Assembly (NCBI GenBank): GCA_035457725.1
Contig: DATIBC010000044.1
Location: 84,067-148,066, forward strand
From: Alphaproteobacteria bacterium
GTDB lineage: Bacteria > Pseudomonadota > Alphaproteobacteria > CACIAM-22H2
Length of the DNA stretch: 64,000 bases
Direction of reading: 5' to 3'
The translations under genes were made by a program, and so were the position numbers. How positions within the stretch are numbered: position 1 is the stretch's first letter; each line of letters starts with the position of its first letter. Below, one piece after another: positions 1 through 64,000 of this stretch. The notes below the pieces were generated by a model. That model ran no database searches and was not told where the DNA came from. It worked only from the letters and a program-made list of their open reading frames with translations.

Positions 1-648
1 TGTAGAGCCCGACGAGGAGAAAACCGGGAATGAACGCGCCGGCGAAAAGATCGCCCACCGAGACCGGATCGGGCGCGAAATTGCCCTTCTCGGCCTGCGC
101 CTGCGTGTTCGCCCCTTGCAGCACGTCGCCGACGAATATCAGCACGGTCGATGGCGGGATGATCTGGCCCAGCGTGCCCGAGGCGCAAATTATCCCAGTC
201 GCAAGTTTCGGATCGTAGCCGGCGCGCAGCATCGCCGGGAGGCTCAGCAGACCCATGGTCACCACGGTCGCGCCGACGATGCCGGTTGAAGCCGCAAGCA
301 TGGCGCCGACGATGATTACCGAGTATCCGAGCCCGCCGCGCATTCCGCCAAATATCTGTCCCATCGTCGTGAGCAGTACCTCGGCGATCCGCGATCGCTC
401 GAGCATCACGCCCATGAAAATGAACAGCGGCACCGCGACCAGGACCTCGTTGTTCATCACGCCCCAGAAACGGTTGGGTAGCGCACCGAGCAATTGCAGG
501 TCGAACGCGCCATAGGCATGGCCGAGCAATCCGAACAGGAGGGACGCGCCGCCGAGCGAGAAGGCCACCGGATAGCCGATCATCAACAGGAAGATCACGG
601 CGAGAAACATGGTGACGGCAAGAATCTCGCCGATGGTGTGCGGGTCGA
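1..648 (-). CDS. dctM: TRAP transporter large permease subunit DctM, partial; N-terminal ~216 aa visible and the gene continues beyond the window start
   Basis: Reverse-complement of 600-660 reads ATG-TTC-GGT-CTC-GAC-CCG-CAC-ACC-ATC-GGC-GAG-ATT-CTT (MFGLDPHTIGEIL...), a typical DctM N-terminus. The start codon sits at 648, 20 nt downstream of the dctQ stop. There is no stop in this frame down to position 1. The ORF track does not list it because it runs off the window edge. Confidence 0.7.
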
Positions 649-670
649 GACCGAACATCGGCGCGGTTCC

Positions 671-1234
671 TCAGTGCTCCTGGCCGGAGCGCGCGAACTC
701 CTCGCGGCCGGCGATGACCAAAGAACACCGCGCTACCATTGCGACGGCCTGCAGGCCGACGAGCGCGCAAAACAGCAGCAATCCCGACTTGAGTATGAAA
801 ACGCCGTCCATCCCACCCGGCTGGCTGGATGGCTCGAAGATGCTCCACGAGGCGCGCACGAACGGCAGCGAGTAGATCCACACCACGACCAGGAACGGCG
901 CCATGAACACTAGCGTCCCGACAAGATCAACCCACGCCTTGCGGCGCGCCGACATGCGGGCATAAAAGATGTCTACCCTGACATGCCCGCCATACAGCAG
1001 CGTGTAGCCGGCGCCGATCATGAACACGATGGCGTGCTCGGCGACATAGAGCTCCTGCAGCCATATAAACCCGAAATTCAGCACGTAACGCAGATAGACG
1101 GTAAGAAAACAGATCAACGCCGTGCCGAGAGTGAGCCACGCCACGAATCGACCAATCGTGTCGTTGAGTCGGTCGACCAACCGTACCAGCGTCGTAAGTG
1201 TCTCGATCAAGATACGGCGTGCCTCCGTTCCCAC
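671..1234 (-). CDS. dctQ: TRAP transporter small permease subunit DctQ
   Basis: 187-aa protein with 4 predicted TM helices. Its size and position immediately upstream of dctM on the same strand match TRAP DctQ. Confidence 0.65.
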   Translation of the reverse strand: MGTEARRILIETLTTLVRLVDRLNDTIGRFVAWLTLGTALICFLTVYLRYVLNFGFIWLQELYVAEHAIVFMIGAGYTLLYGGHVRVDIFYARMSARRKAWVDLVGTLVFMAPFLVVVWIYSLPFVRASWSIFEPSSQPGGMDGVFILKSGLLLFCALVGLQAVAMVARCSLVIAGREEFARSGQEH

Positions 1235-1338
1235 GATTGCATCGCGTCAACCGAAACGTCCGCGCGTTCAAGCGCTCGCATTCGTCACTTCGACTTCGGG
1301 TTTGATTCGGCGCGCCGGGAACGGTCAGTGCGCGAAAT

Positions 1339-1932
1339 TCAACTGCCTCGGCCCCCGACCGCCCGCCATGCCAGAGGCAATGTCGCCGCGGCCAACGCCA
1401 GTTTGAGGATGGATCCTTCGATAAAGGGTGTCAGCCCGACAGCGACGGCTTTACTCCAACCGAACAGGACGGCAAGCCACATCAGACCCGGCACGAACAG
1501 GATAACCGTTCCGAGCCCCATTGCCGCGCCGGCGCGCCAGACCGTGCGATCCCAACCACGCTCCGCCAACCATCCCATGACCCATGCGGCGAGGACGAAG
1601 CCGACCAGATAGCCGCCTGTCGGGCCCGCCATATAGGCGATTCCAATGCCGCGCTCCGGCGTGCCGGCGAACACCGGCAATCCGACCGCGCCCTCGAGCA
1701 GGTAAAGCGCCACGGTGGCCGCCGCCAGCCGTGACCCGTAAGCCATGCCGAGGACCAGGATCACGTAAGACTGCATGGTCATCGGCACCGGCCACATCGG
1801 GACATTTGCCTTGGCTGAGGCCCAGAGCAACGCCGACCCCAGCAACGCCAGGGTCGCATTGCGGACCAAAGGGCGCGCGGCCGCTGGCCAAATTCGGTCT
1901 ATGAGGGTCGTCCCAGCGGCGATGACCTGCAT
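1339..1932 (-). CDS. bioY: Biotin transporter BioY (ECF S-component family)
   Basis: 197-aa polytopic protein with a BioY-like core (VPMTMQS...GLPVFAG...GPTGGYLVGF). Confidence 0.7.
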   Translation of the reverse strand: MQVIAAGTTLIDRIWPAAARPLVRNATLALLGSALLWASAKANVPMWPVPMTMQSYVILVLGMAYGSRLAAATVALYLLEGAVGLPVFAGTPERGIGIAYMAGPTGGYLVGFVLAAWVMGWLAERGWDRTVWRAGAAMGLGTVILFVPGLMWLAVLFGWSKAVAVGLTPFIEGSILKLALAAATLPLAWRAVGGRGS

Positions 1933-1999
1933 CGTGAGCTCCCATCCTGTGTGATTTTATCGGCCGTTTATTGCGGCTGCTTATAGCTGCCGACCCCGC

Positions 2000-4225
2000 T
2001 CAAGTAAATCGGTTCGCGCGCGTAAATCCTTGCGGCGGCAGCCGACCCGACTGGCCGCGTTCACCGATCCAGTCGCGCAGCGCTGTCTCGGTGCGCACGC
2101 CGTTGCCGGCCCGCCACGACAAACCGTCGGCGGCGTGGAAAGTCTTGACGTCAGCCAGGCCGCCGTCCTTGTAGCGCTGCAGAATCACGCCGCGGCCGCG
2201 GCTCATCTCCGGCACCTGTTCGAGCTTGAACAATAGTAGTTTCCGATTCTCGCCGAGAACCGCGACCATGTCGCCTTCGACCGGAACGCACGCCCGCGCC
2301 GCCACGCCTTCGCCGACGTTCATCACCTGCCGTCCGCCACGGGTTTGCGCCAGTACCTCATCCTCGGCAACGATGAACCCGCGTCCATCGCTTGAGGCGA
2401 CCAGCAGCTTGCGGCCAGGCTTATGGACCAGGAGCTGAACGACCTCGCCCTCGTTCCCGAGATCGATCATCAGCTTAAGCGGCTGGCCGTCGCCGCGCCC
2501 GCGCGGCAGTTTTTCAGCCGGTATGACGAAGAAGCGGCCGTTGGTCGCGAAGACCACGAGCTTGTCGGTGCTTTCCGCCTTGAATTCGAATTTGGCGCTG
2601 TCGCCCTCTTTGTAGCGAATCTCGGAGAGGTCATCGAGGTGCCCCTTGAAGGCGCGTATCCATGCCTTCTGCGAGCAGACGATGGTGAGCGCCTCGCGCT
2701 CGATCAACGCTTCGATCGGAACGATGACCGGAGCCGGCGCATCGGCGATCTCGGTACGCCGCTTGCCTAGGTCCGTCTTCTCCCCGAACCGCTGGCGGAT
2801 ATCCTGAATCTCATCGGCGATCGTCCGCCAGCGCCTGTCTTCGTCGCGCATCAGCTGGTTGAGCTGCTTACGCTCGGCGGTCAAGCCTTCGTGTTCGCGC
2901 CGGATTTCGATCTCCTCGAGCCGGCGCAGCGCGCGTAGCCGCATGTTGAGAATCGCCTCCGCCTGGGCGTCGCTGAGCTTGAATCGACGCATCAGTACGG
3001 GCTTGGGCTCGTCCTCCTTGCGGATGATCTTGATCACCGCATCGAGATTCAGGTAAGCGACGAGGTAACCGTCGAGCACTTCGAGCCGCCGTTCGATATT
3101 GGCGAGGCGGAATTTGGTCCGGCGTTTCAGCACTTCGTGGCGGTGGTCGAGAAAAGCCTGCAGGACCTCCCGAAGGCTCATGACCCGCGGCGTGTTCTGC
3201 GCGTCGAGCACGTTCATGTTGAGCGAGATGCGGGTCTCGAGCTCGGTCTGCCTGAAGAGCGATTCCATCAGCACTTTGGGATCGACGTTGCGACTCTTCG
3301 GTTCGAGGATGATGCGGACATCCTCGGCCGATTCGTCGCGTACGTCGGCAAGCAGCGCCAGCTTCTTTTCGCCGAGCAGCTCGGCGATCTTCTCGATCAG
3401 CCGCGACTTCTGCACCTGATAAGGAATTTCGGTGACGACGATTTGGTATTGGCCGAGCCCAAGCTTCTCGTCCCTCCATCGCGCGCGGACACGAAAGCTC
3501 CCGCGGCCGGCGGCGTATGCCTGCTCGATCGCCTCGCGCGATTCGACCAAAACCCCGCCGGTCGGGAAATCCGGACCGGGCATCAACTCCACCAACTTAC
3601 CGACGGTGGCCTTTGGATATTTTATGAGATGCAGCAGCGCGGTGCAGATTTCGCCGGCGTTATGCGGGGGAATGCTCGTCGCCATGCCAACGGCGATTCC
3701 CGACGCGCCGTTCGCCAGTAGGTTCGGGAAAGCCGCCGGCAACACGACTGGTTCGCTGCCCTCGCCGTCGTATGTCATTCGGAAGTCGACTGCGTCTTCG
3801 TCGATGCCGGCGAGCAAGGCCTGGGCGACGTCGGTCAATCGCGCCTCGGTGTAGCGCATCGCCGCCGCGTTATCGCCGTCGATATTGCCGAAATTGCCTT
3901 GCCCGTCGACAAGCTTGTAGCGCTGGGCGAATTCCTGGGCGAGGCGGACCAGCGCGTCGTAAACGGCGGTATCGCCATGAGGATGATACTTGCCGATGAC
4001 ATCGCCGACGACCCGGGCGCATTTCTTGAATCCGGCGGCGGGATCAAGCCGCAATTGCTGCATCGCGTAGAGCAATCGTCGATGCACCGGCTTCAGTCCG
4101 TCGCGCACGTCGGGCAGCGAGCGGGACATGATGGTCGACAGCGCATAGGACAGGTACCGCTCGCCGAGTGCTTGGGCCAGCGGGATGGGTTGAATGTCGT
4201 CGCCCGGTTTTCGTTTGGCCGTCAT
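2000..4225 (-). CDS. parC: DNA topoisomerase IV subunit A
   Basis: 741 aa. GyrA/ParC N-terminal catalytic region ([16 protein letters not shown], active-site region AAMRYTE). The length fits ParC rather than GyrA (~900 aa). Confidence 0.9.
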
Positions 4226-4983
4226 CTCGTTCGAGTCCGATTTGTACTAGATATAGTAGCCGAACGGCCCAACCGTTCAACCAATCGTGTGCGCGCGGCC
4301 GGGAGCTGGCGGCCGTGCGGGGCAAAGACGGAGCGGTCGAGGAAATGTCCGGTGAGCGCCAGCCCGGCGACGATCTCGCCGGAATCCACGTCCGCGTCGT
4401 CGCGTTCGGAGACCAAGAAACGCGGCAAGCGCAGCAGGCGGCCGCCGTACGGCTCGCCTGCGGCGGCGCCGACCGCTCGACCGGTTCGCGGCGACACGTA
4501 GGTCAGATCCTCGCGCGATCCGGTCGCCGCGCAGCGCGTCAAGTCGAGGCCGAATCCAAGCTCGGCCAGCAGGCGCGTTTCCCAGCGCACGTATCGTGCT
4601 GGCCAGCCGGGTGCATCGAGACCACGCAGCAAGTCAAGCGTCGACGCGAAGAGCGCCGGGTGCGGCTCGCGTTCCGGCAGCGCCGCTTGGAGCACCGCGC
4701 AGATTGCCGCAAGCGCTTCGAGCCGAGCGGGATCATCGAGCATCCGCGCGGCGATCGCCTCGGACATCTCGCAGACGAAGCTGCCGAGATGCTCAGCGAG
4801 CCGGGCGCGCCAGCGCGCGGTGACGAGCGTTCCCGCCTGATAGAGGCCGCCGGCGCGGCGCCCTGCCCCGCCTCGCACCAGGCCGACATGCCGGCCATGG
4901 GCACGGGTCAGTAGCGTCACCACCGCGGCGCTCTCGCCGTGCCGGCGCCGTGCAACGACGATTCCTTCGTCCTGCCATTCCAT
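4222..4983 (-). CDS. recO: DNA repair protein RecO
   Basis: 253 aa, RecO-like N-terminal OB region. It overlaps the parC start by 4 nt (ATGA) and lies in the conserved era-recO neighbourhood. Confidence 0.8.
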
Positions 4984-5030
4984 GACTGCTGGTTAGCCCG
5001 ATTTACGTCGGTCGTATGCGTGCGGAACCC

Positions 5031-5954
5031 TCATGCATCGTACTCCAGGCCCCACAGCCGATAAAATTCGCGGCGCTCGGCCCAATCTTCCGCGACCTTG
5101 ATGTGCAAAAAGAGATGCACGTTGCGGCCGAACGCGCGGCTCATTTCGGCGCGCGCCGCGGCGCCGATCGCCTTGATCCGCGCTCCGCCCTCGCCCAGCA
5201 CGATCTTGCGCTGATTGTCGCGCCGGACGTAGACGACCTGATCGATCCGCGCACTGCCGTCGCGGAATTCCTGCCACTTTTCGGTCTCCACCGCGATGCT
5301 GTAGGGCAGCTCCTGGCGCAATTGGATGAACGCCTGCTCGCGGGTGATTTCGGCGGCCAGCAGCCGCTCAGGCATGTCCGATATTTGGTCATCGGGATAG
5401 AGCCAGGGACCAGGCGGTACGGCGCGCGCCAAATAGGCCTTGAGATCGCCGACGCCATCGCCGGTCGCTGCCGAGATCATGAACGTCGCGACGAATTTGG
5501 CCGCATCGTTGATCGATCGCGCGAGCTTAAGCAGCGACGGAGGCTTGACCAAGTCGATCTTGTTTATCGCCAGGACCGCGGCGAGCTCCCGCTCGCGAAT
5601 CCCCTCGACGATTCGGCGCGTCGAATTATCGAATCCGAGCTTGGCGTCGGCCAGCAACAGAACCTGATCGGCGTCCTCGGCGCCTCGCCATGCGGCCTCG
5701 ATCATCGCCCGGTCGAGCCGCTTGCGCGCCTCGAAAACGCCGGGCAAGTCCAGAAAGGCGATCTGCGATGTCCCCTCGAGCGCGATGCCGGTGACCCGCG
5801 TGCGCGTCGTCTGCACCTTGGGCGAAACGATCGACACCTTGGCGCCCACCAGGCGGTTGACTAGCGTCGATTTGCCGGAGTTCGGCGCGCCCATCACCGC
5901 GATAAAGCCGCATCGCTTCGTCGCAACGCCGCCCTGCGTGCCCGGCAAGTTCAT
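5031..5954 (-). CDS. era: GTPase Era
   Basis: G1 motif GAPNSGKST, G3 DLPG, NKID G4 motif and a C-terminal KH domain. 307 aa. Confidence 0.9.
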   Translation of the reverse strand: MNLPGTQGGVATKRCGFIAVMGAPNSGKSTLVNRLVGAKVSIVSPKVQTTRTRVTGIALEGTSQIAFLDLPGVFEARKRLDRAMIEAAWRGAEDADQVLLLADAKLGFDNSTRRIVEGIRERELAAVLAINKIDLVKPPSLLKLARSINDAAKFVATFMISAATGDGVGDLKAYLARAVPPGPWLYPDDQISDMPERLLAAEITREQAFIQLRQELPYSIAVETEKWQEFRDGSARIDQVVYVRRDNQRKIVLGEGGARIKAIGAAARAEMSRAFGRNVHLFLHIKVAEDWAERREFYRLWGLEYDA

Positions 5955-6712
5955 CGGTCCCCATGTTCGACGCGATCGAGCAGCGCCGCGGCCGCGCGGC
6001 GCTCGGCGGCGCGCTTCGAGGCGCCCTCCCCGGTCGCTGGCGCGATGTCGGCCACCCGCACCTCGACAACGAAACGCGGTTGGTGAGCCGGCCCTTCTTC
6101 CGACAACGTGCGATACTTAGGCAACGGCTTGCCGCGGCCTTGCGCCCATTCCTGAAGCGCCGTCTTGGGGTCGCGCGGCGGCTGCGATGCCGCCTCAATC
6201 AGCTTCTGGAACTCGCGCCGGATGAACGCTGCGGCCGCCGGCAGCCCGCCGTCGCGATACAGCGCGGCGATCACCGCCTCCAGCGCATCCGCGAGAACGG
6301 CCGGATTCTCGCGGCCGCCGGACGCATCTTCGCTCTTGGACAGGCGGAGATGGCGACCAAGACTGATCGTCCGCGCCACGCGCGCCAGAGCATCGCGTTG
6401 AACCACCGCGGCGTGACGCTTGGCGATATCGCCTTCGCTTTCACCCGAAAACTGCTCCAGCAACATTTCAGCGACGACCAGCGCCAGCACTCGGTCGCCG
6501 AGGAATTCGAGGCGCTCAAACGAGCCGCCGGGCTGCGGGCGCGCACCGCCGATCGCGCTGGCGTGCGTCAACGCCGTCGTCAGCAAGCGGGCGTCCGCAA
6601 AGGCGTGACCGAGAACGGACTCGAGATCGGCGTGGGTGACCCGGTCGCCGCTCAACGCGCGGATCAGCGGACGCGCCCGAAGATCCGCTCGAAGCGGATC
6701 GACGTCGGCCAC
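5951..6712 (-). CDS. rnc: Ribonuclease III
   Basis: RNase III signature ERLEFLGDRVL plus a dsRBD C-terminus. The start may be an internal GTG about 24 codons in. It overlaps the era start and the lepB end. Confidence 0.85.
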   Translation of the reverse strand: MADVDPLRADLRARPLIRALSGDRVTHADLESVLGHAFADARLLTTALTHASAIGGARPQPGGSFERLEFLGDRVLALVVAEMLLEQFSGESEGDIAKRHAAVVQRDALARVARTISLGRHLRLSKSEDASGGRENPAVLADALEAVIAALYRDGGLPAAAAFIRREFQKLIEAASQPPRDPKTALQEWAQGRGKPLPKYRTLSEEGPAHQPRFVVEVRVADIAPATGEGASKRAAERRAAAALLDRVEHGDR

Positions 6713-7416
6713 TTCCAGAATTCGAACCAGCGCGCCGAGCCGTCGGTTGAAAAGAAAATGATCTCCGCCCGCCCGACCAGGTTTTCCGCCGGCACGAAGC
6801 CGACATCGGCGCGACTGTCGAGGGAATTGTCGCGATTGTCGCCCATGGCGAAATAGTGTCCCGCCGGCACCGCGAACACGTCGGTGTTGTCGGCCAGACC
6901 TGTATCCGAATACTCGATGATGCGATGCGCGCGGCTGCCAGGCAACGTCTCCAGAAACTGTCGGACGCGCGTCACCGCGCCGCTTTCGATCTCGATATAG
7001 TCCTCGATCCGCTCGCGCCGCACCGGTTGTCCGTTGATGTGCAACAGTCCGCCGCGCACTTGAATTCGATCGCCCGGAAGTCCGACGATGCGCTTGATGT
7101 AGTCGGTGCGGCGGTCGCGCGGCAATTTGAACACCGCCACATCGCCGCGTTGTGGTTCGCCTGCCAGGATTCGCCCGGAGAACGGCCCCAGGCTGTAGGG
7201 AAACGAGTGCCGACTGTATCCGTACGAGTATTTGGACACGAACAGGTAGTCTCCGACGAGCAGCGTCGGCACCATCGAGCCCGACGGAATGTTGAACGGT
7301 TCGTATGCCAGGGTCCTGATGACCAGCGCCACGGCGACCGCGATCACGCCGGTCTTAACGAACTCGACAAACCCGCTCGAGGATTTCCGCGCCATCTTGG
7401 TCTTGGAGATGCTCAT
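6664..7416 (-). CDS. lepB: Signal peptidase I
   Basis: SPase I boxes: SGSMVPTL (catalytic Ser), GDNRDNSLDSR, KRIVGLPGD. 250 aa. Confidence 0.9.
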   Translation of the reverse strand: MSISKTKMARKSSSGFVEFVKTGVIAVAVALVIRTLAYEPFNIPSGSMVPTLLVGDYLFVSKYSYGYSRHSFPYSLGPFSGRILAGEPQRGDVAVFKLPRDRRTDYIKRIVGLPGDRIQVRGGLLHINGQPVRRERIEDYIEIESGAVTRVRQFLETLPGSRAHRIIEYSDTGLADNTDVFAVPAGHYFAMGDNRDNSLDSRADVGFVPAENLVGRAEIIFFSTDGSARWFEFWKWPTSIRFERIFGRVR

Positions 7417-7531
7417 CGATCCGACCCGGCCGACTCGACCCGCTTTGATCGGGCGATCGTCACAGGGCGGCGATCAAGCCCTGCGGCGGCAAGCCTGTCA
7501 AGCACCGCACCAACGGCGAGAAACCGCATCC

Positions 7532-7936
7532 TCACCGCTCCGTCGCCACCGCGGAGATGATTACGATTGCTTGGGCCAATGGCGGCTCGTCGGAGAGGGT
7601 CACGTCGATCTGTGCCCGCGTGCCCGGGGGCAAAAGCTGTTCAAGCCGCACCAACGCGCCGCCCGAGAGCTCCATCGTCGGGCGGCCGCCGGACAGATTG
7701 ACCACCCCCATGTCGCGCCAATAGACCCCGGCGCGCAGGCCAGTGCCCAAGGCCTTGGCGCATGCCTCCTTGGCGGCGAAACGCCGGGCGTAACTTGCCG
7801 CAGGATTGGCGCGGCGTTCTGATTTTTGACGCTCGACTGGCGTAAAGACGCGCTCGAGAAAGCGCTCGCCGAAACGTTCCATCGTCCGCTCGATCCGGCG
7901 GATGTCGACGATATCGCTGCCGAGCCCGACGATCAT
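7532..7936 (-). CDS. acpS: Holo-[acyl-carrier-protein] synthase
   Basis: The internal ATG at 7936 gives 134 aa starting [16 protein letters not shown] (AcpS signature). It overlaps the pdxJ stop by ATGA. The longer 230-aa ORF has an Arg/Gly-rich N-terminus typical of a GC artifact. Confidence 0.8.
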
Positions 7937-8709
7937 GCCGAGCGTTCGCCCGCCGCGCTGGCGCGCGCCTTGTCCATCAATGCCCGCATCCGTTTGATCG
8001 CGCTGTCCAGTCCGCCGAAGATCGCCTCGCCGACCAGGAAATGCCCGATATTGAGCTCGACGATCGTGGCGATGGCCGCGACCGGCGCGACGGTATCGAA
8101 CGTCAAGCCATGGCCGGCGTGGCACTCGAGCGCGAGCTCCTCGGCGAGGGCTGCGGCGGCGGCCAGCCGTTCCAGCTCTTTCGCCACCCGCGGCCCCGAC
8201 GGCGCATCGAGATAAGCCTCGCAATAGCTTCCGGTGTGCAATTCCACGACCGGCGCGCCAAGTCGCCGGGCCGCGTCGAGCGCGGCGCGATCGGGTTCGA
8301 TGAAAAGCGAAACGCGGATGGCCGCGCTCGTCAGCGTATCAATGTACGGCTTCAAGTGGTCGAAATTGCGCACGACATCGAGACCGCCTTCGGTCGTCCG
8401 TTCCTCGCGCTTCTCCGGCACCAGGCAAGCCGCGTGCGGCCGATGGCGCAAGGCGATCTGGAGCATTTCCGGCGTCGCCGCCATTTCGAGATTGAGCGGC
8501 AGGTCGATCTCCCATGACAGCCGCTCGATGTCGCGATCGGAGATGTGGCGGCGGTCCTCGCGAAGATGGGCGGTGATACCGTCGGCCCCGGCTTGCGCCG
8601 CGAGCTTGGCCGCACGAACCGGGTCGGGGTGCGCGCCGCCGCGCGCGTTCCGGATCGTCGCAACGTGATCGATGTTGACGCCCAGACGCAGATGTCGCCG
8701 TGCTGCCAT
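7933..8709 (-). CDS. pdxJ: Pyridoxine 5'-phosphate synthase
   Basis: The ATG at 8709 gives 258 aa beginning [24 protein letters not shown], the canonical PdxJ N-terminus. The longer ORF extension was rejected. Confidence 0.9.
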
Positions 8710-8729
8710 GTGCCGCTGTTCCTCGCTGA

Positions 8730-10877
8730 TCAGCCTCGTGCGCGCTCGACCGAGTTGATGGCCGGCGTGGCGCGTAGCGCGGCGATAATGTTCGTCAGGT
8801 GCTTGACGTCCCGCACCTCTATATCGATCAGCATTTCCCAGAATTGCTGGGTGCGGTTGGTGACCTTCAGGTTCGTAATGTTGCCGTTGTTCTTGGCGAT
8901 CACGGTCGACAGCGCGCCAAGGCTGCCCGGCTCGTTCGCGACGACGATCGCGACCCGGCCGATTCGCGACCCACCGTCGACCGCAGGCGCGTCCCAGGCG
9001 ACGTCGAGCCAGCGCTCGGGCGTCTCGGCGAAGCTCTCCAGCGTGTCGCAATCGATGGTGTGGATCGTTACTCCCTTGCCCGTGGTGACGATGCCGACGA
9101 TGCGATCGCCCGGCAACGGATGGCAGCACCCGGCGTAATGCACGGCCATGCCGGGAATCAGCCCCTTGATCGGTACCGGCTCGCTCTTTGCCGCCTTGGC
9201 CTTCGCCCGCCGCCTGCCGAGCGGCACCACGTTCGGCTGCTTGGCCGCGCGCGTGCCGGGAAACACCGCCTCCAGTACCTCGCGCTCGGTGCGCGTTCCC
9301 TCGCCCACCATGGCGCAAATGTCATCGACATCGTCGGCCTTGAAGATCTTCAGCACTCCCTCGAGCGCCTTTTCGGTGTAATCGTAGCCCTCGTGCTTGA
9401 AGGCCTTCTGCAGCATCGAGCGGCCGAGGGTCACGAACTGCTCGCGCTGCTGGGTGCGAATGAAACGGCGAATCCGGGCCCGCGCCTTGCCGGTGACGAC
9501 GAAGCGCTCCCACATCGGCGACGGCGTCTGCGCCTTCGAGGTCGCGATCTCGACCTGATCTCCGTTCTGGAGCTGCGTGCGCAACGGCATCATGCGGCCA
9601 TTGATCTTCGCGCCCACGCAATGGTCGCCAACCTCGGAATGGACGGCATAAGCGAAATCGACCGGCGTGGCGCCGCGCGGCAACGCGATGACGTCGCCTT
9701 TGGGAGTGAAGCAGAACACCTGGTCCTGGAACATCTCGAGCTTGGTGTGCTCGAGGAATTCCTCGGGATCGTGGGCGTGCTCGAGGATGTCGACCAGTTC
9801 GCGCAACCAGCGGTATTGCAAGCCATCGCGCTTGCCGTCGACGCCTTGTTTGTATTGCCAATGCGCGGCGACGCCGAATTCGGCGACCTCGTGCATGTCG
9901 CGCGTGCGGATCTGAATCTCAATGCGCTGCTGCTCGGGCCCGTAAACACCGGTGTGCAGCGAACGATAGCCGTTCGGTTTCGGCATCGAGATGTAATCTT
10001 TGAAGCGGCCCGGCACCACGGGGTAGCGGGAGTGAATCACCCCCAGCGCCTTGTAACATTCGTTTGGCTCGGCGACGACGACGCGGAAGGCCATGACGTC
10101 GGAAAGCTGCTCGAATCCGACGTTCTTGCGCTGCGTCTTGCGCCAGATCGAATACGGCGCCTTCTCGCGGCCGGAGACCCAGGCGTCGACTTGTTCCTCG
10201 GCCAGCACGCGCTTCAATTGATCGGTGATGCGGGTGACGACGTCGCCGCCCTTTTCGCGCAGAAACTTCAGGCGATTGACGATCGAAGCGCGAGCGTCGG
10301 GATTCAGCTGGGCAAAGGCGAGATCCTCGAGCTCCTCCTGAATCGCGTGCATACCGATTCGCTCGGCCAACGGCACGTAGATTTCCATAGTCTCGCGGGC
10401 GATGCGCTGTCGCTTTTCGACGTCCTCGATGTAATGCAGGGTCCGCATGTTGTGGAGCCGGTCAGCGAGCTTGACCAGCAGGACGCGGATGTCCTCGGAC
10501 ATGGCGATGACCAGCTTGCGGAAGTTTTCCGCTTGCTTGGTCTTGTCGGACTGCAACTCGAGACGCGACAGCTTGGTAACGCCGTCGACCAACCGGGCGA
10601 TCTCGGGACCGAAAAGCCGCTCGATTTCCTCGTGCGTGGCAAGCGTGTCTTCGACCGTATCGTGAAGCAGCGCCGTCACGATCGACGCTCCGTCAAGCTT
10701 GTACTGGGTGAGAATCCCCGCCACTTCCAGGGGGTGCGAGAAGTACGGATCGCCGGACGCGCGCTTTTGCGCCCCGTGCACCTTCATCGAAAATACGTAA
10801 GCCCGATTGAGCGCCTTCTCGTCGGCGTTGGGATCGTAGGCCTTGACCCGCTCGACCAACTCGAACTGCCGGATCAT
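8730..10877 (-). CDS. spoT: Bifunctional (p)ppGpp synthetase/hydrolase (RelA/SpoT homologue, Rsh)
   Basis: 715 aa with an HD hydrolase domain (HDTVEDT), the synthetase domain, and TGS and ACT C-terminal domains. It lies immediately downstream of rpoZ, as in most bacteria. Confidence 0.9.
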
Positions 10878-10956
10878 CGCCGCACGGTCCCTCTTGTTGC
10901 CCGTTTCGACGACGCGCCGGGCCGGGCGCGTCGCTGGGCTTTATATGCGTTCCGGC

Positions 10957-11355
10957 TTATTCGCGGTCCGCGGCCGGCGTGGTCGGCTCCTCGCTCGCCT
11001 CGGCCTCCGGCTCGCCTTCCACGGAAATTTCGTCGTCGAACTCATCCGACTTCGTATCGTACGGCACGCCGGCGACGTTTTGTTCCGCAGCGAGGAGCTC
11101 CATCATGTCCTCCTCGGGTTCGTCGCGCTCGACCTGCTTCTGCAGCCCGCTGATCACCGACTGGCGCAAATTGTCAAAATCGACCGAACTCTCCGCGATC
11201 TCGCGCAAGGCGACCACTGGATTCTTGTCATTGTCCCGTTCGAGGGTGAGTTGGGAGCCAGCCGAAATCTCGCGCGCGCGTTGGGCGGCCAGCATCACGA
11301 GATCGAAGCGATTAGGAATCTTTAGCACGCAATCTTCGACGGTTACGCGAGCCAT
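10957..11355 (-). CDS. rpoZ: DNA-directed RNA polymerase subunit omega
   Basis: The internal ATG at 11355 gives MARVTVEDCV..., an RpoZ signature with an acidic C-terminal tail. It sits upstream of spoT. Confidence 0.85.
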   Translation of the reverse strand: MARVTVEDCVLKIPNRFDLVMLAAQRAREISAGSQLTLERDNDKNPVVALREIAESSVDFDNLRQSVISGLQKQVERDEPEEDMMELLAAEQNVAGVPYDTKSDEFDDEISVEGEPEAEASEEPTTPAADRE

Positions 11356-11435
11356 GTCGATCGAACTCCAATTCGCTATGTAAACAAGCAATATAAGATG
11401 CCATCCGACTCAAAGCAAGGATGTTGCGCGACGAT

Positions 11436-11945
11436 TCACCTTTCTTTTTCAACAGGTTCTTTGAGCATGTTGAGCTCCGCCGCCGGCAGGTCGGCCGCCA
11501 GCTCGGAGGCGGTTTTGCGCTGCACCGGGTGGCGCCATTGGGGGGCGATCTCGGCGATTGGCGTCAGCACGAAACGGCGCAAATGGGCGCGCGCATGCGG
11601 CAGCGTTGGTCCCGGCGGCCCGTTGCGGATCATTCCGTGGTAGTCGATCAGATCGAGATCGAGCGTCCGCGCGGCGTTCGGCACGGTCCGCACGCGGCCA
11701 TATCTGCGTTCGAGCATGTGAAGCAACCGCAGCAAATCGTCGGCGGAACGCTCCGTCTCGACGACGGCGACGCCGTTTACATAATGCGGTTGATCGGCCG
11801 GCGGGTTGGGAGCCGACACATACCAGTGGGAGCGGCGCACGATCCGTACCGATTCACCCGCGAGGTCTACCAGTGCAGCCTCGAGCGTGGCGCGGGGCGG
11901 GCCCGCTTTGCTGGGCAAATTGGCGCCGAGGGCGATAAGGATCAT
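11436..11945 (-). CDS. folK: 2-amino-4-hydroxy-6-hydroxymethyldihydropteridine pyrophosphokinase (HPPK)
   Basis: 169 aa. ILIALGANL N-terminus and RTLDLDLI motif typical of FolK. Confidence 0.8.
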   Translation of the reverse strand: MILIALGANLPSKAGPPRATLEAALVDLAGESVRIVRRSHWYVSAPNPPADQPHYVNGVAVVETERSADDLLRLLHMLERRYGRVRTVPNAARTLDLDLIDYHGMIRNGPPGPTLPHARAHLRRFVLTPIAEIAPQWRHPVQRKTASELAADLPAAELNMLKEPVEKER

Positions 11946-12076
11946 TTCTTCCCCGCCGCCGGCCCTCCGGAGAATCTTGCTTGTTCGCCGGCCATGGCCT
12001 CGTTAAGTATTCAGGTAATTGGCTAACGCCCGACCTGGTCGGCGCACCTTATGTTCAAAGGTAAGGAGATACTGCA

Positions 12077-12670
12077 ATGACATTTTATCCGCAGGAGCGC
12101 CTTGGATTGTTCATCGACGGCGCAAATCTCTACTCCGCGGCGCGTACGCTTGGTTTTGAGATCGATTATCGACGGCTACTGACGTTGTTCTCGGGAAAGG
12201 GACGGTTGATCCGCGCTTTTTATTATACGGCGCTGATCGAGGACCAGGAGTATTCCCCGATCCGGCCGCTGATCGATTGGCTCGACTACAACGGCTACAC
12301 AATGGTGACCAAGCCGATCAAGGAGTTCACCGACGCGTACGGCAGACGGAAGATCAAGGGCAATATGGACATCGAACTCGCCATCGACATGCTGGAGATG
12401 GCGGACAAGCTCGATCATATCGTCTTGTTCTCGGGCGACGGCGATTTTCGGCGCCTGGTCGAAGCGGTTCAGCGCAAAGGCGTCCGTGTCAGCGTCGTGT
12501 CGACGATTCGCACTCAGCCGCCGATGGTGGCCGACGAATTGCGCCGGCAGGCCGATACCTTCATCGAACTCCAGGAACTGATGGCGCATATCCAACGCAA
12601 CGTCGAGCGGCGCGATATCGCAACGCCGGCCAATCCCGATCGCGTATACCAAGAGCGCGAGTCCGCCTGA
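12077..12670 (+). CDS. NYN (LabA-like) domain protein
   Basis: 197 aa. The GLFIDGANLY ... DGDF pattern of NYN/LabA PIN-like nucleases. Its GC content is lower than that of its neighbours. Confidence 0.65.
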   Translation: MTFYPQERLGLFIDGANLYSAARTLGFEIDYRRLLTLFSGKGRLIRAFYYTALIEDQEYSPIRPLIDWLDYNGYTMVTKPIKEFTDAYGRRKIKGNMDIELAIDMLEMADKLDHIVLFSGDGDFRRLVEAVQRKGVRVSVVSTIRTQPPMVADELRRQADTFIELQELMAHIQRNVERRDIATPANPDRVYQERESA

Positions 12671-13365
12671 GCGCGACTGTTTCTCCCGAGGCGCCTGGCC
12701 GGGATTGCCCGCGCTGCGCGCGGCTGGCTCGATTTCGCGGCGAAAATCGCGCGCGATTTCCCCTGTGGCACAACGCTCCTGTGCCAAGCTTCGGCGCGAT
12801 CGATGCACGCCTACTGATAGTGGGCCTGGCGCCGGGGCTGCGCGGCGCAAATCGCTCGGGCCGGCCCTTCACGGGCGATTTCGCCGGCGATCTGCTGTTT
12901 CCAGCGCTGATCAGACATGGCTTCGCCGCGGGCGAATACGCCGCCGGGCGCGATGACGACGCTTGGACGGGCGACCACCTGACCTTGACGGCGGCGCGCA
13001 TCACCAATGCGGTGCGCTGCGTGCCACCGCAAAACAAGCCGCTGCCGGTCGAAGTGCGAACCTGCCGCCCCTTCCTCGTCGCCGAGATGGCGGCGATGCC
13101 GAACCTGCGGGTGATCCTGGCGCTCGGTCGCGTCGCCCACGATGCGGTGCTCGGAGCGCTCGACGTCCGCAAGCGAAAATATCCCTTCGTGCACGGCGCG
13201 CTGCATGAACTGACCTCCGCGCTGACGATGGCCGACAGCTATCATTGCTCGCGCTACAACACCAATACCGGCGTCTTGACGCCGGCGATGTTCGAGATGG
13301 TGATCGCCCGTTTGGGCGAGGTTTGCCTTGCGCCGAAAAAGCGCGAGAAAGACGCCAGGATGTGA
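12667..13365 (+). CDS. Uracil-DNA glycosylase family 4 protein (no canonical start codon visible)
   Basis: The family-4 UDG N-terminal CPRC motif follows directly after the NYN stop in frame 1, together with motif GLAPG ... FTGD. There is no ATG, GTG or TTG between the NYN stop and the CPRC motif, so the start shown (CTG at 12667) is provisional. Confidence 0.55.
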   Translation: MSATVSPEAPGRDCPRCARLARFRGENRARFPLWHNAPVPSFGAIDARLLIVGLAPGLRGANRSGRPFTGDFAGDLLFPALIRHGFAAGEYAAGRDDDAWTGDHLTLTAARITNAVRCVPPQNKPLPVEVRTCRPFLVAEMAAMPNLRVILALGRVAHDAVLGALDVRKRKYPFVHGALHELTSALTMADSYHCSRYNTNTGVLTPAMFEMVIARLGEVCLAPKKREKDARM

Positions 13366-13375
13366 GTGGGCGGCA

Positions 13376-14122
13376 TTGAGCAAGGTCGTGTTGATTACTG
13401 GCGGAAGCCGCGGCATCGGCCGGGCGACGGCCGTTCTTGCCGGCTCGCGCGGTTGGACCGTCGCGGTAAATTTCACCGCCAATGCCGAAGCCGCGGCGGA
13501 TGCCGTCGCCGAGATAGAAAGCGCCGGCGGGCGCGCCATCGCCATCCGCGCCGATGTTTCGCGCGAGGACGACGTGGTCGCGATGTTCGAATCGATCGAC
13601 CGCTCGTTCGGCGCGCTCGACGGCTTGGTCAACAACGCCGGCATCGTCGCGCCGGCCCTGCCGCTCGCCGAAATGAGCGCCGAACGCCTGATGCGGGTAT
13701 TCGCGGTCAATATCTATGGCGCCTATCTATGCGCGCGCGAGGCCGCTCGGCGAATGTCGACTGGAAGCGGCGGCCATGGCGGCGCGATCGTGAACGTCTC
13801 GTCCGCCGCAGCGCGCCTCGGCTCGCCCAACGAGTACGTAGACTATGCCGGCTCCAAGGGCGCCATCGATACGATGACCATCGGACTGTCCAAGGAACTC
13901 GCTCCGCACGGAATCCGCGTCAACGCGGTCCGCCCTGGCCTGATCGATACCGACATTCATGCCAGCGGCGGGCGGCCCGACCGTGCGGCGGTACTAGGCG
14001 CGACGACGCCGCTCGGCCGGGCCGGCGCCGCCGCGGAGGTCGCCGAGGCGATCGTCTGGCTGCTGAGCGACGCCGCGTCCTATGTCAACGGCGCGCTCGT
14101 CGACGTCGCCGGCGGGCGCTGA
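13376..14122 (+). CDS. SDR family oxidoreductase
   Basis: TGGSRGIG Rossmann motif, NNAG, and the catalytic YxxxK (YAGSKGA). The start is set at TTG 13376 (MSKVVLITGG). The ORF track uses 13328. Confidence 0.75.
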   Translation: MSKVVLITGGSRGIGRATAVLAGSRGWTVAVNFTANAEAAADAVAEIESAGGRAIAIRADVSREDDVVAMFESIDRSFGALDGLVNNAGIVAPALPLAEMSAERLMRVFAVNIYGAYLCAREAARRMSTGSGGHGGAIVNVSSAAARLGSPNEYVDYAGSKGAIDTMTIGLSKELAPHGIRVNAVRPGLIDTDIHASGGRPDRAAVLGATTPLGRAGAAAEVAEAIVWLLSDAASYVNGALVDVAGGR

Positions 14123-14125
14123 CTT

Positions 14126-14144
14126 CGGTTAGGCGAACTAACCG
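14126..14144. terminator. Hairpin (CGGTTAG-GCGAA-CTAACCG) between the convergent SDR and smpB genes
   Basis: Perfect 7-bp stem with a 5-nt loop. It overlaps the smpB stop codon. No obvious U-tract is present, so its function as a terminator is uncertain. Confidence 0.3.
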
Positions 14145-14608
14145 CGGGAGCGCAACAATCGCGCGCGCTCGCGGCTCCAATCGCGGGCCTTCTCGGTTTC
14201 GCGTTTGTCGAATTTCTTTTTGCCCTTGGCGAGCCCAAGTTCGACCTTAGCGCGGCCCTGCTGATTGAAGTAGATCGATAGCGGCACCAAGGTGCGCCCC
14301 TCGCGCTCCACCGCGCCGATGAGCTTGTTCAGTTCGCGCTTGTGGACGAGCAGCTTGCGCGGCCGTTTTGGCGCGTGATTGAAACGGTTGCCGCCCGCAT
14401 ATTCGGGGATATGCGCGTTCATCAGCCAGAGCTCGCCCTTCGCCACATCGGCATAGGCGTCGGTGAGTTGGCATCCGCCGGAGCGCAACGACTTCACTTC
14501 CGTGCCGAGAAGCGCGATCCCCGCTTCGAGCTTGTCCTCGATGAAGTAGTCATGGCGCGCCTTGCGGTTTTGCGCCGCGATCTTGATGCCCGCAGGCGAT
14601 TTCGCCAT
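14138..14608 (-). CDS. smpB: SsrA-binding protein
   Basis: 156 aa. A(Q)NRKARHDY ... LLGTEVKS signature and a basic C-terminal tail. Confidence 0.9.
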
Positions 14609-14615
14609 CCCGGGC

Positions 14616-15497
14616 CTAAAGCAGACCGGCGTTCTTCATCGCGGCGGCGACGCGCGCGCGCACGGGCTCCGATACGGGGGCCAGGGGCAGGCGAACGTCG
14701 GCTTCGCATTTCCCGAGCAGCGAGGCCGCGAATTTTACCGGCGCGGGGCTGGTCTCGAGGAACAGCGCCTCGTGCAACGGCATCAAGCGATCGCGCAATT
14801 TCGCCATGGTCCTGAGATCGCCCGCTTGCCATGCTTGGTGCATCTGCGCGCAGATCCTCGGCGCGACGTTGGCGGTTACCGAGATGCATCCGTGTCCGCC
14901 TTGCGCAAGATAGGCGGTTGCAGTGGCGTCCTCGCCCGACAACTGGCAGAACTTCGGGCCGATCGTGAGTTTGGTCTTGAGCGGCCGCGTCAGATCGTTG
15001 GTGGCATCCTTTACGCCGATGATGTTCGAGCAGTCCTTCGCCAACCGTCCCATCGTCTCCACGCTCATGTCGATGACGCAGCGCGGCGGAATGTTGTAGA
15101 TGATGATCGGAATGTCGACCGCATCGGCGATCGCCTTGTAATGGCGATAAAGCCCCTCTTGGGTCGGCTTGTTGTAATAGGGAGTGACGATCAACGCCGC
15201 ATCGGCGCCGGCCTTCTTGGCGTGCTTGGTGAGCGCAATTGCCTCCGCCGTCGAGTTCGAGCCGGCGCCCGCCACGACCGGTACCCGGCCGCGAGCGACC
15301 TCGACGCATAGTTCGACGACCCGCCGGTGCTCGTCGTGCGACAGCGTTGGCGACTCGCCGGTGGTTCCACACGGGACCAAACCGTGCGTGCCCTGCTTGA
15401 TCTGCCAATCGACGAACTTTTGGAACCCTTTCGCGTCCACCGCGCCGTCCTTGAATGGCGAGATCAGCGCGACGAACGATCCCTTGAACATCGTCAT
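14616..15497 (-). CDS. dapA: 4-hydroxy-tetrahydrodipicolinate synthase
   Basis: The internal ATG at 15497 gives [15 protein letters not shown]... 292 aa with the GTTGE motif and a Lys-containing IIYNIP region. The upstream ORF extension was rejected. Confidence 0.9.
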
Positions 15498-15649
15498 TTT
15501 CTCCTTTTGCGGCCCGCATCGAGGCGATCGGTCGGCACTTTTTCGCATCCGATCGAGGCGCGTTTGCCCGACATTAACCAAGCCATTGTAGCCTCGCAAC
15601 CACGAGCCCGCCCGCAGATGCGCCCCTTGCGCTGGACGGAAGGGCCAGC

Positions 15650-17698
15650 ATGGTTAGAATTGGCCCTATGACCGCACCTCCGATCCGTCTTGGGATTGCG
15701 CTGGCCGGGTTGGCCCTGGCGACGTTCGCCATCGAAGCCCCGCCCGCCCAGGCGCAGCGGGCGGCGCAGGCGCAGACCCCGATCGCCGCGGCGGCGCGCG
15801 CGCTCCCCACCCTGCTTAGCGGCTTGGAGCGCGATTTGCTGGCCCGTGCCTACGCAGCCAGCGAGGCCGGCCGCCGCGAGGAGGCGCGACGGCTTGCCTC
15901 CCAGTCCAACGAAGCGTTGGCGCACGACCTTTTCCTTTGGCTCGACCTCCAGGAGCCGCGCAACGGCGTATCGTTCGACGACATCGTCGAATTCCTGGTC
16001 GCAAATCCGGATTTTCCCGCCGAAGATGTTCTGATGCGGCGCGCCGAGGAAGCCGCACTCGATCGGCTCGACGACCGCACGGTGCTGGCATGGTTCGGCG
16101 ATCGCCTGCCGTTGACCAGCGACGGCGCGTTCCGCCTCGCCGCGGCACTGCTCAACGCCGGCCTAACCGACCGGGCGCGCGTCATCGTAAAAGACAGCTG
16201 GTCGCGTCATGGGTTCGGCGCACAGCAGGAAATCCATTTCCTGCGCCGCTACGGCCTCTTCCTCGGTCCGACCGATCATTGGACGCGGCTCGACAACCTT
16301 CTTTGGGACGACCGGCGCGACGAAGCGCGGCGAATGCTGGGCCGCGTCGATGGCGAGCGACGCGCACTAGCCGAGGCGCGTATCGCGCTGGCGGCGCGTT
16401 CGCCGGGCGTCGATGCCCGCGTGCGCCGCGTCCCGGGCAAGTACGTCAACGATCCGGGGCTGGTGTTCGAGCGCACGCGCTGGCACCGCCGTAAAGGCAA
16501 TGACGATGTCGCGTTCGAGCTGCTTCGCAACGCACCGCGCAACCTCGGTCGGGCCGAGGCATGGTGGCCCGAGCGCCAGCTGATCGCACGGCGGCTGCTT
16601 GCCGCGGGCAAGGTTCATGAAGCCTATCCGATCGTGCGCGATCACCGGCTTTTGCCAGGTGTAGCCTACGCCGAGGCCGAATTCCTCGCCGGATGGATTG
16701 CATTGCGTCGCCTGAACGACGGGAAAGCTGCGCTGCAGCATTTCATTCGGCTCCACGATTCAGCGCGCCTGCCGGTGACGCGTGCACGCGGCGCGTATTG
16801 GGCCGGCCGCGCCGCCGAAGCCCTCGGCGAGACGCGCCCGGCGATGATCTGGTATCGCCGTGCGGCCGATTACCACATCACGTTTTACGGCCAGGTCGCC
16901 GCCGCGCGGCTCGGACCAGGGGTCTCCGGCGACATCATTGTCCGCAAGCGGCCGACCGAGGCCGAGCGCGAAGCCTTCCTCAATCATAAATTGACCCGCG
17001 CGGCGCGCATTCTGCATGAAATCGGCGCCGCCGACCGCGTCAAACCGTTCATTCTGCGCCACGTCGCCCTGGCCCGCAGTCCGGTCGAACACGCAATGGC
17101 GGCGGAATTGGCGCTGGCGCTTGGCCGACCCGACTTGGCGGTCTCGGCGTCGAAACGCTCGACCCAGATCGCCGGTCTGATGCTGGATGATCTCGGCTGG
17201 CCGGTGATTCCGATGGCCGCCGATGGCCGCCCCGAGCCGCCGTTGGTGCTGGCGACGATCCGCCAGGAAAGTGCCTTCGAGACCGACGCGGTGAGCCGGG
17301 CCGGCGCGCGGGGGCTCATGCAGCTGCTGCCTTCGACAGCCAGGGCGGTGGCGCGCGATCTTGGCGTCGGCCGTTATCGCGACGATCGCCTGCTCAACGA
17401 TCCGGCTTTCAATCTACAGCTCGGACGCGCCTTTCTCGCCCGGCAGATCGATGATTTCGGCGGTTCCTACCTCCTGGCGCTAGCCGCTTACAATGCCGGC
17501 CCGAGCCGGGCGCGGGCGTGGATGCGCGATTTCGGCGACCCGCGCGATCGGGCGGTTGACCCGATCGACTGGATTGAATCGATTCCCTTCGAGGAGACCC
17601 GCAACTACATTCAGCGCGTGCTGGAGAATCTGCAGGTCTACCGACAATTGCTGGACAACAACGCCTCAGGCCGTACGATTGCCCACGACCTGCGCTAA
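15650..17698 (+). CDS. Soluble lytic murein transglycosylase (Slt family)
   Basis: 682 aa. N-terminal signal peptide, a superhelical repeat region, and a C-terminal SLT catalytic domain ([20 protein letters not shown]). Confidence 0.8.
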
Positions 17699-17735
17699 GC
17701 AGGCCGCACGTCCAGCAACAAGGAATCACGGGAAC

Positions 17736-18428
17736 ATGGCGAGCGACCACAAGATCACCGATATCGACGCGTGCGTGTTCGACGCGTACGGAACGCTATT
17801 CGACTACGCTTCGGCTGCCGCGCGTTGCCGGGACGCGCTGGGCGCCGATTGGCAGAAACTCTCCGAACTATGGCGGCGAAAGCAGCTCGAATACACCTGG
17901 TTGCGCAGCCTGATGGGCCGCCACGCCGATTTCTGGCACGTTACGGGCGAGAGCCTCGACTACGCGCTGGCCGTGCTCAAGCGCGAGGACCCGGCGCTGC
18001 GCGCGCTGCTGATGCAACAGTTTCTCAGCCTCGATGCCTTCCCCGAAGTCGGCCGCGTCTTGAAGACATTGAAGGATCACGGGGTGAAGACGGCGATCTT
18101 GTCCAATGGCTCGCCCACGATGCTAACCGCGGCGCTCAACAGCTCCGGCATTTCACGGCTCGTCGACGCCGCGCTATCGGTCGAGAGCGCCGGCATCTTC
18201 AAGCCGCACCCGACCGTCTATCAGCTTGTGGTCGACCGCTTCGCGACGGCGGTCAACCGAATTTGTTTTTTCTCCTCCAACGGCTGGGATGCCTGTGGCG
18301 CGGCGGCGTTCGGCTTGCGCGCCGTCTGGGTCAACCGTTATGGCCAGCCGGTTGAGCGCCTGCCGGTCGGGCCCGAGGTGACGCTTACGACCCTCGACGA
18401 AGTGCCGAAGCTGCTCGGCCTCGGATGA
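17736..18428 (+). CDS. Haloacid dehalogenase type II (HAD superfamily)
   Basis: The ATG at 17736 gives MASDHKITDIDACVFDAYGTLFD (nucleophile Asp motif of L-2-haloacid dehalogenases). 230 aa. Confidence 0.75.
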   Translation: MASDHKITDIDACVFDAYGTLFDYASAAARCRDALGADWQKLSELWRRKQLEYTWLRSLMGRHADFWHVTGESLDYALAVLKREDPALRALLMQQFLSLDAFPEVGRVLKTLKDHGVKTAILSNGSPTMLTAALNSSGISRLVDAALSVESAGIFKPHPTVYQLVVDRFATAVNRICFFSSNGWDACGAAAFGLRAVWVNRYGQPVERLPVGPEVTLTTLDEVPKLLGLG

Positions 18429-19288
18429 GCGAGGGCGAGCAGCGGGAGCGGTACTACACGACCTTCGACGGGCTGCGTTTGTTCTTTCGCGACTGGGGCG
18501 ACACGGCGGCCGACGATGCGCCGGTTCTCTGTCTGCCGGGCCTGACGCGCAATTCGAAGGACTTCGATCGCATGGCAGGTCGACTATCGCGGCGCCGGCG
18601 CGTCGTCGCGCCCGACTTGCGCGGCCGCGGACGCTCGGCCTATGCACGCGACTGGCGCAGTTACCAGCCGAGGGTCTATCTCGAAGACGTACGGCACCTG
18701 TTGGCGGCGCTCGGGATCGGCCGCGTCATCGTCGTCGGGACATCGATGGGCGGCCTGCTGGGGTTGGCGCTTGCTGTCGCTCTCCCCGGAGCGATACGGG
18801 GCCTCGTGATCAATGACGTCGGCCCCGAGGTCGACCAGGCCGGATCCAGGCGCATTCTCGCCTACATCTCGACCGATCGACCGCAGCCCGACTGGCCGAG
18901 CGCTGCCGCGCATCTGCGCCAACTCTTGCCGACGTTGTCGCTAAAATCCGACGAGGAATGGCTCGAGTTCGCCCACCACACGTTTCGCGAGGGCGACGAT
19001 GGAATGTTGCACTTCGATTGGGATGTAAATCTCGCCAAGCCGATCGCCGCCGGAAAGGGCGGCGCCGAGGAAGGCGATTTGTGGCGGTTGTGGCGGGCGG
19101 TGCGGCGTATTCCGACGCTTGTCATTCGCGGCGGCGTGTCGGATATCCTTTCCGAGGCGACGTTCGCGCGCATGAAGGCCGAGAAGCCGGACCTCGATCA
19201 GGTCACGGTCCCAGGCGTCGGGCACGCGCCGACCCTCGACGAACCGGAGTGCCGCGAGGCCCTTGATGCGTTCTTCCGCCGCCTCTGA
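18425..19288 (+). CDS. Alpha/beta-fold hydrolase
   Basis: 287 aa. Nucleophile elbow GTSMGG and a C-terminal His region (PGVGHAP). It overlaps the HAD stop by 4 nt. Confidence 0.75.
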   Translation: MSEGEQRERYYTTFDGLRLFFRDWGDTAADDAPVLCLPGLTRNSKDFDRMAGRLSRRRRVVAPDLRGRGRSAYARDWRSYQPRVYLEDVRHLLAALGIGRVIVVGTSMGGLLGLALAVALPGAIRGLVINDVGPEVDQAGSRRILAYISTDRPQPDWPSAAAHLRQLLPTLSLKSDEEWLEFAHHTFREGDDGMLHFDWDVNLAKPIAAGKGGAEEGDLWRLWRAVRRIPTLVIRGGVSDILSEATFARMKAEKPDLDQVTVPGVGHAPTLDEPECREALDAFFRRL

Positions 19289-20270
19289 GCGGGCGCCACC
19301 GCCGACCCTCGCCGACGTCGAAAATGCGGCGCGACGGCTCGAAGGGGTCGCCGTCCGCACTCCTCTGCTCGAATCGCCGCTGCTCAACGCCCAGCTTGGC
19401 GGCCGATTGTTGGTCAAGGCGGAAGCGCTGCAGCGTACCGGCTCGTTCAAAATCCGCGGCGCCTACAATCGTCTGTCGTGCCTAAAGCCGGCGCAGCGCG
19501 CCGCCGGCGTCGTCGCCTATTCCTCGGGAAATCACGCCCAAGGCGTGGCGCATGCCGCCCAGCTACTTGGAATGCCGGCGACCATCGTCATGCCGGCCGA
19601 CGCGCCGGCGCTGAAGGTCGCGAACACTCGCGCCTATGGCGCCGAGGTCGTGCTCTACGACCGCTACCGGGAAAGCCGCGAGGCGATCGGTGAACGCCTG
19701 GGGCGCGAGCGTGGCGCGGTCGTCGTTCCGCCATTCGACGATCCGCACATAATCGCCGGACAGGGCACAGTCGGTCTCGAAATCGCTGACCAAGCCTCCG
19801 CCATGGGCGCCCGACTCGACACCGTGCTCGCGGCGGCGAGCGGCGGCGGCTTGGTGGCCGGCATCGCATTGGCAGTCGCCGCCAAGTCGCCCGGAACCAA
19901 GATCTATTGCGCCGAGCCTTCGGCGCTCGACGACCACGCGCGTTCGCTCGCGAGCGGCCGCCGTGAATCGAACGATCCGGCCGCACGCTCGATTTGCGAT
20001 GCGTTGATGGCGCCAACGCCCGGCGAGATCACATTCGCCGTTAACTCGCGTCTTCTCGCCGGCGGCGTCGTCGCCAGCGACGACGAGGTCAAGCGCGCCA
20101 TGGCGATCGCCTTTCAGCACTTCAAGCTGGTCGTGGAGCCCGGCGGCGCGGTCGCCCTGGCGGCCGTTCTGCATGGCCGGGTGGCGATCGCCGGACGGAC
20201 GATCGCTGTCGTCGCCTCGGGCGGCAATGTCGACGTTGCGGCCTATCGCGACGCATTGCTGACGGCCTGA
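19263..20270 (+). CDS. PLP-dependent threonine/serine dehydratase-like enzyme (fold type II)
   Basis: 335 aa. A Lys in the SFKIRGA PLP-binding motif and glycine-rich GGGL loops. It is the size of a catabolic threonine dehydratase or serine racemase. Confidence 0.75.
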   Translation: MMRSSAASERAPPPTLADVENAARRLEGVAVRTPLLESPLLNAQLGGRLLVKAEALQRTGSFKIRGAYNRLSCLKPAQRAAGVVAYSSGNHAQGVAHAAQLLGMPATIVMPADAPALKVANTRAYGAEVVLYDRYRESREAIGERLGRERGAVVVPPFDDPHIIAGQGTVGLEIADQASAMGARLDTVLAAASGGGLVAGIALAVAAKSPGTKIYCAEPSALDDHARSLASGRRESNDPAARSICDALMAPTPGEITFAVNSRLLAGGVVASDDEVKRAMAIAFQHFKLVVEPGGAVALAAVLHGRVAIAGRTIAVVASGGNVDVAAYRDALLTA

Positions 20271-20273
20271 CCC

Positions 20274-21182
20274 GTGCCGCGCGACACCCCGAGCGCGCGA
20301 CTGCGCCGCGAGACCGTTATCGGTCTCTCCTGCGCGTTCCTGACATTGCTCATTTGGGCAGGCTTCACGATCATCACGCGCCACGGCGCCACCACGACGC
20401 TGGCCCCGGTCGACCTCGCGTTTCTCCGCTTCGCGGTTTCGGGCGCGATCGTAGCACCGTGGGCGATCAGGTACGGCTTCGGCGGCGTTGCATGGCCGCG
20501 GATGCTGGCTTTGGCCGTGACCGCCGGACTCGGCTTCGGCCTCCTCGCCTTCTCCGGATTCACTTTCGCGCCCGCGGCGCATGGCGCCGCGCTCATGCCG
20601 GGCGTATTGCCGCTGTGGACCGCCGGCCTCGCGGCGCTCATGCTGGGCGAGCGGTTCGGGCCGTTGAAGACGGCCGGCCTCGTACTGGTCCTCGGCGGCA
20701 TCGCCTGCATCGCCGCCGAAAGCGTCCTTGGCGACGGCCTCGAATATTGGCGCGGCGACGCCTTGTTTCTTGCCGCGTCGTTGTCGTGGGCGCTGTACAC
20801 CGTCGCCGCGCGCGCCTGGAACATCCGACCGATGCAGGCCGCGGCGATCGTCTATGTCGTTTCGGTGTTTCTCTACTTGCCGGTCTACTTCTTGTTTCTC
20901 GACGGCCGGCTGTTCGCGGCGCCGATCCGGGACATCGTCGTCCACGGGATTTATCAGGGCGCGCTGGCGACGGTCGTCTCGATCGTGCTGTTCACGCGCG
21001 CCGTCGTCGCCCTCGGCGCCGCATCGACGACGATGGTGACTTCCGCGGTACCGGGCGTGGTGACCATCGCGGCAATTCCCCTGCTGGACGAAATCCCGAG
21101 CCGGTTGACGGTCGCCGGGGTGTGCCTGGTCAGCGCCGGAGTAATCGCCACGGTATTCGCGCTCCGCGTCAGGAGTGCGTGA
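20274..21182 (+). CDS. DMT-superfamily (EamA-like) transporter
   Basis: 302 aa with 10 predicted TM helices arranged as two EamA-like halves. It starts 3 nt after the dehydratase stop. Confidence 0.7.
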   Translation: MPRDTPSARLRRETVIGLSCAFLTLLIWAGFTIITRHGATTTLAPVDLAFLRFAVSGAIVAPWAIRYGFGGVAWPRMLALAVTAGLGFGLLAFSGFTFAPAAHGAALMPGVLPLWTAGLAALMLGERFGPLKTAGLVLVLGGIACIAAESVLGDGLEYWRGDALFLAASLSWALYTVAARAWNIRPMQAAAIVYVVSVFLYLPVYFLFLDGRLFAAPIRDIVVHGIYQGALATVVSIVLFTRAVVALGAASTTMVTSAVPGVVTIAAIPLLDEIPSRLTVAGVCLVSAGVIATVFALRVRSA

Positions 21183-21193
21183 GACGAAATGCA

Positions 21194-22267
21194 ATGGTCA
21201 AGCCGTCGCAAATTGTGGTCGAAAACACGGGCGAAGGTTTCGTCTGCCCGGCGGACGCGATTTTGCTCGATGCGGCGCTCGCCGCCGGTCTGCACATGCC
21301 GCACAATTGCCGCGGCGGCGCCTGCGGCACATGCAAGGCGCGGATCCTCGAGGGCGAGGTCGACCACGGATGGGTCATGACCTTCGCCATCAGCGACGAG
21401 GAGAAGGCCGAAGGCTTCTGTCTCGCCTGCCAATCCCGGCCACTGTCGGCCAGTCTGCGGCTGGAAATGGTCAACCCGATGATCGCCCGCGCGGTAAGCG
21501 AAGTGGCGATCACGCCCGCCGAATATTCCGTCGACGTCCTGGCCGCGCAAAAGGTGACGCCGAGCGTGCTTCGTCTCGTCGTTGCTTTGCCGCGCACCGC
21601 CCGTTTCCGCTATCGCGCCGGCATGAACATGGAGTTCATCCTGCGCGATCTCGACCAGCCGCGCCCCTACTCGATCGCCAATGCTCCCGACGGCGACGGC
21701 GCAGCCCCGGACGGCCAGCTCGAGTTCTTCATCACCCGGCATCAGGAGGGCTTGGCCAGCGGCTGGCTTCATCGCCACGCGGCGCCTGCGGCGAGCTTGG
21801 GGATCCGCGGGCCCTATGGCGAGTTCCGCCTGCCGCCCGATCGTAACGCCCCCGTCCTCGCCCTCGCCGGCGGCACCGGTCTATCGCCGATCTTGTCGCT
21901 GCTCGAAAGCGAACTTCGCGCGGGATTGCCGGATCCGGTCGATCTGGAGTTCTCGGTTCGCGACCGGAGCGAGGCGTTCGCGCTCGAGAGACTGGCCGCG
22001 CTTGAGCGCCGCTTTGGAAGTTTCCGATTTCGTATCACGCTGACGCGCGAGCGTGTCGCGCCCGATGGGTGGACAACCGGCCGCATCCCGGCGCTGCTCG
22101 CGGCCGAGAGCCGCGATTTGTCCCGTCACATCGTCCTAATCGCCGGCCCGCCCGGTTTCGTCGACGATTGCGCGGAAGCAGTCGGTCGCTTGGGCGCCTT
22201 GGCCGATCGCGTGAAGACCGATTCGTTCCTGCCGCGCGCGCCGGGCGCTAGGCCGGGTTTCGGCTGA
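21194..22267 (+). CDS. 2Fe-2S ferredoxin / FAD-NAD(P)H oxidoreductase fusion (MmoC/BenC-type reductase)
   Basis: The ATG at 21194 gives 357 aa. The N-terminal plant-type ferredoxin Cys cluster is CRGGACGTC...C, followed by the FNR-like RPYSIA(N) FAD motif and GGTGLSP NAD motif. The 280-aa N-terminal extension of the 637-aa ORF overlaps the DMT gene in another frame and was rejected. Confidence 0.8.
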   Translation: MVKPSQIVVENTGEGFVCPADAILLDAALAAGLHMPHNCRGGACGTCKARILEGEVDHGWVMTFAISDEEKAEGFCLACQSRPLSASLRLEMVNPMIARAVSEVAITPAEYSVDVLAAQKVTPSVLRLVVALPRTARFRYRAGMNMEFILRDLDQPRPYSIANAPDGDGAAPDGQLEFFITRHQEGLASGWLHRHAAPAASLGIRGPYGEFRLPPDRNAPVLALAGGTGLSPILSLLESELRAGLPDPVDLEFSVRDRSEAFALERLAALERRFGSFRFRITLTRERVAPDGWTTGRIPALLAAESRDLSRHIVLIAGPPGFVDDCAEAVGRLGALADRVKTDSFLPRAPGARPGFG

Positions 22268-22859
22268 GCGCCGCCGATAGACCGTCGAGTAAAATGTCGG
22301 ACGCAAGATCCGCGAAGCCTTGCGGGCTCATTGCCCCGTCCGGCCGGTACCACGTATACGTCCAATTGATCAGGCCATAAAACGCCATCGCTGCCGGCAT
22401 CCGGACATCGCGGCGTCGCCCAAGCGCCGGCGCGACGGCGACGATTAGCGACAGCACGACCGCGACCAGCTCCCGCTCCTTGGCGACGATGGCGGCGCGG
22501 CTTCGTGGCGGCAAACTATCGAGCTCATTCAAGAGCAGGACGTGTTTGGCCCGCGCCGTCGCGTACATGCGCATGTGGGCGCGCACGACCTCGCGAAATA
22601 TGTCGCGGCTCGAACCCGGACCGCGAATCGCGTCTTGCACGGTGCGCGACAAGCCGTCCATATGCGCCGCAAGCAGGTCGTAGAGGATCGCTTGTTTCGA
22701 ATCGAAATAATGGTAGATGAGCGATTTCGTGCATTGGCACACCCGGGCGATGTCGGTGATCGATGTCCGAGCGAAGCCGTGTTCGGCGAACAGTTCGGCC
22801 GCGCGTTCGCGGATGAGCTGGCGCTTAGCCTCGTAATCGTCCGCGCGCGGCCGAGCCAT
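22248..22859 (-). CDS. TetR/AcrR family transcriptional regulator
   Basis: The internal ATG at 22859 gives 203 aa with an N-terminal TetR HTH (FAEHGFARTSITDIARVCQCTKSLIYHYF). The upstream 45-codon extension was rejected. Its 3' end overlaps the convergent reductase gene by 20 nt. Confidence 0.8.
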   Translation of the reverse strand: MARPRADDYEAKRQLIRERAAELFAEHGFARTSITDIARVCQCTKSLIYHYFDSKQAILYDLLAAHMDGLSRTVQDAIRGPGSSRDIFREVVRAHMRMYATARAKHVLLLNELDSLPPRSRAAIVAKERELVAVVLSLIVAVAPALGRRRDVRMPAAMAFYGLINWTYTWYRPDGAMSPQGFADLASDILLDGLSAALSRNPA

Positions 22860-22905
22860 GACGATGATCGTTTCGTCCGATTGGGCGTCGCCGAAATCGC
22901 CGCCT

Positions 22906-24060
22906 TTAGAACACCGGGATGATATCGGCGGGGTCGAAGGCGACGGTTCTGCCGTCGATGCCGATTTCGGGGATTCCAGGGAATTCGACGCCATGCGGCT
23001 CGAGCAGGCCCTTCATCTTCAACACCGCGGCGCGCCAGTTCTCCCGCCGCTCGGCAAGGGTGAGAATTCCGAGACCAGCATCGCGCGCCACCTCCTCGAG
23101 CATGAAATGCGCTGGACGCCACGTCTCCGGAAGCTCCCAGAACTGCCCCGGCGGCTCATAGAGGATGCCTGAAAGAAAAACGTACCCAGCGCGAAGCTGC
23201 TTGGTGATCTGCGCTCGCATCTCGTCGGTGAGTTTTGGCAGCAGCCGGTCGAGAATGGCGAGACAAATGCCCATGTGGCGCGCCTCGTCACGGCCGACGT
23301 TGCGGAACGCTTCCTTGAACACCGGGATCGTTGTCCGCTGATACATGCTGTGAAACAGCGTCGCCGAGGCAACCTCGCCCATGAGGAACGAAGTAAACAA
23401 GATGGCGAGCGGGTACTTGCCGACGCCCTTCTTGAAGCCCTCCCAGTATCGACCGCCGTTATGGTAGTACCAGAGCACGTTGTTGCGCGCCAATTTGCCG
23501 AGCGGCGTTTCGGGTGCGTAGCCGAGCGGGCCGTTCGGCGTCAGCGATTGAATCGCGAGCTGGCAAATCTCCTCATGATTGACCTCGTCGCGCGTCACCG
23601 AGAAGAAGCACTTGCGGACCGGGTCTTCCTCATGGCTTTCGTACGTGTGGATCATCGCCCGGGCGAAGACCGCGGGGCCCGATGAATCGAAAACCGACAA
23701 CAGCGCCCACCAGTACGCCATCGCATAGCGTTGATCGAGGGTGAACGCGTTCACTTCGAGCGTACTCCAAGGCAGCTTGTTCGGCGCCCATCCGGGATCG
23801 CGCGAGGAATCGTAAATCTGCGCCAGCTTCGGCGTTTCGACGCGCCATTCGAGCGGAAATATGTTGCCTTCCTTGAACGGCGGCGGTTCGCGTGTGCCAA
23901 AAAGTATCGTCGTCGCGTCGGGTGCGGCGACCGGATTTGAGGGTGGCGCGGCGAGCTGCGCGACCAGATTATCCGCTGTTTTCGCGGCGCGTCCGGGCAT
24001 TACTGAAACTCCTTGCGTTGCGACGTGCGTCAAAATATTCGCTGACCGCTTGGTCGGCAA
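22906..24060 (-). CDS. Ferritin-like di-iron carboxylate protein (putative oxygenase/desaturase; family not assignable from sequence)
   Basis: 384 aa. Two EXXH motifs about 110 residues apart (DEVNHEE and DEARHMG), plus additional conserved Glu (YESHEE, LMGEV). This is the ligand spacing of soluble di-iron enzymes (acyl-ACP-desaturase / AurF / R2-like). There are no Cys/His Rieske or heme motifs. Confidence 0.5.
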   Translation of the reverse strand: MPTKRSANILTHVATQGVSVMPGRAAKTADNLVAQLAAPPSNPVAAPDATTILFGTREPPPFKEGNIFPLEWRVETPKLAQIYDSSRDPGWAPNKLPWSTLEVNAFTLDQRYAMAYWWALLSVFDSSGPAVFARAMIHTYESHEEDPVRKCFFSVTRDEVNHEEICQLAIQSLTPNGPLGYAPETPLGKLARNNVLWYYHNGGRYWEGFKKGVGKYPLAILFTSFLMGEVASATLFHSMYQRTTIPVFKEAFRNVGRDEARHMGICLAILDRLLPKLTDEMRAQITKQLRAGYVFLSGILYEPPGQFWELPETWRPAHFMLEEVARDAGLGILTLAERRENWRAAVLKMKGLLEPHGVEFPGIPEIGIDGRTVAFDPADIIPVF

Positions 24061-24199
24061 ATCACAATCTGTGGCATCGACTCAAACAAATCAGGCCTCA
24101 AAGTTAAACTGATTTCTTAGAATTACGGCTGATACTACGTATTAATAATACTCTGTGACGCACTTTAACTCTCACGTATGAGGTATTAAGGCTATTCAG
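24061..24199. promoter_or_regulatory. AT-rich divergent intergenic region (promoters of the di-iron gene and of otsB)
   Basis: About 140 bp at roughly 35-40% GC inside a ~65% GC genome. It contains the near-palindrome GTATTAATAATAC. Confidence 0.3.
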
Positions 24200-24229
24200 G
24201 TGGCCCCGAACTGTGGCAGTTTGCCTGCG

Positions 24230-25018
24230 ATGAAAGCTGATTCGGGTCCTTCGCTCTGCCCGCCGACGGTCGGCGCGCGGAAATGGGCGTTATTTCTCGA
24301 CGTCGATGGCACCCTACTCGACATCGCCGCAACCCCCGAGACGGCGAAGGTCCCGGACGATCTTCCGGGGATCTTGCTCCGCCTTTCGGGCTGGCTCGAC
24401 GGTGCAGTAGCCTTGGTGAGCGGTCGCGCGCTGGCGGACATCGATCGCATGTTCTTTCCGCTACGGTTGCCGGCGGCCGGCCAACACGGGGCCGAACTTC
24501 GGGACATCGGAGGCCGTATCAGCGAAGCGCCCGGCACGCACGGTGGCTTGGATGCGATCCGCGCATTGCTGAGCCGACGGTTTGGCGAATTGACCGGCGT
24601 TTTGATCGAGGACAAAGGGATGAGCATTGCGGTTCATTATCGTCTTGCGCCCGAGCATGGAGCGTACGTACGCGCGGCGGCCGAAGAACTTGCCCATCCG
24701 CACGCGGCGACGATGACCGTGCTCCACGGCAAGCAGATCGTGGAATTCAAATCACACGCGATCTGCAAGGGAACCGCCGTCATGGCATTGATGGACGCGC
24801 CGCCGTTTCGCGGGCGCGTTCCCGTTTTCATCGGCGATGATCGGACCGATGAGGACGGCTTCCTTACCGCCGCCAGGTTGGGAGGGCTTGCAATTCGTGT
24901 CGGTGATGGTCCCGGGCGCGATGCGCCATGGTATTTCACCACGCCTTACTCGCTTCGGGCATGGCTCGCAGGACTGCCGGATCGGCCGGCGGACGCCCCG
25001 GCAGGGGGAACCGCATGA
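24230..25018 (+). CDS. otsB: Trehalose-6-phosphate phosphatase
   Basis: HAD motif I FLDVDGTL and the TPP-family C-terminal IGDDRTDE motif. The first ATG is at 24230. A GTG at 24200 is an alternative start. Confidence 0.8.
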   Translation: MKADSGPSLCPPTVGARKWALFLDVDGTLLDIAATPETAKVPDDLPGILLRLSGWLDGAVALVSGRALADIDRMFFPLRLPAAGQHGAELRDIGGRISEAPGTHGGLDAIRALLSRRFGELTGVLIEDKGMSIAVHYRLAPEHGAYVRAAAEELAHPHAATMTVLHGKQIVEFKSHAICKGTAVMALMDAPPFRGRVPVFIGDDRTDEDGFLTAARLGGLAIRVGDGPGRDAPWYFTTPYSLRAWLAGLPDRPADAPAGGTA

Positions 25019-26820
25019 TCAAGCGCGATCTCAATCTTGCGGTGATCGGCAACTGCATCATCGGCGCGCTGATCGATCGCGCTGGCCGCCACGTCTGGTC
25101 CTGCTTCCCCCGCCTCGACGCCGATCCGATCTTTTGCAATTTGCTGAAGAACGGTGATCCTGTCCGCGAGGATGGATTCTTCGAGATCACCGTCGAGAAC
25201 CTCGCCAAGTGCGAACAATCCTATCTCGCCAACACGGCGATCTTGATCACCGTATTGACCGATAGCCAGGGCAACGCGCTGCGAATCCTCGACTTCGCGC
25301 CGCGCTTCAAGCAGTACGAGCGAATTTTCCGGCCGACCATGCTCATCCGTCGCGTCGAGCCGCTTGCCGGGCGTTGTCGAATTCGGGTCAAGCTGCGACC
25401 GGCGTTCGACTACGGCGCCCTGACGCCGACCCGCACGCTTGGCAGCAATCATATTCGCTATACGACCCCCGCCGGCGCGATCCGGCTCTCGACCGATGCG
25501 CCCATCTCCTATATTGCCGAGGAATCCGCATTCGTGCTCGACGAGCCGCTCAATTTCATCGTCGGCCCGGACGAGACATTTCCGGGATCGATCAACGGCA
25601 TCGCGCGCGATTTTCTCGAGCGCACCGAGGATTACTGGCGCGAATGGTCGCGTTATCTGTCGGTGCCGTTCGAGTGGCAGGATGCGGTGATCCGCGCGGC
25701 GATCACGCTCAAATTATGTAGCTTCGAGGAGACCGGCGCGATCATCGCGGCGATGACGACGTCGATCCCCGAGGAGCCTGGCACTGGCCGGACGTGGGAT
25801 TACCGCTATTGCTGGCTTCGCGACGCGTATTTCGTCGTCCATGCACTCAATCGTCTCGGCGCGACCCGGACGATGGAAGAATACATCCGATACATCACTA
25901 ACGTCGCGGCGCTCGATCCCGGCGGCAGCTTGCGGCCGGTATACGCCATCCTTCCCGACGAGCCGCTCGATGAACGGATCATCCCGAGCCTGCCGGGATA
26001 TCGCGACATGGGGCCGGTTCGCGTCGGCAATGGCGCATGGAGCCAGGTTCAGAACGACAGCTACGGCAGCATCGTGCTTGCGGCGGCGCAGATGTTTTTC
26101 GATCAACGACTGCCGCGCATGGGGGACATCGAACTTTTCCATCGCCTCGAGAAGCTCGGCGAGCAGGCGGTCGCGGTCGCGTTCACGCCCGACGCTGGGC
26201 TGTGGGAGTTCCGCACCAAGGCGCGCGTGCACACGCATTCGGCCGTCATGTGCTGGGCCGCCGCCAACCGCTTGTCGATGATCGCGCGACGGGTCGGCCA
26301 AAGCGAGCGTACGGCGTATTGGAACGGCCAAGCCGATCGTATCCGCCGCGATGTCTTCGCCCGCGCCTGGAATCCGCAGATCGGCAGTTTCGTCGAGACG
26401 TTCGACGGCGGAGAGGTCGACGCCAGCCTGTTGCTGCTCGCCGAGATCGGCTTCGTTCGCCCCGACGATCCGCGTTATCTCGGCACCGTTGCGGCGATCG
26501 AACAGCGGCTCAAGCGCGGACGTCATCTCCTGCGGTACAACGGCGCCGACGATTTCGGCGCCCCGACGATGTCGTTCACCGTCTGCACGTTTTGGTACAT
26601 CGAGGCGCTGGCGGCGATTGGCCGGCGCGAAGAGGCGCGCGATATTTTCGAGCACATGCTGGCCAGCCGCAATCACGTCGGCCTCTTGTCAGAGGATCTC
26701 GATCCCGCCACCGGCGAACTGTGGGGCAATTTTCCGCAGTCTTATTCGATGGTGGGCCTGATACTCAGCGCCATGCGGTTGAGCAAGTCGTGGGAGGAGT
26801 CGGTATGGCGCGTCTCGTGA
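25015..26820 (+). CDS. Glycoside hydrolase family 15 protein (glucoamylase/trehalase-like)
   Basis: The ATG at 25015 overlaps the otsB stop (ATGA). 601 aa with a GH15 (alpha/alpha)6 core (WDYRYCWLRDAYF). The N-terminal ORF extension was rejected. Confidence 0.8.
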   Translation: MIKRDLNLAVIGNCIIGALIDRAGRHVWSCFPRLDADPIFCNLLKNGDPVREDGFFEITVENLAKCEQSYLANTAILITVLTDSQGNALRILDFAPRFKQYERIFRPTMLIRRVEPLAGRCRIRVKLRPAFDYGALTPTRTLGSNHIRYTTPAGAIRLSTDAPISYIAEESAFVLDEPLNFIVGPDETFPGSINGIARDFLERTEDYWREWSRYLSVPFEWQDAVIRAAITLKLCSFEETGAIIAAMTTSIPEEPGTGRTWDYRYCWLRDAYFVVHALNRLGATRTMEEYIRYITNVAALDPGGSLRPVYAILPDEPLDERIIPSLPGYRDMGPVRVGNGAWSQVQNDSYGSIVLAAAQMFFDQRLPRMGDIELFHRLEKLGEQAVAVAFTPDAGLWEFRTKARVHTHSAVMCWAAANRLSMIARRVGQSERTAYWNGQADRIRRDVFARAWNPQIGSFVETFDGGEVDASLLLLAEIGFVRPDDPRYLGTVAAIEQRLKRGRHLLRYNGADDFGAPTMSFTVCTFWYIEALAAIGRREEARDIFEHMLASRNHVGLLSEDLDPATGELWGNFPQSYSMVGLILSAMRLSKSWEESVWRVS

Positions 26821-28187
26821 TCGTCTCCAACCGCGTCTCGCTGCCGGGTGAGCGGATTTCGCGCGCCGGCGGCCTGGCCGTCGGATTGCGCGAGGCTCTT
26901 CGCAAGCATGGCGGCGTTTGGTTCGGTTGGAGCGGCGTCGTCAGCGAGGAACCGCCGGCCGCGCCAAAAATCGTCGAGGCGGGCAAGACTGTGTTCGCAA
27001 CCGTCGACCTGACGCGAAAGGATCACGACGAATACTACAGCGGCTACGCCAATAGCAGCTTATGGCCGCTCTTTCACTACCGCGTCGGCCTGATCGAATT
27101 CCGCCGGGCCGCCTTCGAAGGCTATCAGCGGGTGAACGCGATGATGGCGCGGATGCTGAAGCCGCTTCTCAATCCGGACGATCTGGTGTGGGTCCACGAT
27201 TACCACCTGATTCCTTTCGCCGCTGAACTGCGCAAGCTTGGCGTCGCAAATCGAGTCGGTTTCTTTCTCCACACGCCGTTTCCCCCGGCGCAAGTGCTGG
27301 TTGCGTTGCCGGCGCATGAAGCGCTGATGGAAGCGATGTGCTCGTTCGACCTGGTCGGATTTCAGACGGCGAACGACGTGCGCGCGTTTTCGGACTACAT
27401 CGTCCATGACGCGAACGGCCGGTTCCTCGCCGACGGCACCTTCACCGCCTTCGGACGCACCGCGCGCGCGGCCGCGTTCCCAATCGGCATCGACGCCGAC
27501 CAGTTCACCACGCTTGCCCGCGAGGCGGCCAACGCCAACGAAACGACGCGACTTAAGTCCAGCCTCGTCGGTCGCGACCTGATCATCGGCGTCGACCGCC
27601 TCGACTACAGCAAGGGCCTGCCCAATCGTTTCGAAGCCTTCGAGCGGATGCTCGAACGGTGGCCGGAGCATCGCGCCAAAGTGACTTTTCTGCAGATCGC
27701 GCCGCCATCGCGCAGCGACGTCGCCCAGTATCGGGCGCTCCGCCGCCAGCTCGAGTCCGCGGCCGGCCGGATCAACGGCAAGTACGCCGAATTCGACTGG
27801 CAGCCGATCCGCTATCTGAATAAGAGCTTCGCGCGCGGTCAGCTCGCCGGGTTCCTGCGCATTGGCCGCGTTGGGCTGATCACACCCTTGCGCGACGGGA
27901 TGAATCTCGTCGCCAAGGAGTACGTCGCGGCGCAAAACCCCGAGAACCCCGGCGTGCTCGTCCTTTCACGCTTCGCCGGCGCCGCACGCGAGCTCGATAC
28001 CGCGCTGATCGTCAATCCTTATGACATCGAAGATATCGCGGAGGCTCTGCACCACGCCCTGGTCATGCCGCTCGTCGAGCGAATCGAACGTTGGCGCGCC
28101 ATGGATCGAGTCGTGCGCCGCAACACGATTTCCACCTGGCGCGAGGGATTCATCGCCACGCTGAGCGCGCTACCGGCGGCGGCCTGA
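26805..28187 (+). CDS. otsA: Alpha,alpha-trehalose-phosphate synthase (UDP-forming)
   Basis: The ATG at 26805 gives MARLVIVSNR... 460 aa. GT20 family motifs (HDYHL, LQIAPPSR). It overlaps the GH15 gene by 16 nt. Confidence 0.9.
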   Translation: MARLVIVSNRVSLPGERISRAGGLAVGLREALRKHGGVWFGWSGVVSEEPPAAPKIVEAGKTVFATVDLTRKDHDEYYSGYANSSLWPLFHYRVGLIEFRRAAFEGYQRVNAMMARMLKPLLNPDDLVWVHDYHLIPFAAELRKLGVANRVGFFLHTPFPPAQVLVALPAHEALMEAMCSFDLVGFQTANDVRAFSDYIVHDANGRFLADGTFTAFGRTARAAAFPIGIDADQFTTLAREAANANETTRLKSSLVGRDLIIGVDRLDYSKGLPNRFEAFERMLERWPEHRAKVTFLQIAPPSRSDVAQYRALRRQLESAAGRINGKYAEFDWQPIRYLNKSFARGQLAGFLRIGRVGLITPLRDGMNLVAKEYVAAQNPENPGVLVLSRFAGAARELDTALIVNPYDIEDIAEALHHALVMPLVERIERWRAMDRVVRRNTISTWREGFIATLSALPAAA

Positions 28188-28197
28188 ACCAGCGCCG

Positions 28198-28980
28198 CTA
28201 GGCGTCCGCGAAATCGACCAGACCGCGCGCCGTCTCGCGGTCGTAGCCTTTGCTCGCCTGCAGAAGCTGCCGCGTATAGGGATGCGTCGGGTTTTCCGAA
28301 CGCAGCACGCCGACGTCCAACGCCTCGACGATACGGCCGGCGTTCATCACGGCAACCCGCTCGCACATATGCGCCACTATGGCGAGATTGTGCGTCACCA
28401 GGAGATAGGTGAGGCCGCGCTCGCGCCGCAAGCGTTGTAGCAGGTTCAGGATCTCCGCTTGCACCGACACGTCGAGCGACGACGTCGGCTCGTCGAGCAG
28501 CAGCACGCGCGGCTCGAGGATCAGCGCGCGAGCGATGGCGATGCGCTGGCGCTGCCCGCCCGACAACTGGTGCGGATATCGATATCGGAATCTCGAGCCG
28601 AGACCGACGTCGGCGAGCGCCCGCTCGATACGGCGATCGGCGGTGTCGAGGCGGTGGATCGCGACCGGCTCGACAAGGATTCGATCGACGGTATGGCGCG
28701 GATGGAGCGAGCCGTACGGGTCCTGGAACACCATTTGTACCCGTTTGTAGAAGGCGCGATCGCGCCGGCGCCCCTGCTGTCGCCCCGCCACCGTGATGGC
28801 GCCGCTCCAGTTCTCGATCAGGCCGGCGACCGCCCGCAGCACGGTCGATTTCCCGGAGCCCGATTCGCCGACCAGACCGAACGATTCGCCTTCGCCGACG
28901 CGAAACGTCGCTTGGCGCACCGCACGCACCACGCTCGTATGCCGGCCGAAGGTGACCGAGAGGTCCTCGACTTCGATCAT
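28198..28980 (-). CDS. Peptide ABC transporter ATP-binding protein (DppF/OppF-like)
   Basis: Internal start at 28980 (MIEVEDLSV). Walker A GESGSGKST, signature LSGGQRQR, Walker B LLLDEPTS. The start overlaps the upstream ATPase gene by 4 nt. Confidence 0.8.
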   Translation of the reverse strand: MIEVEDLSVTFGRHTSVVRAVRQATFRVGEGESFGLVGESGSGKSTVLRAVAGLIENWSGAITVAGRQQGRRRDRAFYKRVQMVFQDPYGSLHPRHTVDRILVEPVAIHRLDTADRRIERALADVGLGSRFRYRYPHQLSGGQRQRIAIARALILEPRVLLLDEPTSSLDVSVQAEILNLLQRLRRERGLTYLLVTHNLAIVAHMCERVAVMNAGRIVEALDVGVLRSENPTHPYTRQLLQASKGYDRETARGLVDFADA

Positions 28981-29843
28981 AGGCGCTCGCTTGGCTCCAA
29001 CCATGCCGGGTCGCGTTGCAGCACCGCGAGCTCGCGGCCGGCGTCGTCGATCCGCGGCAGCGCCGCCAGCAGCCCTTGCGTATAGGGATGCCGTGCAGCC
29101 CGCAATTCGCTGGCGCGGCATTCCTCGACGATGCGCCCGCCGTACATCACCAGCACCCGGTCGCAGAACGAGGCGACGAGGTTGAGATCGTGGCTGATGA
29201 AGATCAGCCCCATTCCCCGCGCCGTCACCAGATCGTCGACGATCGACAGGACCTGCATTTGGACCGTGACGTCGAGCGCGGAGGTAGGCTCGTCGGCGAT
29301 CAATAGGTCGGGCCCGGGAATCAGCATCATGGCGATCATTGCCCGCTGGCCCATTCCGCCCGAGACTTCGTGTGGATAGGCGTCGAACACGCGCTCGGGA
29401 TCGCGGATGCGCACCGCCCTCAGCATTTCCAGCGTCCGAGAACGCGCCTCGCCGCGCGTGGCGTCATGATGGACAAGGTAGGCCTCGGCGATTTGGCGGC
29501 CCACGGTCATTACTGGGTTGAGCGAGAATTTCGGATCCTGCATCACCATGGCGATGCGCGCGCCCCGGATGCTCCGCATCGCGCGTTCGTCGATTCCCAT
29601 GAGGTCGATGCCGTCGAACTCGAGGCGCTGCGCCGAGACCGCTCCTGGCGCCGCGATGAGACGAAGGATCGCCCTTCCGGTCACCGATTTGCCCGACCCC
29701 GACTCGCCGACGATCCCCACCTTCTCGCGGCCGAGCGAAAAGTTCACTCCACGTACCGCATGAATCGTCCCCACCGGACTGGCGAAATCGACCCGCAGGC
29801 CCTCGACCGCCAGCAGCGGCCGATCCGGCGACGGCGCGCTCAT
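28977..29843 (-). CDS. Peptide ABC transporter ATP-binding protein (DppD/OppD-like)
   Basis: Internal start at 29843 (MSAPSPDRPLLAVEGLRVDF). Walker A GESGSGKS, signature VSGGMGQR. The 127-codon N-terminal extension was rejected. Confidence 0.8.
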   Translation of the reverse strand: MSAPSPDRPLLAVEGLRVDFASPVGTIHAVRGVNFSLGREKVGIVGESGSGKSVTGRAILRLIAAPGAVSAQRLEFDGIDLMGIDERAMRSIRGARIAMVMQDPKFSLNPVMTVGRQIAEAYLVHHDATRGEARSRTLEMLRAVRIRDPERVFDAYPHEVSGGMGQRAMIAMMLIPGPDLLIADEPTSALDVTVQMQVLSIVDDLVTARGMGLIFISHDLNLVASFCDRVLVMYGGRIVEECRASELRAARHPYTQGLLAALPRIDDAGRELAVLQRDPAWLEPSERL

Positions 29844-30757
29844 CGCTGCTTCGGGTCGAGCACGTCGCGCAACCCGTCGCCAAGAAGGTTGAATCCCAGG
29901 CTGACGACGAAAATCGCCAAGCCTGGCATCGTCGCCACCCACCACTGGTCGAGAATGAACTTGCGGCCGGCGGAGATCATCGCCCCCCATTCGGGCGACG
30001 GCGGCTGCGCGCCGAGCCCGAGAAATCCGAGACCGGCGGCGGTCAGGATTATGCCAGCCATGTCGAGCGTCACGCGGACAATCACCGAAGGCATGCACAG
30101 CGGCATGACGTAGCGCCAGATGATCCGCGCCCGCGACGCCCCCTGGACGCGCGCGGCGGCGATGAAATCGCTGCCGCGGATGGTGATCGTCTCGGCGCGC
30201 GCAATCCGCGCATATGGAGGCCATGCGGTAAGCGCGATGGCGATGACCGCGTTCTCGATGCCGGGGCCGATCGCGGCGACGAAGGCGAGCGCCAGGATCA
30301 ACCGCGGAAAAGCGAGAAAGACGTCGGTCACCCGCATCAACGCGGTCTCAAGCCAGCCGCCGATGTATCCGGCAATGGTGCCGACCAGCAGGCCGACTGG
30401 CGCGACGAGGATGACCACCAAGACGACAATGGTCAGCGTGATGCGCGCGCCATGCACGACGCGCGAGAAGATGTCGCGGCCCAGCTCGTCGCTGCCGAAC
30501 CAGTAGACCGCGCCGGGCGGCAAGAGTCGCGCGGTCAAATCCTGCGTCACTGGCGAATGGGTGGCGATCCACGGCGCCAAGGCGGCGACGACGAGCAGCG
30601 CCACAACGATGCCCAGCCCGACCATCGCCAATGGATTGGTGCGGAACGCGCGCCACGCGAGATACGCCTCGCCAAGCCGCGCCTGCAGACGCGAGGACGG
30701 CGTTTCAGCAAGCAGCCATTGGCGTGTCGAGGCGGGCGAGTCGAGCCGCGCGCTCAT
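29840..30757 (-). CDS. Peptide ABC transporter permease (DppC-like)
   Basis: 305 aa with 6 TM helices and the EAA-like loop of BPD transport permeases. It overlaps its neighbours by 4 nt. Confidence 0.8.
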   Translation of the reverse strand: MSARLDSPASTRQWLLAETPSSRLQARLGEAYLAWRAFRTNPLAMVGLGIVVALLVVAALAPWIATHSPVTQDLTARLLPPGAVYWFGSDELGRDIFSRVVHGARITLTIVVLVVILVAPVGLLVGTIAGYIGGWLETALMRVTDVFLAFPRLILALAFVAAIGPGIENAVIAIALTAWPPYARIARAETITIRGSDFIAAARVQGASRARIIWRYVMPLCMPSVIVRVTLDMAGIILTAAGLGFLGLGAQPPSPEWGAMISAGRKFILDQWWVATMPGLAIFVVSLGFNLLGDGLRDVLDPKQR

Positions 30758-31824
30758 CGCGCCCTCGGATCAAGAACGCGATAGAGCAAATCGGACAGGA
30801 GATTGAGCCCGGTGAATACGACGCCGACGACGACGGTCCCGCCAAGTACGGCGTTCATGTCGGCGTTGAGCAGCGAGTTGGTGATGTACTGGCCGAGGCC
30901 AGGCCACGCGAAAACCGTTTCAGTCAGCACCGATCCTTCGAGCAAATTGGCGTAGGAAAGCGCGACGACGGTGACCAACGGCACCATGACGTTGCCGAGC
31001 GCGTGCCGCCACACCACGCGACGCTCGGACAAGCCCTTGACGCGCGCGGTGGTGATGTACTCCTGCCGCAGCTGCTCGAGCATGAAGCTTCGCGTCATGC
31101 GGCTGATATAGGCGAGTGAAAAATATCCTAGTATCGATGCCGGCAGGATGACGTGGGCGAAGGCGTTACGGAACACGTCCCACTCGCCGGCGAGCGCGCT
31201 GTCGATCAATATGACGCCGGTCACCGTGTCGACCAGGTCTTCGTAGACGACGTCGAGACGGCCCGGCCCGGCGACCCACCCGAGCTTGGCGTAGAACAAC
31301 ATCAGGCCGACGAGGCCGAGCCAAAAAACCGGCACCGAATAGCCGACCAGGCCGACGACCCGGACCACCTGATCGATCCAGCGGTCGCGGTGAACCGCGG
31401 CGAGAACGCCAAGCGGGATGCCAAGAACGACGCCGATGATCGTCGCGATCGTCGCGAGTTCCAGTGTCGCGGGGAAATATCGGGCGATGTCGACGACGAC
31501 CGGGTTGGAGGTCAAGACGGACCGTCCGAAATCGCCCTGCACCGCCTTCATAGCGTAGAGATAGAACTGCTGCCACAAGGGAAGGTGCAGGCCGAGTTCC
31601 TGTCGCACCCGATCGTAGACCTCGGCCGGCGCGCGATCGCCGACCGCGGCCAATACCGGATCGATCGGCACGACGCGGCCGATCAGGAACGTGACCAGCA
31701 GTAACCCGAAGAACGTCAGCGCGACGGTGAAAATCAGGCCCAGCGCCGCCGCCGCCACCCCGGTGGCGACCGAGGACGGCGACGGCTGGCGCTTCTTTCC
31801 GAATCGACCGAGCGAGAACCGCAA
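30754..31824 (-). CDS. Peptide ABC transporter permease (DppB-like)
   Basis: 356 aa polytopic BPD_transp_1 permease upstream of the DppC-like gene. Confidence 0.8.
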   Translation of the reverse strand: MRFSLGRFGKKRQPSPSSVATGVAAAALGLIFTVALTFFGLLLVTFLIGRVVPIDPVLAAVGDRAPAEVYDRVRQELGLHLPLWQQFYLYAMKAVQGDFGRSVLTSNPVVVDIARYFPATLELATIATIIGVVLGIPLGVLAAVHRDRWIDQVVRVVGLVGYSVPVFWLGLVGLMLFYAKLGWVAGPGRLDVVYEDLVDTVTGVILIDSALAGEWDVFRNAFAHVILPASILGYFSLAYISRMTRSFMLEQLRQEYITTARVKGLSERRVVWRHALGNVMVPLVTVVALSYANLLEGSVLTETVFAWPGLGQYITNSLLNADMNAVLGGTVVVGVVFTGLNLLSDLLYRVLDPRAR

Positions 31825-31831
31825 CGGAGCG

Positions 31832-33427
31832 TCAGTTCTTCACGATGTCCTTGTAGTAGTTGTTGTCGAAACTCGGACCGATCGCGATTCCGCTGACGTT
31901 GCTCCGGTGGACCCAGTTCTCGATCTCCTGGAACATGATGACGAACGGCGACGACTGCTGATGGACACGCTGCAGCTCTTGATAAGTCGCCTCGCGCTTC
32001 TTGGCGTCGCGCTCGACCACCGCCCCGGCGGTCTTTTTCGTCAATTCAGGTATGTCCCACGAATTGCGCCACGCCAACGTCTTCGATTTCGCGGTGTCCG
32101 AATTGTCTTCGTTCATCGCGAAGGTCTCGGCGTTGGTGTGCGGATCCTGATAATCGGGCCCCCACTGGCCGATATAGATGTCGTGGTTGCGCGCCCGGTA
32201 CTTGGTCAGCGTCTGCTTGCCGTCGCCCGGGATGATCTCCAGCTTGACCCCGGCCTGCGCCCAGCTCGCCTGGATCGCCTGCGCGATGTCGATGATCGGC
32301 GAGGTCGAGCGTGTATCCATCGTCACCGTGAAGCCGTTCGGATACCCCGCCTTGGCCAGCAAGGCTTTGGCCTTCGCCGGGTCGAATTTATACGGCTGGT
32401 CTTCGATCGCTCCAAGGAAGCCGATCGGCAGGAACGACTGATGCACCTGGTGCGTCGCCGAGACGATGTTCTTCTGGACCGCCTGGTAGTCGACCAGAAG
32501 CTTGAGCGCTTCGCGCACCTCGGGCTTGGCGAGGATCGGGTTCTTCTGGTTGAGGCCCAGGTACACGATCGCGCCTTTCAGGCCCCGATCCACCTTGATG
32601 GCGGAATTTCCAGCGAGGCCGTCGAGCTGATCCTTGGTCAGGTTGCGGGCGATGTCGACGTCGCCCTTCTCGAGCAGCAAGCGCTGCGTCGCCGGCTCCT
32701 TGACATGCCGGACGATCACCCGCTTGCTCTTCGGCGCACCGGCGAAATGCTGCTCGTTGGCCTCGAGCGTGTAGTTCTCGTTGGCCCGCCAGACACGCAG
32801 CTTGTAGGCGCCGGTGCCGGCCGAGTTGGTCTTCAGCCAGTCGTTTCCGAAGTCGCCGTTCTTCTCGTTGGCCATCACCGTCTTCTTGTCGACGACCGCG
32901 CCAACCGTGGCGGTCAGGCAGTAATAGAAGAACGTCGGCGCGACCGGCTTCTCGGTGCGGATGACGAGCGTCGCGTCATCGGCGGCGCGAATGCGCTCCT
33001 TGACGTTGTCCTTGTTGAATCCGAACTGCGTGAGGATGAAGCCGGGCGACTTGTTGAGGATGACGGCGCGCTGCAGCGACCAAGCGGCGTCTTCGGCGGT
33101 CACCGGATTTCCCGAGGTGAACTTGACCCCGCTGCGGAGCTTGAAGGTGTAGGTCACGCCATCGTCGGCAACCCCCCAGCTTTCGGCAAGCTCGCCGCGG
33201 ATCTCGGAGACGTTTTTCAGGTTGAAGGTCAGCAGCTTGTCGTACAGGTTGCCGAGCGCCTCGCTGCCCGAAAACTCGAAGGATTCGGCGGGATCCATCG
33301 AAATGATGTCATCGATCTGCTTGGCTATGACGACCGTGTCCTTGGGCGTTTGGGCCGTAACCCCGCCGGCCGCGCCGGCGACGGCGAACGCCGCCGCGAG
33401 CGCGGCGGCGTAATGGAATTGGCGCAT
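31832..33427 (-). CDS. ABC transporter substrate-binding protein, family 5 (DppA/OppA-like)
   Basis: 531 aa with a signal peptide and the SBP_bac_5 architecture. It is the first gene of the five-gene importer operon. Confidence 0.8.
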   Translation of the reverse strand: MRQFHYAAALAAAFAVAGAAGGVTAQTPKDTVVIAKQIDDIISMDPAESFEFSGSEALGNLYDKLLTFNLKNVSEIRGELAESWGVADDGVTYTFKLRSGVKFTSGNPVTAEDAAWSLQRAVILNKSPGFILTQFGFNKDNVKERIRAADDATLVIRTEKPVAPTFFYYCLTATVGAVVDKKTVMANEKNGDFGNDWLKTNSAGTGAYKLRVWRANENYTLEANEQHFAGAPKSKRVIVRHVKEPATQRLLLEKGDVDIARNLTKDQLDGLAGNSAIKVDRGLKGAIVYLGLNQKNPILAKPEVREALKLLVDYQAVQKNIVSATHQVHQSFLPIGFLGAIEDQPYKFDPAKAKALLAKAGYPNGFTVTMDTRSTSPIIDIAQAIQASWAQAGVKLEIIPGDGKQTLTKYRARNHDIYIGQWGPDYQDPHTNAETFAMNEDNSDTAKSKTLAWRNSWDIPELTKKTAGAVVERDAKKREATYQELQRVHQQSSPFVIMFQEIENWVHRSNVSGIAIGPSFDNNYYKDIVKN

Positions 33428-33560
33428 AAACTCTCTCCCCGCGATGTAATCCGTAACCCCGCCGAAGCGTCGCCCGGCGGACCCGAAGGTACGGATTTTT
33501 CGGCTAAATCATCGACACGCCGGCGCGACGGAGTCAACAGCCGCAGGCTCGGCCAAGCGG

Positions 33561-34370
33561 TCAACCGGGCGATATGTCGTCGTCGCCGAACAGTCGCCGC
33601 ATGATTTGCCGCGTCGGACGCGGCTGTTGCTTGCCTTTGTCCTGGTCCTTGGTGTCGCCGAAAGTCGGCTCGCGCAATTCGACCAGCGGCTGGTTGCCCA
33701 TGGCCCGGGCGATGACAACGATGATCCGGATGAACAGCCCCCACCAGACAAGCGAAAAGAACGCGACCAGCCACACCTGGTAGGACTCATAGAGGCTGGC
33801 GACCATTTTTTGCAGCCACTCGATGCCGAAGGCCTTGGCGATCGTCAGCAGTCCCCAGATGGTCAGGTCGCCCGCGAACAACGCCACCGTCTCGACCATG
33901 CCGTCGCGATTGGGAAAATATATCTCCCTCTCGGCCAGGCTACCGAGGCCGATGCCGAATTCCACGCCGCACTCGTCGCGCGCCAGCCTTTGTGCTTCGC
34001 GAAGATTCGTCGTATCGAGCGATAACGCGATCTGCTCGCGCAACAAGCGGGCGCCGATGCCGCCTGTTGCGCTGCCGCGGCCAATCGAGCAACTCAGCCA
34101 CTTGTAGGCCTGAACATAATCCTGCAGTCCGGGTGCCTCGGCGCGAATGCGACCGACATAGAACTGCGCGGTGGAGTCGCCCTCGCTGGCGAGCGGCTCC
34201 AGTTCGGCCAAGGCGCGCGCGTGATCGCCCTGCTGGAATGCGGCGACACCCGACGCCAAATCGGCGCACGCGACTTCCGACGCGGCCAGGCTCGACGCAA
34301 GGGCCGCCGCAATCGCGAACAGTTTTACGCGATTTGTCGGTATTCCGATACGGGTGTGCCAGTTCGGCAT
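33561..34370 (-). CDS. Signal-peptide protein with a Sel1/TPR-like repeat region and a C-terminal transmembrane segment
   Basis: 269 aa. The N-terminal signal peptide is followed by Sel1-like repeats (AAFQQGDHARALAELEPLASEGDSTAQFYVGRI...AYKWL) and a hydrophobic C-terminal third. Confidence 0.45.
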   Translation of the reverse strand: MPNWHTRIGIPTNRVKLFAIAAALASSLAASEVACADLASGVAAFQQGDHARALAELEPLASEGDSTAQFYVGRIRAEAPGLQDYVQAYKWLSCSIGRGSATGGIGARLLREQIALSLDTTNLREAQRLARDECGVEFGIGLGSLAEREIYFPNRDGMVETVALFAGDLTIWGLLTIAKAFGIEWLQKMVASLYESYQVWLVAFFSLVWWGLFIRIIVVIARAMGNQPLVELREPTFGDTKDQDKGKQQPRPTRQIMRRLFGDDDISPG

Positions 34371-34391
34371 TCGCCGCCCCCCGCTTTCGCT

Positions 34392-34859
34392 TCAGACTGG
34401 ACGGAGAAATACGGCGACGGCGCCGACGAGCGCAAGAAACGTCATCGCGCCGAACGCCGTGAATACGAAAACGTTCGATGCCGTCCACAGCGGATACCGC
34501 TGACGCTCGTAAATCCGCCGCTCGAGCGAACGCCGTTCGCGGCCGACCATCAGGACGAAGAACAGCCGGCGGCCGGTCAGCGGCAGCCAGCCGCGCAGAT
34601 TGACCAGCTGCGGGGTCGGCTGAAACGCCCGGCGCACCGCCGCGAGCTGCTCGGCGGTGAAGCTCATGCCCACCCGCGGATCGACCCGCTGCAGAAATTT
34701 CTGCGTAAACTCGTCGTTGGGATCGACCAGCGACATCGAACCGATACCCTTTCCGCTCCGCGCTGCCAGCGCGCTAAAACGCCGCGTCGCGGCGGCCGCT
34801 TGAGCATCGCCCATTCCTACCCGCGCAAGCTCTACTTTTTCCTTAAGGCCCAAGTGCAT
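34392..34859 (-). CDS. Hypothetical membrane protein
   Basis: 155 aa with 2-3 TM helices at the C-terminus. It starts 13 nt after the histidine kinase stop and ends 21 nt before the Sel1-like gene start. Confidence 0.4.
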   Translation of the reverse strand: MHLGLKEKVELARVGMGDAQAAAATRRFSALAARSGKGIGSMSLVDPNDEFTQKFLQRVDPRVGMSFTAEQLAAVRRAFQPTPQLVNLRGWLPLTGRRLFFVLMVGRERRSLERRIYERQRYPLWTASNVFVFTAFGAMTFLALVGAVAVFLRPV

Positions 34860-34871
34860 GTCGCCCGCCGA

Positions 34872-36695
34872 TCAGCCCGTAGATTTATCCCTGCCGGCTG
34901 CGCGCTTGAGGCGCTTGCCGAGGCCGCGCAGGCGTCGCGAACCCGTCCCTCCATTCGGCTTGCTGGTTCGGTCGTGTTCGTTGCTCGCAGCCCTGACCGG
35001 CAGCGTCTCGAGAATGGCGCCCGCGGCGGCCACCAGACCCGGCGCCTTGCTCCCCGAAGCTTGTTTCGCCAGATCGGGAGTGTCGTCGGCGTTGGCGCGA
35101 ATCCGGAATGCGGGGAATCGGCATGTGACAGTAGTGCCGACGCCCACGCTGCTGGTCAACGTCAAGGCGCCGCCATGCGCATCCATCAGCGATCTGGACA
35201 GCGGCAGGCCAAGACCGGTTCCTTCGAATTTGCGATTGAGACCGCTGTCGACCTGGCCGAATGGAGCGAGCGCCGTGGCGATGTCCCGTGGCGCGATGCC
35301 GACCCCGGTGTCGACGACCGATATGGCGAGTCCGCCCTCAGCATCGATCTCCGTCACAACCTCGACCGAGCCGCTCGACGGCGTGAACTTCACCGCGTTC
35401 GACAGCAGATTGAGCAGCACCTGTTTCAAGCGCCGCTCGTCGCACCAAAGGTGGCGACGGTCGGTCTGTTCGTTCGTCGTCACGCTGATCTTCGATTGAA
35501 TGGCGCGGTGCTTGACAAGCGCAATGCAGGCGTTGATCGCCTCGCGCACGTCGACGACCTCCTCCTGCAAATCGGTATGGCCCGCCTCGATTTTCGAGAT
35601 GTCGAGGATGTCGTTGATCAGCTTCAAGAGATGCGTCGCTGAGGAGTGGATGAACTGAACGTAGCCGGACTGCTTCTCGTTAAGCTCGCCGAAGTACCTC
35701 CCCGACAGCATCTCGGAGAAGCCGATGACGGCGTTGAGCGGCGTGCGTAGCTCGTGGCTCATGTTGGCCAGGAACTCGCTCTTGGCGCGGTTGGCGATCA
35801 CTTGGTGCTCGAGGGCGAGGCGCTGCGCCTCGACCATTTTACGCCGCGCGCTGATGTCGGTGATGTTGCAGATATATAGCGACCGATCGCCCGCGCGCCG
35901 CTCGTAAGGCGAGTCCGCACTGGCAAACCGCGCCACGCCGACCACGAGATGGAGCGAAAACGAACGGCCGTCGCGCCGCGCGCCGGAGGTCTCGATCGGC
36001 CCGATTTGCCCGCCCTCGGCTTTGGCCATGGTGAGGTAGTGCGATATCTCGCGTCCAATCCGCCCCTGCACCAGCGACGGGCTCAGAATGTCGATCGATT
36101 TGCCGATCACCTCGTCCTCGCGCAGTTCGAACATCTCGAGGCCGGTGCGGTTGGCGTAAATGATCCGGCCCTCGTAATCAGCGACGAACACGCCTTCGTG
36201 CGTGTTTTCGATGACGCTCTGGATCAGCACGTTCTTGTGGCGGATCGTCATGTCTTTGACGAACGTCACGCGGCCGTGGTTGTTGATCTGCCGCAGGAAG
36301 ACGACCGCCAGGACGATGCCGGGAATCCCAAGCGCAACCATGAAATCGACCGAAATACCCGGGGTACGGTGAAGGATGAGCGTCCAGATCAACACCGCCG
36401 CCGACCAGAGCCCGAATCCCGCGAGGCAGCGCCGCCACGTCCATGTCTCCAGCCGCGGGCCGACCGCCACCGCGGCGGCGGAAATCAACATCATCACCAC
36501 GAAGTGCCAGGTCGTCGACGCCGCGAACCAGTCGCGCCGCACGGCGGCCAAGCCGACGGCATCGGCGATGACGGCGATCAAGTCCGATTGAAGAACAAGG
36601 AAGCCCAGGCTCGCCGCCGCCGCCGTAATCACGTATGGCGCGAAGCGCTCCACCTGTCTGCGTGCCTCAGCGCCGTTGGTCGCCGTGGTCGCCAT
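34872..36695 (-). CDS. Membrane-anchored PAS-domain sensor histidine kinase
   Basis: 607 aa. N-terminal 5-6 TM region, a PAS domain, HisKA H-box MSHELRTPLNAV, and HATPase_c N/G boxes. There is no receiver domain and no response regulator nearby. Confidence 0.8.
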   Translation of the reverse strand: MATTATNGAEARRQVERFAPYVITAAAASLGFLVLQSDLIAVIADAVGLAAVRRDWFAASTTWHFVVMMLISAAAVAVGPRLETWTWRRCLAGFGLWSAAVLIWTLILHRTPGISVDFMVALGIPGIVLAVVFLRQINNHGRVTFVKDMTIRHKNVLIQSVIENTHEGVFVADYEGRIIYANRTGLEMFELREDEVIGKSIDILSPSLVQGRIGREISHYLTMAKAEGGQIGPIETSGARRDGRSFSLHLVVGVARFASADSPYERRAGDRSLYICNITDISARRKMVEAQRLALEHQVIANRAKSEFLANMSHELRTPLNAVIGFSEMLSGRYFGELNEKQSGYVQFIHSSATHLLKLINDILDISKIEAGHTDLQEEVVDVREAINACIALVKHRAIQSKISVTTNEQTDRRHLWCDERRLKQVLLNLLSNAVKFTPSSGSVEVVTEIDAEGGLAISVVDTGVGIAPRDIATALAPFGQVDSGLNRKFEGTGLGLPLSRSLMDAHGGALTLTSSVGVGTTVTCRFPAFRIRANADDTPDLAKQASGSKAPGLVAAAGAILETLPVRAASNEHDRTSKPNGGTGSRRLRGLGKRLKRAAGRDKSTG

Positions 36696-36819
36696 GTCCC
36701 CCTCGCCCCTCTTCGGCCGGGACCCGATCTCGCCCGCAATCTAACTTCGCGGCCGCGGGGATGAACTGGTTCCCGGTCGTAGCGTCGCTCGCACCGCCGG
36801 TGCCACGGCTGGCGTGCGC

Positions 36820-36960
36820 GATAGGGAAACATCTAGTCGATGAAGCTTAAAGCTTTCGTTAAACAGCGAAAACAATGGTCAAATTAACCTCAAATAGTTA
36901 TGGTAAATTCAGAGACTTTTAGACAAATGAAATCTATTTATTATTGTTAGCCATGTAACC
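36820..36960. promoter_or_regulatory. AT-rich island within a 380-bp intergenic region upstream of the CBS-domain gene
   Basis: About 140 bp at under 35% GC. It contains the near-palindrome GAAGCTTAAAGCTTTC and runs of A/T. Confidence 0.25.
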
Positions 36961-37074
36961 GTCGGGCCGGCAATCGACTCCGCCCCCGCTTTGGTGCATG
37001 ATTCGCCGCGTTCGGGCGTTTCCCTATACTCGCTTGGGCTCCTTCGTGGGGCTGCGGAAGAAGGGGTGCCGACA

Positions 37075-37509
37075 ATGAACGTCGAGACGATCCTCGCTCA
37101 AAAGGGTCGCGACGTCGCGACCCTGTCGCCAGAAAACACGCTTTACGATCTCGTCGAACAGCTCAGTACGCGCCGGATCGGCGCGATGGTGGTCACCGAC
37201 TCGGCGTCCGGGACGATCAAGGGCATCATCTCGGAGCGCGACGTCGTCCATGCCGTGGCGCGCCACGGCCCCGACGCGCTCGAAATGCGCGTCGGCGACG
37301 TGATGACCCGCGAGGTTCTCACCTGCCAGCCCAGTGACCAAATCACCGACATCATGGGACTGATGACCGGGCGGCGCTTCCGCCATGTCCCCGTCGTCGA
37401 GAATGGCCGACTTATCGGCATCGTTTCGATCGGCGACGTGGTCAAATACCGGCTGGGCGAACTGGATCAGGAAGTCGGAATGTGGCGCGAGCTATTCGCG
37501 CCACGATAG
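37075..37509 (+). CDS. CBS-domain pair protein
   Basis: Internal ATG at 37075 (MNVETILAQKGRDVATL). 143 aa comprising two CBS motifs. Confidence 0.75.
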   Translation: MNVETILAQKGRDVATLSPENTLYDLVEQLSTRRIGAMVVTDSASGTIKGIISERDVVHAVARHGPDALEMRVGDVMTREVLTCQPSDQITDIMGLMTGRRFRHVPVVENGRLIGIVSIGDVVKYRLGELDQEVGMWRELFAPR

Positions 37510-37525
37510 GCGTTGGCCGCGCCGA

Positions 37526-38665
37526 TCAGTCGAGCGTCTGGCGGTAGCGCCGCAACGCAATCAATACGGCGGCGGCGAGAAACGCCGCCAGCGGCCAGGC
37601 GTTAATCAGTACTTCGGGCGCCCCGTTGCCCTTCAGCATTATTCCGCGGATGACACGCAGGAAATGCGTCAACGGCAGGATTTCGCCCAGCGCTTGCGCC
37701 CACCCGGGCATGCCGCGAAACGGAAACATGAACCCCGAGAGCAAGATCGACGGCAAGAAGAAGAACATCGACATCTGCATCGCCTGAAGCTGGTTTTGCG
37801 CCACGGTCGAGAAGGTGAACCCGACGCAGAGGTTGGCGGCTATGAAGAGGATCACCGCCGCCGACAGCAACGCGAGGCTTCCCTCGTTCGGCACACCGAA
37901 GACGAAGCGCGCCGCCAGCAATATGATGATCACTTGCACATAGCCGACGACGATGTACGGCAGGATCTTGCCGAGCATGACCTCGACCGGTCGTACCGGC
38001 ATCGCCAGCAGCGCCTCCATCGTGCCGCGCTCGCGCTCGCGGGTGACCGCGAGCGCCGTCATGACCACCATCGTCATCGTCAACACGACCCCCATCAGGC
38101 CCGGCACGATGTTGTACCGGGTAATCCCCTCCGGGTTGTAGAGGCGGTGGATGCGCATCTCGAACGGCGCCGCTGCAGGCGCCAGTTCGCCAAGGGGTCC
38201 GCTTAGATCGTGCGTCAGCGCTTCATTTTCGAGGCGCGACAAGACGGCCAACGCGTTGCCGGATGCGACCGGGTCGGTCGCATCGACCTCGACGAGCAAC
38301 GCCGGCCGCTCACCGCGCAGGATATCGCGCGAGAAGCCGGCGGGAACGTTGACGACGAACTGCACCTGGCCGGTTTCGATCAGTCGCCGACCTTCGGCTT
38401 CGCTGGCCGCGCGCCGGACGATCGTGAAGTAGTCCGAGTTTTCCATCGCCCGCACGATGCTTCGCGCGAACAGGCCATTGTCGGCGGCAATGACCGCGGT
38501 CGGGAGGTGCTTTGGATCGGCGTTGATGGCGAAGCCGAACAGTGTGAGCTGCAAGATCGGCACGCCGATCATCATCGCAAACGTTACCCGGTCGCGGCGC
38601 ATTTGGATGAACTCCTTCAGGAGCACCGCAATCAATCGGGCAAGGGAGAAACGCGGCGAGTTCAT
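37526..38665 (-). CDS. ABC-2 type transporter permease
   Basis: Internal start at 38665 (MNSPRFSLARLIAVLLKEF...). 379 aa with one N-terminal TM helix, a large periplasmic loop and a C-terminal 5-TM ABC-2 domain. Confidence 0.8.
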   Translation of the reverse strand: MNSPRFSLARLIAVLLKEFIQMRRDRVTFAMMIGVPILQLTLFGFAINADPKHLPTAVIAADNGLFARSIVRAMENSDYFTIVRRAASEAEGRRLIETGQVQFVVNVPAGFSRDILRGERPALLVEVDATDPVASGNALAVLSRLENEALTHDLSGPLGELAPAAAPFEMRIHRLYNPEGITRYNIVPGLMGVVLTMTMVVMTALAVTRERERGTMEALLAMPVRPVEVMLGKILPYIVVGYVQVIIILLAARFVFGVPNEGSLALLSAAVILFIAANLCVGFTFSTVAQNQLQAMQMSMFFFLPSILLSGFMFPFRGMPGWAQALGEILPLTHFLRVIRGIMLKGNGAPEVLINAWPLAAFLAAAVLIALRRYRQTLD

Positions 38666-39600
38666 CGAAAGTTGTCCCGCGCCCGCCGCATCGTGTGGAT
38701 GAACACGTCCTCGAGCCCGGGCTCGATCCGCCGCCATTCGAGCCCCGGCGCATCACGATGGCGCGCCAGGCTCGCCGCCATCCGCTCGGCGTCCGTGCCG
38801 CTGACGTGTAATTGCGCGCCAAACGGCGCGACGATCTCGATTCCCGGCTGGCCGGCGAGTTCGGTCGCGAGCCGAGTGACGTTGGGACCCGATGCCGCCC
38901 ACGTCGTCAATCCCGCGGCGCGGCGCACCTGCTCGACCGGTCCGTGGAGCAGCAGTTTGCCGAAGGCGATGTAGGCGATTTCATGGCAGCGCTCGGCTTC
39001 GTCCATGTAGTGCGTGCTGACGAGCACGGTCAGCCCCTGGGCGGCTAAAAGATGAAGCTCGTCCCAGAACTCGCGCCGCGCCTTCGGGTCGACGCCGGCG
39101 GTCGGCTCGTCGAGCAACAGCAGCTCCGGCTCATGCAGCAGGCATGCACTCAAGGCCAAGCGCTGTTTCCAACCGCCAGACAGCGTGCCTGCGAGCTGCG
39201 ATTGCCGCTCGAGCAGGCCCAAGCGTTCCAGCGCCCGATCAACGCGTCTCGGACGGTCGTCGAGCGCGTAGATCCGCGCCACGAACTCGAGATTCTCGCG
39301 AACGCTCAGATCCTCGTAGAGGCTGAAGCGTTGGGTCATGTAGCCGACCCGTCGCTTGATCGCGCCGGCCTCGCGGCGCAAATCGAAGCCGAGACAGGTT
39401 CCTTCGCCGGCATCGGGCGTCAATAGTCCGCACAGCAAGCGAATGGTCGTCGTCTTGCCGCTGCCGTTCGGCCCGAGAAAGCCGAAGATGTGGCCGCGGC
39501 GCACACGGATCGAGAAATCATCGACGACACTGCGCCCGGCGAAACTCTTGCCGAGACCGCGGACGTCGATGGCGAATTCCGGCCCGCCGCGCGGCTCCAT
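38662..39600 (-). CDS. ABC transporter ATP-binding protein (ABC-2/drug-exporter type)
   Basis: Internal start at 39600 (MEPRGGPEFAIDVRGLGKSF). Walker A GPNGSGKTT, signature LSGGWKQR. The 130-codon N-terminal extension was rejected. Confidence 0.8.
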   Translation of the reverse strand: MEPRGGPEFAIDVRGLGKSFAGRSVVDDFSIRVRRGHIFGFLGPNGSGKTTTIRLLCGLLTPDAGEGTCLGFDLRREAGAIKRRVGYMTQRFSLYEDLSVRENLEFVARIYALDDRPRRVDRALERLGLLERQSQLAGTLSGGWKQRLALSACLLHEPELLLLDEPTAGVDPKARREFWDELHLLAAQGLTVLVSTHYMDEAERCHEIAYIAFGKLLLHGPVEQVRRAAGLTTWAASGPNVTRLATELAGQPGIEIVAPFGAQLHVSGTDAERMAASLARHRDAPGLEWRRIEPGLEDVFIHTMRRARDNFR

Positions 39601-39602
39601 GG

Positions 39603-40571
39603 TCAGCGCGCCCCTAACTTGACGTCGACCGGCTGGCCGGGATTGAGCGGCCCCGGGCCGTCGATCGGCGTCGCTTCGACCATGAAGACGAGCTTTTGCC
39701 TGGTTTCCTGGCTGAATATCACCGGCGGCGTGAACTCGGCGCGCGAGGCGATGAAGGTGACGCGCGCCGTGATCGTCTCGCCGCAACCGTCGCAGGCGAT
39801 ATGCGCCTCCTGGTCGAGCCGTATGGTTCCGAATTGGCGCTCCGGAACGAAGAATCGCGCCTTGACGTTCGCCGGCGGCAGGAGCTCGACGATCGTCGCC
39901 CCAGCGCGCACGAATTCTCCGACCCGATACGGCGTCTCGGTCACCCGGGCGGTCGCCGGAGCATTGGCGCGACGCTGCGAAAGCTGCCACTCCGTCTCGC
40001 TCAACGCGGCGCGCGCTGTGTCCACGGCGGCCTCGGCGGCGCGAATTTCGTCGTCGCGCGCGGCGAGCTTTGCGGTTGCAAGGAGTGCCGCGAGCTCGGC
40101 GACGCGCGCCCGGTCCCGCTCGTAGGCGGCGCGTGCCTCGTCGAGCCGCTCAGCGGCGATGACCTTGCTGGCGAATAGGTGCTCCTGCCGTTTGAGAGTC
40201 GAGGCCGATAGGCGCAGTGTCGCCTCGGCCTGCATTCCTTGCGCCTCGATCGCCTGGAGCTCCAGCGGCCGCTGTCCCTTCTGGAGATTGGCGAGATGCG
40301 CCAGAGCCTGCGCGAGTTGGGCGCGCCGTTGGGCGACGTCGGCCATCTCCTTGGCGTCGTCGAGTACGTATAGCGGCGCGCCGGCAACGATCGCATCGCC
40401 CTTATTGACCGAGAGGCTGATCAGCGTTCCCGATACCGGCGCGGCGATCCGCAGATAATCGCCCTCGATGTAGCCCTGGTATCGACCAACCGCGTCATCG
40501 CGGGTGCCGGCGATGCCAACGGCGACGAGCATCGCCATGATCCATTGCCAAACCTGGGTGAAAATTTCCAT
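39603..40571 (-). CDS. HlyD-family membrane fusion / secretion protein
   Basis: 322 aa with an N-terminal TM anchor, a long coiled-coil and a C-terminal beta-barrel region. Confidence 0.8.
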   Translation of the reverse strand: MEIFTQVWQWIMAMLVAVGIAGTRDDAVGRYQGYIEGDYLRIAAPVSGTLISLSVNKGDAIVAGAPLYVLDDAKEMADVAQRRAQLAQALAHLANLQKGQRPLELQAIEAQGMQAEATLRLSASTLKRQEHLFASKVIAAERLDEARAAYERDRARVAELAALLATAKLAARDDEIRAAEAAVDTARAALSETEWQLSQRRANAPATARVTETPYRVGEFVRAGATIVELLPPANVKARFFVPERQFGTIRLDQEAHIACDGCGETITARVTFIASRAEFTPPVIFSQETRQKLVFMVEATPIDGPGPLNPGQPVDVKLGAR

Positions 40572-40583
40572 GGCGTATCTCCG

Positions 40584-41297
40584 TCAACCGGCTGGCGAGG
40601 CGATCCCGTGGATCAGCACCTCGACCAGGTTGCCGCAGAACGTGTCGATATCGAGCGTTTCTCGGGCATGCGATTCGATTGCGTTTTTCCACAATGCAAG
40701 AAACAGCATCGAGCCGGCGAGAACGCGCACCGTGTTGGCGACATCGATGGGCCGGAACTCGCCGCTGGCCACGCCGCGCGCCAGCACGCGCGACAAGAGG
40801 GCGAAGGCGCGACGAATCACCTCGTCGAGATAGAAGCGAACCAGCTCGGGAAAATTTCCCGATTCAGCGATGATGATCTTCGGGATGGCGCCGGCGCGAG
40901 TGCGGCCGAGTACGCCACCTATCGTTCCCAGTATTTCGTCGAGCAGCTTTCGGCTCGGTCCCTCGTACGCGCCGACCCGCGACTCGATGCGCGCCAGATT
41001 GGGCAGCAGCGCCTCGCGAACCACCGCTTTCAAAAGCGCTTCCTTGCCGTCGAAATAGAGATAGAGGGTTCCCTTGCTGACCCCTGCCCGCGCCGCCACA
41101 TCGTCGAGCCGCGTGGCGCTGAAGCCGCGCTCGGCGAATACGGCGAGGGCGGCGTCGAGGATCTCGCTGGGTCGGGCCGCTTTGCGGCGGCGCCAACGCT
41201 TGAGTGTGCGCGGCGTATGTCGGTCCGGTCGAGGCGCCTCGTCGCGGCGATCGATCACCGGACGCGGCTTTGTCGGCTTTTTCGTCATCGCAGTCAT
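40584..41297 (-). CDS. TetR/AcrR family transcriptional regulator
   Basis: 237 aa. TetR HTH (FAERGFSATRLDDVAARAGVSKGTLYLYF). It is the first gene of the TetR-HlyD-ABC-ABC2 operon. Confidence 0.8.
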   Translation of the reverse strand: MTAMTKKPTKPRPVIDRRDEAPRPDRHTPRTLKRWRRRKAARPSEILDAALAVFAERGFSATRLDDVAARAGVSKGTLYLYFDGKEALLKAVVREALLPNLARIESRVGAYEGPSRKLLDEILGTIGGVLGRTRAGAIPKIIIAESGNFPELVRFYLDEVIRRAFALLSRVLARGVASGEFRPIDVANTVRVLAGSMLFLALWKNAIESHARETLDIDTFCGNLVEVLIHGIASPAG

Positions 41298-41303
41298 TAT
41301 CAG

Positions 41304-41329
41304 TTAATAACTGACTGGTCAGTTATTAA
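41304..41329. promoter_or_regulatory. Perfect 12-bp inverted repeat TTAATAACTGAC-TG-GTCAGTTATTAA (candidate TetR operator)
   Basis: Read directly from the sequence. Its first base is 7 nt upstream of the TetR start codon (41297), and it lies in the divergent region shared with the MBL-fold hydrolase gene. Confidence 0.5.
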
Positions 41330-41376
41330 TAGCAGGTATTCGACTCCAGTCAAGGCCCACGCACTACCTGCCGCCT

Positions 41377-42297
41377 GTGCGTCGCCAAGTCATCGATGCC
41401 AGAATGGCACGCATGGAAGTCACGCTACTCGGCACCGGCTGCCCCCAGGTCGACACAAGGCGTTATGGGCCCGCCAACCTCGTCCGGGTCGCTGGACGCG
41501 CCTTTCTCGTCGATTGCGGGTCCGGTACGACCCAGCGCCTGCTCGGCGCGGGGGCATCGGGCGCCGGGATCGACGCAGTGTTCCTAACCCACCTGCACTC
41601 CGACCATATCGTCGATCTTTTCCAGCTGATCGTGTCGAGTTGGCATCAGGGACGCGACCGCCCTCAGCGCCTCTTCGGTCCGCCTGGAACGCGTCGTTAT
41701 GTCGACGGCCTGATGACGCTTTGGAAGCCCGAACTCGAACTTCGTATCGCCCATGAGCGCCGGCCGTCGACGCTGGCGCTCGAAGTCGAAGTGGTCGAGT
41801 ACGCGAAGGGCGAGATCTGGCGCGATGGCGGCGTCGTGGTGCGCGCGGTCGAAGTCCGTCATCAGCCGGTCCGCTATGCATATGGCTTCGTTTTCGAGGC
41901 GGACGGCCGGCGGTTGGCGTTCAGCGGCGATACCGCCTATTCGCCCGAGCTGATCGCCGCCGCGCGCGGCGTCGATGTTCTGGTGCATGAATGCTTCATC
42001 CATCGCGAGATATCGGTCCTCGCCGGCGTGCGCACCGCCGAGACCCTGGCCGCAGTCGCCAGCTATCACACGCTTTCGCACGAAGTCGGCAGGATCGCGC
42101 GCGAAGCCGAGGCTGGCTGCCTCGTGCTCAATCACTTCGTGCCGGTGCGCTTCGACCAAGAAGCGCTGCTCGCGGAAGTTCGCCGTGACTTCGCCGGGCC
42201 GATCGTCATCGGCGAGGATCTGATGCGCCTCGACCTCGTAAGCGGTGTCCTGAGCCACGCCGGCGCGATCGTCGGCCTCGCCCGATCCCCGTCCTGA
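41377..42297 (+). CDS. MBL-fold metallo-hydrolase
   Basis: HxHxDH motif (THLHSDHI) and downstream His/Asp ligands. The start could be ATG 41404 or 41413 rather than 41377. Confidence 0.75.
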   Translation: MRRQVIDARMARMEVTLLGTGCPQVDTRRYGPANLVRVAGRAFLVDCGSGTTQRLLGAGASGAGIDAVFLTHLHSDHIVDLFQLIVSSWHQGRDRPQRLFGPPGTRRYVDGLMTLWKPELELRIAHERRPSTLALEVEVVEYAKGEIWRDGGVVVRAVEVRHQPVRYAYGFVFEADGRRLAFSGDTAYSPELIAAARGVDVLVHECFIHREISVLAGVRTAETLAAVASYHTLSHEVGRIAREAEAGCLVLNHFVPVRFDQEALLAEVRRDFAGPIVIGEDLMRLDLVSGVLSHAGAIVGLARSPS

Positions 42298-42305
42298 ACG
42301 GCGCG

Positions 42306-42878
42306 TCAGCTCAACGCGGAACTGTCAGGGACGACGATCGAAAATCGATCGGCGAGCCCCGCCAAAGCGCCGCGATGAACCTGCTCGGCCCGCATCACGC
42401 CGCCGAGCGGGTCGGGCAAATCGCGCGTCGCCGTGGCGTTGGCGACGACCGTCGAGCGATAGCCGAGATCGGTCGCCGCCTTGGCGGTCGCCGCGACACA
42501 CATATGGGTCATGAAGCCGCCAAGAATCACCTGCGGCCGGCCGATTTGCTTCAGCACCGCGTCGAGATCGGTCTTGGCGAACGAATTAGGCAGCGACTTG
42601 GCAATGACCTTTTCGCCTTCGCGCGGCGCGAGGTCGTCGACGATCCGCGACATTGGTCCGTCGGGATTGAACAACGCGCCCCCCGGCCGCCCATGATGAA
42701 CGATGTGCACCACCGGTACGCCGCGGCGGCGCGCCAATGCCAGTAGCCGCGCCGCCTCATCGATCGCCGCGCGCACCCCTGGGAGTTTCAGTCCTCCATC
42801 GACATATTCGCGCTGGCAGTCGATCAAGATCAGCGTTGATTGATCAAGCGGCGACGGTGTCTGCGGCGCTCCGGCCAT
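42306..42878 (-). CDS. Isochorismatase-family cysteine hydrolase
   Basis: Internal ATG at 42878 (MAGAPQTPSPLDQSTLILIDCQ). 190 aa with the catalytic Cys in the THMCV motif. The N-terminal ORF extension was rejected. Confidence 0.75.
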   Translation of the reverse strand: MAGAPQTPSPLDQSTLILIDCQREYVDGGLKLPGVRAAIDEAARLLALARRRGVPVVHIVHHGRPGGALFNPDGPMSRIVDDLAPREGEKVIAKSLPNSFAKTDLDAVLKQIGRPQVILGGFMTHMCVAATAKAATDLGYRSTVVANATATRDLPDPLGGVMRAEQVHRGALAGLADRFSIVVPDSSALS

Positions 42879-43062
42879 TTCGAGCAGGGTCTTGGCGTCG
42901 GCGTTGGTCACGGCTGTACTCCGGATGGGTTGATTGCAGGCCTGCGATGAAACAAGGGCGACGGCCTCTTGGCAAGCGTCGCGCTCTCCATAATGTTGTC
43001 TACGCCTACCGTGCGGCGCTCGACCCGCCAGGCGGACTTCACTCCGACGCGAAGGACCCGAA

Positions 43063-44838
43063 ATGACCGTCGACCAGGCGCTCGCGATATCGCTTGTCAT
43101 CGGTGCGCTTGGCCTCTTCGCCTGGGGTCGATGGCGCTACGATCTTGTAGCCCTGATCGCCCTTGCCGCGGGACTGGCGATGGGCGTCGTTCCAGCCGAC
43201 CAGGCGTTCGCCGGTTTCGGGCACCCCGCGGTGATCACGGTCGTCGCGGTGCTGATTGTCAGCCGCGCCTTGACGCTGTCGGGGGCAGTCGACGGGCTGG
43301 CCAAGGCGACCCTCCCGACCGCTGGCCCGGTATGGCTGCAGGTCGGCGCGCTGTCGATCGCAGTCGCAATGATGTCCGCCTTCATGAACAACGTCGGCGC
43401 CCTCGCCCTGATCATGCCGGCGGCGATCGCCGCGGCGAAGAAGTCGGAGCGATCGCCCTCGCTGATCTTGATGCCGATCGCGTTCGCCTCGATGCTTGGC
43501 GGCATGATCACACTGATCGGCACGCCGCCTAACCTGCTGGTCGCCGCCTATCGAGCCGAGGCGGTCGGCCGGCCCTTTGCGATGTTCGACTTCGCCCCGG
43601 TCGGCGGCGTCGTCGCGATTGTCGGCATCGTCTTCGTCGCGCTCGTCGGTTGGCGTCTTATACCGCGGGGAGCGCGCGCCGATCCCAAGGATCGCTTCGA
43701 TATCGCCGGCTATGTCATGGAGGCGCGGCTGCCCGACGACAGCGCGCATGCCGGCAAGTCGGTCGGCGAAATCGACGCGCTGCTGGAAAAAGACGACGTC
43801 GACGCGCTGGGGATCGTGCGCGCGAAGCACGAGATTCCTTGGAGCGCCACCTGGGAGCGCGTCGCGGGTGGTGACGTGTTGATCCTCGAAGGCACTCCCG
43901 ACGCCCTCAAAGTCGCGATCGACGGTTTGAAGCTCGAGCTGCCGGCCGATGACGCGCCGCCCGCGCCGCACCTCGAATCCGAGGAGATGTCGATTGTCGA
44001 GGCGGTGGTCATGCCGCGGGCACTGATCGACGGTCTGACCGCCGAGGAGATCCGGCTGCGGTCCCGCTATGACATCAGCCTGCTTGCGGTCGCGCGCGCC
44101 GGGTCTCGGCACCGCGGCCGCCTGAAGTCGTTTCGCTTTACCGCAGGTGACGTGCTACTGCTCCGCGGGCCAACGCGGCAGGTCAATTCGGCGATGTCGA
44201 TGCTGGGCCTGCTGCCGCTGGCTAGCCGCGGCGTCGGCCTCGGCCGCCCAGGGCGGGCGCTTGCCGCGGTTGCGATCACGCTGACCGCGCTGGTCGCTTC
44301 GGCGCTCTCATTGGCGCCCACCGCGGTCTGCTTTCTCGGCGCCGTTATCGTCCTGATCTTGTCGCGGTGCATTCGCCTCGGGGAGAGCTACGACGCGATC
44401 GATTGGCCGATCGTCGTGCTGCTCGGGGCGATGCTCCCCGTAGGCGGGGCGCTCGAGAGCACGGGTGCGACGAAATTTCTCGCCGACCTGTTCCTGTCCG
44501 CGGGCGACCGGATTTCGCCGATCTTGATGCTGGCGCTCGTCTTGATATTGACGATGACCATTTCGGATATCGTCAACAACGCGGCGACCGCGGTCATGAT
44601 GGCGCCGCTTGCGGTCGGGATCGCCCGCGGCCTTGAGGTCAATCCCGACGGATTCTTAATGGCCGTGGCGATCGGCGCATCGTGCGCCTTCCTCACGCCC
44701 ATCGGCCATCAGAACAACACCTTGGTCATGGGACCTGGAGGCTACCGCTTCGGCGATTATTGGCCGATGGGCTTGCCCCTCGAGATCATCGTGGTCGCCA
44801 CCGCGCTGCCGGCGATCCTCGTCATCTGGCCGTTGTGA
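43063..44838 (+). CDS. SLC13/DASS-family permease with two central TrkA-C (RCK_C) domains
   Basis: 591 aa. N- and C-terminal CitMHS/DASS transmembrane repeats flank a cytoplasmic TrkA-C pair. Confidence 0.8.
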   Translation: MTVDQALAISLVIGALGLFAWGRWRYDLVALIALAAGLAMGVVPADQAFAGFGHPAVITVVAVLIVSRALTLSGAVDGLAKATLPTAGPVWLQVGALSIAVAMMSAFMNNVGALALIMPAAIAAAKKSERSPSLILMPIAFASMLGGMITLIGTPPNLLVAAYRAEAVGRPFAMFDFAPVGGVVAIVGIVFVALVGWRLIPRGARADPKDRFDIAGYVMEARLPDDSAHAGKSVGEIDALLEKDDVDALGIVRAKHEIPWSATWERVAGGDVLILEGTPDALKVAIDGLKLELPADDAPPAPHLESEEMSIVEAVVMPRALIDGLTAEEIRLRSRYDISLLAVARAGSRHRGRLKSFRFTAGDVLLLRGPTRQVNSAMSMLGLLPLASRGVGLGRPGRALAAVAITLTALVASALSLAPTAVCFLGAVIVLILSRCIRLGESYDAIDWPIVVLLGAMLPVGGALESTGATKFLADLFLSAGDRISPILMLALVLILTMTISDIVNNAATAVMMAPLAVGIARGLEVNPDGFLMAVAIGASCAFLTPIGHQNNTLVMGPGGYRFGDYWPMGLPLEIIVVATALPAILVIWPL

Positions 44839-45036
44839 CGGCGCTATCCGGTGCTGCTGCCTCGGATTCGGCCGGTAAGCCATCATCCAAAAGCACGACT
44901 TGCCCTGCGGCTCGTTCCGAAATATTGTCAAAAAAAAGTCTAAAAGGCGTTCTTGCCGACGATTGACGCATAAGCTCAAACTTATGGTTAATTTTCGGCT
45001 GGGGCGCGAGCGATAAGAACAAGTCGGGGAGCGCCC

Positions 45037-45393
45037 ATGACCGATGTGATCTACGTGATCGCAGTGGCGATCACGTTGGCGATTGGTCTTCATTTGAGCG
45101 TCGTTAGCGGCTACGCGGCGAGCGCGGCTGCCGATCGCGACAAGCGCCACGGACGCCATGACGAAACGTTGGCGCTCGTGTCGCGCAGCCTGGGTATCGC
45201 ATCAGGGATCGCCGGCGTCGCCTTCGGCATCCGGGTTTTAACGTTGCTCGGCATCGCGTTGGTCGCGCTGTACGCGGTCATGACGGCCCGGCGCTTGGCG
45301 ATGATACCGGTTCAATTGGAGCTGCCGCTGATCGTGTTGTCGTTCATGGCGACGATTCCGATCGTGCTTTTGCGCAAATTCGGCGGAATTTAA
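45037..45393 (+). CDS. Hypothetical small membrane protein
   Basis: 118 aa with 3 predicted TM helices. It is preceded by an AT-rich promoter-like region. Confidence 0.4.
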   Translation: MTDVIYVIAVAITLAIGLHLSVVSGYAASAAADRDKRHGRHDETLALVSRSLGIASGIAGVAFGIRVLTLLGIALVALYAVMTARRLAMIPVQLELPLIVLSFMATIPIVLLRKFGGI

Positions 45394-45430
45394 AGACCGG
45401 GGTGGCGAATAACTGCAGGGGGGGACAGCA

Positions 45431-45658
45431 GTGACGACCATTGATACCGATGCGAGGGCGCCGATCGACGCCCTTATGCGCACGGGTGAGCTCTCGACGC
45501 ACGCAGGCTGGGCATTACGCAAGGCGGGGTTTCGTCAACTGACCGACGTATGCCTGCTGTCGCGCGACGATCTGCTATGCGTCCAGCGGCTCGGGAGCAA
45601 GGGCCTGCGCGAGGTGGAGCGAGCGCTGGCGACGCGCGGTTTGACGCTCTCGAGATAG
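45431..45658 (+). CDS. Stand-alone RNA polymerase alpha-subunit C-terminal-domain-like protein (HhH)
   Basis: 75 aa. ELSTHAGWALRKAGFRQLTDVCLLSRDDLLCVQRLGSKGLREVERALATRGLTL aligns along its length with RpoA alphaCTD ([55 protein letters not shown]). Confidence 0.5.
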   Translation: MTTIDTDARAPIDALMRTGELSTHAGWALRKAGFRQLTDVCLLSRDDLLCVQRLGSKGLREVERALATRGLTLSR

Positions 45659-45710
45659 GCGGCGATCGACGGATCGCCCGCAGGGCGGCTGAACACTCGG
45701 CCCAGAAGGT

Positions 45711-46124
45711 CTACTCGCGCGCCTTGGCGATGAGGTACGCCGCGACGTCGCCCGCCTTCGGCTTGATCGCCGCGGGGTCGCCGCCGTCGAGGGTCGCGCG
45801 CACGAGTAGCTGCGTGGCGACGTTGGCGATATTGGCCTTGAAGATGCCGCGCGCCCCCTTGAGCTTCGGATAATAGGTCGGATCGACGGTCTTCTCGCGC
45901 GCGGCAAGCCGCGCCAATACCGCAGCTTCATCGGCCTCGTCGATCGGCTCCTTGCGCAGCAGCTTCCAATCGCTCACTCCGGCGAACGCTGATTCGTTGA
46001 GCGAGGCGACCGTCGCAGCGGGGTCGCCATCGACCACGCCGACCTTGTAGGTATGCTTGGTGTGGCCGACGTCGGCGCTCCATTTCTGGAACGCCTGGCT
46101 GCGGGCGACATAGATGGTCGGCAC
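45711..46124 (-). CDS. Hypothetical protein (start uncertain)
   Basis: The ORF extends to 46292 but its first 27 codons overlap tRNA-Ser. The first plausible downstream start is GTG at 46124 (a CTG at 46163 is also possible). Codon bias is coding-like. No recognisable domain. Confidence 0.35.
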   Translation of the reverse strand: MPTIYVARSQAFQKWSADVGHTKHTYKVGVVDGDPAATVASLNESAFAGVSDWKLLRKEPIDEADEAAVLARLAAREKTVDPTYYPKLKGARGIFKANIANVATQLLVRATLDGGDPAAIKPKAGDVAAYLIAKARE

Positions 46125-46212
46125 GCCATGCTCCCTGTCGAACGTTCGCCTGGCCTCATGCAGGCCGTCCGCCGTCGCGTCGCCGTAGCCCCGCGAGCGA
46201 AGCGTCTCAGAC

Positions 46213-46306
46213 TGGCGGAGGGGATGGGATTCGAACCCACGATACGGCTTTAGGGCCGTATAACGGTTTAGCAAACCGCCGCCTTCAGCCACTCGGCCAC
46301 CCCTCC
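46213..46306 (-). tRNA. tRNA-Ser (anticodon GCT), class II with long variable arm, CCA encoded
   Basis: Folded by hand. Acceptor GGAGGGG/CCCCTCC, 3-bp D-stem GCC/GGC, anticodon stem GCGGT/ACCGT with loop TTGCTAA, variable arm stem ACGGC/GCCGT, T-arm GTGGG-TTCGAAT-CCCAT, discriminator G, then CCA. Confidence 0.85.
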
Positions 46307-46587
46307 GCCGGGAGTGGTGTCGTCACGGCGTATGCCGGGGCGGTTCTAGTGTCGCTTGGCCCGTCAGTCAAACGATTTGCATGATGCGAGCGAGGTAGAA
46401 CTTCCACTGCACTGGCTGGAAATTTCGGCACGACGAAAGGTTCGAAGGTTATCGGGTTGTTTACCATCCTGGATCGGCTCGAAATAGCGCATTTCGTTTC
46501 GTAAAATTTTACGCGCGATTAATGATTGATGTCCGAAGATGCCATGGTCGGTTAAGCCCGACGACGTTGCTGGGGAGAGAACGGACC

Positions 46588-46800
46588 ATGGCGCTCAATC
46601 GTCGCAGCATCGAGATGCTGCTCGACCTCGTCGACAACAAGCTCACATCGATGCAAGTGATCGACCGCGAAGACGCGCGCGAAATGGCGATGCTCGAAGC
46701 GGCCAAGCGCGAACTCGAAGCGCTCGCCGGCGTCAAGCGCCCGACATCGGTGGTGTCGATCGAAACCGGCCGCCGCCCGGCGCAGCGCATGGCGGTCTAA
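46588..46800 (+). CDS. Hypothetical small protein
   Basis: Internal ATG at 46588 (MALNRRSIEMLLDLVDNKL...). 70 aa, predicted helical. No recognisable domain. Confidence 0.3.
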   Translation: MALNRRSIEMLLDLVDNKLTSMQVIDREDAREMAMLEAAKRELEALAGVKRPTSVVSIETGRRPAQRMAV

Positions 46801-46828
46801 CGCCCGCCAGCCTTGGCGCCGGGGCGTT

Positions 46829-47449
46829 TTATTTCGGGACCGCCATTCCGCGCGGCACCGCTGGCCGCGCACCGATCTCGTCGAACCAACGCTTGACGTT
46901 GGCGAATTCGGCGAGGTTCACGCGATGCCATTCATGGCGCGCCACCCAAGGATAGGTGGCGATATCGGCGATCGTGTACTCATCCCCGGCCAGATAGCGA
47001 ACCTCCGACAAACGGCGATCCATCACCCCATAAAGCCGCGCCGCCTCCTTGCCGTAGCGTTCGATGCCATAGGGAACCTGCTCTTTGGCGTTGCGCATGA
47101 AATGATGCGCCTGGCCGAACATCGGCCCCACGCCGCCCATCTGGAACATCAGCCACTGCATGACGATGTAGCGCCGCGGCGCGTCGGCGGGAAAGAATTT
47201 CCCGGTTTTCTCGGCGAGGTAAAACAGGATCGCCCCCGACTCGAATAGCCTCAGCGGCGCGCCGCCGGGCCCGTCGGGATCGACGATCGCCGGAATCTTG
47301 CTGTTCGGGTTGATGGCGATGAAATGGGGCGTGTATTGGTCGCCCTTGCCGATGTCGATCTTATGAGCCGTGTAGGGCAGCCCCAACTCTTCCAGCATGA
47401 TCGAGACCTTGCGGCCGTTCGGTGTCGTCCAGGTATACAGATCGATCAT
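46829..47449 (-). CDS. Glutathione S-transferase (YfcG/YghU-like)
   Basis: 206 aa with an N-terminal thioredoxin-like GST domain (IDLYTWTTPNGRKV) and a C-terminal helical domain. Confidence 0.8.
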   Translation of the reverse strand: MIDLYTWTTPNGRKVSIMLEELGLPYTAHKIDIGKGDQYTPHFIAINPNSKIPAIVDPDGPGGAPLRLFESGAILFYLAEKTGKFFPADAPRRYIVMQWLMFQMGGVGPMFGQAHHFMRNAKEQVPYGIERYGKEAARLYGVMDRRLSEVRYLAGDEYTIADIATYPWVARHEWHRVNLAEFANVKRWFDEIGARPAVPRGMAVPK

Positions 47450-47493
47450 TGATTAGCCCGCTTCGCATGTGAGTTTCGACCGCCGCGCTAAGG

Positions 47494-48288
47494 TCACGTC
47501 GCGACGCGATCTTCCTTGGGCATGATGGCGTAGGGATGCGCCGCGCCAGGCAGTTTCAGCATCCGTTCGGCCCAGTCGCGCACGTTGGGATAGCGCGCCA
47601 CGTCGAACCCTCCCTCCTCGGCCGTTGCCACCCACGGAAAGATGGCGACATCGGCGATGGTCGGCTGCGGGCCGGCGACGAACTTGCTTGCGCCGAGCTG
47701 GCGATCGAGCGTCGCCAGCGCCTGCTCGCCGCGGGCGCGGAAGAACTCCATCACCGGCGGCTCCTGCCGCCAGAATCGTTTCGCCGCCCGAGCGAACCCG
47801 AGACCGCTTGCCATGCGATCGAGGTCCCATGCCAGCCATTCGGCGACGCGCTGCCGTTCGGCCGGCGTCCGGCCGGCGAACCGGCCGAACTTGTCGGCGA
47901 GATATTGCAGGATCACGTTCGACTGGCAGAGGAAGGTCGACCCGTCCTGCAGCACTGGCACCTGCCCAAAGCGGTTCTTGGCGAGAAATTCCGGCCGCTT
48001 GTTCTCGCCGGCCATGAGATCGACGTGCTTGTAATCGAAATTCGCGCCGCAAAGCGACAGCATCAGGCCGACCTTGCACGAGGGCAGCGAAAAGTGCAGC
48101 CCATACAGCACGAGGCGATCCGCTGGCCGGGCCGTGGCCTTGCGCGCCCGGATGGCGCGCTTCAATCGTGCGCCCCTGGCGGCGCGCACGGCCGACCGTT
48201 GGGCCGCGCGTTTGATCTTCGCCGACGCTCGAATGGTCTTGGATACCTTGCGGCGCGCCGATTTCTTGACCGTCTTCCTGCGTGCCAT
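47494..48288 (-). CDS. Glutathione S-transferase with ~58-aa Lys/Arg-rich N-terminal extension
   Basis: The GST core starts at LVLYGLHFSLPSCKVGLMLSL. Upstream, in the same frame with no stop, lies MARRKTVKKSARRKVSKTIRASAKIKRAAQRSAVRAARGARLKRAIRARKATARPADR. Its high third-position GC is consistent with coding. Confidence 0.65.
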   Translation of the reverse strand: MARRKTVKKSARRKVSKTIRASAKIKRAAQRSAVRAARGARLKRAIRARKATARPADRLVLYGLHFSLPSCKVGLMLSLCGANFDYKHVDLMAGENKRPEFLAKNRFGQVPVLQDGSTFLCQSNVILQYLADKFGRFAGRTPAERQRVAEWLAWDLDRMASGLGFARAAKRFWRQEPPVMEFFRARGEQALATLDRQLGASKFVAGPQPTIADVAIFPWVATAEEGGFDVARYPNVRDWAERMLKLPGAAHPYAIMPKEDRVAT

Positions 48289-48337
48289 CGTCTACTCCTT
48301 GGTCGGCGAAGGGCGCCCTTGCCGGTGCGCCTCGCTC

Positions 48338-49789
48338 CTATCCGGCGAGCTTCTTCCTGAGGATATCGTTGACCGCGGAGGGATTCGCCTTGCCGCCGGT
48401 CGCCTTCATGACTTGGCCCACGAACCATCCGAACAGCGCCTGTTTGCCGCCGCGATAGTCCGTCACTTTCGCCGCATTGTCAGCGATGACCTTGTCGACC
48501 GCCGTTTCAATCGCCGCGACGTCGGTCACCTGCCGCAAGCCCTTTTCCTCGACGATCGATGCGGCGTCGCTCCCCGTCTCGACCATCAGCGCAAAAACAT
48601 CCTTGGCGATACGGCCGGAAATCGTGCCGTTGTCGATGAGATCGAGCAGTCCGGCGAGCGCCGTGGCCGTTACCGGACTGGCGTCGATAGTCCGATTTTG
48701 GCGGTTCAACGCGGCGAACAACTCGCCAATCACCCAATTCGCGGCCTGCTTGGGGTCCTTGCGGCCGCGAGCGACGGTCTCGAAGAACTCCGCCGACGCG
48801 CGCTCGGCCACCAACACGCCGGCATCGGCATTCGAGAGCTTGTACTCGCGCATGAACCGGTCTTTCTTGGCGTCGGGCAACTCGGGCATCCGGCGAGCGA
48901 TGGCATCGATCATTTCCCGATCGAGGACGAGCGGCAACAAGTCTGGGTCGGGAAAATAGCGGTAATCGTGCGCGTGCTCCTTCGAACGCATCGAGCGCGT
49001 CACGCCGCGAGCCGAATCGAACAGGCGCGTCTCCTGCTCGACCGTCCCGCCGTCCTCGATCAGCGTCACCTGTCGGCGCGCCTCGTACTCGACCGCCTGC
49101 ATGACGAAACGGACCGAATTGACATTCTTGATCTCGCAGCGCGTTCCGTAAGGCGCTCCCGGCCGGCGCACCGACACATTGGCGTCGCAGCGCATCGAAC
49201 CTTCTTCCATGTTGCCGTCGCAGGTATCGAGATAGCGCAGGATCGCGCGCAGCTTGCGCAAATACGCGCCGACTTCTTCGGGTGAACGAAGATCGGGTTC
49301 CGACACGATCTCCATCAGCGCGACGCCGGAGCGATTGAGATCGACATACGTCTTGGTCGGATGCTGGTCGTGCAGCGATTTGCCGGCGTCTTGCTCCAGG
49401 TGGAGCCGCGTGATGCCGACCGTGCGCGTCGTCCCGTCGGCGAGATCGAGTGACACCGTCCCGCCCGAGACGATCGGCCGCGTGTACTGCGAAATCTGGT
49501 ATCCCGCCGGCAAGTCGGCGTAGAAATAGTTCTTGCGGTCGAAGATCGAGACCTCATTGATCGTGCCGCCGAGGCCGAGGCCGGTCTTGATCGCCTGCTC
49601 GACGCAATGCCGATTGATCACCGGCAGCATTCCGGGAAACGCCGCGTCGACGAAGCTCACTTGCGTGTTCGGTTCGGCGCCGAAAACGGTCGCCGCGCCG
49701 GAAAAAAGCTTGGCTTTCGAGACGATCTGGGCGTGCACCTCGAGCCCGATCACCATCTCCCAATCGCCGGTCTCGCCCGCGATCAGCAC
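48338..49789 (-). CDS. gatB: Asp-tRNA(Asn)/Glu-tRNA(Gln) amidotransferase subunit B
   Basis: GatB N-terminus [12 protein letters not shown] plus the GatB/YqeY C-terminal domain. The start is set at GTG 49789, 3 nt after the gatA stop (ATG 49756 is an alternative). The upstream ORF extension overlaps gatA and was rejected. Confidence 0.85.
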
Positions 49790-49791
49790 CG

Positions 49792-51267
49792 CTACGCCCC
49801 CAGCATCGGCGGTTTCGCCTTGAACCCGGCGGCCGCTTCGAGCACGCCGGCGGTGCGGAACATGGTCTCCTCGTCGAAGGCGCGGGCGATGAGCTGCAAG
49901 CCGAGCGGCAGTCCCTCGGCGGCGAGGCCGGCCGGCACCGAGATTCCGGGCAGCCCCGCGAGGTTCACCGTGACGGTGAACACGTCGTTCAAATACATGG
50001 CGATCGGGTCGTCCGCCTTGTCGCCGATGGCGAAGGCAGCCGACGGCGCGGTCGGCGTCAGGATGACGTCGCACTTCCTGAAGGCATCGGCGAAGTCGCG
50101 CGCGATCAGCGCCCGGACCCGCTGCGCCTTGAGGTAATACGCGTCGTAGTATCCCGCCGACAGGACATATGTCCCGATCAAGACCCGCCGGCGGACTTCG
50201 GCGCCGAAGCCCGCGGCGCGCGTCTTTTCGTACATATCGTCGAGGCTCTCGCCCGGCACGCGCAAACCGAAGCGTACGCCGTCATAGCGCGCCAAGTTCG
50301 ACGACGCCTCCGCCGGCGCAATGATGTAATAGGTCGGCAGCGCGTATTTGGTATGCGGCAGGCTGATGTCGATCGGCTCGGCGCCGGCGGCCTTTAGCCA
50401 CGCCACGCCCCGCTCCCACAGTGTATCGATTTCCGGCGGCATGCCGTCGATGCGGTACTCCCGCGGAATCCCGAACTTGAGGCCGCGGATATCGCCGGTG
50501 AGCGCCTTTTCGTAATCGGGAACCGGACGCGGCACCGAAGTCGAATCGCGCGGATCGTGGCCGGCCATCGCCCGCAGCATGATCGCCGCATCGCGCACCG
50601 AGCGAGTGAGCGGTCCGGCCTGGTCGAGCGACGACGCGAAGGCGACGATGCCCCAGCGCGAACAGCGCCCATAGGTCGGCTTGACGCCGACGATGCCGCA
50701 AAACGACGCCGGCTGGCGGATCGAACCGCCGGTGTCGGTGCCGATCGCGCCCGTGGCGATGCGGGCCGCGACCGCCGCCGCCGAGCCGCCGGAAGACCCG
50801 CCCGGTACGAGGTCGCGATTATCGCCGGGCCGTCGCCACGGACTCTTCACCGGACCGTAAAAGCTCGTGGTGTTGGACGAGCCCATGGCGAACTCGTCGA
50901 GATTGGCCTTGCCCAGCATTGTCGCGCCCGCCCGCCACAAGTTCGCGGTCACCGTTGACTCGTAAGGCGGCTTGAAACCGTCGAGGATGTGGCTGCCGGC
51001 CGTGGTCAGCACGCCGTCGGTGCAGAACAGATCCTTGATCGCAAGCGGCACTCCTTCGAGTGGGCCGCCCTCGCCGCGCGCGAGCCGCGCATCCGACGCC
51101 GTCGCCATTTCCTGCGCCCGTTCGGGCGTCTCGGTGATGTAGACGTTGAGATCGCGCATCGCCGCCATGGCGTCGAGATGCGCCGATGCCAGCTCGCGCG
51201 CTGAAAATTTTTTCGCCCGCAACCCGTCGCGCGCGTCGGCGATGGTCAGATCGGTCAGCGCGCCCAT
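49792..51267 (-). CDS. gatA: Glu-tRNA(Gln) amidotransferase subunit A
   Basis: 491 aa with the amidase signature [12 protein letters not shown] and the Ser-cisSer-Lys triad region. Confidence 0.9.
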
Positions 51268-51269
51268 CG

Positions 51270-51569
51270 CTACTCTACGACCTTCGGCACGCTGAAGAAA
51301 CCTCCAGCGCCACTTTTCACCGGTTCGCGTGCATTAGCCAAGATGCTGTCGACGTACCCGCCGTCGCTGACCGTGTCGTCACGCTGCGGCAATGTCACCT
51401 CGACCGCCGAGGTCATCGGGTCGACGCCGGCGGTCTCGACTGCGTCGAGTTGCTCGACCCAGGCGAGAATGTTCCGCAGTTCCCCCACCATCCGGTCGAG
51501 GTCGCCCTCGGCGACGCGAATCCGCGCCAGCGTCGCGATCCGCGCCACGGTGGCTTTGTCGAGCGACAT
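51270..51569 (-). CDS. gatC: Asp-tRNA(Asn)/Glu-tRNA(Gln) amidotransferase subunit C
   Basis: 99 aa immediately upstream of gatA. GatC-like ([10 protein letters not shown]...). Confidence 0.8.
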
Positions 51570-51664
51570 GCGGTATCTCTCGGCTCAAGTACGAATACCC
51601 GCGCCGACCCGGGCCGATCGGACCGGCGCGCCGCGTCAAGGCGGCCGGACGTTATCATTCGCCG

Positions 51665-52141
51665 ATGCCGATCCGCAACCCCACCGAGCTCGTTCAAAGT
51701 CTGCCGCGAAACGCGCGACTGCTCGGCGTCGATGTTGGAGAAAAGACGCTGGGACTGGCGCTTTCCGACACCACGCTGGCAATCGCCTCGCCGCTCGAAA
51801 CGCTGCGGCGCGGCAGGTTTTCCTCCGATGTCGAAACGCTCAAGGCGCTTATCGCCAAGCACGCCGTCGGCGGGATCGTCGTCGGGTTGCCGATCAACAT
51901 GGACGGCAGCGAGGGTCCGCGGTGCCAGTCGGTGCGTGCCTTCGCCGCCAACCTGCTGGCGAGGATCGATCTGCCGCTCGCATTCTGGGACGAGCGCCTG
52001 TCCACCGTCGCGGTCACACGAACGATGCTCGAAGCCGACTTGTCGCGCGCGCGACGCGCGAAGCTGGTCGATAAGATGGCGGCGGCATACATCCTTCAGG
52101 GGCTGCTCGACCGCATTCGCGCGGACCGGTTGGCGCGTTGA
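51665..52141 (+). CDS. ruvX: Holliday junction resolvase-like protein RuvX/YqgF
   Basis: Internal ATG at 51665. RNase H-like fold motifs LGVDVGEKTLGLALSD and GIVVGLPINMDGSEG. 158 aa. Confidence 0.85.
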   Translation: MPIRNPTELVQSLPRNARLLGVDVGEKTLGLALSDTTLAIASPLETLRRGRFSSDVETLKALIAKHAVGGIVVGLPINMDGSEGPRCQSVRAFAANLLARIDLPLAFWDERLSTVAVTRTMLEADLSRARRAKLVDKMAAAYILQGLLDRIRADRLAR

Positions 52142-52183
52142 GTATTCCTCTTTCCTCACCGGCCCAAGGGCAGCGGCGTTCGA

Positions 52184-52738
52184 TCAGGCGGCTTCGCGTA
52201 CGTCGACGGCTATGCGCGTCAACTTGTCGTAAACGCGCGCCATGCGTCGCAGCGGCCACCAGTCGTAGAGGAAGATCTGGATCGGCCGCCACATCGCGAC
52301 CCAGCCGCTGATCAACAGCCCCTCGGCGAGTATGTGGTCGAGCGTGGTGACGCTCGGCACGAAGAAGAGTTGACGCAAGCCCATGCACACGAACAGGAAG
52401 ACCAGCCCGATCGCCAGCGAGTGCCGGCCGAGATGGAGCTGGAACCGTAGATCGCGCAACGTCATGTCGCGGCGATAGGCGAAGTAGTTGTGGATCGCCG
52501 CCGCGAGCCCGGCGGTCTCGGCTCGCGCCGCATGGTCTGCCGGCAAATGAAAGACGAGCTTGAGGGACGCGTGGGTCGGGAACTCGCGCGCCGCGCCGAC
52601 GATGTAATCCTCGGCGTCGGCATCGAGGTCCTTTTCGTGAAACGGCGAGGGATCAAGCGAGTTGAAAAGCTGCTGAATCGAGTTCAGCTTGATCTCGATC
52701 AGCGTCGTCTCGCCCTCGCGCCGGTATCGTTCGCCCAT
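52184..52738 (-). CDS. Hypothetical protein with C-terminal transmembrane helices
   Basis: Internal ATG at 52738 (MGERYRREGETTLIEIKL...). 184 aa. No recognisable domain. Confidence 0.4.
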   Translation of the reverse strand: MGERYRREGETTLIEIKLNSIQQLFNSLDPSPFHEKDLDADAEDYIVGAAREFPTHASLKLVFHLPADHAARAETAGLAAAIHNYFAYRRDMTLRDLRFQLHLGRHSLAIGLVFLFVCMGLRQLFFVPSVTTLDHILAEGLLISGWVAMWRPIQIFLYDWWPLRRMARVYDKLTRIAVDVREAA

Positions 52739-52862
52739 ATCGTGCGCCCCTCGCCGCGGCGACCTTAGCATTCGGCGGCGATGGTGTCCGCCTTGACCCC
52801 CGGCCGACGGCGGCCAAAGATGCGGCGATGCCGACAAGCGGCCGCTGCGAGGGAAATCGGGA

Positions 52863-54104
52863 ATGGACGAAGGCTTGACACAAGATCAGTTGGACATTCG
52901 CGCACGCGCGCGCGCCTTGGCCCTCCGCGTGATGGCACCGGCCGCCGCCGAAATCGACCGCAGCGAGGCTTATCCTTGGGGCCACGTCGCGGCACTCCGC
53001 GAGGCCGGTTTCATGGGCATGACCATCCCACAACGCTACGGCGGACAAGGCCGCTCGTATCTCGACGCGGTGCTGGTGATCGAGGAGATGGCCAAGTATT
53101 GCGGCGTCTCGGCGCGAATCGTCGTCGAGGCCAACATGGGGGCGATCGGCGCGATCATGGCCTATGGACGCGAGGACCAAAAGCGTCGCGCCGCCGAACT
53201 CGTGCTCGGCGGCGACAAGCCGGCGATCTGCATCACCGAGCCCGCTGCCGGCAGCGCCGCGACCGAGATGACGACGCGCGCCGACCGCAAGCGCGGCGGT
53301 TATGTCCTCAATGGCCGCAAGCATTGGATCACCGGCGGTGGCGTGTCGCGGCTGCATCTGATCTTTGCCCGCGTCTTCGATGAACGCGGCGCGGAACAGG
53401 GGATCGGTGGATTCATCGTCGAGCGCGATCCCGAGACCGGCGCGCCGAAGGGGCTTGTCATCGGCAGGCGCGAGCCAGCGATGGGATTGCGGGGGATTCC
53501 CGAAACCGAGATCATTTTCGACAACCTCGAAGCTGCGGAAAGCGCTTTGCTCGTCCCGCCGCGCGGCCTGGCGCATGGCTTCGGAGATCTTATGGACGCC
53601 TACAACGGCCAGCGCGTCGGCGCCGCGACGGTAGCGCTCGGGTTGGCGCAAGGCGCCTATGACAAGGCGCTCGCCTACGCCAAGTCGCGTGAGCAATTCG
53701 GCCGGCCGATCGCCGAGTTCCAGGGCCTACAGTGGCTGCTTGCCGACATGAGCATCGCGCTCGCCGCGGCGCGTGCGCTGGTCTGGCGCGCCGCACGTTC
53801 GGCGCCGCCCGACGGATTCCCCGATCAGCTTGCCGCCGCGCAGGCCAAGGTGCTGGCGTCCGAAACCGCGATCAAGGTCACCAACGACGCGCTGCAGGTC
53901 TGGGGCGCCGCCGGGTATTCGCGTGACAACCCGATGGAGCGCTACGTCCGCGACGCGCGCATGTTCGCCATCGCCGGCGGCACGGCGCAAGTTTTGCGAA
54001 CGTTGGTCGCATCGCAGCTCCTTGGACAAAAGCTGCCGCAGACGCGTGACGGATACACTCGCCTCGCCCAGGCCAAGTCGACGCGCGCCAAGGCGGCCGA
54101 GTAA
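52863..54104 (+). CDS. Acyl-CoA dehydrogenase family protein
   Basis: 413 aa with ACAD N-terminal, middle and C-terminal domains. The catalytic-base region is present near the C-terminus (YSRDNPMERYVRDAR). Confidence 0.85.
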   Translation: MDEGLTQDQLDIRARARALALRVMAPAAAEIDRSEAYPWGHVAALREAGFMGMTIPQRYGGQGRSYLDAVLVIEEMAKYCGVSARIVVEANMGAIGAIMAYGREDQKRRAAELVLGGDKPAICITEPAAGSAATEMTTRADRKRGGYVLNGRKHWITGGGVSRLHLIFARVFDERGAEQGIGGFIVERDPETGAPKGLVIGRREPAMGLRGIPETEIIFDNLEAAESALLVPPRGLAHGFGDLMDAYNGQRVGAATVALGLAQGAYDKALAYAKSREQFGRPIAEFQGLQWLLADMSIALAAARALVWRAARSAPPDGFPDQLAAAQAKVLASETAIKVTNDALQVWGAAGYSRDNPMERYVRDARMFAIAGGTAQVLRTLVASQLLGQKLPQTRDGYTRLAQAKSTRAKAAE

Positions 54105-55333
54105 TGACGGCCCAGTCGCTCGCCGGCCTGCGTATCTTCGATCTCACCCGCATTCTCGCCGGACCGACCTGCACCCAGCTTCTCGGCGATCTCGGCGCCG
54201 ACGTGATCAAGATCGAGCGGCCTGGCGTCGGCGACGACACGCGCAAATGGGGCCCGCCTTATCTCAAGGACAGGCACGGGCGGGAGAGCCACGAGAGCGC
54301 GTATTACCTGTCGTCCAACCGCAACAAGCGCTCGTTGACGCTCGACATCGCCAGACCCGAAGGACAGGTGTTGGCCCGCCGCTTGATCGGCGAATGCGAC
54401 GTCATGGTCGAGAACTTCAAGGTCGGCGACATGGCGAAGTACGGCCTAGCCTATGAGCAGTTGAAGCCGGTCGCGCCGCGCCTCGTTTATTGCTCGATCA
54501 CGGGATTTGGCCAGAGCGGCCCCTACGCGCCGCGGGCCGGCTATGATCTGTTGGCGCAAGGCATGGGCGGGATCATGAGCATCACCGGCCAGCCGGAGGG
54601 TACGCCGGGCTCGGAGCCGATGAAAGTCGGCGTCGGCATCGCCGACGTGATGACCGGGATGTACTCGACAGTCGCTATTCTCGCCGCGCTTCGCCACCGC
54701 GACGCCACCGGCGAGGGCCAGTGGATCGACATGGCGCTGCTCGACACGCAGGTCGCCTGGTTGATCAACGAAGCCATGAATTACCTGCTCAGCGGCGAGG
54801 TGCCGAAGCGGCGCGGCAATGCCCACCCCAACATCGTCCCATACCAGGTCTTCCCGGCGGCCGACGGCTATGTGCTCCTCGCCGTCGGCAACGACGGCCA
54901 ATATCGAAAGTTCTGCGAGTTCGCCGGTGCGCCCGAGCTGGCGGACGATCCGCGCTTCGCGTCCAACCCGCTTCGCGTCAAGCATCGCGCGACGTTGGTG
55001 GGGATCGTTACCGATCTAACCAAGCGTAAGACGCGCCAAGAATGGGTCGACGGGCTTGCCCGGCTTGGCGTTCCCTGCTCGCCGGTGAACGATGTCGCCC
55101 AGGTGTTCGACGACCCGCAGATCGTCCACCGCGCCATGAAACAGACGATGCGGCATGACGGTCTCGGCGCCGATATGCCGTTTGTCGCCAACCCAATCCG
55201 CATGAGCGCCACGCCGCCTCGCTATCGGCGCGCGCCGCCGCTTTGCGGACAGCACACCGATGAGCTGTTGCGCGAACTGCTCGGCTTGCGCGACGACGAG
55301 ATCGCCCAGCTTCGCGCCAAGGGGGTGGTGTAG
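54104..55333 (+). CDS. CoA-transferase family III (CaiB/BaiF/Frc-like)
   Basis: 409 aa. N-terminal GLRIFDLTRILAGPTCTQLLGDLGADVIKIE signature. It overlaps the ACAD stop (TAATG). Confidence 0.85.
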   Translation: MTAQSLAGLRIFDLTRILAGPTCTQLLGDLGADVIKIERPGVGDDTRKWGPPYLKDRHGRESHESAYYLSSNRNKRSLTLDIARPEGQVLARRLIGECDVMVENFKVGDMAKYGLAYEQLKPVAPRLVYCSITGFGQSGPYAPRAGYDLLAQGMGGIMSITGQPEGTPGSEPMKVGVGIADVMTGMYSTVAILAALRHRDATGEGQWIDMALLDTQVAWLINEAMNYLLSGEVPKRRGNAHPNIVPYQVFPAADGYVLLAVGNDGQYRKFCEFAGAPELADDPRFASNPLRVKHRATLVGIVTDLTKRKTRQEWVDGLARLGVPCSPVNDVAQVFDDPQIVHRAMKQTMRHDGLGADMPFVANPIRMSATPPRYRRAPPLCGQHTDELLRELLGLRDDEIAQLRAKGVV

Positions 55334-55401
55334 ACGTGGTTGTCCGCCGCAGAGCGCCAATTTAGAACCGCCCCAAAAGCAAAAAGTATTATACTTACTC
55401 C

Positions 55402-55653
55402 ATGATCTATCGTCCCGGGCAGCCGGCTCCAGAGTCCGGCATCTATGAGATTGTCGACATAAAGGAACGGTCTATTGGCGCCGAACGCGCGGTGGCCAAA
55501 GGTGACCCGCTCCCGCCGCCCGTCGGTGCGGGGTATGGGTACAGGCTCAAGACGCGAGTAACTACGGTCTATACATCTGTCTCCTCCGCGTCGGTGTTGA
55601 CAAGCACGGCAACCGAATACGCCGGCGTCCTGGAGCGACTTGCCAAGAAATAG
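55402..55653 (+). CDS. Small protein overlapping the doc start (candidate antitoxin; N-terminal region YjzC-like)
   Basis: 83 aa. Its 3' end overlaps the doc start by 14 nt. GC is low and GC3 is unusually low for this genome. There is no Phd/YefM, RHH or AbrB signature. The N-terminus YRPGQPAPESGIYEIV resembles the YjzC small-protein family. Confidence 0.35.
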   Translation: MIYRPGQPAPESGIYEIVDIKERSIGAERAVAKGDPLPPPVGAGYGYRLKTRVTTVYTSVSSASVLTSTATEYAGVLERLAKK

Positions 55654-56038
55654 GACGCACTACCGAATCACGTTGGCGGACGCGCTCGAAGGGCACCGTC
55701 TGGCGCTCACGTTTTCCGGGCGATCTGGAATTTTGAATCGGAGCCTACTGGAATCGGCGATTGCCCGACCATACAGCGGTCATTATCGCTTAATCCATCA
55801 AAAGACAGCGGCTCTCGTCCATGGCGTTGTCAAGAACCACGCGTTTGTCGATGGAAACAAGCGTACTGCCGTCTTTCTTATGGATCTGCTGCTCAAGAGG
55901 TCGGGGTACCGGCTTGAGGCGCGCGACAAGTCAAAAGGAGACGTGGCTTTGGAGGAAATGATTCTCGATGTCGCCAACGGATCTATGACTGTATCCGAGA
56001 TCGCCGATTGGTTTCGGCAGCGCATTCGGCCAACCTAG
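55640..56038 (+). CDS. doc: Doc (death-on-curing) family toxin, Fic fold
   Basis: 132 aa. Doc-type Fic motif HAFVDGNKRTA and the N-terminal LT..DAL helix. It begins at a TTG within the upstream ORF's last codons. Confidence 0.8.
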   Translation: MPRNRTHYRITLADALEGHRLALTFSGRSGILNRSLLESAIARPYSGHYRLIHQKTAALVHGVVKNHAFVDGNKRTAVFLMDLLLKRSGYRLEARDKSKGDVALEEMILDVANGSMTVSEIADWFRQRIRPT

Positions 56039-56114
56039 ACAGCGTCTGAATTAACGATGCTGGCAGCCTTCGGAGATTCGCTGCGCGCGCCCAGCCGGTG
56101 CGCGCGCGCAAGCC

Positions 56115-57143
56115 TCAGTCGATGACCTCATCCGCTCGCGCAAGCAGAGCGGCGGGCACGTCGAGGCCGAGCGCCCTGGCGGTCGATAGGTTGATCGCCA
56201 GCTCGAAGTTGGTCGGCTGCCCGATCGGAATTTCGGCGGACTTTCTACCTTTGAGGATTCGATCCACATACCCTGCGGCCTCGCGGAAAAGCCCTTGCGC
56301 GCTCGAGCCGTAGGACATCAAGCCACCTGCCTCGGTTGCTTCCCGCCAGGGGTACGCCGCAGGCATTCGGTTGGCGGCGGCGAACGCCACGATGCGATGA
56401 ATATTTATGAACATTATCGGGCCGTGCGAGACGAGAAGCCCGTCGGCGCGCTCACGCGATAGCGTCGCGAATGCCCGATCGAGATCCTCGGCTTGGTCGA
56501 CTGCGACAAATAGCCCGGGCGCCGCCGCCGAATCCGTCTCACCACGGTACGCCGCCCAGGCGAGAGTCGTTCCGAGGAACGCCAGACGCTCCGTCTTGGG
56601 AACCAGCTCCTTGAAAAACTGGAGCCGCTTTTCATACAGCTCGCGACCGGTCGTGGTCGTGACACCGGTCAGATTGCCGCCCGGACGGGCGAGGCTTGCG
56701 ACAAGACCCGTCGCCTCAGGGTCGCGGTTGAACAAGGCGACAATTGGGATCGTGCGGGTCGCCGCATGGGCAGCCTCGATGAGCCAGTCCGCTGCGCCCG
56801 CAAAGATCACGTCGACGCCGCGCGCGACAAACTCGGCGATTATGTCCGGCACCCGCTCGCGCCGACTCTCGGCCGACCTCCGCAGGATGATTACGGTGCG
56901 TCCATCGATCCACCCCAGATCGCGCAGGCGGTGCAAAAAGGCTCGCGCCGGACGATTGGCTGGATCGGGTCCCGAAATCTCCGCCAGGGTCGGATCGCCC
57001 GCGACCCAGCCTATCGTCGGCAGCGCCGCCGTCCGCTGAGCCTGAGCCACCAGTGGCCGCGCCATCGCCACGGCAACGGCACCGGGTAGTAATTGGAGAA
57101 TCTCTCGCCGGCGCACCCGTCCCCCCCTCGTCCGCGCCAACAA
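56115..57143 (-). CDS. Orphan periplasmic substrate-binding protein (ABC_sub_bind-like) with Tat-type signal
   Basis: 342 aa. [16 protein letters not shown] twin-arginine signal. No cognate permease or ATPase is adjacent. Confidence 0.65.
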
Positions 57144-57297
57144 ACGACAAGGATATCAGATATCGCAAATAGCGCGCTGGCAAATGCTGCGGCGCGGGCG
57201 CCCGTGTTCAGGGGCACGGACTGTAACGTGCCGCTGTTCAAAACCCGTGACCGATTCCTTGCCCATCGATACCGTCGCGCGCTATAAGGCCCCTTTA

Positions 57298-58299
57298 ATG
57301 ATCGCGTCCGGCGCCGCTCCCCGCACTTCCGTTTCGTCGGACGCGCTCGCCTCTTTCCGTCATCGCCACTTGCTCGGGATCGAGGCGCTCTCGCCCGATG
57401 AGATCACCCTTCTGCTCGATCTCGCCGACGCCTACGCTGCGGCGAGCCATTCACCCCAACGCGCGCGCGAACTGCTGCGCGGCCGGACGGTCATCAACCT
57501 TTTTTTCGAGAACTCGACGCGTACCCGCACCTCTTTCGAGCTGGCGGCCAAGCGCCTCGGCGCCGACGTCATCAACATGCAGGTTGAGTCGTCATCGGTG
57601 AAGAAAGGCGAGACGCTGATCGATACCGCGATGACGCTGAATGCCATGCTTCCCGATGTGCTGGTCGTCCGCCACTCGGAATCCGGCGCGGTGAAGCTCC
57701 TCTCCGAGAAGGTCAACTGCGCCGTGATCAATGGCGGCGATGGCGCGCACGAGCATCCGACCCAAGCGCTGCTTGATGCGCTCGCCATCCGCCGCCGCAA
57801 GGGGCGACTGCAAGGCTTGCTGGTCGCCATCTGCGGCGACATCCTGCACAGCCGCGTGGCGCGTTCGAACATCCATCTGTTGAACGCGATGGGCGCGCGC
57901 GTGCGCGTCGTCGGGCCGCCGACCTTGATTCCCACCGCCATCGAGCGGCTCGGCGTCGAGGTATTCCATGACATGCGCCAAGCGCTTGCCGGCTGCGACA
58001 TTGTCATGATGTTGCGCCTGCAGACCGAACGAATGCAGGGAAACTACGTTCCCTCGGTTCGCGAGTACTTCCACTTCTATGGGCTCGATCGCGTTAAGCT
58101 GTCGTTCGCCAAGCCTGACGCGCTGATCATGCACCCCGGGCCGATGAATCGCGGCGTCGAAATCGACAGCGAGGTCGCCGACGATGTCGAGCGTTCGCTG
58201 ATCCGCGAACAGGTCGAGATGGGCGTCGCCGTCCGCATGGCGTGCCTCGACATCCTGACCCGCGACCTGCGCTCCAACGCGCCTGCCGCGCCGCGATGA
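57298..58299 (+). CDS. pyrB: Aspartate carbamoyltransferase catalytic subunit
   Basis: Internal ATG at 57298. The carbamoyl-phosphate-binding motif is present as [11 protein letters not shown] (canonical S-T-R-T-R), together with HPTQ, and the C-terminal HPGP motif is present as MHPGPMNRG. 333 aa. Confidence 0.9.
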
Positions 58300-59636
58300 C
58301 TGGCCGCGACGGCCCCGGAGCCAAAGGCGGGTCCCCGGTCGCCTACGTCAACGCCCGGCTGCTCGACCCGGCGAGCGGGCTCGACGTGACGGGCGGCGTC
58401 ATCGTCGCCGACGGCGTGGTCGCCGATCTAGGTCCGCATCTCGCCCGCGCTTCGGCGCTGGCCGCGGTGGGGCCGCGCGGCATCGAGGCGGTCGATTGCG
58501 GCGGCGCGGTGTTGGCCCCGGCGCTGATCGATATGCGCGTGCAGCTCCGCGAGCCGGGCGAGGAGCACAAGGAGACCATCGCCAGCGCCGGCGAGGCGGC
58601 CGCCGCCGGTGGCGTGGGCACGATGGTCTGCCTGCCGAACACCCGGCCGCCGATCGACGACCCGTCGCTCGTCGAATCGGTCTTCCGCCGCGCCCGCGAC
58701 ACGTGCCGGGTGCGCGTGTTTCCGTATGCGGCGGTGACGCGCGGCTTGCAAGGACGCGAAATGACCGAGCTCGGCCTCCTCGCCGAGGCCGGCGCGGTCG
58801 GCTTCAGCGACGGAACCGCCGCGATCGCCGACCCGCAGCTCATGCGCCGCGCTCTCGCCTATGCGCGTATCGTCGGCCGGCCGATCATCCAGCACCCCGA
58901 GGAACCGGCCCTTGCCAGCGGGGCGATGAACGCCGGCGAAATCGCCACGCGCCTCGGTCTCTCCGGAATTCCGGTCGCGGCCGAAGTGATAATGGTCGAA
59001 CGCGATCTCCGCCTCGTCGAACTCACCGGCGGCCGGCTGCACGTCGCGCACGTCTCGACCGGCGCCGCCGTCGACGCGTTGCGCCGCGCCAAGGCACGCG
59101 GGCTGCCGGTGAGCGCTGACACCGCGCCGCAGTATTTCGCCCTCAACGAAACCGCCGTCGGCGAGTACCGCACCTTCGCCAAGCTTTCGCCGCCCCTGCG
59201 CGGCGAAGACGATCGCAAGGCGGTGATCGACGGACTGAAGGACGGCACGATCGACGCGATCGCCTCGGACCATGCGCCGCACGATCAGGATTCGAAACGC
59301 CTGCCGTTCGCCCAAGCGGCGGCCGGAATGATCGGCCTCGAAACCCTGCTCGCGGTGTCTCTCGATCTCGTGCATAACGGTCATTTGCCGCTACCCCAGG
59401 TGCTCGCCAAGTTGACCGTCAATCCGGCGGCGATTCTCGGCCTCGAGGGCGGCCGCCTGGCCAAGGGCGAGCCGGCCGATCTCGTCGTCTTCGATCTTGA
59501 GCGGCCGTGGCGGATCGAAGAGCGCAACTTCCGCTCAAAGTCGAAGAATTCGCCGTTCGACGGTCGTCCGGTGCAAGGACGGGTGCTGCGCACGTTAGTC
59601 GCCGGAGCGACAGTTTTCGCGGGCAATGATGTTTAG
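58296..59636 (+). CDS. pyrC: Dihydroorotase (or PyrC'-type dihydroorotase-like partner of PyrB)
   Basis: The ATG at 58296 overlaps the pyrB stop (ATGA). 446 aa amidohydrolase with [10 protein letters not shown]. Confidence 0.8.
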
Positions 59637-59743
59637 GAATTGCTGATATCGCCCCGACGTTCGCCTCGTTATGTCAATGCTTTACTCGCGGTTCTCAAGG
59701 CTTTATTTATTTTGGTCTGAGCTTCGCCTAGAAGAAGTCGGCG

Positions 59744-60757
59744 ATGGTTCCAGTATTCATTCTGGGCATGTATCGATCAGGCACCAGCTGGCTGCTGCGC
59801 AGCCTATGCGCGCATCCGGCAATACGCGGCGTGCCTGAACTCGATCTCGTACGGCCGACATTGCGTGCCGACGCGACCGAGGCCCGGCACATCCGTCCAC
59901 GTTCGGAGTGGCTGCACCAGTTTTTCGCCGACAACCGCTGGGCCCGGCTCGACATCGTCTCGCTGCTCGATTCGCGGCTGCGGCCGATCGACAATCTTGA
60001 AGCGGGCATCACCGAGCTCGCCGAAGCCATGGGCCGCAGCTTCGCTCGCGACCCAAAACATCGCGCCCGGCTTTATGACATTCCCCTGGGGTTTCGTAGC
60101 CTCACCGTCGGCGAAGCGGCCGAACTCATACGCGCACTGCATGCTGCGCCCTCGCAGCCGGCCCTTGTGCGTACCTTCGTTTCGATGCATGCGCGGTATC
60201 TCGACGACCCCCCGTTCTTCGTCACCAAGACGCCCAACGGGCTCATCGGGCTCGATATCATTCGCCGAGCTTTCGCAACCGCCAAAATCCTCGTCATCGT
60301 GCGCGACGGGCGCGACGTGGCGCTGTCGGCGACGCATTTCCGTCGACTGAAGTCCCTCGATCATCTGCCATACGAGGAGTTGTTGCAGACTTGGGCGCAA
60401 GACGCGGCGGCCGTAGCCGCCGCCGCGCAGTCGGGGAAGCTCGGGGTTATCCGATACGAAGATCTGTCGCGCGACTTCATCGCGACATTCGCGCGAACAT
60501 TGGAGTGGCTGGGCGCCGACGCCGAGCCGTCGCTGCTGCGACGCATCGAGGCGGCGACCTCCTTCGAGGCGATGACCGGGCGGCCGCGCGGCCAGGCGGA
60601 TGACGTCAATGCGCGCAAGGGCGCAGCGCACGATTGGATCGACGCGCTTGGCGAAAACGAAAAGCAGCGCGCCTGGGAGATCGCCGGCTCGGCGCTCGAG
60701 CAGTTCGGCTACGGCCGGAGCGATACGCTCGAGGTTTCCTACCCCGGCAAGATCTAA
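59744..60757 (+). CDS. Sulfotransferase family protein
   Basis: 337 aa. 5'-PSB loop FILGMYRSGTSWL and 3'-PB motif VRDGRDVALS. It is preceded by a 107-bp AT-richer spacer. Confidence 0.7.
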   Translation: MVPVFILGMYRSGTSWLLRSLCAHPAIRGVPELDLVRPTLRADATEARHIRPRSEWLHQFFADNRWARLDIVSLLDSRLRPIDNLEAGITELAEAMGRSFARDPKHRARLYDIPLGFRSLTVGEAAELIRALHAAPSQPALVRTFVSMHARYLDDPPFFVTKTPNGLIGLDIIRRAFATAKILVIVRDGRDVALSATHFRRLKSLDHLPYEELLQTWAQDAAAVAAAAQSGKLGVIRYEDLSRDFIATFARTLEWLGADAEPSLLRRIEAATSFEAMTGRPRGQADDVNARKGAAHDWIDALGENEKQRAWEIAGSALEQFGYGRSDTLEVSYPGKI

Positions 60758-60853
60758 TCGGCGCCGATGCGGCCGCGCCCAACGTCGCTATAATCGCCGG
60801 GCAGCACGGCCCTACGCCGGAGTCGCCTTGGTTGCGCCGACACCTCTGAGACC

Positions 60854-61471
60854 ATGCCCGATCCGATAAGTTGGTCGTTCGTCTGGCCGTACTTTCTCGC
60901 CGCTTTCGCCGGTGCGTATCTCCTTGGCTCAATCCCGTTCGGCTTGGTCGTGACCCGCGCGGCTGGGCTCGGCGACATCCGCGCAATCGGCTCAGGAAAT
61001 ATCGGCGCCACGAACGTCCTGCGCACTGGACGCAAGTGGCTCGCCGCGCTGACGTTGGCCCTCGACGGGGCCAAAGGCGCCCTGGCCGTGCTGTTGGCCC
61101 AACAATGGGGCCCTGACATGGGCCTTATGGCGGGCTATGGCGCGCTGGTCGGCCACATGTTTCCGGTCTGGCTGCGCTTCAAGGGCGGCAAGGGCATGGC
61201 GACGGCGCTCGGGATTTGGCTGGTGATCGCCTTGCCGGTCGGCCTCGCGGCGTGCGCGACATGGCTCGTTGTCGCCGCCCTGTCCCGTTATTCCTCGCTC
61301 GCCTCCCTGCTCTCGCTCGCCGCCTCGCCGCTCTACGCCTGGTATATCAGCGGCGATTTGCAATTGGTGCAGTTCGGAATAATCGTCACCGCATTGGTCT
61401 GGACCCGGCACCACGCGAATCTGCGCCGGCTGTTGACGGGACAGGAGTCCCGCATCGGCCGCACGAAATGA
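60854..61471 (+). CDS. plsY: Glycerol-3-phosphate acyltransferase PlsY
   Basis: 205 aa. PlsY motifs GSGNIGATN and KGGKG. 5 TM helices. Confidence 0.9.
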   Translation: MPDPISWSFVWPYFLAAFAGAYLLGSIPFGLVVTRAAGLGDIRAIGSGNIGATNVLRTGRKWLAALTLALDGAKGALAVLLAQQWGPDMGLMAGYGALVGHMFPVWLRFKGGKGMATALGIWLVIALPVGLAACATWLVVAALSRYSSLASLLSLAASPLYAWYISGDLQLVQFGIIVTALVWTRHHANLRRLLTGQESRIGRTK

Positions 61472-61477
61472 TTTGCC

Positions 61478-62650
61478 ATGCCGTATGACGCAATCCTAGA
61501 TTGTCACTACGCTTCCCTGGCCGACGGAACTCGCATGCCGCCGCGCGCCCTCACCGACATCGAACGACGAGACTGGCTTCGCCTTATTCGCAGCGAGAAT
61601 GTCGGACCGATAACCTTCTTCCATTTATTGCGGCGGTTCGGATCGGCCGCGGCGGCCCTCGACGCGCTACCCGAATTGTCGCGCCGTGGCGGCCGCGCTC
61701 GCGCGCTGATCGTGCACCCAAAATCGAGAGCCGAAGACGAGATCGCCGAAACGTCGCGGCTAGGCGCACGGTTGGTCGCCCATGGCGAGCCCGAATATCC
61801 GCCGCCCCTCGCAGCCATCGAAGACGCGCCGCCGTTGATCACCGTCAAGGGCCACATCCATCTCGTCAGTCGCCCTGCGGTCGCGGTCGTCGGCGCTCGC
61901 AACGCTTCGGCCAACGGGGTTCGCTTCGCCCGGCAGCTCGCCGCCGAGCTCGGCGCGGCGGGGCTGGTCGTCGTCTCGGGGCTGGCGCGCGGCATCGACA
62001 CCGCAGCGCATGTCGGCGCGCTCGACAGCGGGACCATCGCTGCGCTCGCCGGGGGAATCGACGTCGTCTACCCGCCGGACAACGAGACGCTTCATACCGA
62101 GATCGGCGCCCGCGGCCTGCTGTTGACCGAGATGCCGCCCGGCACTGTCCCGACCGCCACCCATTTCCCGCGTCGTAATCGTCTCATTTCCGGCGCGGCG
62201 CTTGGCTTGGTCGTCGTCGAGGCGGCGCGTCGGTCGGGCTCTTTGATCACCGCCCGCCTTGCCTTGGAGCAAGGCCGCGAGGTATTCGCGGTCCCCGGTT
62301 CGCCGCTCGATCCTCGCGCGCAAGGCGCAAATCAACTGATCCGCTCGGGCGCCACATTGATCGAAACTGCCGAAGAAATCGTGCGCGCCCTCAAACCGCT
62401 CATCGATCGCCCGCTTGGCGAGCCGCGATCCGCTTGGGACGACCCGGGGGTAAGCCCACTTGCCGACGGCGCCGACATGCCGGCGACTAGGGAATTAATC
62501 CTCGAAAAACTATCGCCAACACCCACCCCGGTTGACGAAATCATTCGGCAGTGCCAATTGTCAGCAGCAACCGTGTTGACGGTACTGTTGGAACTGGAGC
62601 TGGCCGGCAGGCTGTTGAGGCACCCCGGAAACCAGGTTTCTCTCCAATAG
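61478..62650 (+). CDS. dprA: DNA-processing protein DprA (Smf)
   Basis: 390 aa with a Rossmann-like DprA core (VAVVGARNASANG...GLARGIDTAAH) and a C-terminal winged-helix domain. Confidence 0.85.
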   Translation: MPYDAILDCHYASLADGTRMPPRALTDIERRDWLRLIRSENVGPITFFHLLRRFGSAAAALDALPELSRRGGRARALIVHPKSRAEDEIAETSRLGARLVAHGEPEYPPPLAAIEDAPPLITVKGHIHLVSRPAVAVVGARNASANGVRFARQLAAELGAAGLVVVSGLARGIDTAAHVGALDSGTIAALAGGIDVVYPPDNETLHTEIGARGLLLTEMPPGTVPTATHFPRRNRLISGAALGLVVVEAARRSGSLITARLALEQGREVFAVPGSPLDPRAQGANQLIRSGATLIETAEEIVRALKPLIDRPLGEPRSAWDDPGVSPLADGADMPATRELILEKLSPTPTPVDEIIRQCQLSAATVLTVLLELELAGRLLRHPGNQVSLQ

Positions 62651-62706
62651 AAACAATACGTTAACCAGTTTACCGGACATTTCACCGCAGAGGGAATGCC
62701 TGGCTG

Positions 62707-64000
62707 ATGGACGTTGTCATCGTCGAGTCGCCGGCCAAGGCGAAGACTATCAATAAGTATCTCGGCCCGGGATACGCCGTGCTGCCGAGCTATGGGCACG
62801 TCCGCGATCTCAAGGAAAAAGACGGCGCCGTCGAACCTCAAAGCGGCTTCGCGATGCATTGGCAGGTCAGCGATCGGGCGAAGAAGGCCTTGTCCGAGAT
62901 CATCCGGGCGCTGAAAGGCGCCGACCGCCTGTACCTAGCCACCGACCCCGACCGCGAGGGCGAGGCGATCTCCTGGCACCTCAAGCAAGTTCTCGACGAG
63001 GCCAAGAAGCTTCGCGACATCGAGGTCAAGCGCGTGGTCTTCAATGAGATCACCAAGTCCGCTGTCCTCGAGGCGATGAAGAATCCGCGCGACCTCGATC
63101 GCGATTTGATCGAAGCCTATCTCGCGCGCCGCGCCCTCGATTATTTGGTCGGATTCACCTTGTCGCCGGTTCTGTGGCGCAAACTGCCCGGCAGCCGCTC
63201 GGCGGGACGGGTTCAGTCGGTGGCGCTGCGTCTGATCTGCGAGCGCGAGAAGGAGATCGAACGATTCCGGCCGCGCGAATATTGGACCGTCGACGCCGAA
63301 TTCCGCACCGCCGCCGGCGCGCCGTTCGTCGCTCGCCTCACCCATCTCGACGGGCGCAAGCTCGACCGTTTCGACCTCGCGGACGAAGCCTCCGCCGCGG
63401 CCGCCAAGTCGGCGATCGAGGCGGGCGATCCCTATGCCGTCGTAGCCGTCGAGAAGAAACGCGTTCGGCGCAATCCCTTGCCGCCGTTCACGACCTCGAC
63501 GTTGCAACAGGAAGCGTCGCGCAAGCTCGGCTTCAGCGCCACCCGCACCATGCGTGTCGCCCAGCAGCTTTACGAAGGCGTCGATATCGGCGGCGAGACC
63601 GTCGGGCTTATCACCTACATGCGCACCGATAGCGTGAACCTTTCGCAAGAGGCGATAAGGGCGGCGCGCGCACTGATCGCCGATCAATATGGCAAGGATT
63701 ACCTGCCCGACGCGCCGCGGGTGTACAAGAGTCCGGCGAAGAACGCGCAGGAAGCCCACGAGGCGATCCGGCCGACGGATTTCTCGAGGACCCCGACGAT
63801 GGTGCGCAAGCATCTCGATACCGACCAGGCCCGCCTCTACGAGATCATCTGGAAGCGGGCCATTGCCAGCCAGATGCAGCCCGCCGAGATCGAGCGGACG
63901 ACCGTCGAGATCGAGGCCGTGAACGGCGCGCGCCAGGCGAGCCTTCGGGCCGTCGGCTCGGTGGTCCGCTTCGACGGCTTTCTAGCCGCCTACACCGAGC
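62707..64000 (+). CDS. topA: DNA topoisomerase I, partial (3' end beyond window)
   Basis: ATG at 62707 (MDVVIVESPAKAKTI...). TOPRIM domain and the Tyr-containing active-site region. There is no stop before the window end, so the ORF track does not list it. Confidence 0.9.
   Translation, partial: MDVVIVESPAKAKTINKYLGPGYAVLPSYGHVRDLKEKDGAVEPQSGFAMHWQVSDRAKKALSEIIRALKGADRLYLATDPDREGEAISWHLKQVLDEAKKLRDIEVKRVVFNEITKSAVLEAMKNPRDLDRDLIEAYLARRALDYLVGFTLSPVLWRKLPGSRSAGRVQSVALRLICEREKEIERFRPREYWTVDAEFRTAAGAPFVARLTHLDGRKLDRFDLADEASAAAAKSAIEAGDPYAVVAVEKKRVRRNPLPPFTTSTLQQEASRKLGFSATRTMRVAQQLYEGVDIGGETVGLITYMRTDSVNLSQEAIRAARALIADQYGKDYLPDAPRVYKSPAKNAQEAHEAIRPTDFSRTPTMVRKHLDTDQARLYEIIWKRAIASQMQPAEIERTTVEIEAVNGARQASLRAVGSVVRFDGFLAAYTE

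What the first reader, a model, noticed from the sequence alone, without database searches (positions are those of the whole stretch)
45431..45658. Free-standing RNA polymerase alpha-CTD-like protein
The 75-aa ORF aligns along its whole length with the helix-hairpin-helix DNA and activator-contact domain of RpoA, conserving the LS.R..N.L......I.DL......DLL...N.G.KSL.EI...L...GL.L pattern. It lacks the alpha N-terminal assembly domain. A detached alphaCTD could act as a decoy for UP-element or activator interactions, or as a small DNA-binding regulator. Such proteins are rarely characterised.
Basis: partly seen in the sequence, partly recalled or inferred. Interest (0 to 1): 0.5.

Follow-up and report, generated by a model that had tools for sequence, protein, structure and literature searches.

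The report
Stand-alone alpha-CTD-like protein with membrane partner

Summary
The ORF at 45431..45658 (+, GTG start, 75 aa) is a real gene. It passes the Pfam RNA_pol_A_CTD threshold (25.7 vs 23.8 bits). Its AlphaFold model superposes on solved alpha-CTDs (TM 0.78-0.83, rmsd 1.0-1.9 A). It is under strong purifying selection in its own frame only (dN/dS 0.07 against a 93%-identical orthologue). E. coli R265, N268, N294 and S299 are H/Y, W, R and G in every member, so 3 of 7 '265 determinant' positions and 1 of 8 '287 determinant' positions are kept. The protein is basic (pI 9.5, against 5.1 for E. coli alpha-CTD). The subfamily is very rare: six 90% clusters among 5.8 billion proteins, all from soil Alphaproteobacteria MAGs. 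In every context seen, a 116-118-aa multi-pass membrane-protein gene lies 36-43 nt upstream. I found no phage, plasmid, defence-system or att-repeat association. Most likely it is a small basic helix-hairpin-helix nucleic-acid-binding or regulatory protein coupled to its membrane partner. It is unlikely to be a faithful UP-element or activator decoy. Stand-alone alpha-CTD-like proteins are already named in NCBI and UniProt and are common in phages. This is therefore a new, divergent member of a known but uncharacterised kind. Interest is modest.

The parts
45431..45658 (+). Gene for the 75-aa stand-alone alpha-CTD-like (double helix-hairpin-helix) protein; GTG start, stop codon included
   Evidence: ORF list. 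Pfam PF03118 25.7 bits against a 23.8 cut-off. AF2 model with pLDDT 82 superposes on RpoA alpha-CTDs at TM 0.78-0.83. dN/dS 0.073. The identical protein is in NCBI as HSE77783.1, 'DNA-directed RNA polymerase subunit alpha C-terminal domain-containing protein'.
45417..45425 (+). Shine-Dalgarno-like G-run AGGGGGGGA, 5 nt before the GTG start
   Evidence: Read from the sequence. Conserved as AAGGGGGG in L011. Residues 2-4 (TTI) and 10-15 are conserved among short-type homologues, which supports this start over the internal Met16.
45037..45393 (+). Gene for a 118-aa membrane protein with 3-4 hydrophobic segments; conserved partner of the alpha-CTD-like gene, ending 37 nt before it
   Evidence: No Pfam, PADLOC or significant PHROG hit. 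Hydropathy profile. Homologous to the gene directly upstream of the alpha-CTD homologue in L012 (38% identity, E 2e-20). The same arrangement is seen in L011, L014, L015, L018 and the P0006 contig. dN/dS 0.117. Invariant H19, R50, S51, R85, P91 and P97.
44839..45036 (+). 198-nt lower-GC intergenic region upstream of the pair, presumed to be the promoter region. It holds an A-tract (44919-44947), a candidate -35/-10 pair (TTGACG 44963-44968, then 18 nt, then GTTAAT 44987-44992) and the motif TTATGGTTAAT (44982-44992).
   Evidence: GC 0.58-0.61 here against 0.63-0.70 around it. Coordinates. The consensus promoter scan found nothing. The motif recurs as a 13-bp tandem repeat upstream of the homologous pair in L018 and L012. 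The window-to-L012 similarity is not above shuffles. Any functional role is inference only.
45661..45678 (+). Perfect 7-bp-stem hairpin GGCGATC-GACG-GATCGCC, 3 nt after the stop codon, with no T-run
   Evidence: Read from the sequence. Folding of 45640-45720 is not better than shuffles (z -1.06). The terminator scan is negative. A terminator role is unproven.

Best explanation
The ORF is a genuine, selectively maintained gene for a 75-residue cytoplasmic protein. The protein is nothing but an alpha-CTD-type double helix-hairpin-helix domain. It forms the second gene of a two-gene module; co-transcription is inferred from the 37-nt gap and the absence of a promoter or terminator between the genes. 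The first gene encodes a 118-aa multi-pass membrane protein. The module is restricted to a few uncultured soil Alphaproteobacteria and lies in an ordinary chromosomal neighbourhood.

The segments most conserved across the subfamily are GELS[ST][HY]AGWALRKAG and RLG[SR]KGL.EVERA. These are the two elements that form the DNA-binding face of RpoA alpha-CTD: the N-terminus of helix 1 and the second hairpin. So the same face is probably the working surface. Its chemistry has changed, however (R265 to H/Y, N268 to W, N294 to R, S299 to G, with G296 and K298 kept), and the protein is basic.

I therefore think it most likely acts as a small HhH nucleic-acid-binding or regulatory protein with its own specificity. 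Its activity or location would be tied to the membrane partner, for example by sequestration and release, or by acting at the membrane. It is unlikely to be a faithful mimic of alpha-CTD.

Shown: the gene is real, the fold, the residue changes, the rarity, and the conserved pairing. Inferred: co-transcription, nucleic-acid binding, and coupling to the membrane protein.
For: Fold and family: Pfam PF03118 above cut-off. All PDB sequence hits are RpoA alpha-CTD. The AF2 model (pLDDT 82) gives Foldseek top hits 3gfk_B, 1lb2_B and 3n97_B, with TM 0.73-0.83 and rmsd 1.0-1.9 A over 65-74 columns.

Real gene: dN/dS 0.073 in frame, against at least 0.21 in all other frames.

Module: the membrane gene is directly upstream, with a gap of 36-43 nt, in the window, L001-L011, L012, L014, L015, L018 and the P0006 contig. 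The two membrane proteins are homologous. Both genes are about equally rare: 6 and 4 clusters in the 5.8-billion-protein collection. In the long type both are under purifying selection (omega 0.12 and 0.09).

Working face: invariant columns cluster in residues 11-33 and 51-65.

Charge: pI 9.5 and 10.1, against 5.1 for E. coli alpha-CTD.

Residue mapping: with determinant definitions from PMC10853779 and PMC1874639.

Chromosomal setting: neighbours are a CitMHS transporter, isochorismatase, GSTs, GatB and tRNA-Ser. GC3 is 0.77, against 0.79-0.84 for neighbours.
Against: There is no direct evidence for nucleic-acid binding or for contact with the membrane protein. R265, the residue most important for alpha-CTD DNA binding, is replaced. 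An invariant Trp on the conserved face fits a protein-protein interface equally well. The structural model rests on a 4-sequence alignment. No promoter or terminator was detected by the consensus scans, so the operon structure is inferred from spacing only. The upstream AT-rich motif shared with L012 and L018 is not statistically supported for the window (3 matches in the window against 1.9 expected by chance). The host's own RpoA is not in the window, so the comparison uses E. coli numbering.
Confidence: 0.45

Rival explanations
1. Alpha-CTD mimic or decoy. The free domain competes with the RNA polymerase alpha-CTD for UP-element DNA, for sigma region 4, for activators or for NusA, and so damps or redirects transcription.
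For: It has the same fold. The E261 equivalent (E20) is invariant and K271 is conservatively R30. G296, K298 and E302 are kept. An A-tract lies upstream of its own operon.
Against: 265 determinant: 3 of 7 kept, with R265 to H/Y and N268 to W in all six clusters. 287 determinant: 1 of 8 kept, and the chain ends before 317/318. D258 becomes R, a charge reversal. The pI is 9.5 against 5.1. Other stand-alone alpha-CTDs (P0134, P0128, P0124) do keep R265, N268 and K-S, so loss here is specific to this subfamily. A decoy would not obviously need a membrane partner.
Confidence: 0.15
2. Pure protein-protein module. The HhH domain is the soluble subunit or adaptor of a small membrane complex formed with the 118-aa protein, and has no nucleic-acid role.
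For: Strict co-occurrence and co-rarity with the membrane protein. There is an invariant Trp and Ala/Gly-rich surface where alpha-CTD has polar DNA contacts. Related HhH domains, namely alpha-CTD itself, the RAD51 N-terminal domain and NusA, also mediate protein contacts and appear among the fold hits (general knowledge).
Against: It is basic, with 12 Arg+Lys against 9 Asp+Glu. The hairpin Gly-x-Lys that contacts phosphate in alpha-CTD is retained. The membrane protein's cytoplasmic loop (residues about 26-45) is its least conserved part.
Confidence: 0.2
3. Remnant or cargo of a mobile element integrated at the neighbouring tRNA-Ser, or a toxin-antitoxin or anti-host pair like the phage-borne alpha-CTD proteins.
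For: tRNA-Ser(GCU) lies 555 nt downstream, with its 3' end facing the gene. GC dips locally to 0.58-0.61. Many stand-alone alpha-CTD proteins are phage- or plasmid-encoded. There is a weak PHROG spanin hit for the membrane protein (E 0.029).
Against: There is no second copy of the tRNA 3' end in 64 kb. No integrase or phage genes are in the neighbourhood. No relative was found in IMG/VR or INPHARED, and only one distant plasmid hit with a different architecture. PADLOC gave nothing. Synteny with housekeeping neighbours is kept between the window and L011 at dS of about 0.5. GC3 is host-like.
Confidence: 0.07
4. Non-functional ORF: a chance open frame in GC-rich DNA, or a decaying fragment of a duplicated rpoA 3' end.
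For: It is short, has a GTG start and is only 28-31% identical to RpoA alpha-CTDs. Overlapping ORFs exist in other frames, as expected in 65% GC DNA.
Against: dN/dS is 0.073, with 19 synonymous and 5 non-synonymous codon changes. It is conserved at 52-58% identity in Acetobacteraceae-type MAGs, where the alpha-CTD part has omega 0.12. The Pfam score is above threshold and the fold prediction is confident.
Confidence: 0.02

Closest known systems
C-terminal domain of the bacterial RNA polymerase alpha subunit (RpoA alpha-CTD; PDB 1LB2, 3N97, 3K4G, 3GFK/1Z3E, 9ZUM)
   Same: The same double helix-hairpin-helix fold in the predicted structure (TM 0.73-0.83, rmsd 1.0-1.9 A). Pfam PF03118 above threshold. 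28-31% identity. G296, K298, E302, E261 and L289 equivalents are kept.
   Different: No N-terminal assembly domain and no linker. R265 to H/Y, N268 to W, C269 to A, N294 to R, S299 to G. The 287 determinant is essentially absent. It is basic instead of acidic. It is encoded next to a membrane-protein gene and not in the ribosomal-protein/rpoA cluster.
Stand-alone 'RNA polymerase alpha subunit C-terminal domain-containing proteins' of phages and mobile elements. Examples: BFVD A0A6J5MNY7, A0A6J5QDR9, Rhodococcus phage Finch A0A2P1JY10; metagenomic P0134, P0128, P0124; Ralstonia pRMAN01 WP_024542472.1.
   Same: A detached alpha-CTD-like domain in a small protein, with the same database name and no experimental function that I could find.
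   Different: Those are usually 100-240 aa with extra N-terminal sequence. They keep R265, N268 and K-S. They sit in phage-like gene arrays or beside an ART-PolyVal protein or a DNA methyltransferase. This subfamily is chromosomal, 75 aa, has altered contact residues and has a dedicated membrane partner.
Multi-repeat alpha-CTD proteins (e.g. P0004, 570 aa with 7 PF03118 repeats; P0005, 514 aa with 7 repeats)
   Same: Best-scoring non-subfamily hits in the exhaustive HMMER search. They share the PF03118/HHH_5 domain.
   Different: They are long arrays of canonical repeats (LS.R..N.L ... G.KS), and their high scores come from summing repeats. They are not orthologues.
Other (HhH)2 modules: RAD51/RAD51D N-terminal domain, NusA C-terminal acidic repeats, TfoX C-terminal domain
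   Same: Lower-ranked fold hits (RAD51 chains, TM 0.56-0.66; NusA 5lm9 for the long-type model). They share the general HhH architecture, which is used for both DNA and protein contacts.
   Different: Sequence and fold scores are clearly lower than for alpha-CTD. No Pfam hit to these families was found for the window protein.
NCBIfam NF005841 / PRK07758 (95-aa hypothetical protein family containing an alpha-CTD-like segment)
   Same: A small stand-alone protein aligned over residues 20-72.
   Different: 14 bits against a cut-off of 115, E 0.047. It is not a member.

Membership tests
RpoA, DNA-directed RNA polymerase alpha subunit | N-terminal dimerisation and core-assembly domain preceding the CTD | tested here: not met
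   The protein is 75 aa. Pfam finds only PF03118. RpoA equivalog HMMs score 14-28 bits against cut-offs of 228-523 and align only to their last ~55 positions.
RpoA, DNA-directed RNA polymerase alpha subunit | DNA-binding '265 determinant' (E. coli 265, 268, 294, 296, 298, 299, 302; PMC10853779) | tested here: not met
   The equivalents are H24, W27, R53, G55, K57, G58 and E61, so 3 of 7 are kept. The same substitutions occur in all six clusters (Y replaces H in the long type).
RpoA, DNA-directed RNA polymerase alpha subunit | Activator-contact '287 determinant' (285-289, 315, 317, 318; PMC10853779) | tested here: not met
   The equivalents are S44, R45, D46, D47, L48 and S74, and the chain ends at 75. 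Only 1 of 8 is kept.
RpoA, DNA-directed RNA polymerase alpha subunit | Sigma-region-4-contact '261 determinant' (around D258, D259, E261; PMC1874639) | tested here: inconclusive
   E20 equals E261 and is invariant. D258 becomes R17 and D259 becomes T/S18. HMMER and MAFFT disagree on the alignment N-terminal to residue 20 by a 4-residue gap.
Pfam PF03118 RNA_pol_A_CTD domain family (includes stand-alone alpha-CTD-like proteins) | Sequence score at or above the curated gathering threshold (23.8 bits) | tested here: met
   Window protein 25.7 bits. P0003 30.8 bits. The long-type relatives fall below threshold (14.8 and 18.7 bits).
Pfam PF03118 RNA_pol_A_CTD domain family (includes stand-alone alpha-CTD-like proteins) | Compact double helix-hairpin-helix fold superposable on solved alpha-CTD | tested here: met
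   The AF2 model has pLDDT 82 and pTM 0.68. Its top 30 Foldseek PDB hits are all RpoA alpha-CTD, with TM 0.67-0.83. This is a prediction from a 4-sequence alignment, not a solved structure.
Pfam PF03118 RNA_pol_A_CTD domain family (includes stand-alone alpha-CTD-like proteins) | Binding to DNA (minor groove or backbone of AT-rich DNA) | not testable with these tools
   Only indirect evidence: basic pI and the retained Gly-x-Lys hairpin.
Phage- or mobile-element-borne stand-alone alpha-CTD proteins | Encoded in a phage, plasmid or integrative-element context | tested here: not met
   No relative in IMG/VR or INPHARED. One distant plasmid hit with a different architecture. No PHROG or PADLOC match for the protein. 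No att-like repeat of the tRNA-Ser 3' end.
Sigma / membrane anti-sigma-type pair | The soluble partner carries sigma-70 regions 2 and 4 | tested here: not met
   The window protein has no such hit. The only hint is Sigma70_r4 at 15.5 bits (cut-off 24.1) in the N-terminal extension of P0006. That extension evolves almost neutrally (omega 0.65, 25-62% identity). The fold search of the long-type model returned only alpha-CTD hits.

The most novel reading that the evidence does not exclude
The pair could be a previously undescribed membrane-coupled transcription switch. A re-tooled alpha-CTD module (H/Y, W and R in place of R265, N268 and N294) would be held or released by a dedicated small membrane protein. 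When free, it would dock on AT-rich promoter DNA, such as the TATGGTTAA repeats upstream of its own operon, or on RNA polymerase or sigma region 4, to reprogramme transcription. That would be a regulator class built from an RNAP subunit domain.
Probability: 0.1. Interest if true: 0.65.

Novelty: new member of a known kind. Interest (0 to 1): 0.3.

Why it matters
Alpha-CTD is the main docking point for activators and UP elements on bacterial RNA polymerase. Detached copies of it are common in sequence databases, especially in phages, yet I could find no experimental study of one. This subfamily is a clean, minimal case. It has 75 residues and a single domain, it is under strong selection, its canonical DNA-contact residues are replaced, and its genetic partner is fixed. 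That makes it a tractable entry point for asking what free alpha-CTD-like domains do. If it proves to be only a small DNA-binding protein of a few soil bacteria, the wider impact is small.

Tried and rejected
1. Genomic island at tRNA-Ser. I searched the 25-nt and 17-nt 3' end of the tRNA with up to 3 mismatches across the window and found only the tRNA itself.

2. Phage, plasmid or defence association. The IMG/VR scan, INPHARED tblastn, PHROGs and PADLOC gave nothing for the protein. One distant Ralstonia plasmid protein has a different architecture.

3. HTH + alpha-CTD fusion. The 124-aa 'long type' has an N-terminal extension with a sub-threshold Sigma70_r4 hit. That extension has omega 0.65 and 25-62% identity, against omega 0.12 and 83-91% identity for the alpha-CTD part. 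Internal starts with Shine-Dalgarno-like sequences exist just before the domain: ATG in L012 and GAGGAAccgTTG in L018. The fold search gave only alpha-CTD hits. I treat the hint as probably spurious.

4. Shared operator in upstream regions. The window and L012 share only (T)ATGGTTAA(T). The local alignment is no better than 107 of 500 shuffles, and the window-wide motif count is at chance.

5. Consensus promoter and terminator scan of 44700-46400: none found. The hairpin after the stop codon is not better than shuffles.

6. Rfam on 44500-46900: only the tRNA.

7. Second alpha-CTD copy or rpoA in the window: none.

8. Literature. Six full-text searches for stand-alone, orphan or alpha-CTD-like proteins found nothing relevant.

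9. The AFDB fold library was unavailable.

10. L013 (Kiritimatiellae, 26-residue match) was not examined.

Full report
**What is there.** Window 45431..45658 (+) is an open reading frame of 75 codons with a GTG start. A G-rich Shine-Dalgarno-like run (AGGGGGGGA, 45417-45425) precedes it. The product is MTTIDTDARAPIDALMRTGELSTHAGWALRKAGFRQLTDVCLLSRDDLLCVQRLGSKGLREVERALATRGLTLSR.

It matches one Pfam family, PF03118 RNA_pol_A_CTD. The match is just above the curated threshold: 25.7 bits against 23.8, E 9.6e-6, residues 20-67 aligned to profile positions 19-66 of 67. NCBIfam RpoA equivalog models align only their last ~55 positions and score 14-28 bits against cut-offs of 228-523. The protein is therefore not an alpha subunit. 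All 40 PDB sequences reached by phmmer are RpoA chains or isolated alpha-CTDs (best 8dkc_A at E 6.5e-4; B. subtilis 1z3e_B at 4e-3; E. coli 1lb2_B at 0.02).

An AlphaFold2 model has mean pLDDT 82 and pTM 0.68, with residues 1-6 disordered and five to six short helices. In Foldseek against the PDB, its first 30 hits are all alpha-CTD. Examples are 3gfk_B (TM 0.79, rmsd 1.0 A over 67 columns), 1lb2_B, 3n97_B and 9a4w_A (TM 0.83). The model rests on only four aligned sequences, so it is supportive and not decisive.

**Is it a real gene?** Yes. Ten metagenomic contigs carry a nearly identical gene, with 0-1 nucleotide differences. The orthologue in L011 (Alphaproteobacteria MAG SMAG_U8614) differs at 27 of 228 nucleotides. 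Those changes give 19 synonymous and only 5 non-synonymous codon changes, the latter mostly at the two ends. By Nei-Gojobori, dS is 0.47, dN is 0.034 and omega is 0.073. The other five reading frames of the same stretch give omega 0.21-10.9. GC at third codon positions (0.77) resembles the neighbouring genes (0.79-0.84).

I validated E. coli numbering by matching my recalled alpha-CTD sequence exactly to residues 249-329 of E. coli RpoA chains. I then aligned it with the subfamily. Window residue n corresponds to E. coli residue n+241.

- The '265 determinant' that binds DNA is defined as residues 265, 268, 294, 296, 298, 299 and 302 (PMC10853779; see also PMC1874639). It maps to H24, W27, R53, G55, K57, G58 and E61. 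Only G296, K298 and E302 are kept.
- The '287 determinant' (285-289, 315, 317, 318) maps to S44, R45, D46, D47, L48 and S74, and then the chain ends. One of eight positions is kept.
- E261 is kept (E20). D258 becomes R and D259 becomes T/S. The alignment upstream of residue 20 is uncertain.

The same replacements are invariant across all six sequence clusters of the subfamily, with Y in place of H in the long type. Other stand-alone alpha-CTD proteins (P0134, P0128, P0124) retain R, N and K-S. So the quoted 'LS.R..N.L ... N.G.KSL' pattern is not literally present, and it fails at the functionally defined positions. The protein is also basic (pI 9.5; relative P0006 is 10.1), whereas E. coli alpha-CTD is acidic (5.1).

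**Distribution.**
- A word-indexed search of 5.8 billion proteins found three clusters (100, 93 and 80% identity).
- An exhaustive HMMER search of 1.84 billion representatives found 293 hits at E of 1e-3 or better. Apart from P0002 and P0006 (124 aa, 52% identity, sharing GELS[ST][HY]AGWALRKAG), these are generic PF03118 proteins. Many are long arrays of 3-8 canonical alpha-CTD repeats.
- A profile search added two more long-type clusters, giving six in all.
- GTDB species genomes gave L011 and L012, an uncultured Acetobacteraceae MAG. JGI metagenomes gave one contig. IMG/VR gave none.
- NCBI already names the exact protein (HSE77783.1) 'DNA-directed RNA polymerase subunit alpha C-terminal domain-containing protein'.

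**The neighbourhood and the conserved partner.** Upstream, on the same strand, a 118-codon gene (45037..45393) ends 37 nt before the GTG. Its product has three to four hydrophobic segments: roughly residues 4-25, 46-84 and 90-112, with a charged loop at 26-45. It has no Pfam or PADLOC family. Its only PHROG hit is a weak spanin match (E 0.029), which I discount.

In L012 the alpha-CTD homologue is again directly preceded by a 116-aa membrane-protein gene. That protein is 38% identical to the window's (E 2e-20). The same arrangement is present in L011, L014 (the contig begins in ...VLRRFGGI*), L015, L018 and the short P0006 contig, with gaps of 36-43 nt.

The membrane protein is as rare as its partner: four clusters in 5.8 billion proteins, all at 85% identity or more. 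It is under purifying selection (omega 0.12 for the window against L011; 0.09 for L012 against L018). It has invariant polar residues inside its hydrophobic segments, namely H19, R50, S51, R85, P91 and P97.

The genes beyond the pair are not conserved between the two lineages. In the window these are a CitMHS transporter upstream, and a hypothetical gene plus tRNA-Ser downstream. L012 and L018 have an amidohydrolase-like gene downstream. The unit that travels together is therefore the two-gene pair. This is the main new observation.

**Not a mobile element.** The tRNA-Ser(GCU) at 46213..46306 (-) points its 3' end towards the gene. However, no repeat of its 3' end exists in the 64-kb window. 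No integrase or phage genes are nearby. Phage, plasmid, PHROG and PADLOC searches are negative, apart from one distant 234-aa Ralstonia plasmid protein that sits beside a DNA cytosine methyltransferase.

The broader class does include many phage proteins. BFVD holds numerous 98-139-aa 'RNA polymerase, alpha subunit, C-terminal' proteins of uncultured Caudovirales, plus examples from Rhodococcus phage Finch and Mycobacterium phage Mithril, that superpose on the model at TM 0.68-0.82. Metagenomic stand-alone examples lie in arrays of small overlapping genes or next to an ART-PolyVal protein.

**The long type.** Three clusters are annotated as 124 aa, with a 55-residue N-terminal extension. One of them gives a sub-threshold Sigma70_r4 hit (15.5 bits against 24.1), and AF2 predicts three helices there. 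Several points argue against this extension being functional:
- It is only 25-62% identical between members, against 83-91% for the alpha-CTD part.
- It has omega 0.65, against 0.12 for the alpha-CTD part.
- Plausible internal starts with Shine-Dalgarno-like sequences sit just before the domain.
- The fold search returned only alpha-CTD hits.

I regard an HTH fusion as unsupported.

**Cis elements.** The 198-nt region upstream of the membrane gene (44839-45036) is the least GC-rich stretch locally (0.58-0.61). It contains an A-tract (44919-44947) and a possible -35/-10 pair (TTGACG, then 18 nt, then GTTAAT). The consensus scan reported no promoter.

The sequence TTATGGTTAAT (44982-44992) recurs upstream of the homologous pair as a 13-bp tandem repeat. 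L018 has TATGGTTAA[T/C]AGA in 3.8 copies, and L012 has about three copies. For the window, this resemblance is not above chance. Rfam finds only the tRNA.

**Mechanism.** The subfamily's invariant residues concentrate in residues 11-33 and 51-65. In alpha-CTD these correspond to the N-terminus of helix 1 and the second hairpin, which together form the DNA-binding face. The phosphate-contacting Gly-x-Lys is kept. The net charge is positive. The minor-groove-reading Arg and Asn are replaced by His/Tyr and Trp.

My best reading (confidence about 0.45) is a small HhH nucleic-acid-binding or regulatory protein with specificity different from alpha-CTD, functionally tied to its membrane partner. The rivals are:
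- a pure protein-protein adaptor of a membrane complex (0.2);
- a true alpha-CTD decoy (0.15), disfavoured by the determinant analysis and the charge;
- a mobile-element or toxin-antitoxin-like pair (0.07);
- a non-functional ORF (0.02).

None of the functional steps is shown. What is shown is the gene's reality, the fold, the altered residues, the rarity and the conserved pairing.

**Comparison with what is known, and verdict.** It works with the alpha-CTD fold but is not RpoA. It is a member of the PF03118 domain family by score and predicted fold. It fails the DNA-binding and activator-contact residue tests that define alpha-CTD function in E. coli. Stand-alone alpha-CTD-domain proteins are a recognised but uncharacterised annotation class, and I found no paper on them in six searches. 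I therefore file it as a new, divergent member of a known kind. Its one notable extra is the dedicated membrane partner. Interest is 0.3.

Noticed in passing
window 45711..46292 (-) and tRNA-Ser(GCU) 46213..46306 (-): The mechanical ORF, and the 176-178-aa gene calls on identical contigs, for the convergent downstream hypothetical protein run into the tRNA-Ser gene. The L011 orthologue is 143 aa (TTG start, MNRERGVPTIYVARSQ...), so the true start is probably near 46140. It has no Pfam, PHROG or PADLOC hit. It is conserved in L011 but absent next to the pair in L012 and L018.
   Followed up: partly
L018 290..339; L012 ~70..110; window 44982..44992: A 13-bp AT-rich tandem repeat, TATGGTTAA[T/C]AGA, lies upstream of the membrane-protein/alpha-CTD pair. 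L018 has 3.8 copies and L012 about 3. The window and L011 have a single copy (TTATGGTTAAT), 45 nt before the membrane gene's ATG. It could be an operator or promoter element of the module, but the window match is not above chance.
   Followed up: partly
window 44919..44947: An A-tract, GAAATATTGTCAAAAAAAAGTCTAAAAGG, in a ~65% GC genome. It is conserved in L011 and partly in L012, just upstream of a candidate promoter for the pair.
   Followed up: partly
window 47494..48288 (-): One of two adjacent glutathione S-transferase genes has an ORF with a ~60-residue Lys/Arg/Ala-rich N-terminal extension (MARRKTVKKSARRKVSKTIRASAKIKRAAQR...) before the GST_N domain, which starts at residue 61. This is either a histone-H1-like basic tail fused to a GST or an over-extended start.
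   Followed up: no
proteins P0004 (570 aa), P0005 (514 aa), P0012 (1031 aa): Metagenomic proteins made of 7-8 tandem canonical alpha-CTD (PF03118) repeats. These arrays of an RNAP subunit domain are the top non-subfamily hits, and their origin and function are unknown to me.
   Followed up: no
contig of P0124; L016; L019 3521..5139 (Ralstonia plasmid pRMAN01): Other stand-alone or C-terminal alpha-CTD-domain proteins sit in mobile-element-like settings. One is next to a 554-aa ART-PolyVal protein. One lies in a run of overlapping small genes. One (234 aa) abuts a DNA cytosine methyltransferase near an H-NS gene.
   Followed up: partly
L012 546..920, L018 774..1148: The 124-aa 'long type' gene calls probably over-extend the N-terminus. 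The first 55 codons evolve almost neutrally (omega 0.65). Internal starts with Shine-Dalgarno-like sequences (ATG in L012; GAGGAAccgTTG in L018) lie just before the conserved domain.
   Followed up: partly
window 46522..46800 (+): A 92-aa ORF between tRNA-Ser and the GST genes has no family match. A Cas6 PADLOC hit at E 0.007 (14.5 bits) is probably spurious. A 15-nt-period tandem repeat lies at 46677-46713 inside it.
   Followed up: no
L013 8001..8078 (Kiritimatiellae MAG): A 26-residue match (54% identity) to the IDALMR...GWALRK segment in an unrelated phylum. It was not examined.
   Followed up: no

Follow-up and report, generated by a model that had tools for sequence, protein, structure and literature searches.

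A very probable chromosomal Doc toxin-antitoxin operon whose antitoxin joins a YjzC-like domain to a C-terminal tail recurrent among Doc partners

Doc of P1 and of Salmonella arrests translation by phosphorylating EF-Tu; to bind and inhibit Doc, a 22-residue peptide comprising the C-terminal residues 52-73 of Phd is sufficient (PMC9207808). Antitoxins of other types have also been assigned to Doc. Ten groups of upstream partners have been distinguished, and the TasA-TasB/MazE-type Doc antitoxins have a well-conserved C-terminal end (Fico and Mahillon 2006, PMC1626090). AbrB/MazE and YhfG proteins were likewise described as Fic/Doc partners (Makarova et al. 2009, PMC2701414). Since Doc toxin-antitoxin systems are familiar and antitoxins are known to shuffle their domains, a further system of this kind is, as a whole, unsurprising. 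New in the locus described here is the architecture of the putative antitoxin, a YjzC-like domain followed by a common tail that would neutralise Doc. In the literature searched, YjzC was nowhere described as an antitoxin. We conclude that the locus is very probably a chromosomal type II Doc toxin-antitoxin operon with a modular antitoxin composed of these two parts.

Layout, composition and origin of the locus

In the ORF list of the 64-kb window, which is the whole stretch of DNA analysed, two ORFs on the forward strand encode 83 aa and 132 aa, in this order, and overlap by 14 nt (Table 1). Their flanks, named in the preliminary description as a CoA-transferase and a substrate-binding protein, were identified as a family III CoA-transferase and an ABC substrate-binding protein.

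Table 1. Features of the doc locus, in positions of the 64-kb window.
Feature	Position	Strand	Remarks
CoA-transferase family III gene	54104-55333	+	Pfam/NCBIfam profiles; upstream flank
Perfect 6+6 inverted repeat AAGTAT-T-ATACTT	55384-55396		6 nt before antitoxin ATG; candidate operator/promoter element, speculative
Putative antitoxin gene, 83 aa + stop	55402-55653	+	ATG start; YjzC-like N-domain and putative Doc-neutralising tail
YjzC-like N-domain, aa 1-52	55402-55557	+	PF14168 match; predicted three-stranded beta domain
Linker and C-terminal tail, aa 53-83 (VTTVYTSVSSASVLTSTATEYAGVLERLAKK)	55558-55650	+	putative Doc-binding/neutralising element
Doc-family toxin gene, 132 aa + stop	55640-56038	+	probable TTG start within the final codons of the preceding gene (cTTGccaagaaaTAG)
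Doc catalytic motif HAFVDGNKRTA	55838-55870	+	aa 67-77
ABC substrate-binding protein gene	56115-57143	-	profile match; convergent downstream flank

The reduced GC content and poor third-position GC noted for this segment relative to its flanks were borne out by measurement. GC is 0.561 over 55340-56040, whereas 700-bp windows average 0.646 across the 64 kb (sd 0.028; z = -3.0 for the segment). Only 0.24% of the 700-bp windows have a GC content as low, and the segment ranks as the second-lowest GC island within the 64-kb window. GC3 is 0.68 in the 83-aa ORF and 0.62 in doc, compared to 0.74-0.84 in five flanking genes. The horizontal acquisition proposed on these grounds stands in part: a foreign origin of the toxin-antitoxin pair is plausible from its low GC and GC3, but the insertion is not recent, because a metagenomic contig (L011) encodes an 83-aa protein of 71% identity followed by a Doc of 71% identity at an equivalent site, also downstream of a CoA-transferase gene. 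The downstream neighbour differs in this contig.

Flanking direct repeats, a tRNA or an IS element marking an insertion were not found around the pair in the window. Repeats of 10 nt near the pair were considered as insertion marks and rejected; these repeats fall within coding regions and probably arose by chance. Elsewhere, a 57%-identical Doc pair is located between transposase genes of the IS1595 and IS3 families.

A scan for consensus sigma-70 sequences upstream of the pair found no promoter. The palindrome that precedes the 83-aa ORF (Table 1) overlaps a -10-like hexamer TATACT (55390-55395) and is not conserved in L011 or other lineages. In the window as well as in L011, L100 and L102/L103, a -10-like hexamer is situated exactly 6 nt 5' of the ATG. 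A GC-rich hairpin 3' of doc (56082-56110) was rejected as a terminator, its folding being no better than that of shuffled sequences (z = -0.87), and a search of Rfam over 55200-56300 gave no match.

The Doc toxin gene and the YjzC-like protein encoded upstream

The 132-aa protein matched the Pfam Fic family PF02661 with 41.3 bits (cut-off 24), TIGR01550 DOC_P1 with 54.4 bits (cut-off 38.65) and, at 2.7e-20, PHROG 577 'Doc-like toxin'. Among solved structures, those closest to it are 9vzc, annotated as 'death-on-curing family protein' (9.5e-6), and P1 Doc 3k33 (0.0028). Residues 67-75 (HAFVDGNKR) fit the Doc-type motif HxFx[D/N][A/G]NKR, in which Lys replaces the second Gly of Fic. A degenerate motif in homologues had been named beforehand as a point that would speak against an active Doc toxin; instead, across 26 members of the Doc clade, F69, G72, N73, K74, R75 and T76 do not vary, and H67 hardly does. 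Comparison to the 71%-identical L011 orthologue resulted in a dN/dS of 0.08.

The overlapping TTG is the first possible start of the Doc ORF. The window and L011 differ in the His-Tyr-Arg codons just past the overlap by synonymous changes only, and the peptide MPR..HYR.T is conserved among Doc homologues, which together indicate that Doc translation most likely starts at this TTG. Thus, both parts of the original assignment, a Doc protein with the Fic motif HAFVDGNKRTA and its start inside the last codons of the 83-aa ORF, agree with the profile scores above cut-off and the 14-nt overlap.

Strong purifying selection identifies the 83-aa ORF as a genuine gene. Relative to L011, pN was 0.18, pS 0.75 and dN/dS about 0.05, whereas the shifted frames of the same ORF gave ratios of 2.5 and 1.95; in another, less closely related subgroup (L098, L100, L102), dN/dS of the antitoxin gene was 0.10-0.12. 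A word-indexed search with the 83-aa protein returned 3 matches only and an exhaustive profile search 229 relatives. About 27-30 clusters (50% identity) align over the full 83-96 aa, and the remaining relatives align to residues 2-50 only. The full-length set has the N-domain consensus PG..AP.SG.YEIV...G..TG..R.V..G.PFPPT...G..Y.L, followed by a Ser/Thr-rich linker and tail with the consensus vYTSvsSaa.i..T...f..aL.RLAKK. In the window, the tail ends with ...YAGVLERLAKK.

The preliminary description saw a likeness to YjzC at the N-terminus, saw no Phd/YefM, RHH, AbrB or HTH signature, and proposed profile searches as a check. In searches of Pfam and NCBIfam, YjzC (PF14168) was the sole match of the 83-aa protein (E = 0.0013, 19.5 bits, below the gathering score of 25), and none of the Phd/YefM, RHH, AbrB or HTH profiles matched. 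Both observations are thus upheld, the first also by the family at large: of its 32 members, 14 matched PF14168 (best 7.5e-7) and none matched a different Pfam family. PF02604 was matched neither by the window protein (E up to 1) nor by any of these 32 (E up to 0.01). In the reverse direction, the family profile recovered, with E-values of about 1e-14 to 1e-15 and identities of about 50%, NCBI entries of 55-65 aa that bear the name 'YjzC family protein'. On plasmids, tblastn detected genes annotated as YjzC at 45-54% identity.

AF2 predicted a three-strand N-domain with pLDDT 85-89 over aa 1-50 of the 83-aa protein and drew a helix at aa 60-82 with low confidence, pLDDT being below 50 for aa 58-73. 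A stand-alone YjzC protein was modelled with the same strand pattern as the N-domain (pLDDT 91). Such a prediction, a confident N-domain followed by a low-confidence C-terminal helix, is the usual antitoxin pattern. The family profile retrieved no sequence from the PDB; no solved fold matching the YjzC domain was found, and no DNA-binding fold was recognised in it.

Recurrence of the C-terminal tail among Doc partners

The tailed YjzC protein is encoded directly upstream of Doc in all nine independent lineages with a readable context (the window, L011, L098/L099, L100, L101, L102/L103, L108, L109 and L111), and the 14-nt overlap junction cTTGccaagaRgTAA is kept in most of them. For P0152, a tenth tailed family member, the gene calls place no Doc downstream and a gene on the opposite strand. 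A metagenome scan with the conserved YjzC pattern yielded 80 loci. Doc lies directly downstream in 3/3 of those with the tail, compared to 0/77 with Doc within the flanks among those without it, which end in ...LVDPTKH; a division this complete has an exact probability of about 1.2e-5. The 64-kb window contains neither a second Doc nor another tail-bearing ORF.

To survey the partners encoded upstream of Doc homologues, as the preliminary description had suggested, the Doc clade alignment was scanned against one genome per species. This gave 80 loci with 30-53% identity; no Doc with more than 53% identity was present in the reference genomes, and a YjzC-type partner was found at 0/80 of these loci. 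The tail HMM matched many Doc partners whose N-domains are different, at E-values as low as 4e-8 in a small search space. A terminal LA[K/D/N/Q/E/R/T][K/R/Q]? was detected in 55/77 Doc partners versus 16/5925 other ORFs of the same loci, a contrast that is somewhat inflated by a choice of partner ORFs favouring LA[K...] endings.

Partners of the more distant Docs were of the PhdYeFM type (L067, L091, L093), of the MazE/AbrB type with the same ...LAK ending (L053, L062, L069), or had weak RHH matches (L045, L047). The closest Doc clade, which is mostly alphaproteobacterial, includes a DUF2188 partner (L029, 2.8e-8), a partner with two DUF1508/YegP repeats (L032, 5.7e-36), a recurrent unclassified type with the motif VKGGWv.RDa.tGRF, and further partners that match no Pfam family. 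The tail therefore recurs on Phd/YefM, MazE/AbrB, RHH, DUF2188 and DUF1508 partners, and the survey shows one short tail (...L..LAK) on predicted Doc antitoxins of at least six N-domain types. We infer that it is a portable Doc-neutralising module, since it is common to Doc partners with unrelated N-domains, as is expected of the part of an antitoxin that neutralises the toxin.

These results also bear on two earlier proposals. That the C-terminus of the 83-aa protein might be a toxin-binding element is strengthened by a tail common to Doc partners with unrelated N-domains and, among YjzC proteins, in perfect co-occurrence with Doc. That the protein might be a non-canonical antitoxin applies to its YjzC N-domain but not to its tail, which is common in this branch of Doc antitoxins. 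In practice, the ...L..LAK tail helps to annotate orphan Doc genes whose partners are missed by profile libraries, and it may aid the design of Doc-inhibiting peptides.

Proposed mechanism, alternatives and relation to known systems

The sequence comparisons establish the arrangement of the two genes, the selection acting on them, their domain identities and the strict linkage of tail and Doc. Toxicity of Doc, its neutralisation via the tail and EF-Tu as its target are what we infer for this pair. If it acts as its homologues of P1 and Salmonella do, the toxin would phosphorylate EF-Tu and translation would stop, and the upstream 83-aa protein would be the antitoxin that neutralises it. The last ~30 residues of this protein (...VYTSVSS...YAGVLERLAKK) would be disordered on their own and form a helix on Doc, which would thereby be blocked. 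The first 52 residues constitute a folded YjzC-like beta domain in place of a Phd/YefM, MazE/AbrB or RHH DNA-binding/dimerisation domain. Because Doc starts at a TTG 14 nt before the end of the antitoxin gene, translation of the two proteins would be coupled. Homology of the tail to residues 52-73 of P1 Phd was considered and rejected, as neither an HMM search nor hhalign of the tail profile against P1 Phd found anything. Since it has no detectable similarity to the P1 Phd helix, the mechanistic analogy between tail and Phd is one of position and co-occurrence, not of homology.

For the YjzC domain, we tentatively rank first a role in dimerisation and/or in operator binding for autoregulation. 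It might also, though this is somewhat doubtful, be a scaffold without DNA binding that stabilises the antitoxin or is recognised by a protease, and we regard a role as a trigger sensor as rather unlikely. In a broader proposal, to which we would give less than an even chance, the YjzC fold would be a previously unrecognised antitoxin N-module, either a new DNA-binding/dimerisation fold or a trigger sensor. It would be one of several interchangeable platforms (with DUF2188, DUF1508/YegP and unclassified domains) repeatedly given one Doc-neutralising tail in Alphaproteobacteria.

A further explanation, which we hold to be improbable, is that the toxin-antitoxin pair serves in phage defence by abortive infection, with the YjzC-like domain as sensor, so that a phage or mobile-element factor binding or destabilising this domain would release Doc. 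It is compatible with tail-based neutralisation and would suit an N-domain without a recognisable DNA-binding fold. It would likewise fit the closest Doc clade, in which the tail is joined to YjzC, DUF2188, DUF1508 and unclassified domains, a kind of turnover often seen where defence and counter-defence are at work. Genes for stand-alone YjzC proteins occur in mobile contexts (recombinase, transposase), on small ColE1-type plasmids beside an HTH and ImmA/IrrE pair, and on the Caulobacter plasmid pCB4, and the Doc domain matches Fic components of candidate PADLOC systems. However, the PADLOC matches are confined to the Fic domain, with none to the antitoxin, and the locus is flanked by housekeeping-type genes for metabolism and transport and is not part of a defence island.

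Alternatively, the pair could be a decaying or domesticated remnant in which Doc is no longer active and the upstream ORF is kept for another reason, with the low GC and poor codon adaptation reflecting relaxed selection. Automatic gene calls in 9/10 near-identical contigs, comprising a 52-aa Doc fragment or nothing, would agree with this, but the TTG start accounts for these short calls. In L001, doc carries a 1-bp deletion, and it is frameshifted in L108 and L111, the antitoxin gene of L111 also having an in-frame stop; in each case, decay or assembly error could be the cause. On the other hand, doc is intact in the window, in 6/7 aligned sequences (L001 being the exception), and in L011, L098, L100, L102 and L109. 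Together with the dN/dS of 0.08 and the invariant catalytic motif, this makes a remnant very unlikely. Finally, we give next to no credence to the 83-aa protein being a co-transcribed accessory with Doc controlled otherwise, modelled on Rv1954A of M. tuberculosis higB1-higA1-secB, a YjzC-like protein that heads the toxin-antitoxin operon and is not its antitoxin (PMC3912914), since no other small ORF adjoins Doc, no other ORF in the window bears the tail, the YjzC domain accompanies Doc only when tailed, and the tail is common to recognised Phd/YefM-, MazE- and RHH-type Doc partners.

As part of a Doc toxin-antitoxin operon, the YjzC family gains its first clear functional context and a testable handle on promoter binding, dimerisation or sensing. 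Here, the YjzC domain occupies the position of the regulatory/dimerisation domain of an antitoxin, and the family is otherwise widespread in stand-alone form and also heads the M. tuberculosis TAC operon. If YjzC is indeed an antitoxin N-module, this would open a route to the function of the stand-alone family, including Rv1954A and the copies on small enterobacterial plasmids.

Stand-alone YjzC proteins (PF14168) are homologous to aa 1-52 of the antitoxin, with about 50% identity and the same predicted three-strand fold, but have 55-65 aa and lack its 31-residue tail. For two stand-alone YjzC genes, the neighbouring genes offered no hint of a function. Rv1954A resembles the window antitoxin in being the product of the first gene in a toxin-antitoxin operon (PMC3912914). 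In the class I Fic system VbhA-VbhT, a small upstream protein likewise inhibits a Fic-fold enzyme through a helix. The window toxin, however, has the Doc-type NKR instead of the Fic GNGR, and the VbhA-type inhibitory motif [S/T]xxxE[G/N] was sought in the antitoxin and found to be absent, the nearest sequence, STATEY, having Tyr after a Glu that is not conserved in the family.

The TasA-TasB and composite Doc systems resemble the window pair in combining Doc with a non-Phd antitoxin and in the modular exchange of N-domains, whereas the N-domain found here, YjzC, is absent from the partner types described in the literature consulted. With Phd-Doc (P1, Salmonella; PDB 3K33; TIGR01550), the pair has in common a two-gene operon in which the antitoxin gene comes first, a small Fic-fold Doc toxin with the HxFx[D/N][A/G]NKR motif, and an antitoxin made of a folded N-domain and a C-terminal segment expected to be helical on the toxin. 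It differs from Phd-Doc in its YjzC-like N-domain, which does not match PF02604, unlike the genuine Phd-type partners in the survey, in the distance of its Doc from P1 Doc (E = 0.0028 to 3k33), and in a Doc that probably starts at a TTG codon inside the antitoxin gene.

Antitoxin N-domains and mobility of the nearest Doc clade

In the Doc clade nearest the window, the same ...ALKRLA[D/K/N][R/K] tail is fused to DUF2188, to two DUF1508/YegP repeats or to an unclassified VKGGWv.RDa.tGRF segment. The sharing of one tail by these different partners points to several small domains without known function serving as N-termini of predicted Doc antitoxins. At locus L012, a Doc pair with 57% identity to the window pair is flanked by transposase genes of the IS1595 and IS3 families. 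The partner of this Doc ends in ...YGDALKRLAKK and keeps the 14-nt overlap, while its N-terminus is unlike that of the window antitoxin. Given these flanking transposase genes, Doc modules of this clade are mobile. Within the window, further stretches have a GC content of 0.55-0.60; the one near 23.5 kb, as low in GC as the Doc island, is situated within a 384-aa ORF, and that near 12 kb is followed by a 197-aa ORF.

Coordinates of features in the window and in compared loci
Feature	Locus	Position	Remark
Tail on other N-domain	L029	2660-2995
Tail on other N-domain	L032	2570-3007
Tail on other N-domain	L021, L026-L028, L031, L033, L036
Doc pair between transposase genes	L012	1241-3787
-10-like hexamer to ATG	window	55390-55404	TATACT
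-10-like hexamer to ATG	L011	103-118	TATAAT
-10-like hexamer to ATG	L100	186-201	TATCTA
-10-like hexamer to ATG	L102	388-403	TATCTT
1-bp deletion in Doc	L001	about 5500	alignment A1 column 573
Copy with frameshifted Doc	L108	1188-1700
Copy with frameshifted Doc	L111	1390-1996
52-aa Doc call	L002	1688-1846	example
Stand-alone YjzC-like gene	L106	2507-2689	Klebsiella plasmid NZ_CP073787.1
Stand-alone YjzC-like gene	L107	2486-2665	Caulobacter pCB4, adjoining divergent HTH gene
Low-GC stretches	window	11700-12100, 23450-24100, 36750-36900, 44700-44900, 62350-62550
384-aa ORF	window	22906-24060 (-)
197-aa ORF	window	12077-12670 (+)

Start region of the antitoxin gene

In four lineages (the window, L011, L100 and L102), a -10-like hexamer is located exactly 6 nt upstream of the antitoxin ATG, which is not preceded by a Shine-Dalgarno sequence in any of them, and L100 and L102 additionally carry TTGGCT 17 nt 5' of the hexamer. 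This arrangement suggests that the antitoxin transcript would be leaderless in these lineages, whereas L098 and L101, which also encode tailed YjzC proteins upstream of Doc, have a Shine-Dalgarno-like sequence instead.

Lesioned, under-annotated and probably chimeric copies

Doc carries a 1-bp deletion in L001, a contig near-identical to the window locus, and is frameshifted in L108 and L111, the latter also having an in-frame stop within the YjzC domain of its antitoxin. Such lesions may mark pseudogenes or have arisen as errors in metagenome assembly. In the near-identical contigs L002-L009, automatic gene callers reported only a 52-aa piece of the intact 132-aa Doc, starting from an internal ATG, likely because the TTG start lies within the upstream gene; Doc genes of the window's clade may be systematically under-annotated. 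The antitoxin relative P0003 (111 aa, from an ENA contig of 778 nt) is 88% identical to the antitoxin over residues 1-33, the remainder resembling, by reading of the sequence, a TonB-dependent receptor C-terminus; it is probably a chimeric assembly.

The YjzC domain outside the module

Two to seven tandem YjzC-like repeats make up the antitoxin relatives P0124 (295 aa), P0141 (130 aa) and P0253 (1065 aa). Stand-alone YjzC-like genes are present on 4-9-kb ColE1-type enterobacterial plasmids, where they are divergent from a pair encoding an HTH regulator and an ImmA/IrrE metallopeptidase. In M. tuberculosis, the first gene of the higB1-higA1-secB (TAC) operon, Rv1954A, has been described as YjzC-like with no assigned function (PMC3912914), and constitutes a second tie of the YjzC domain to toxin-antitoxin operons.
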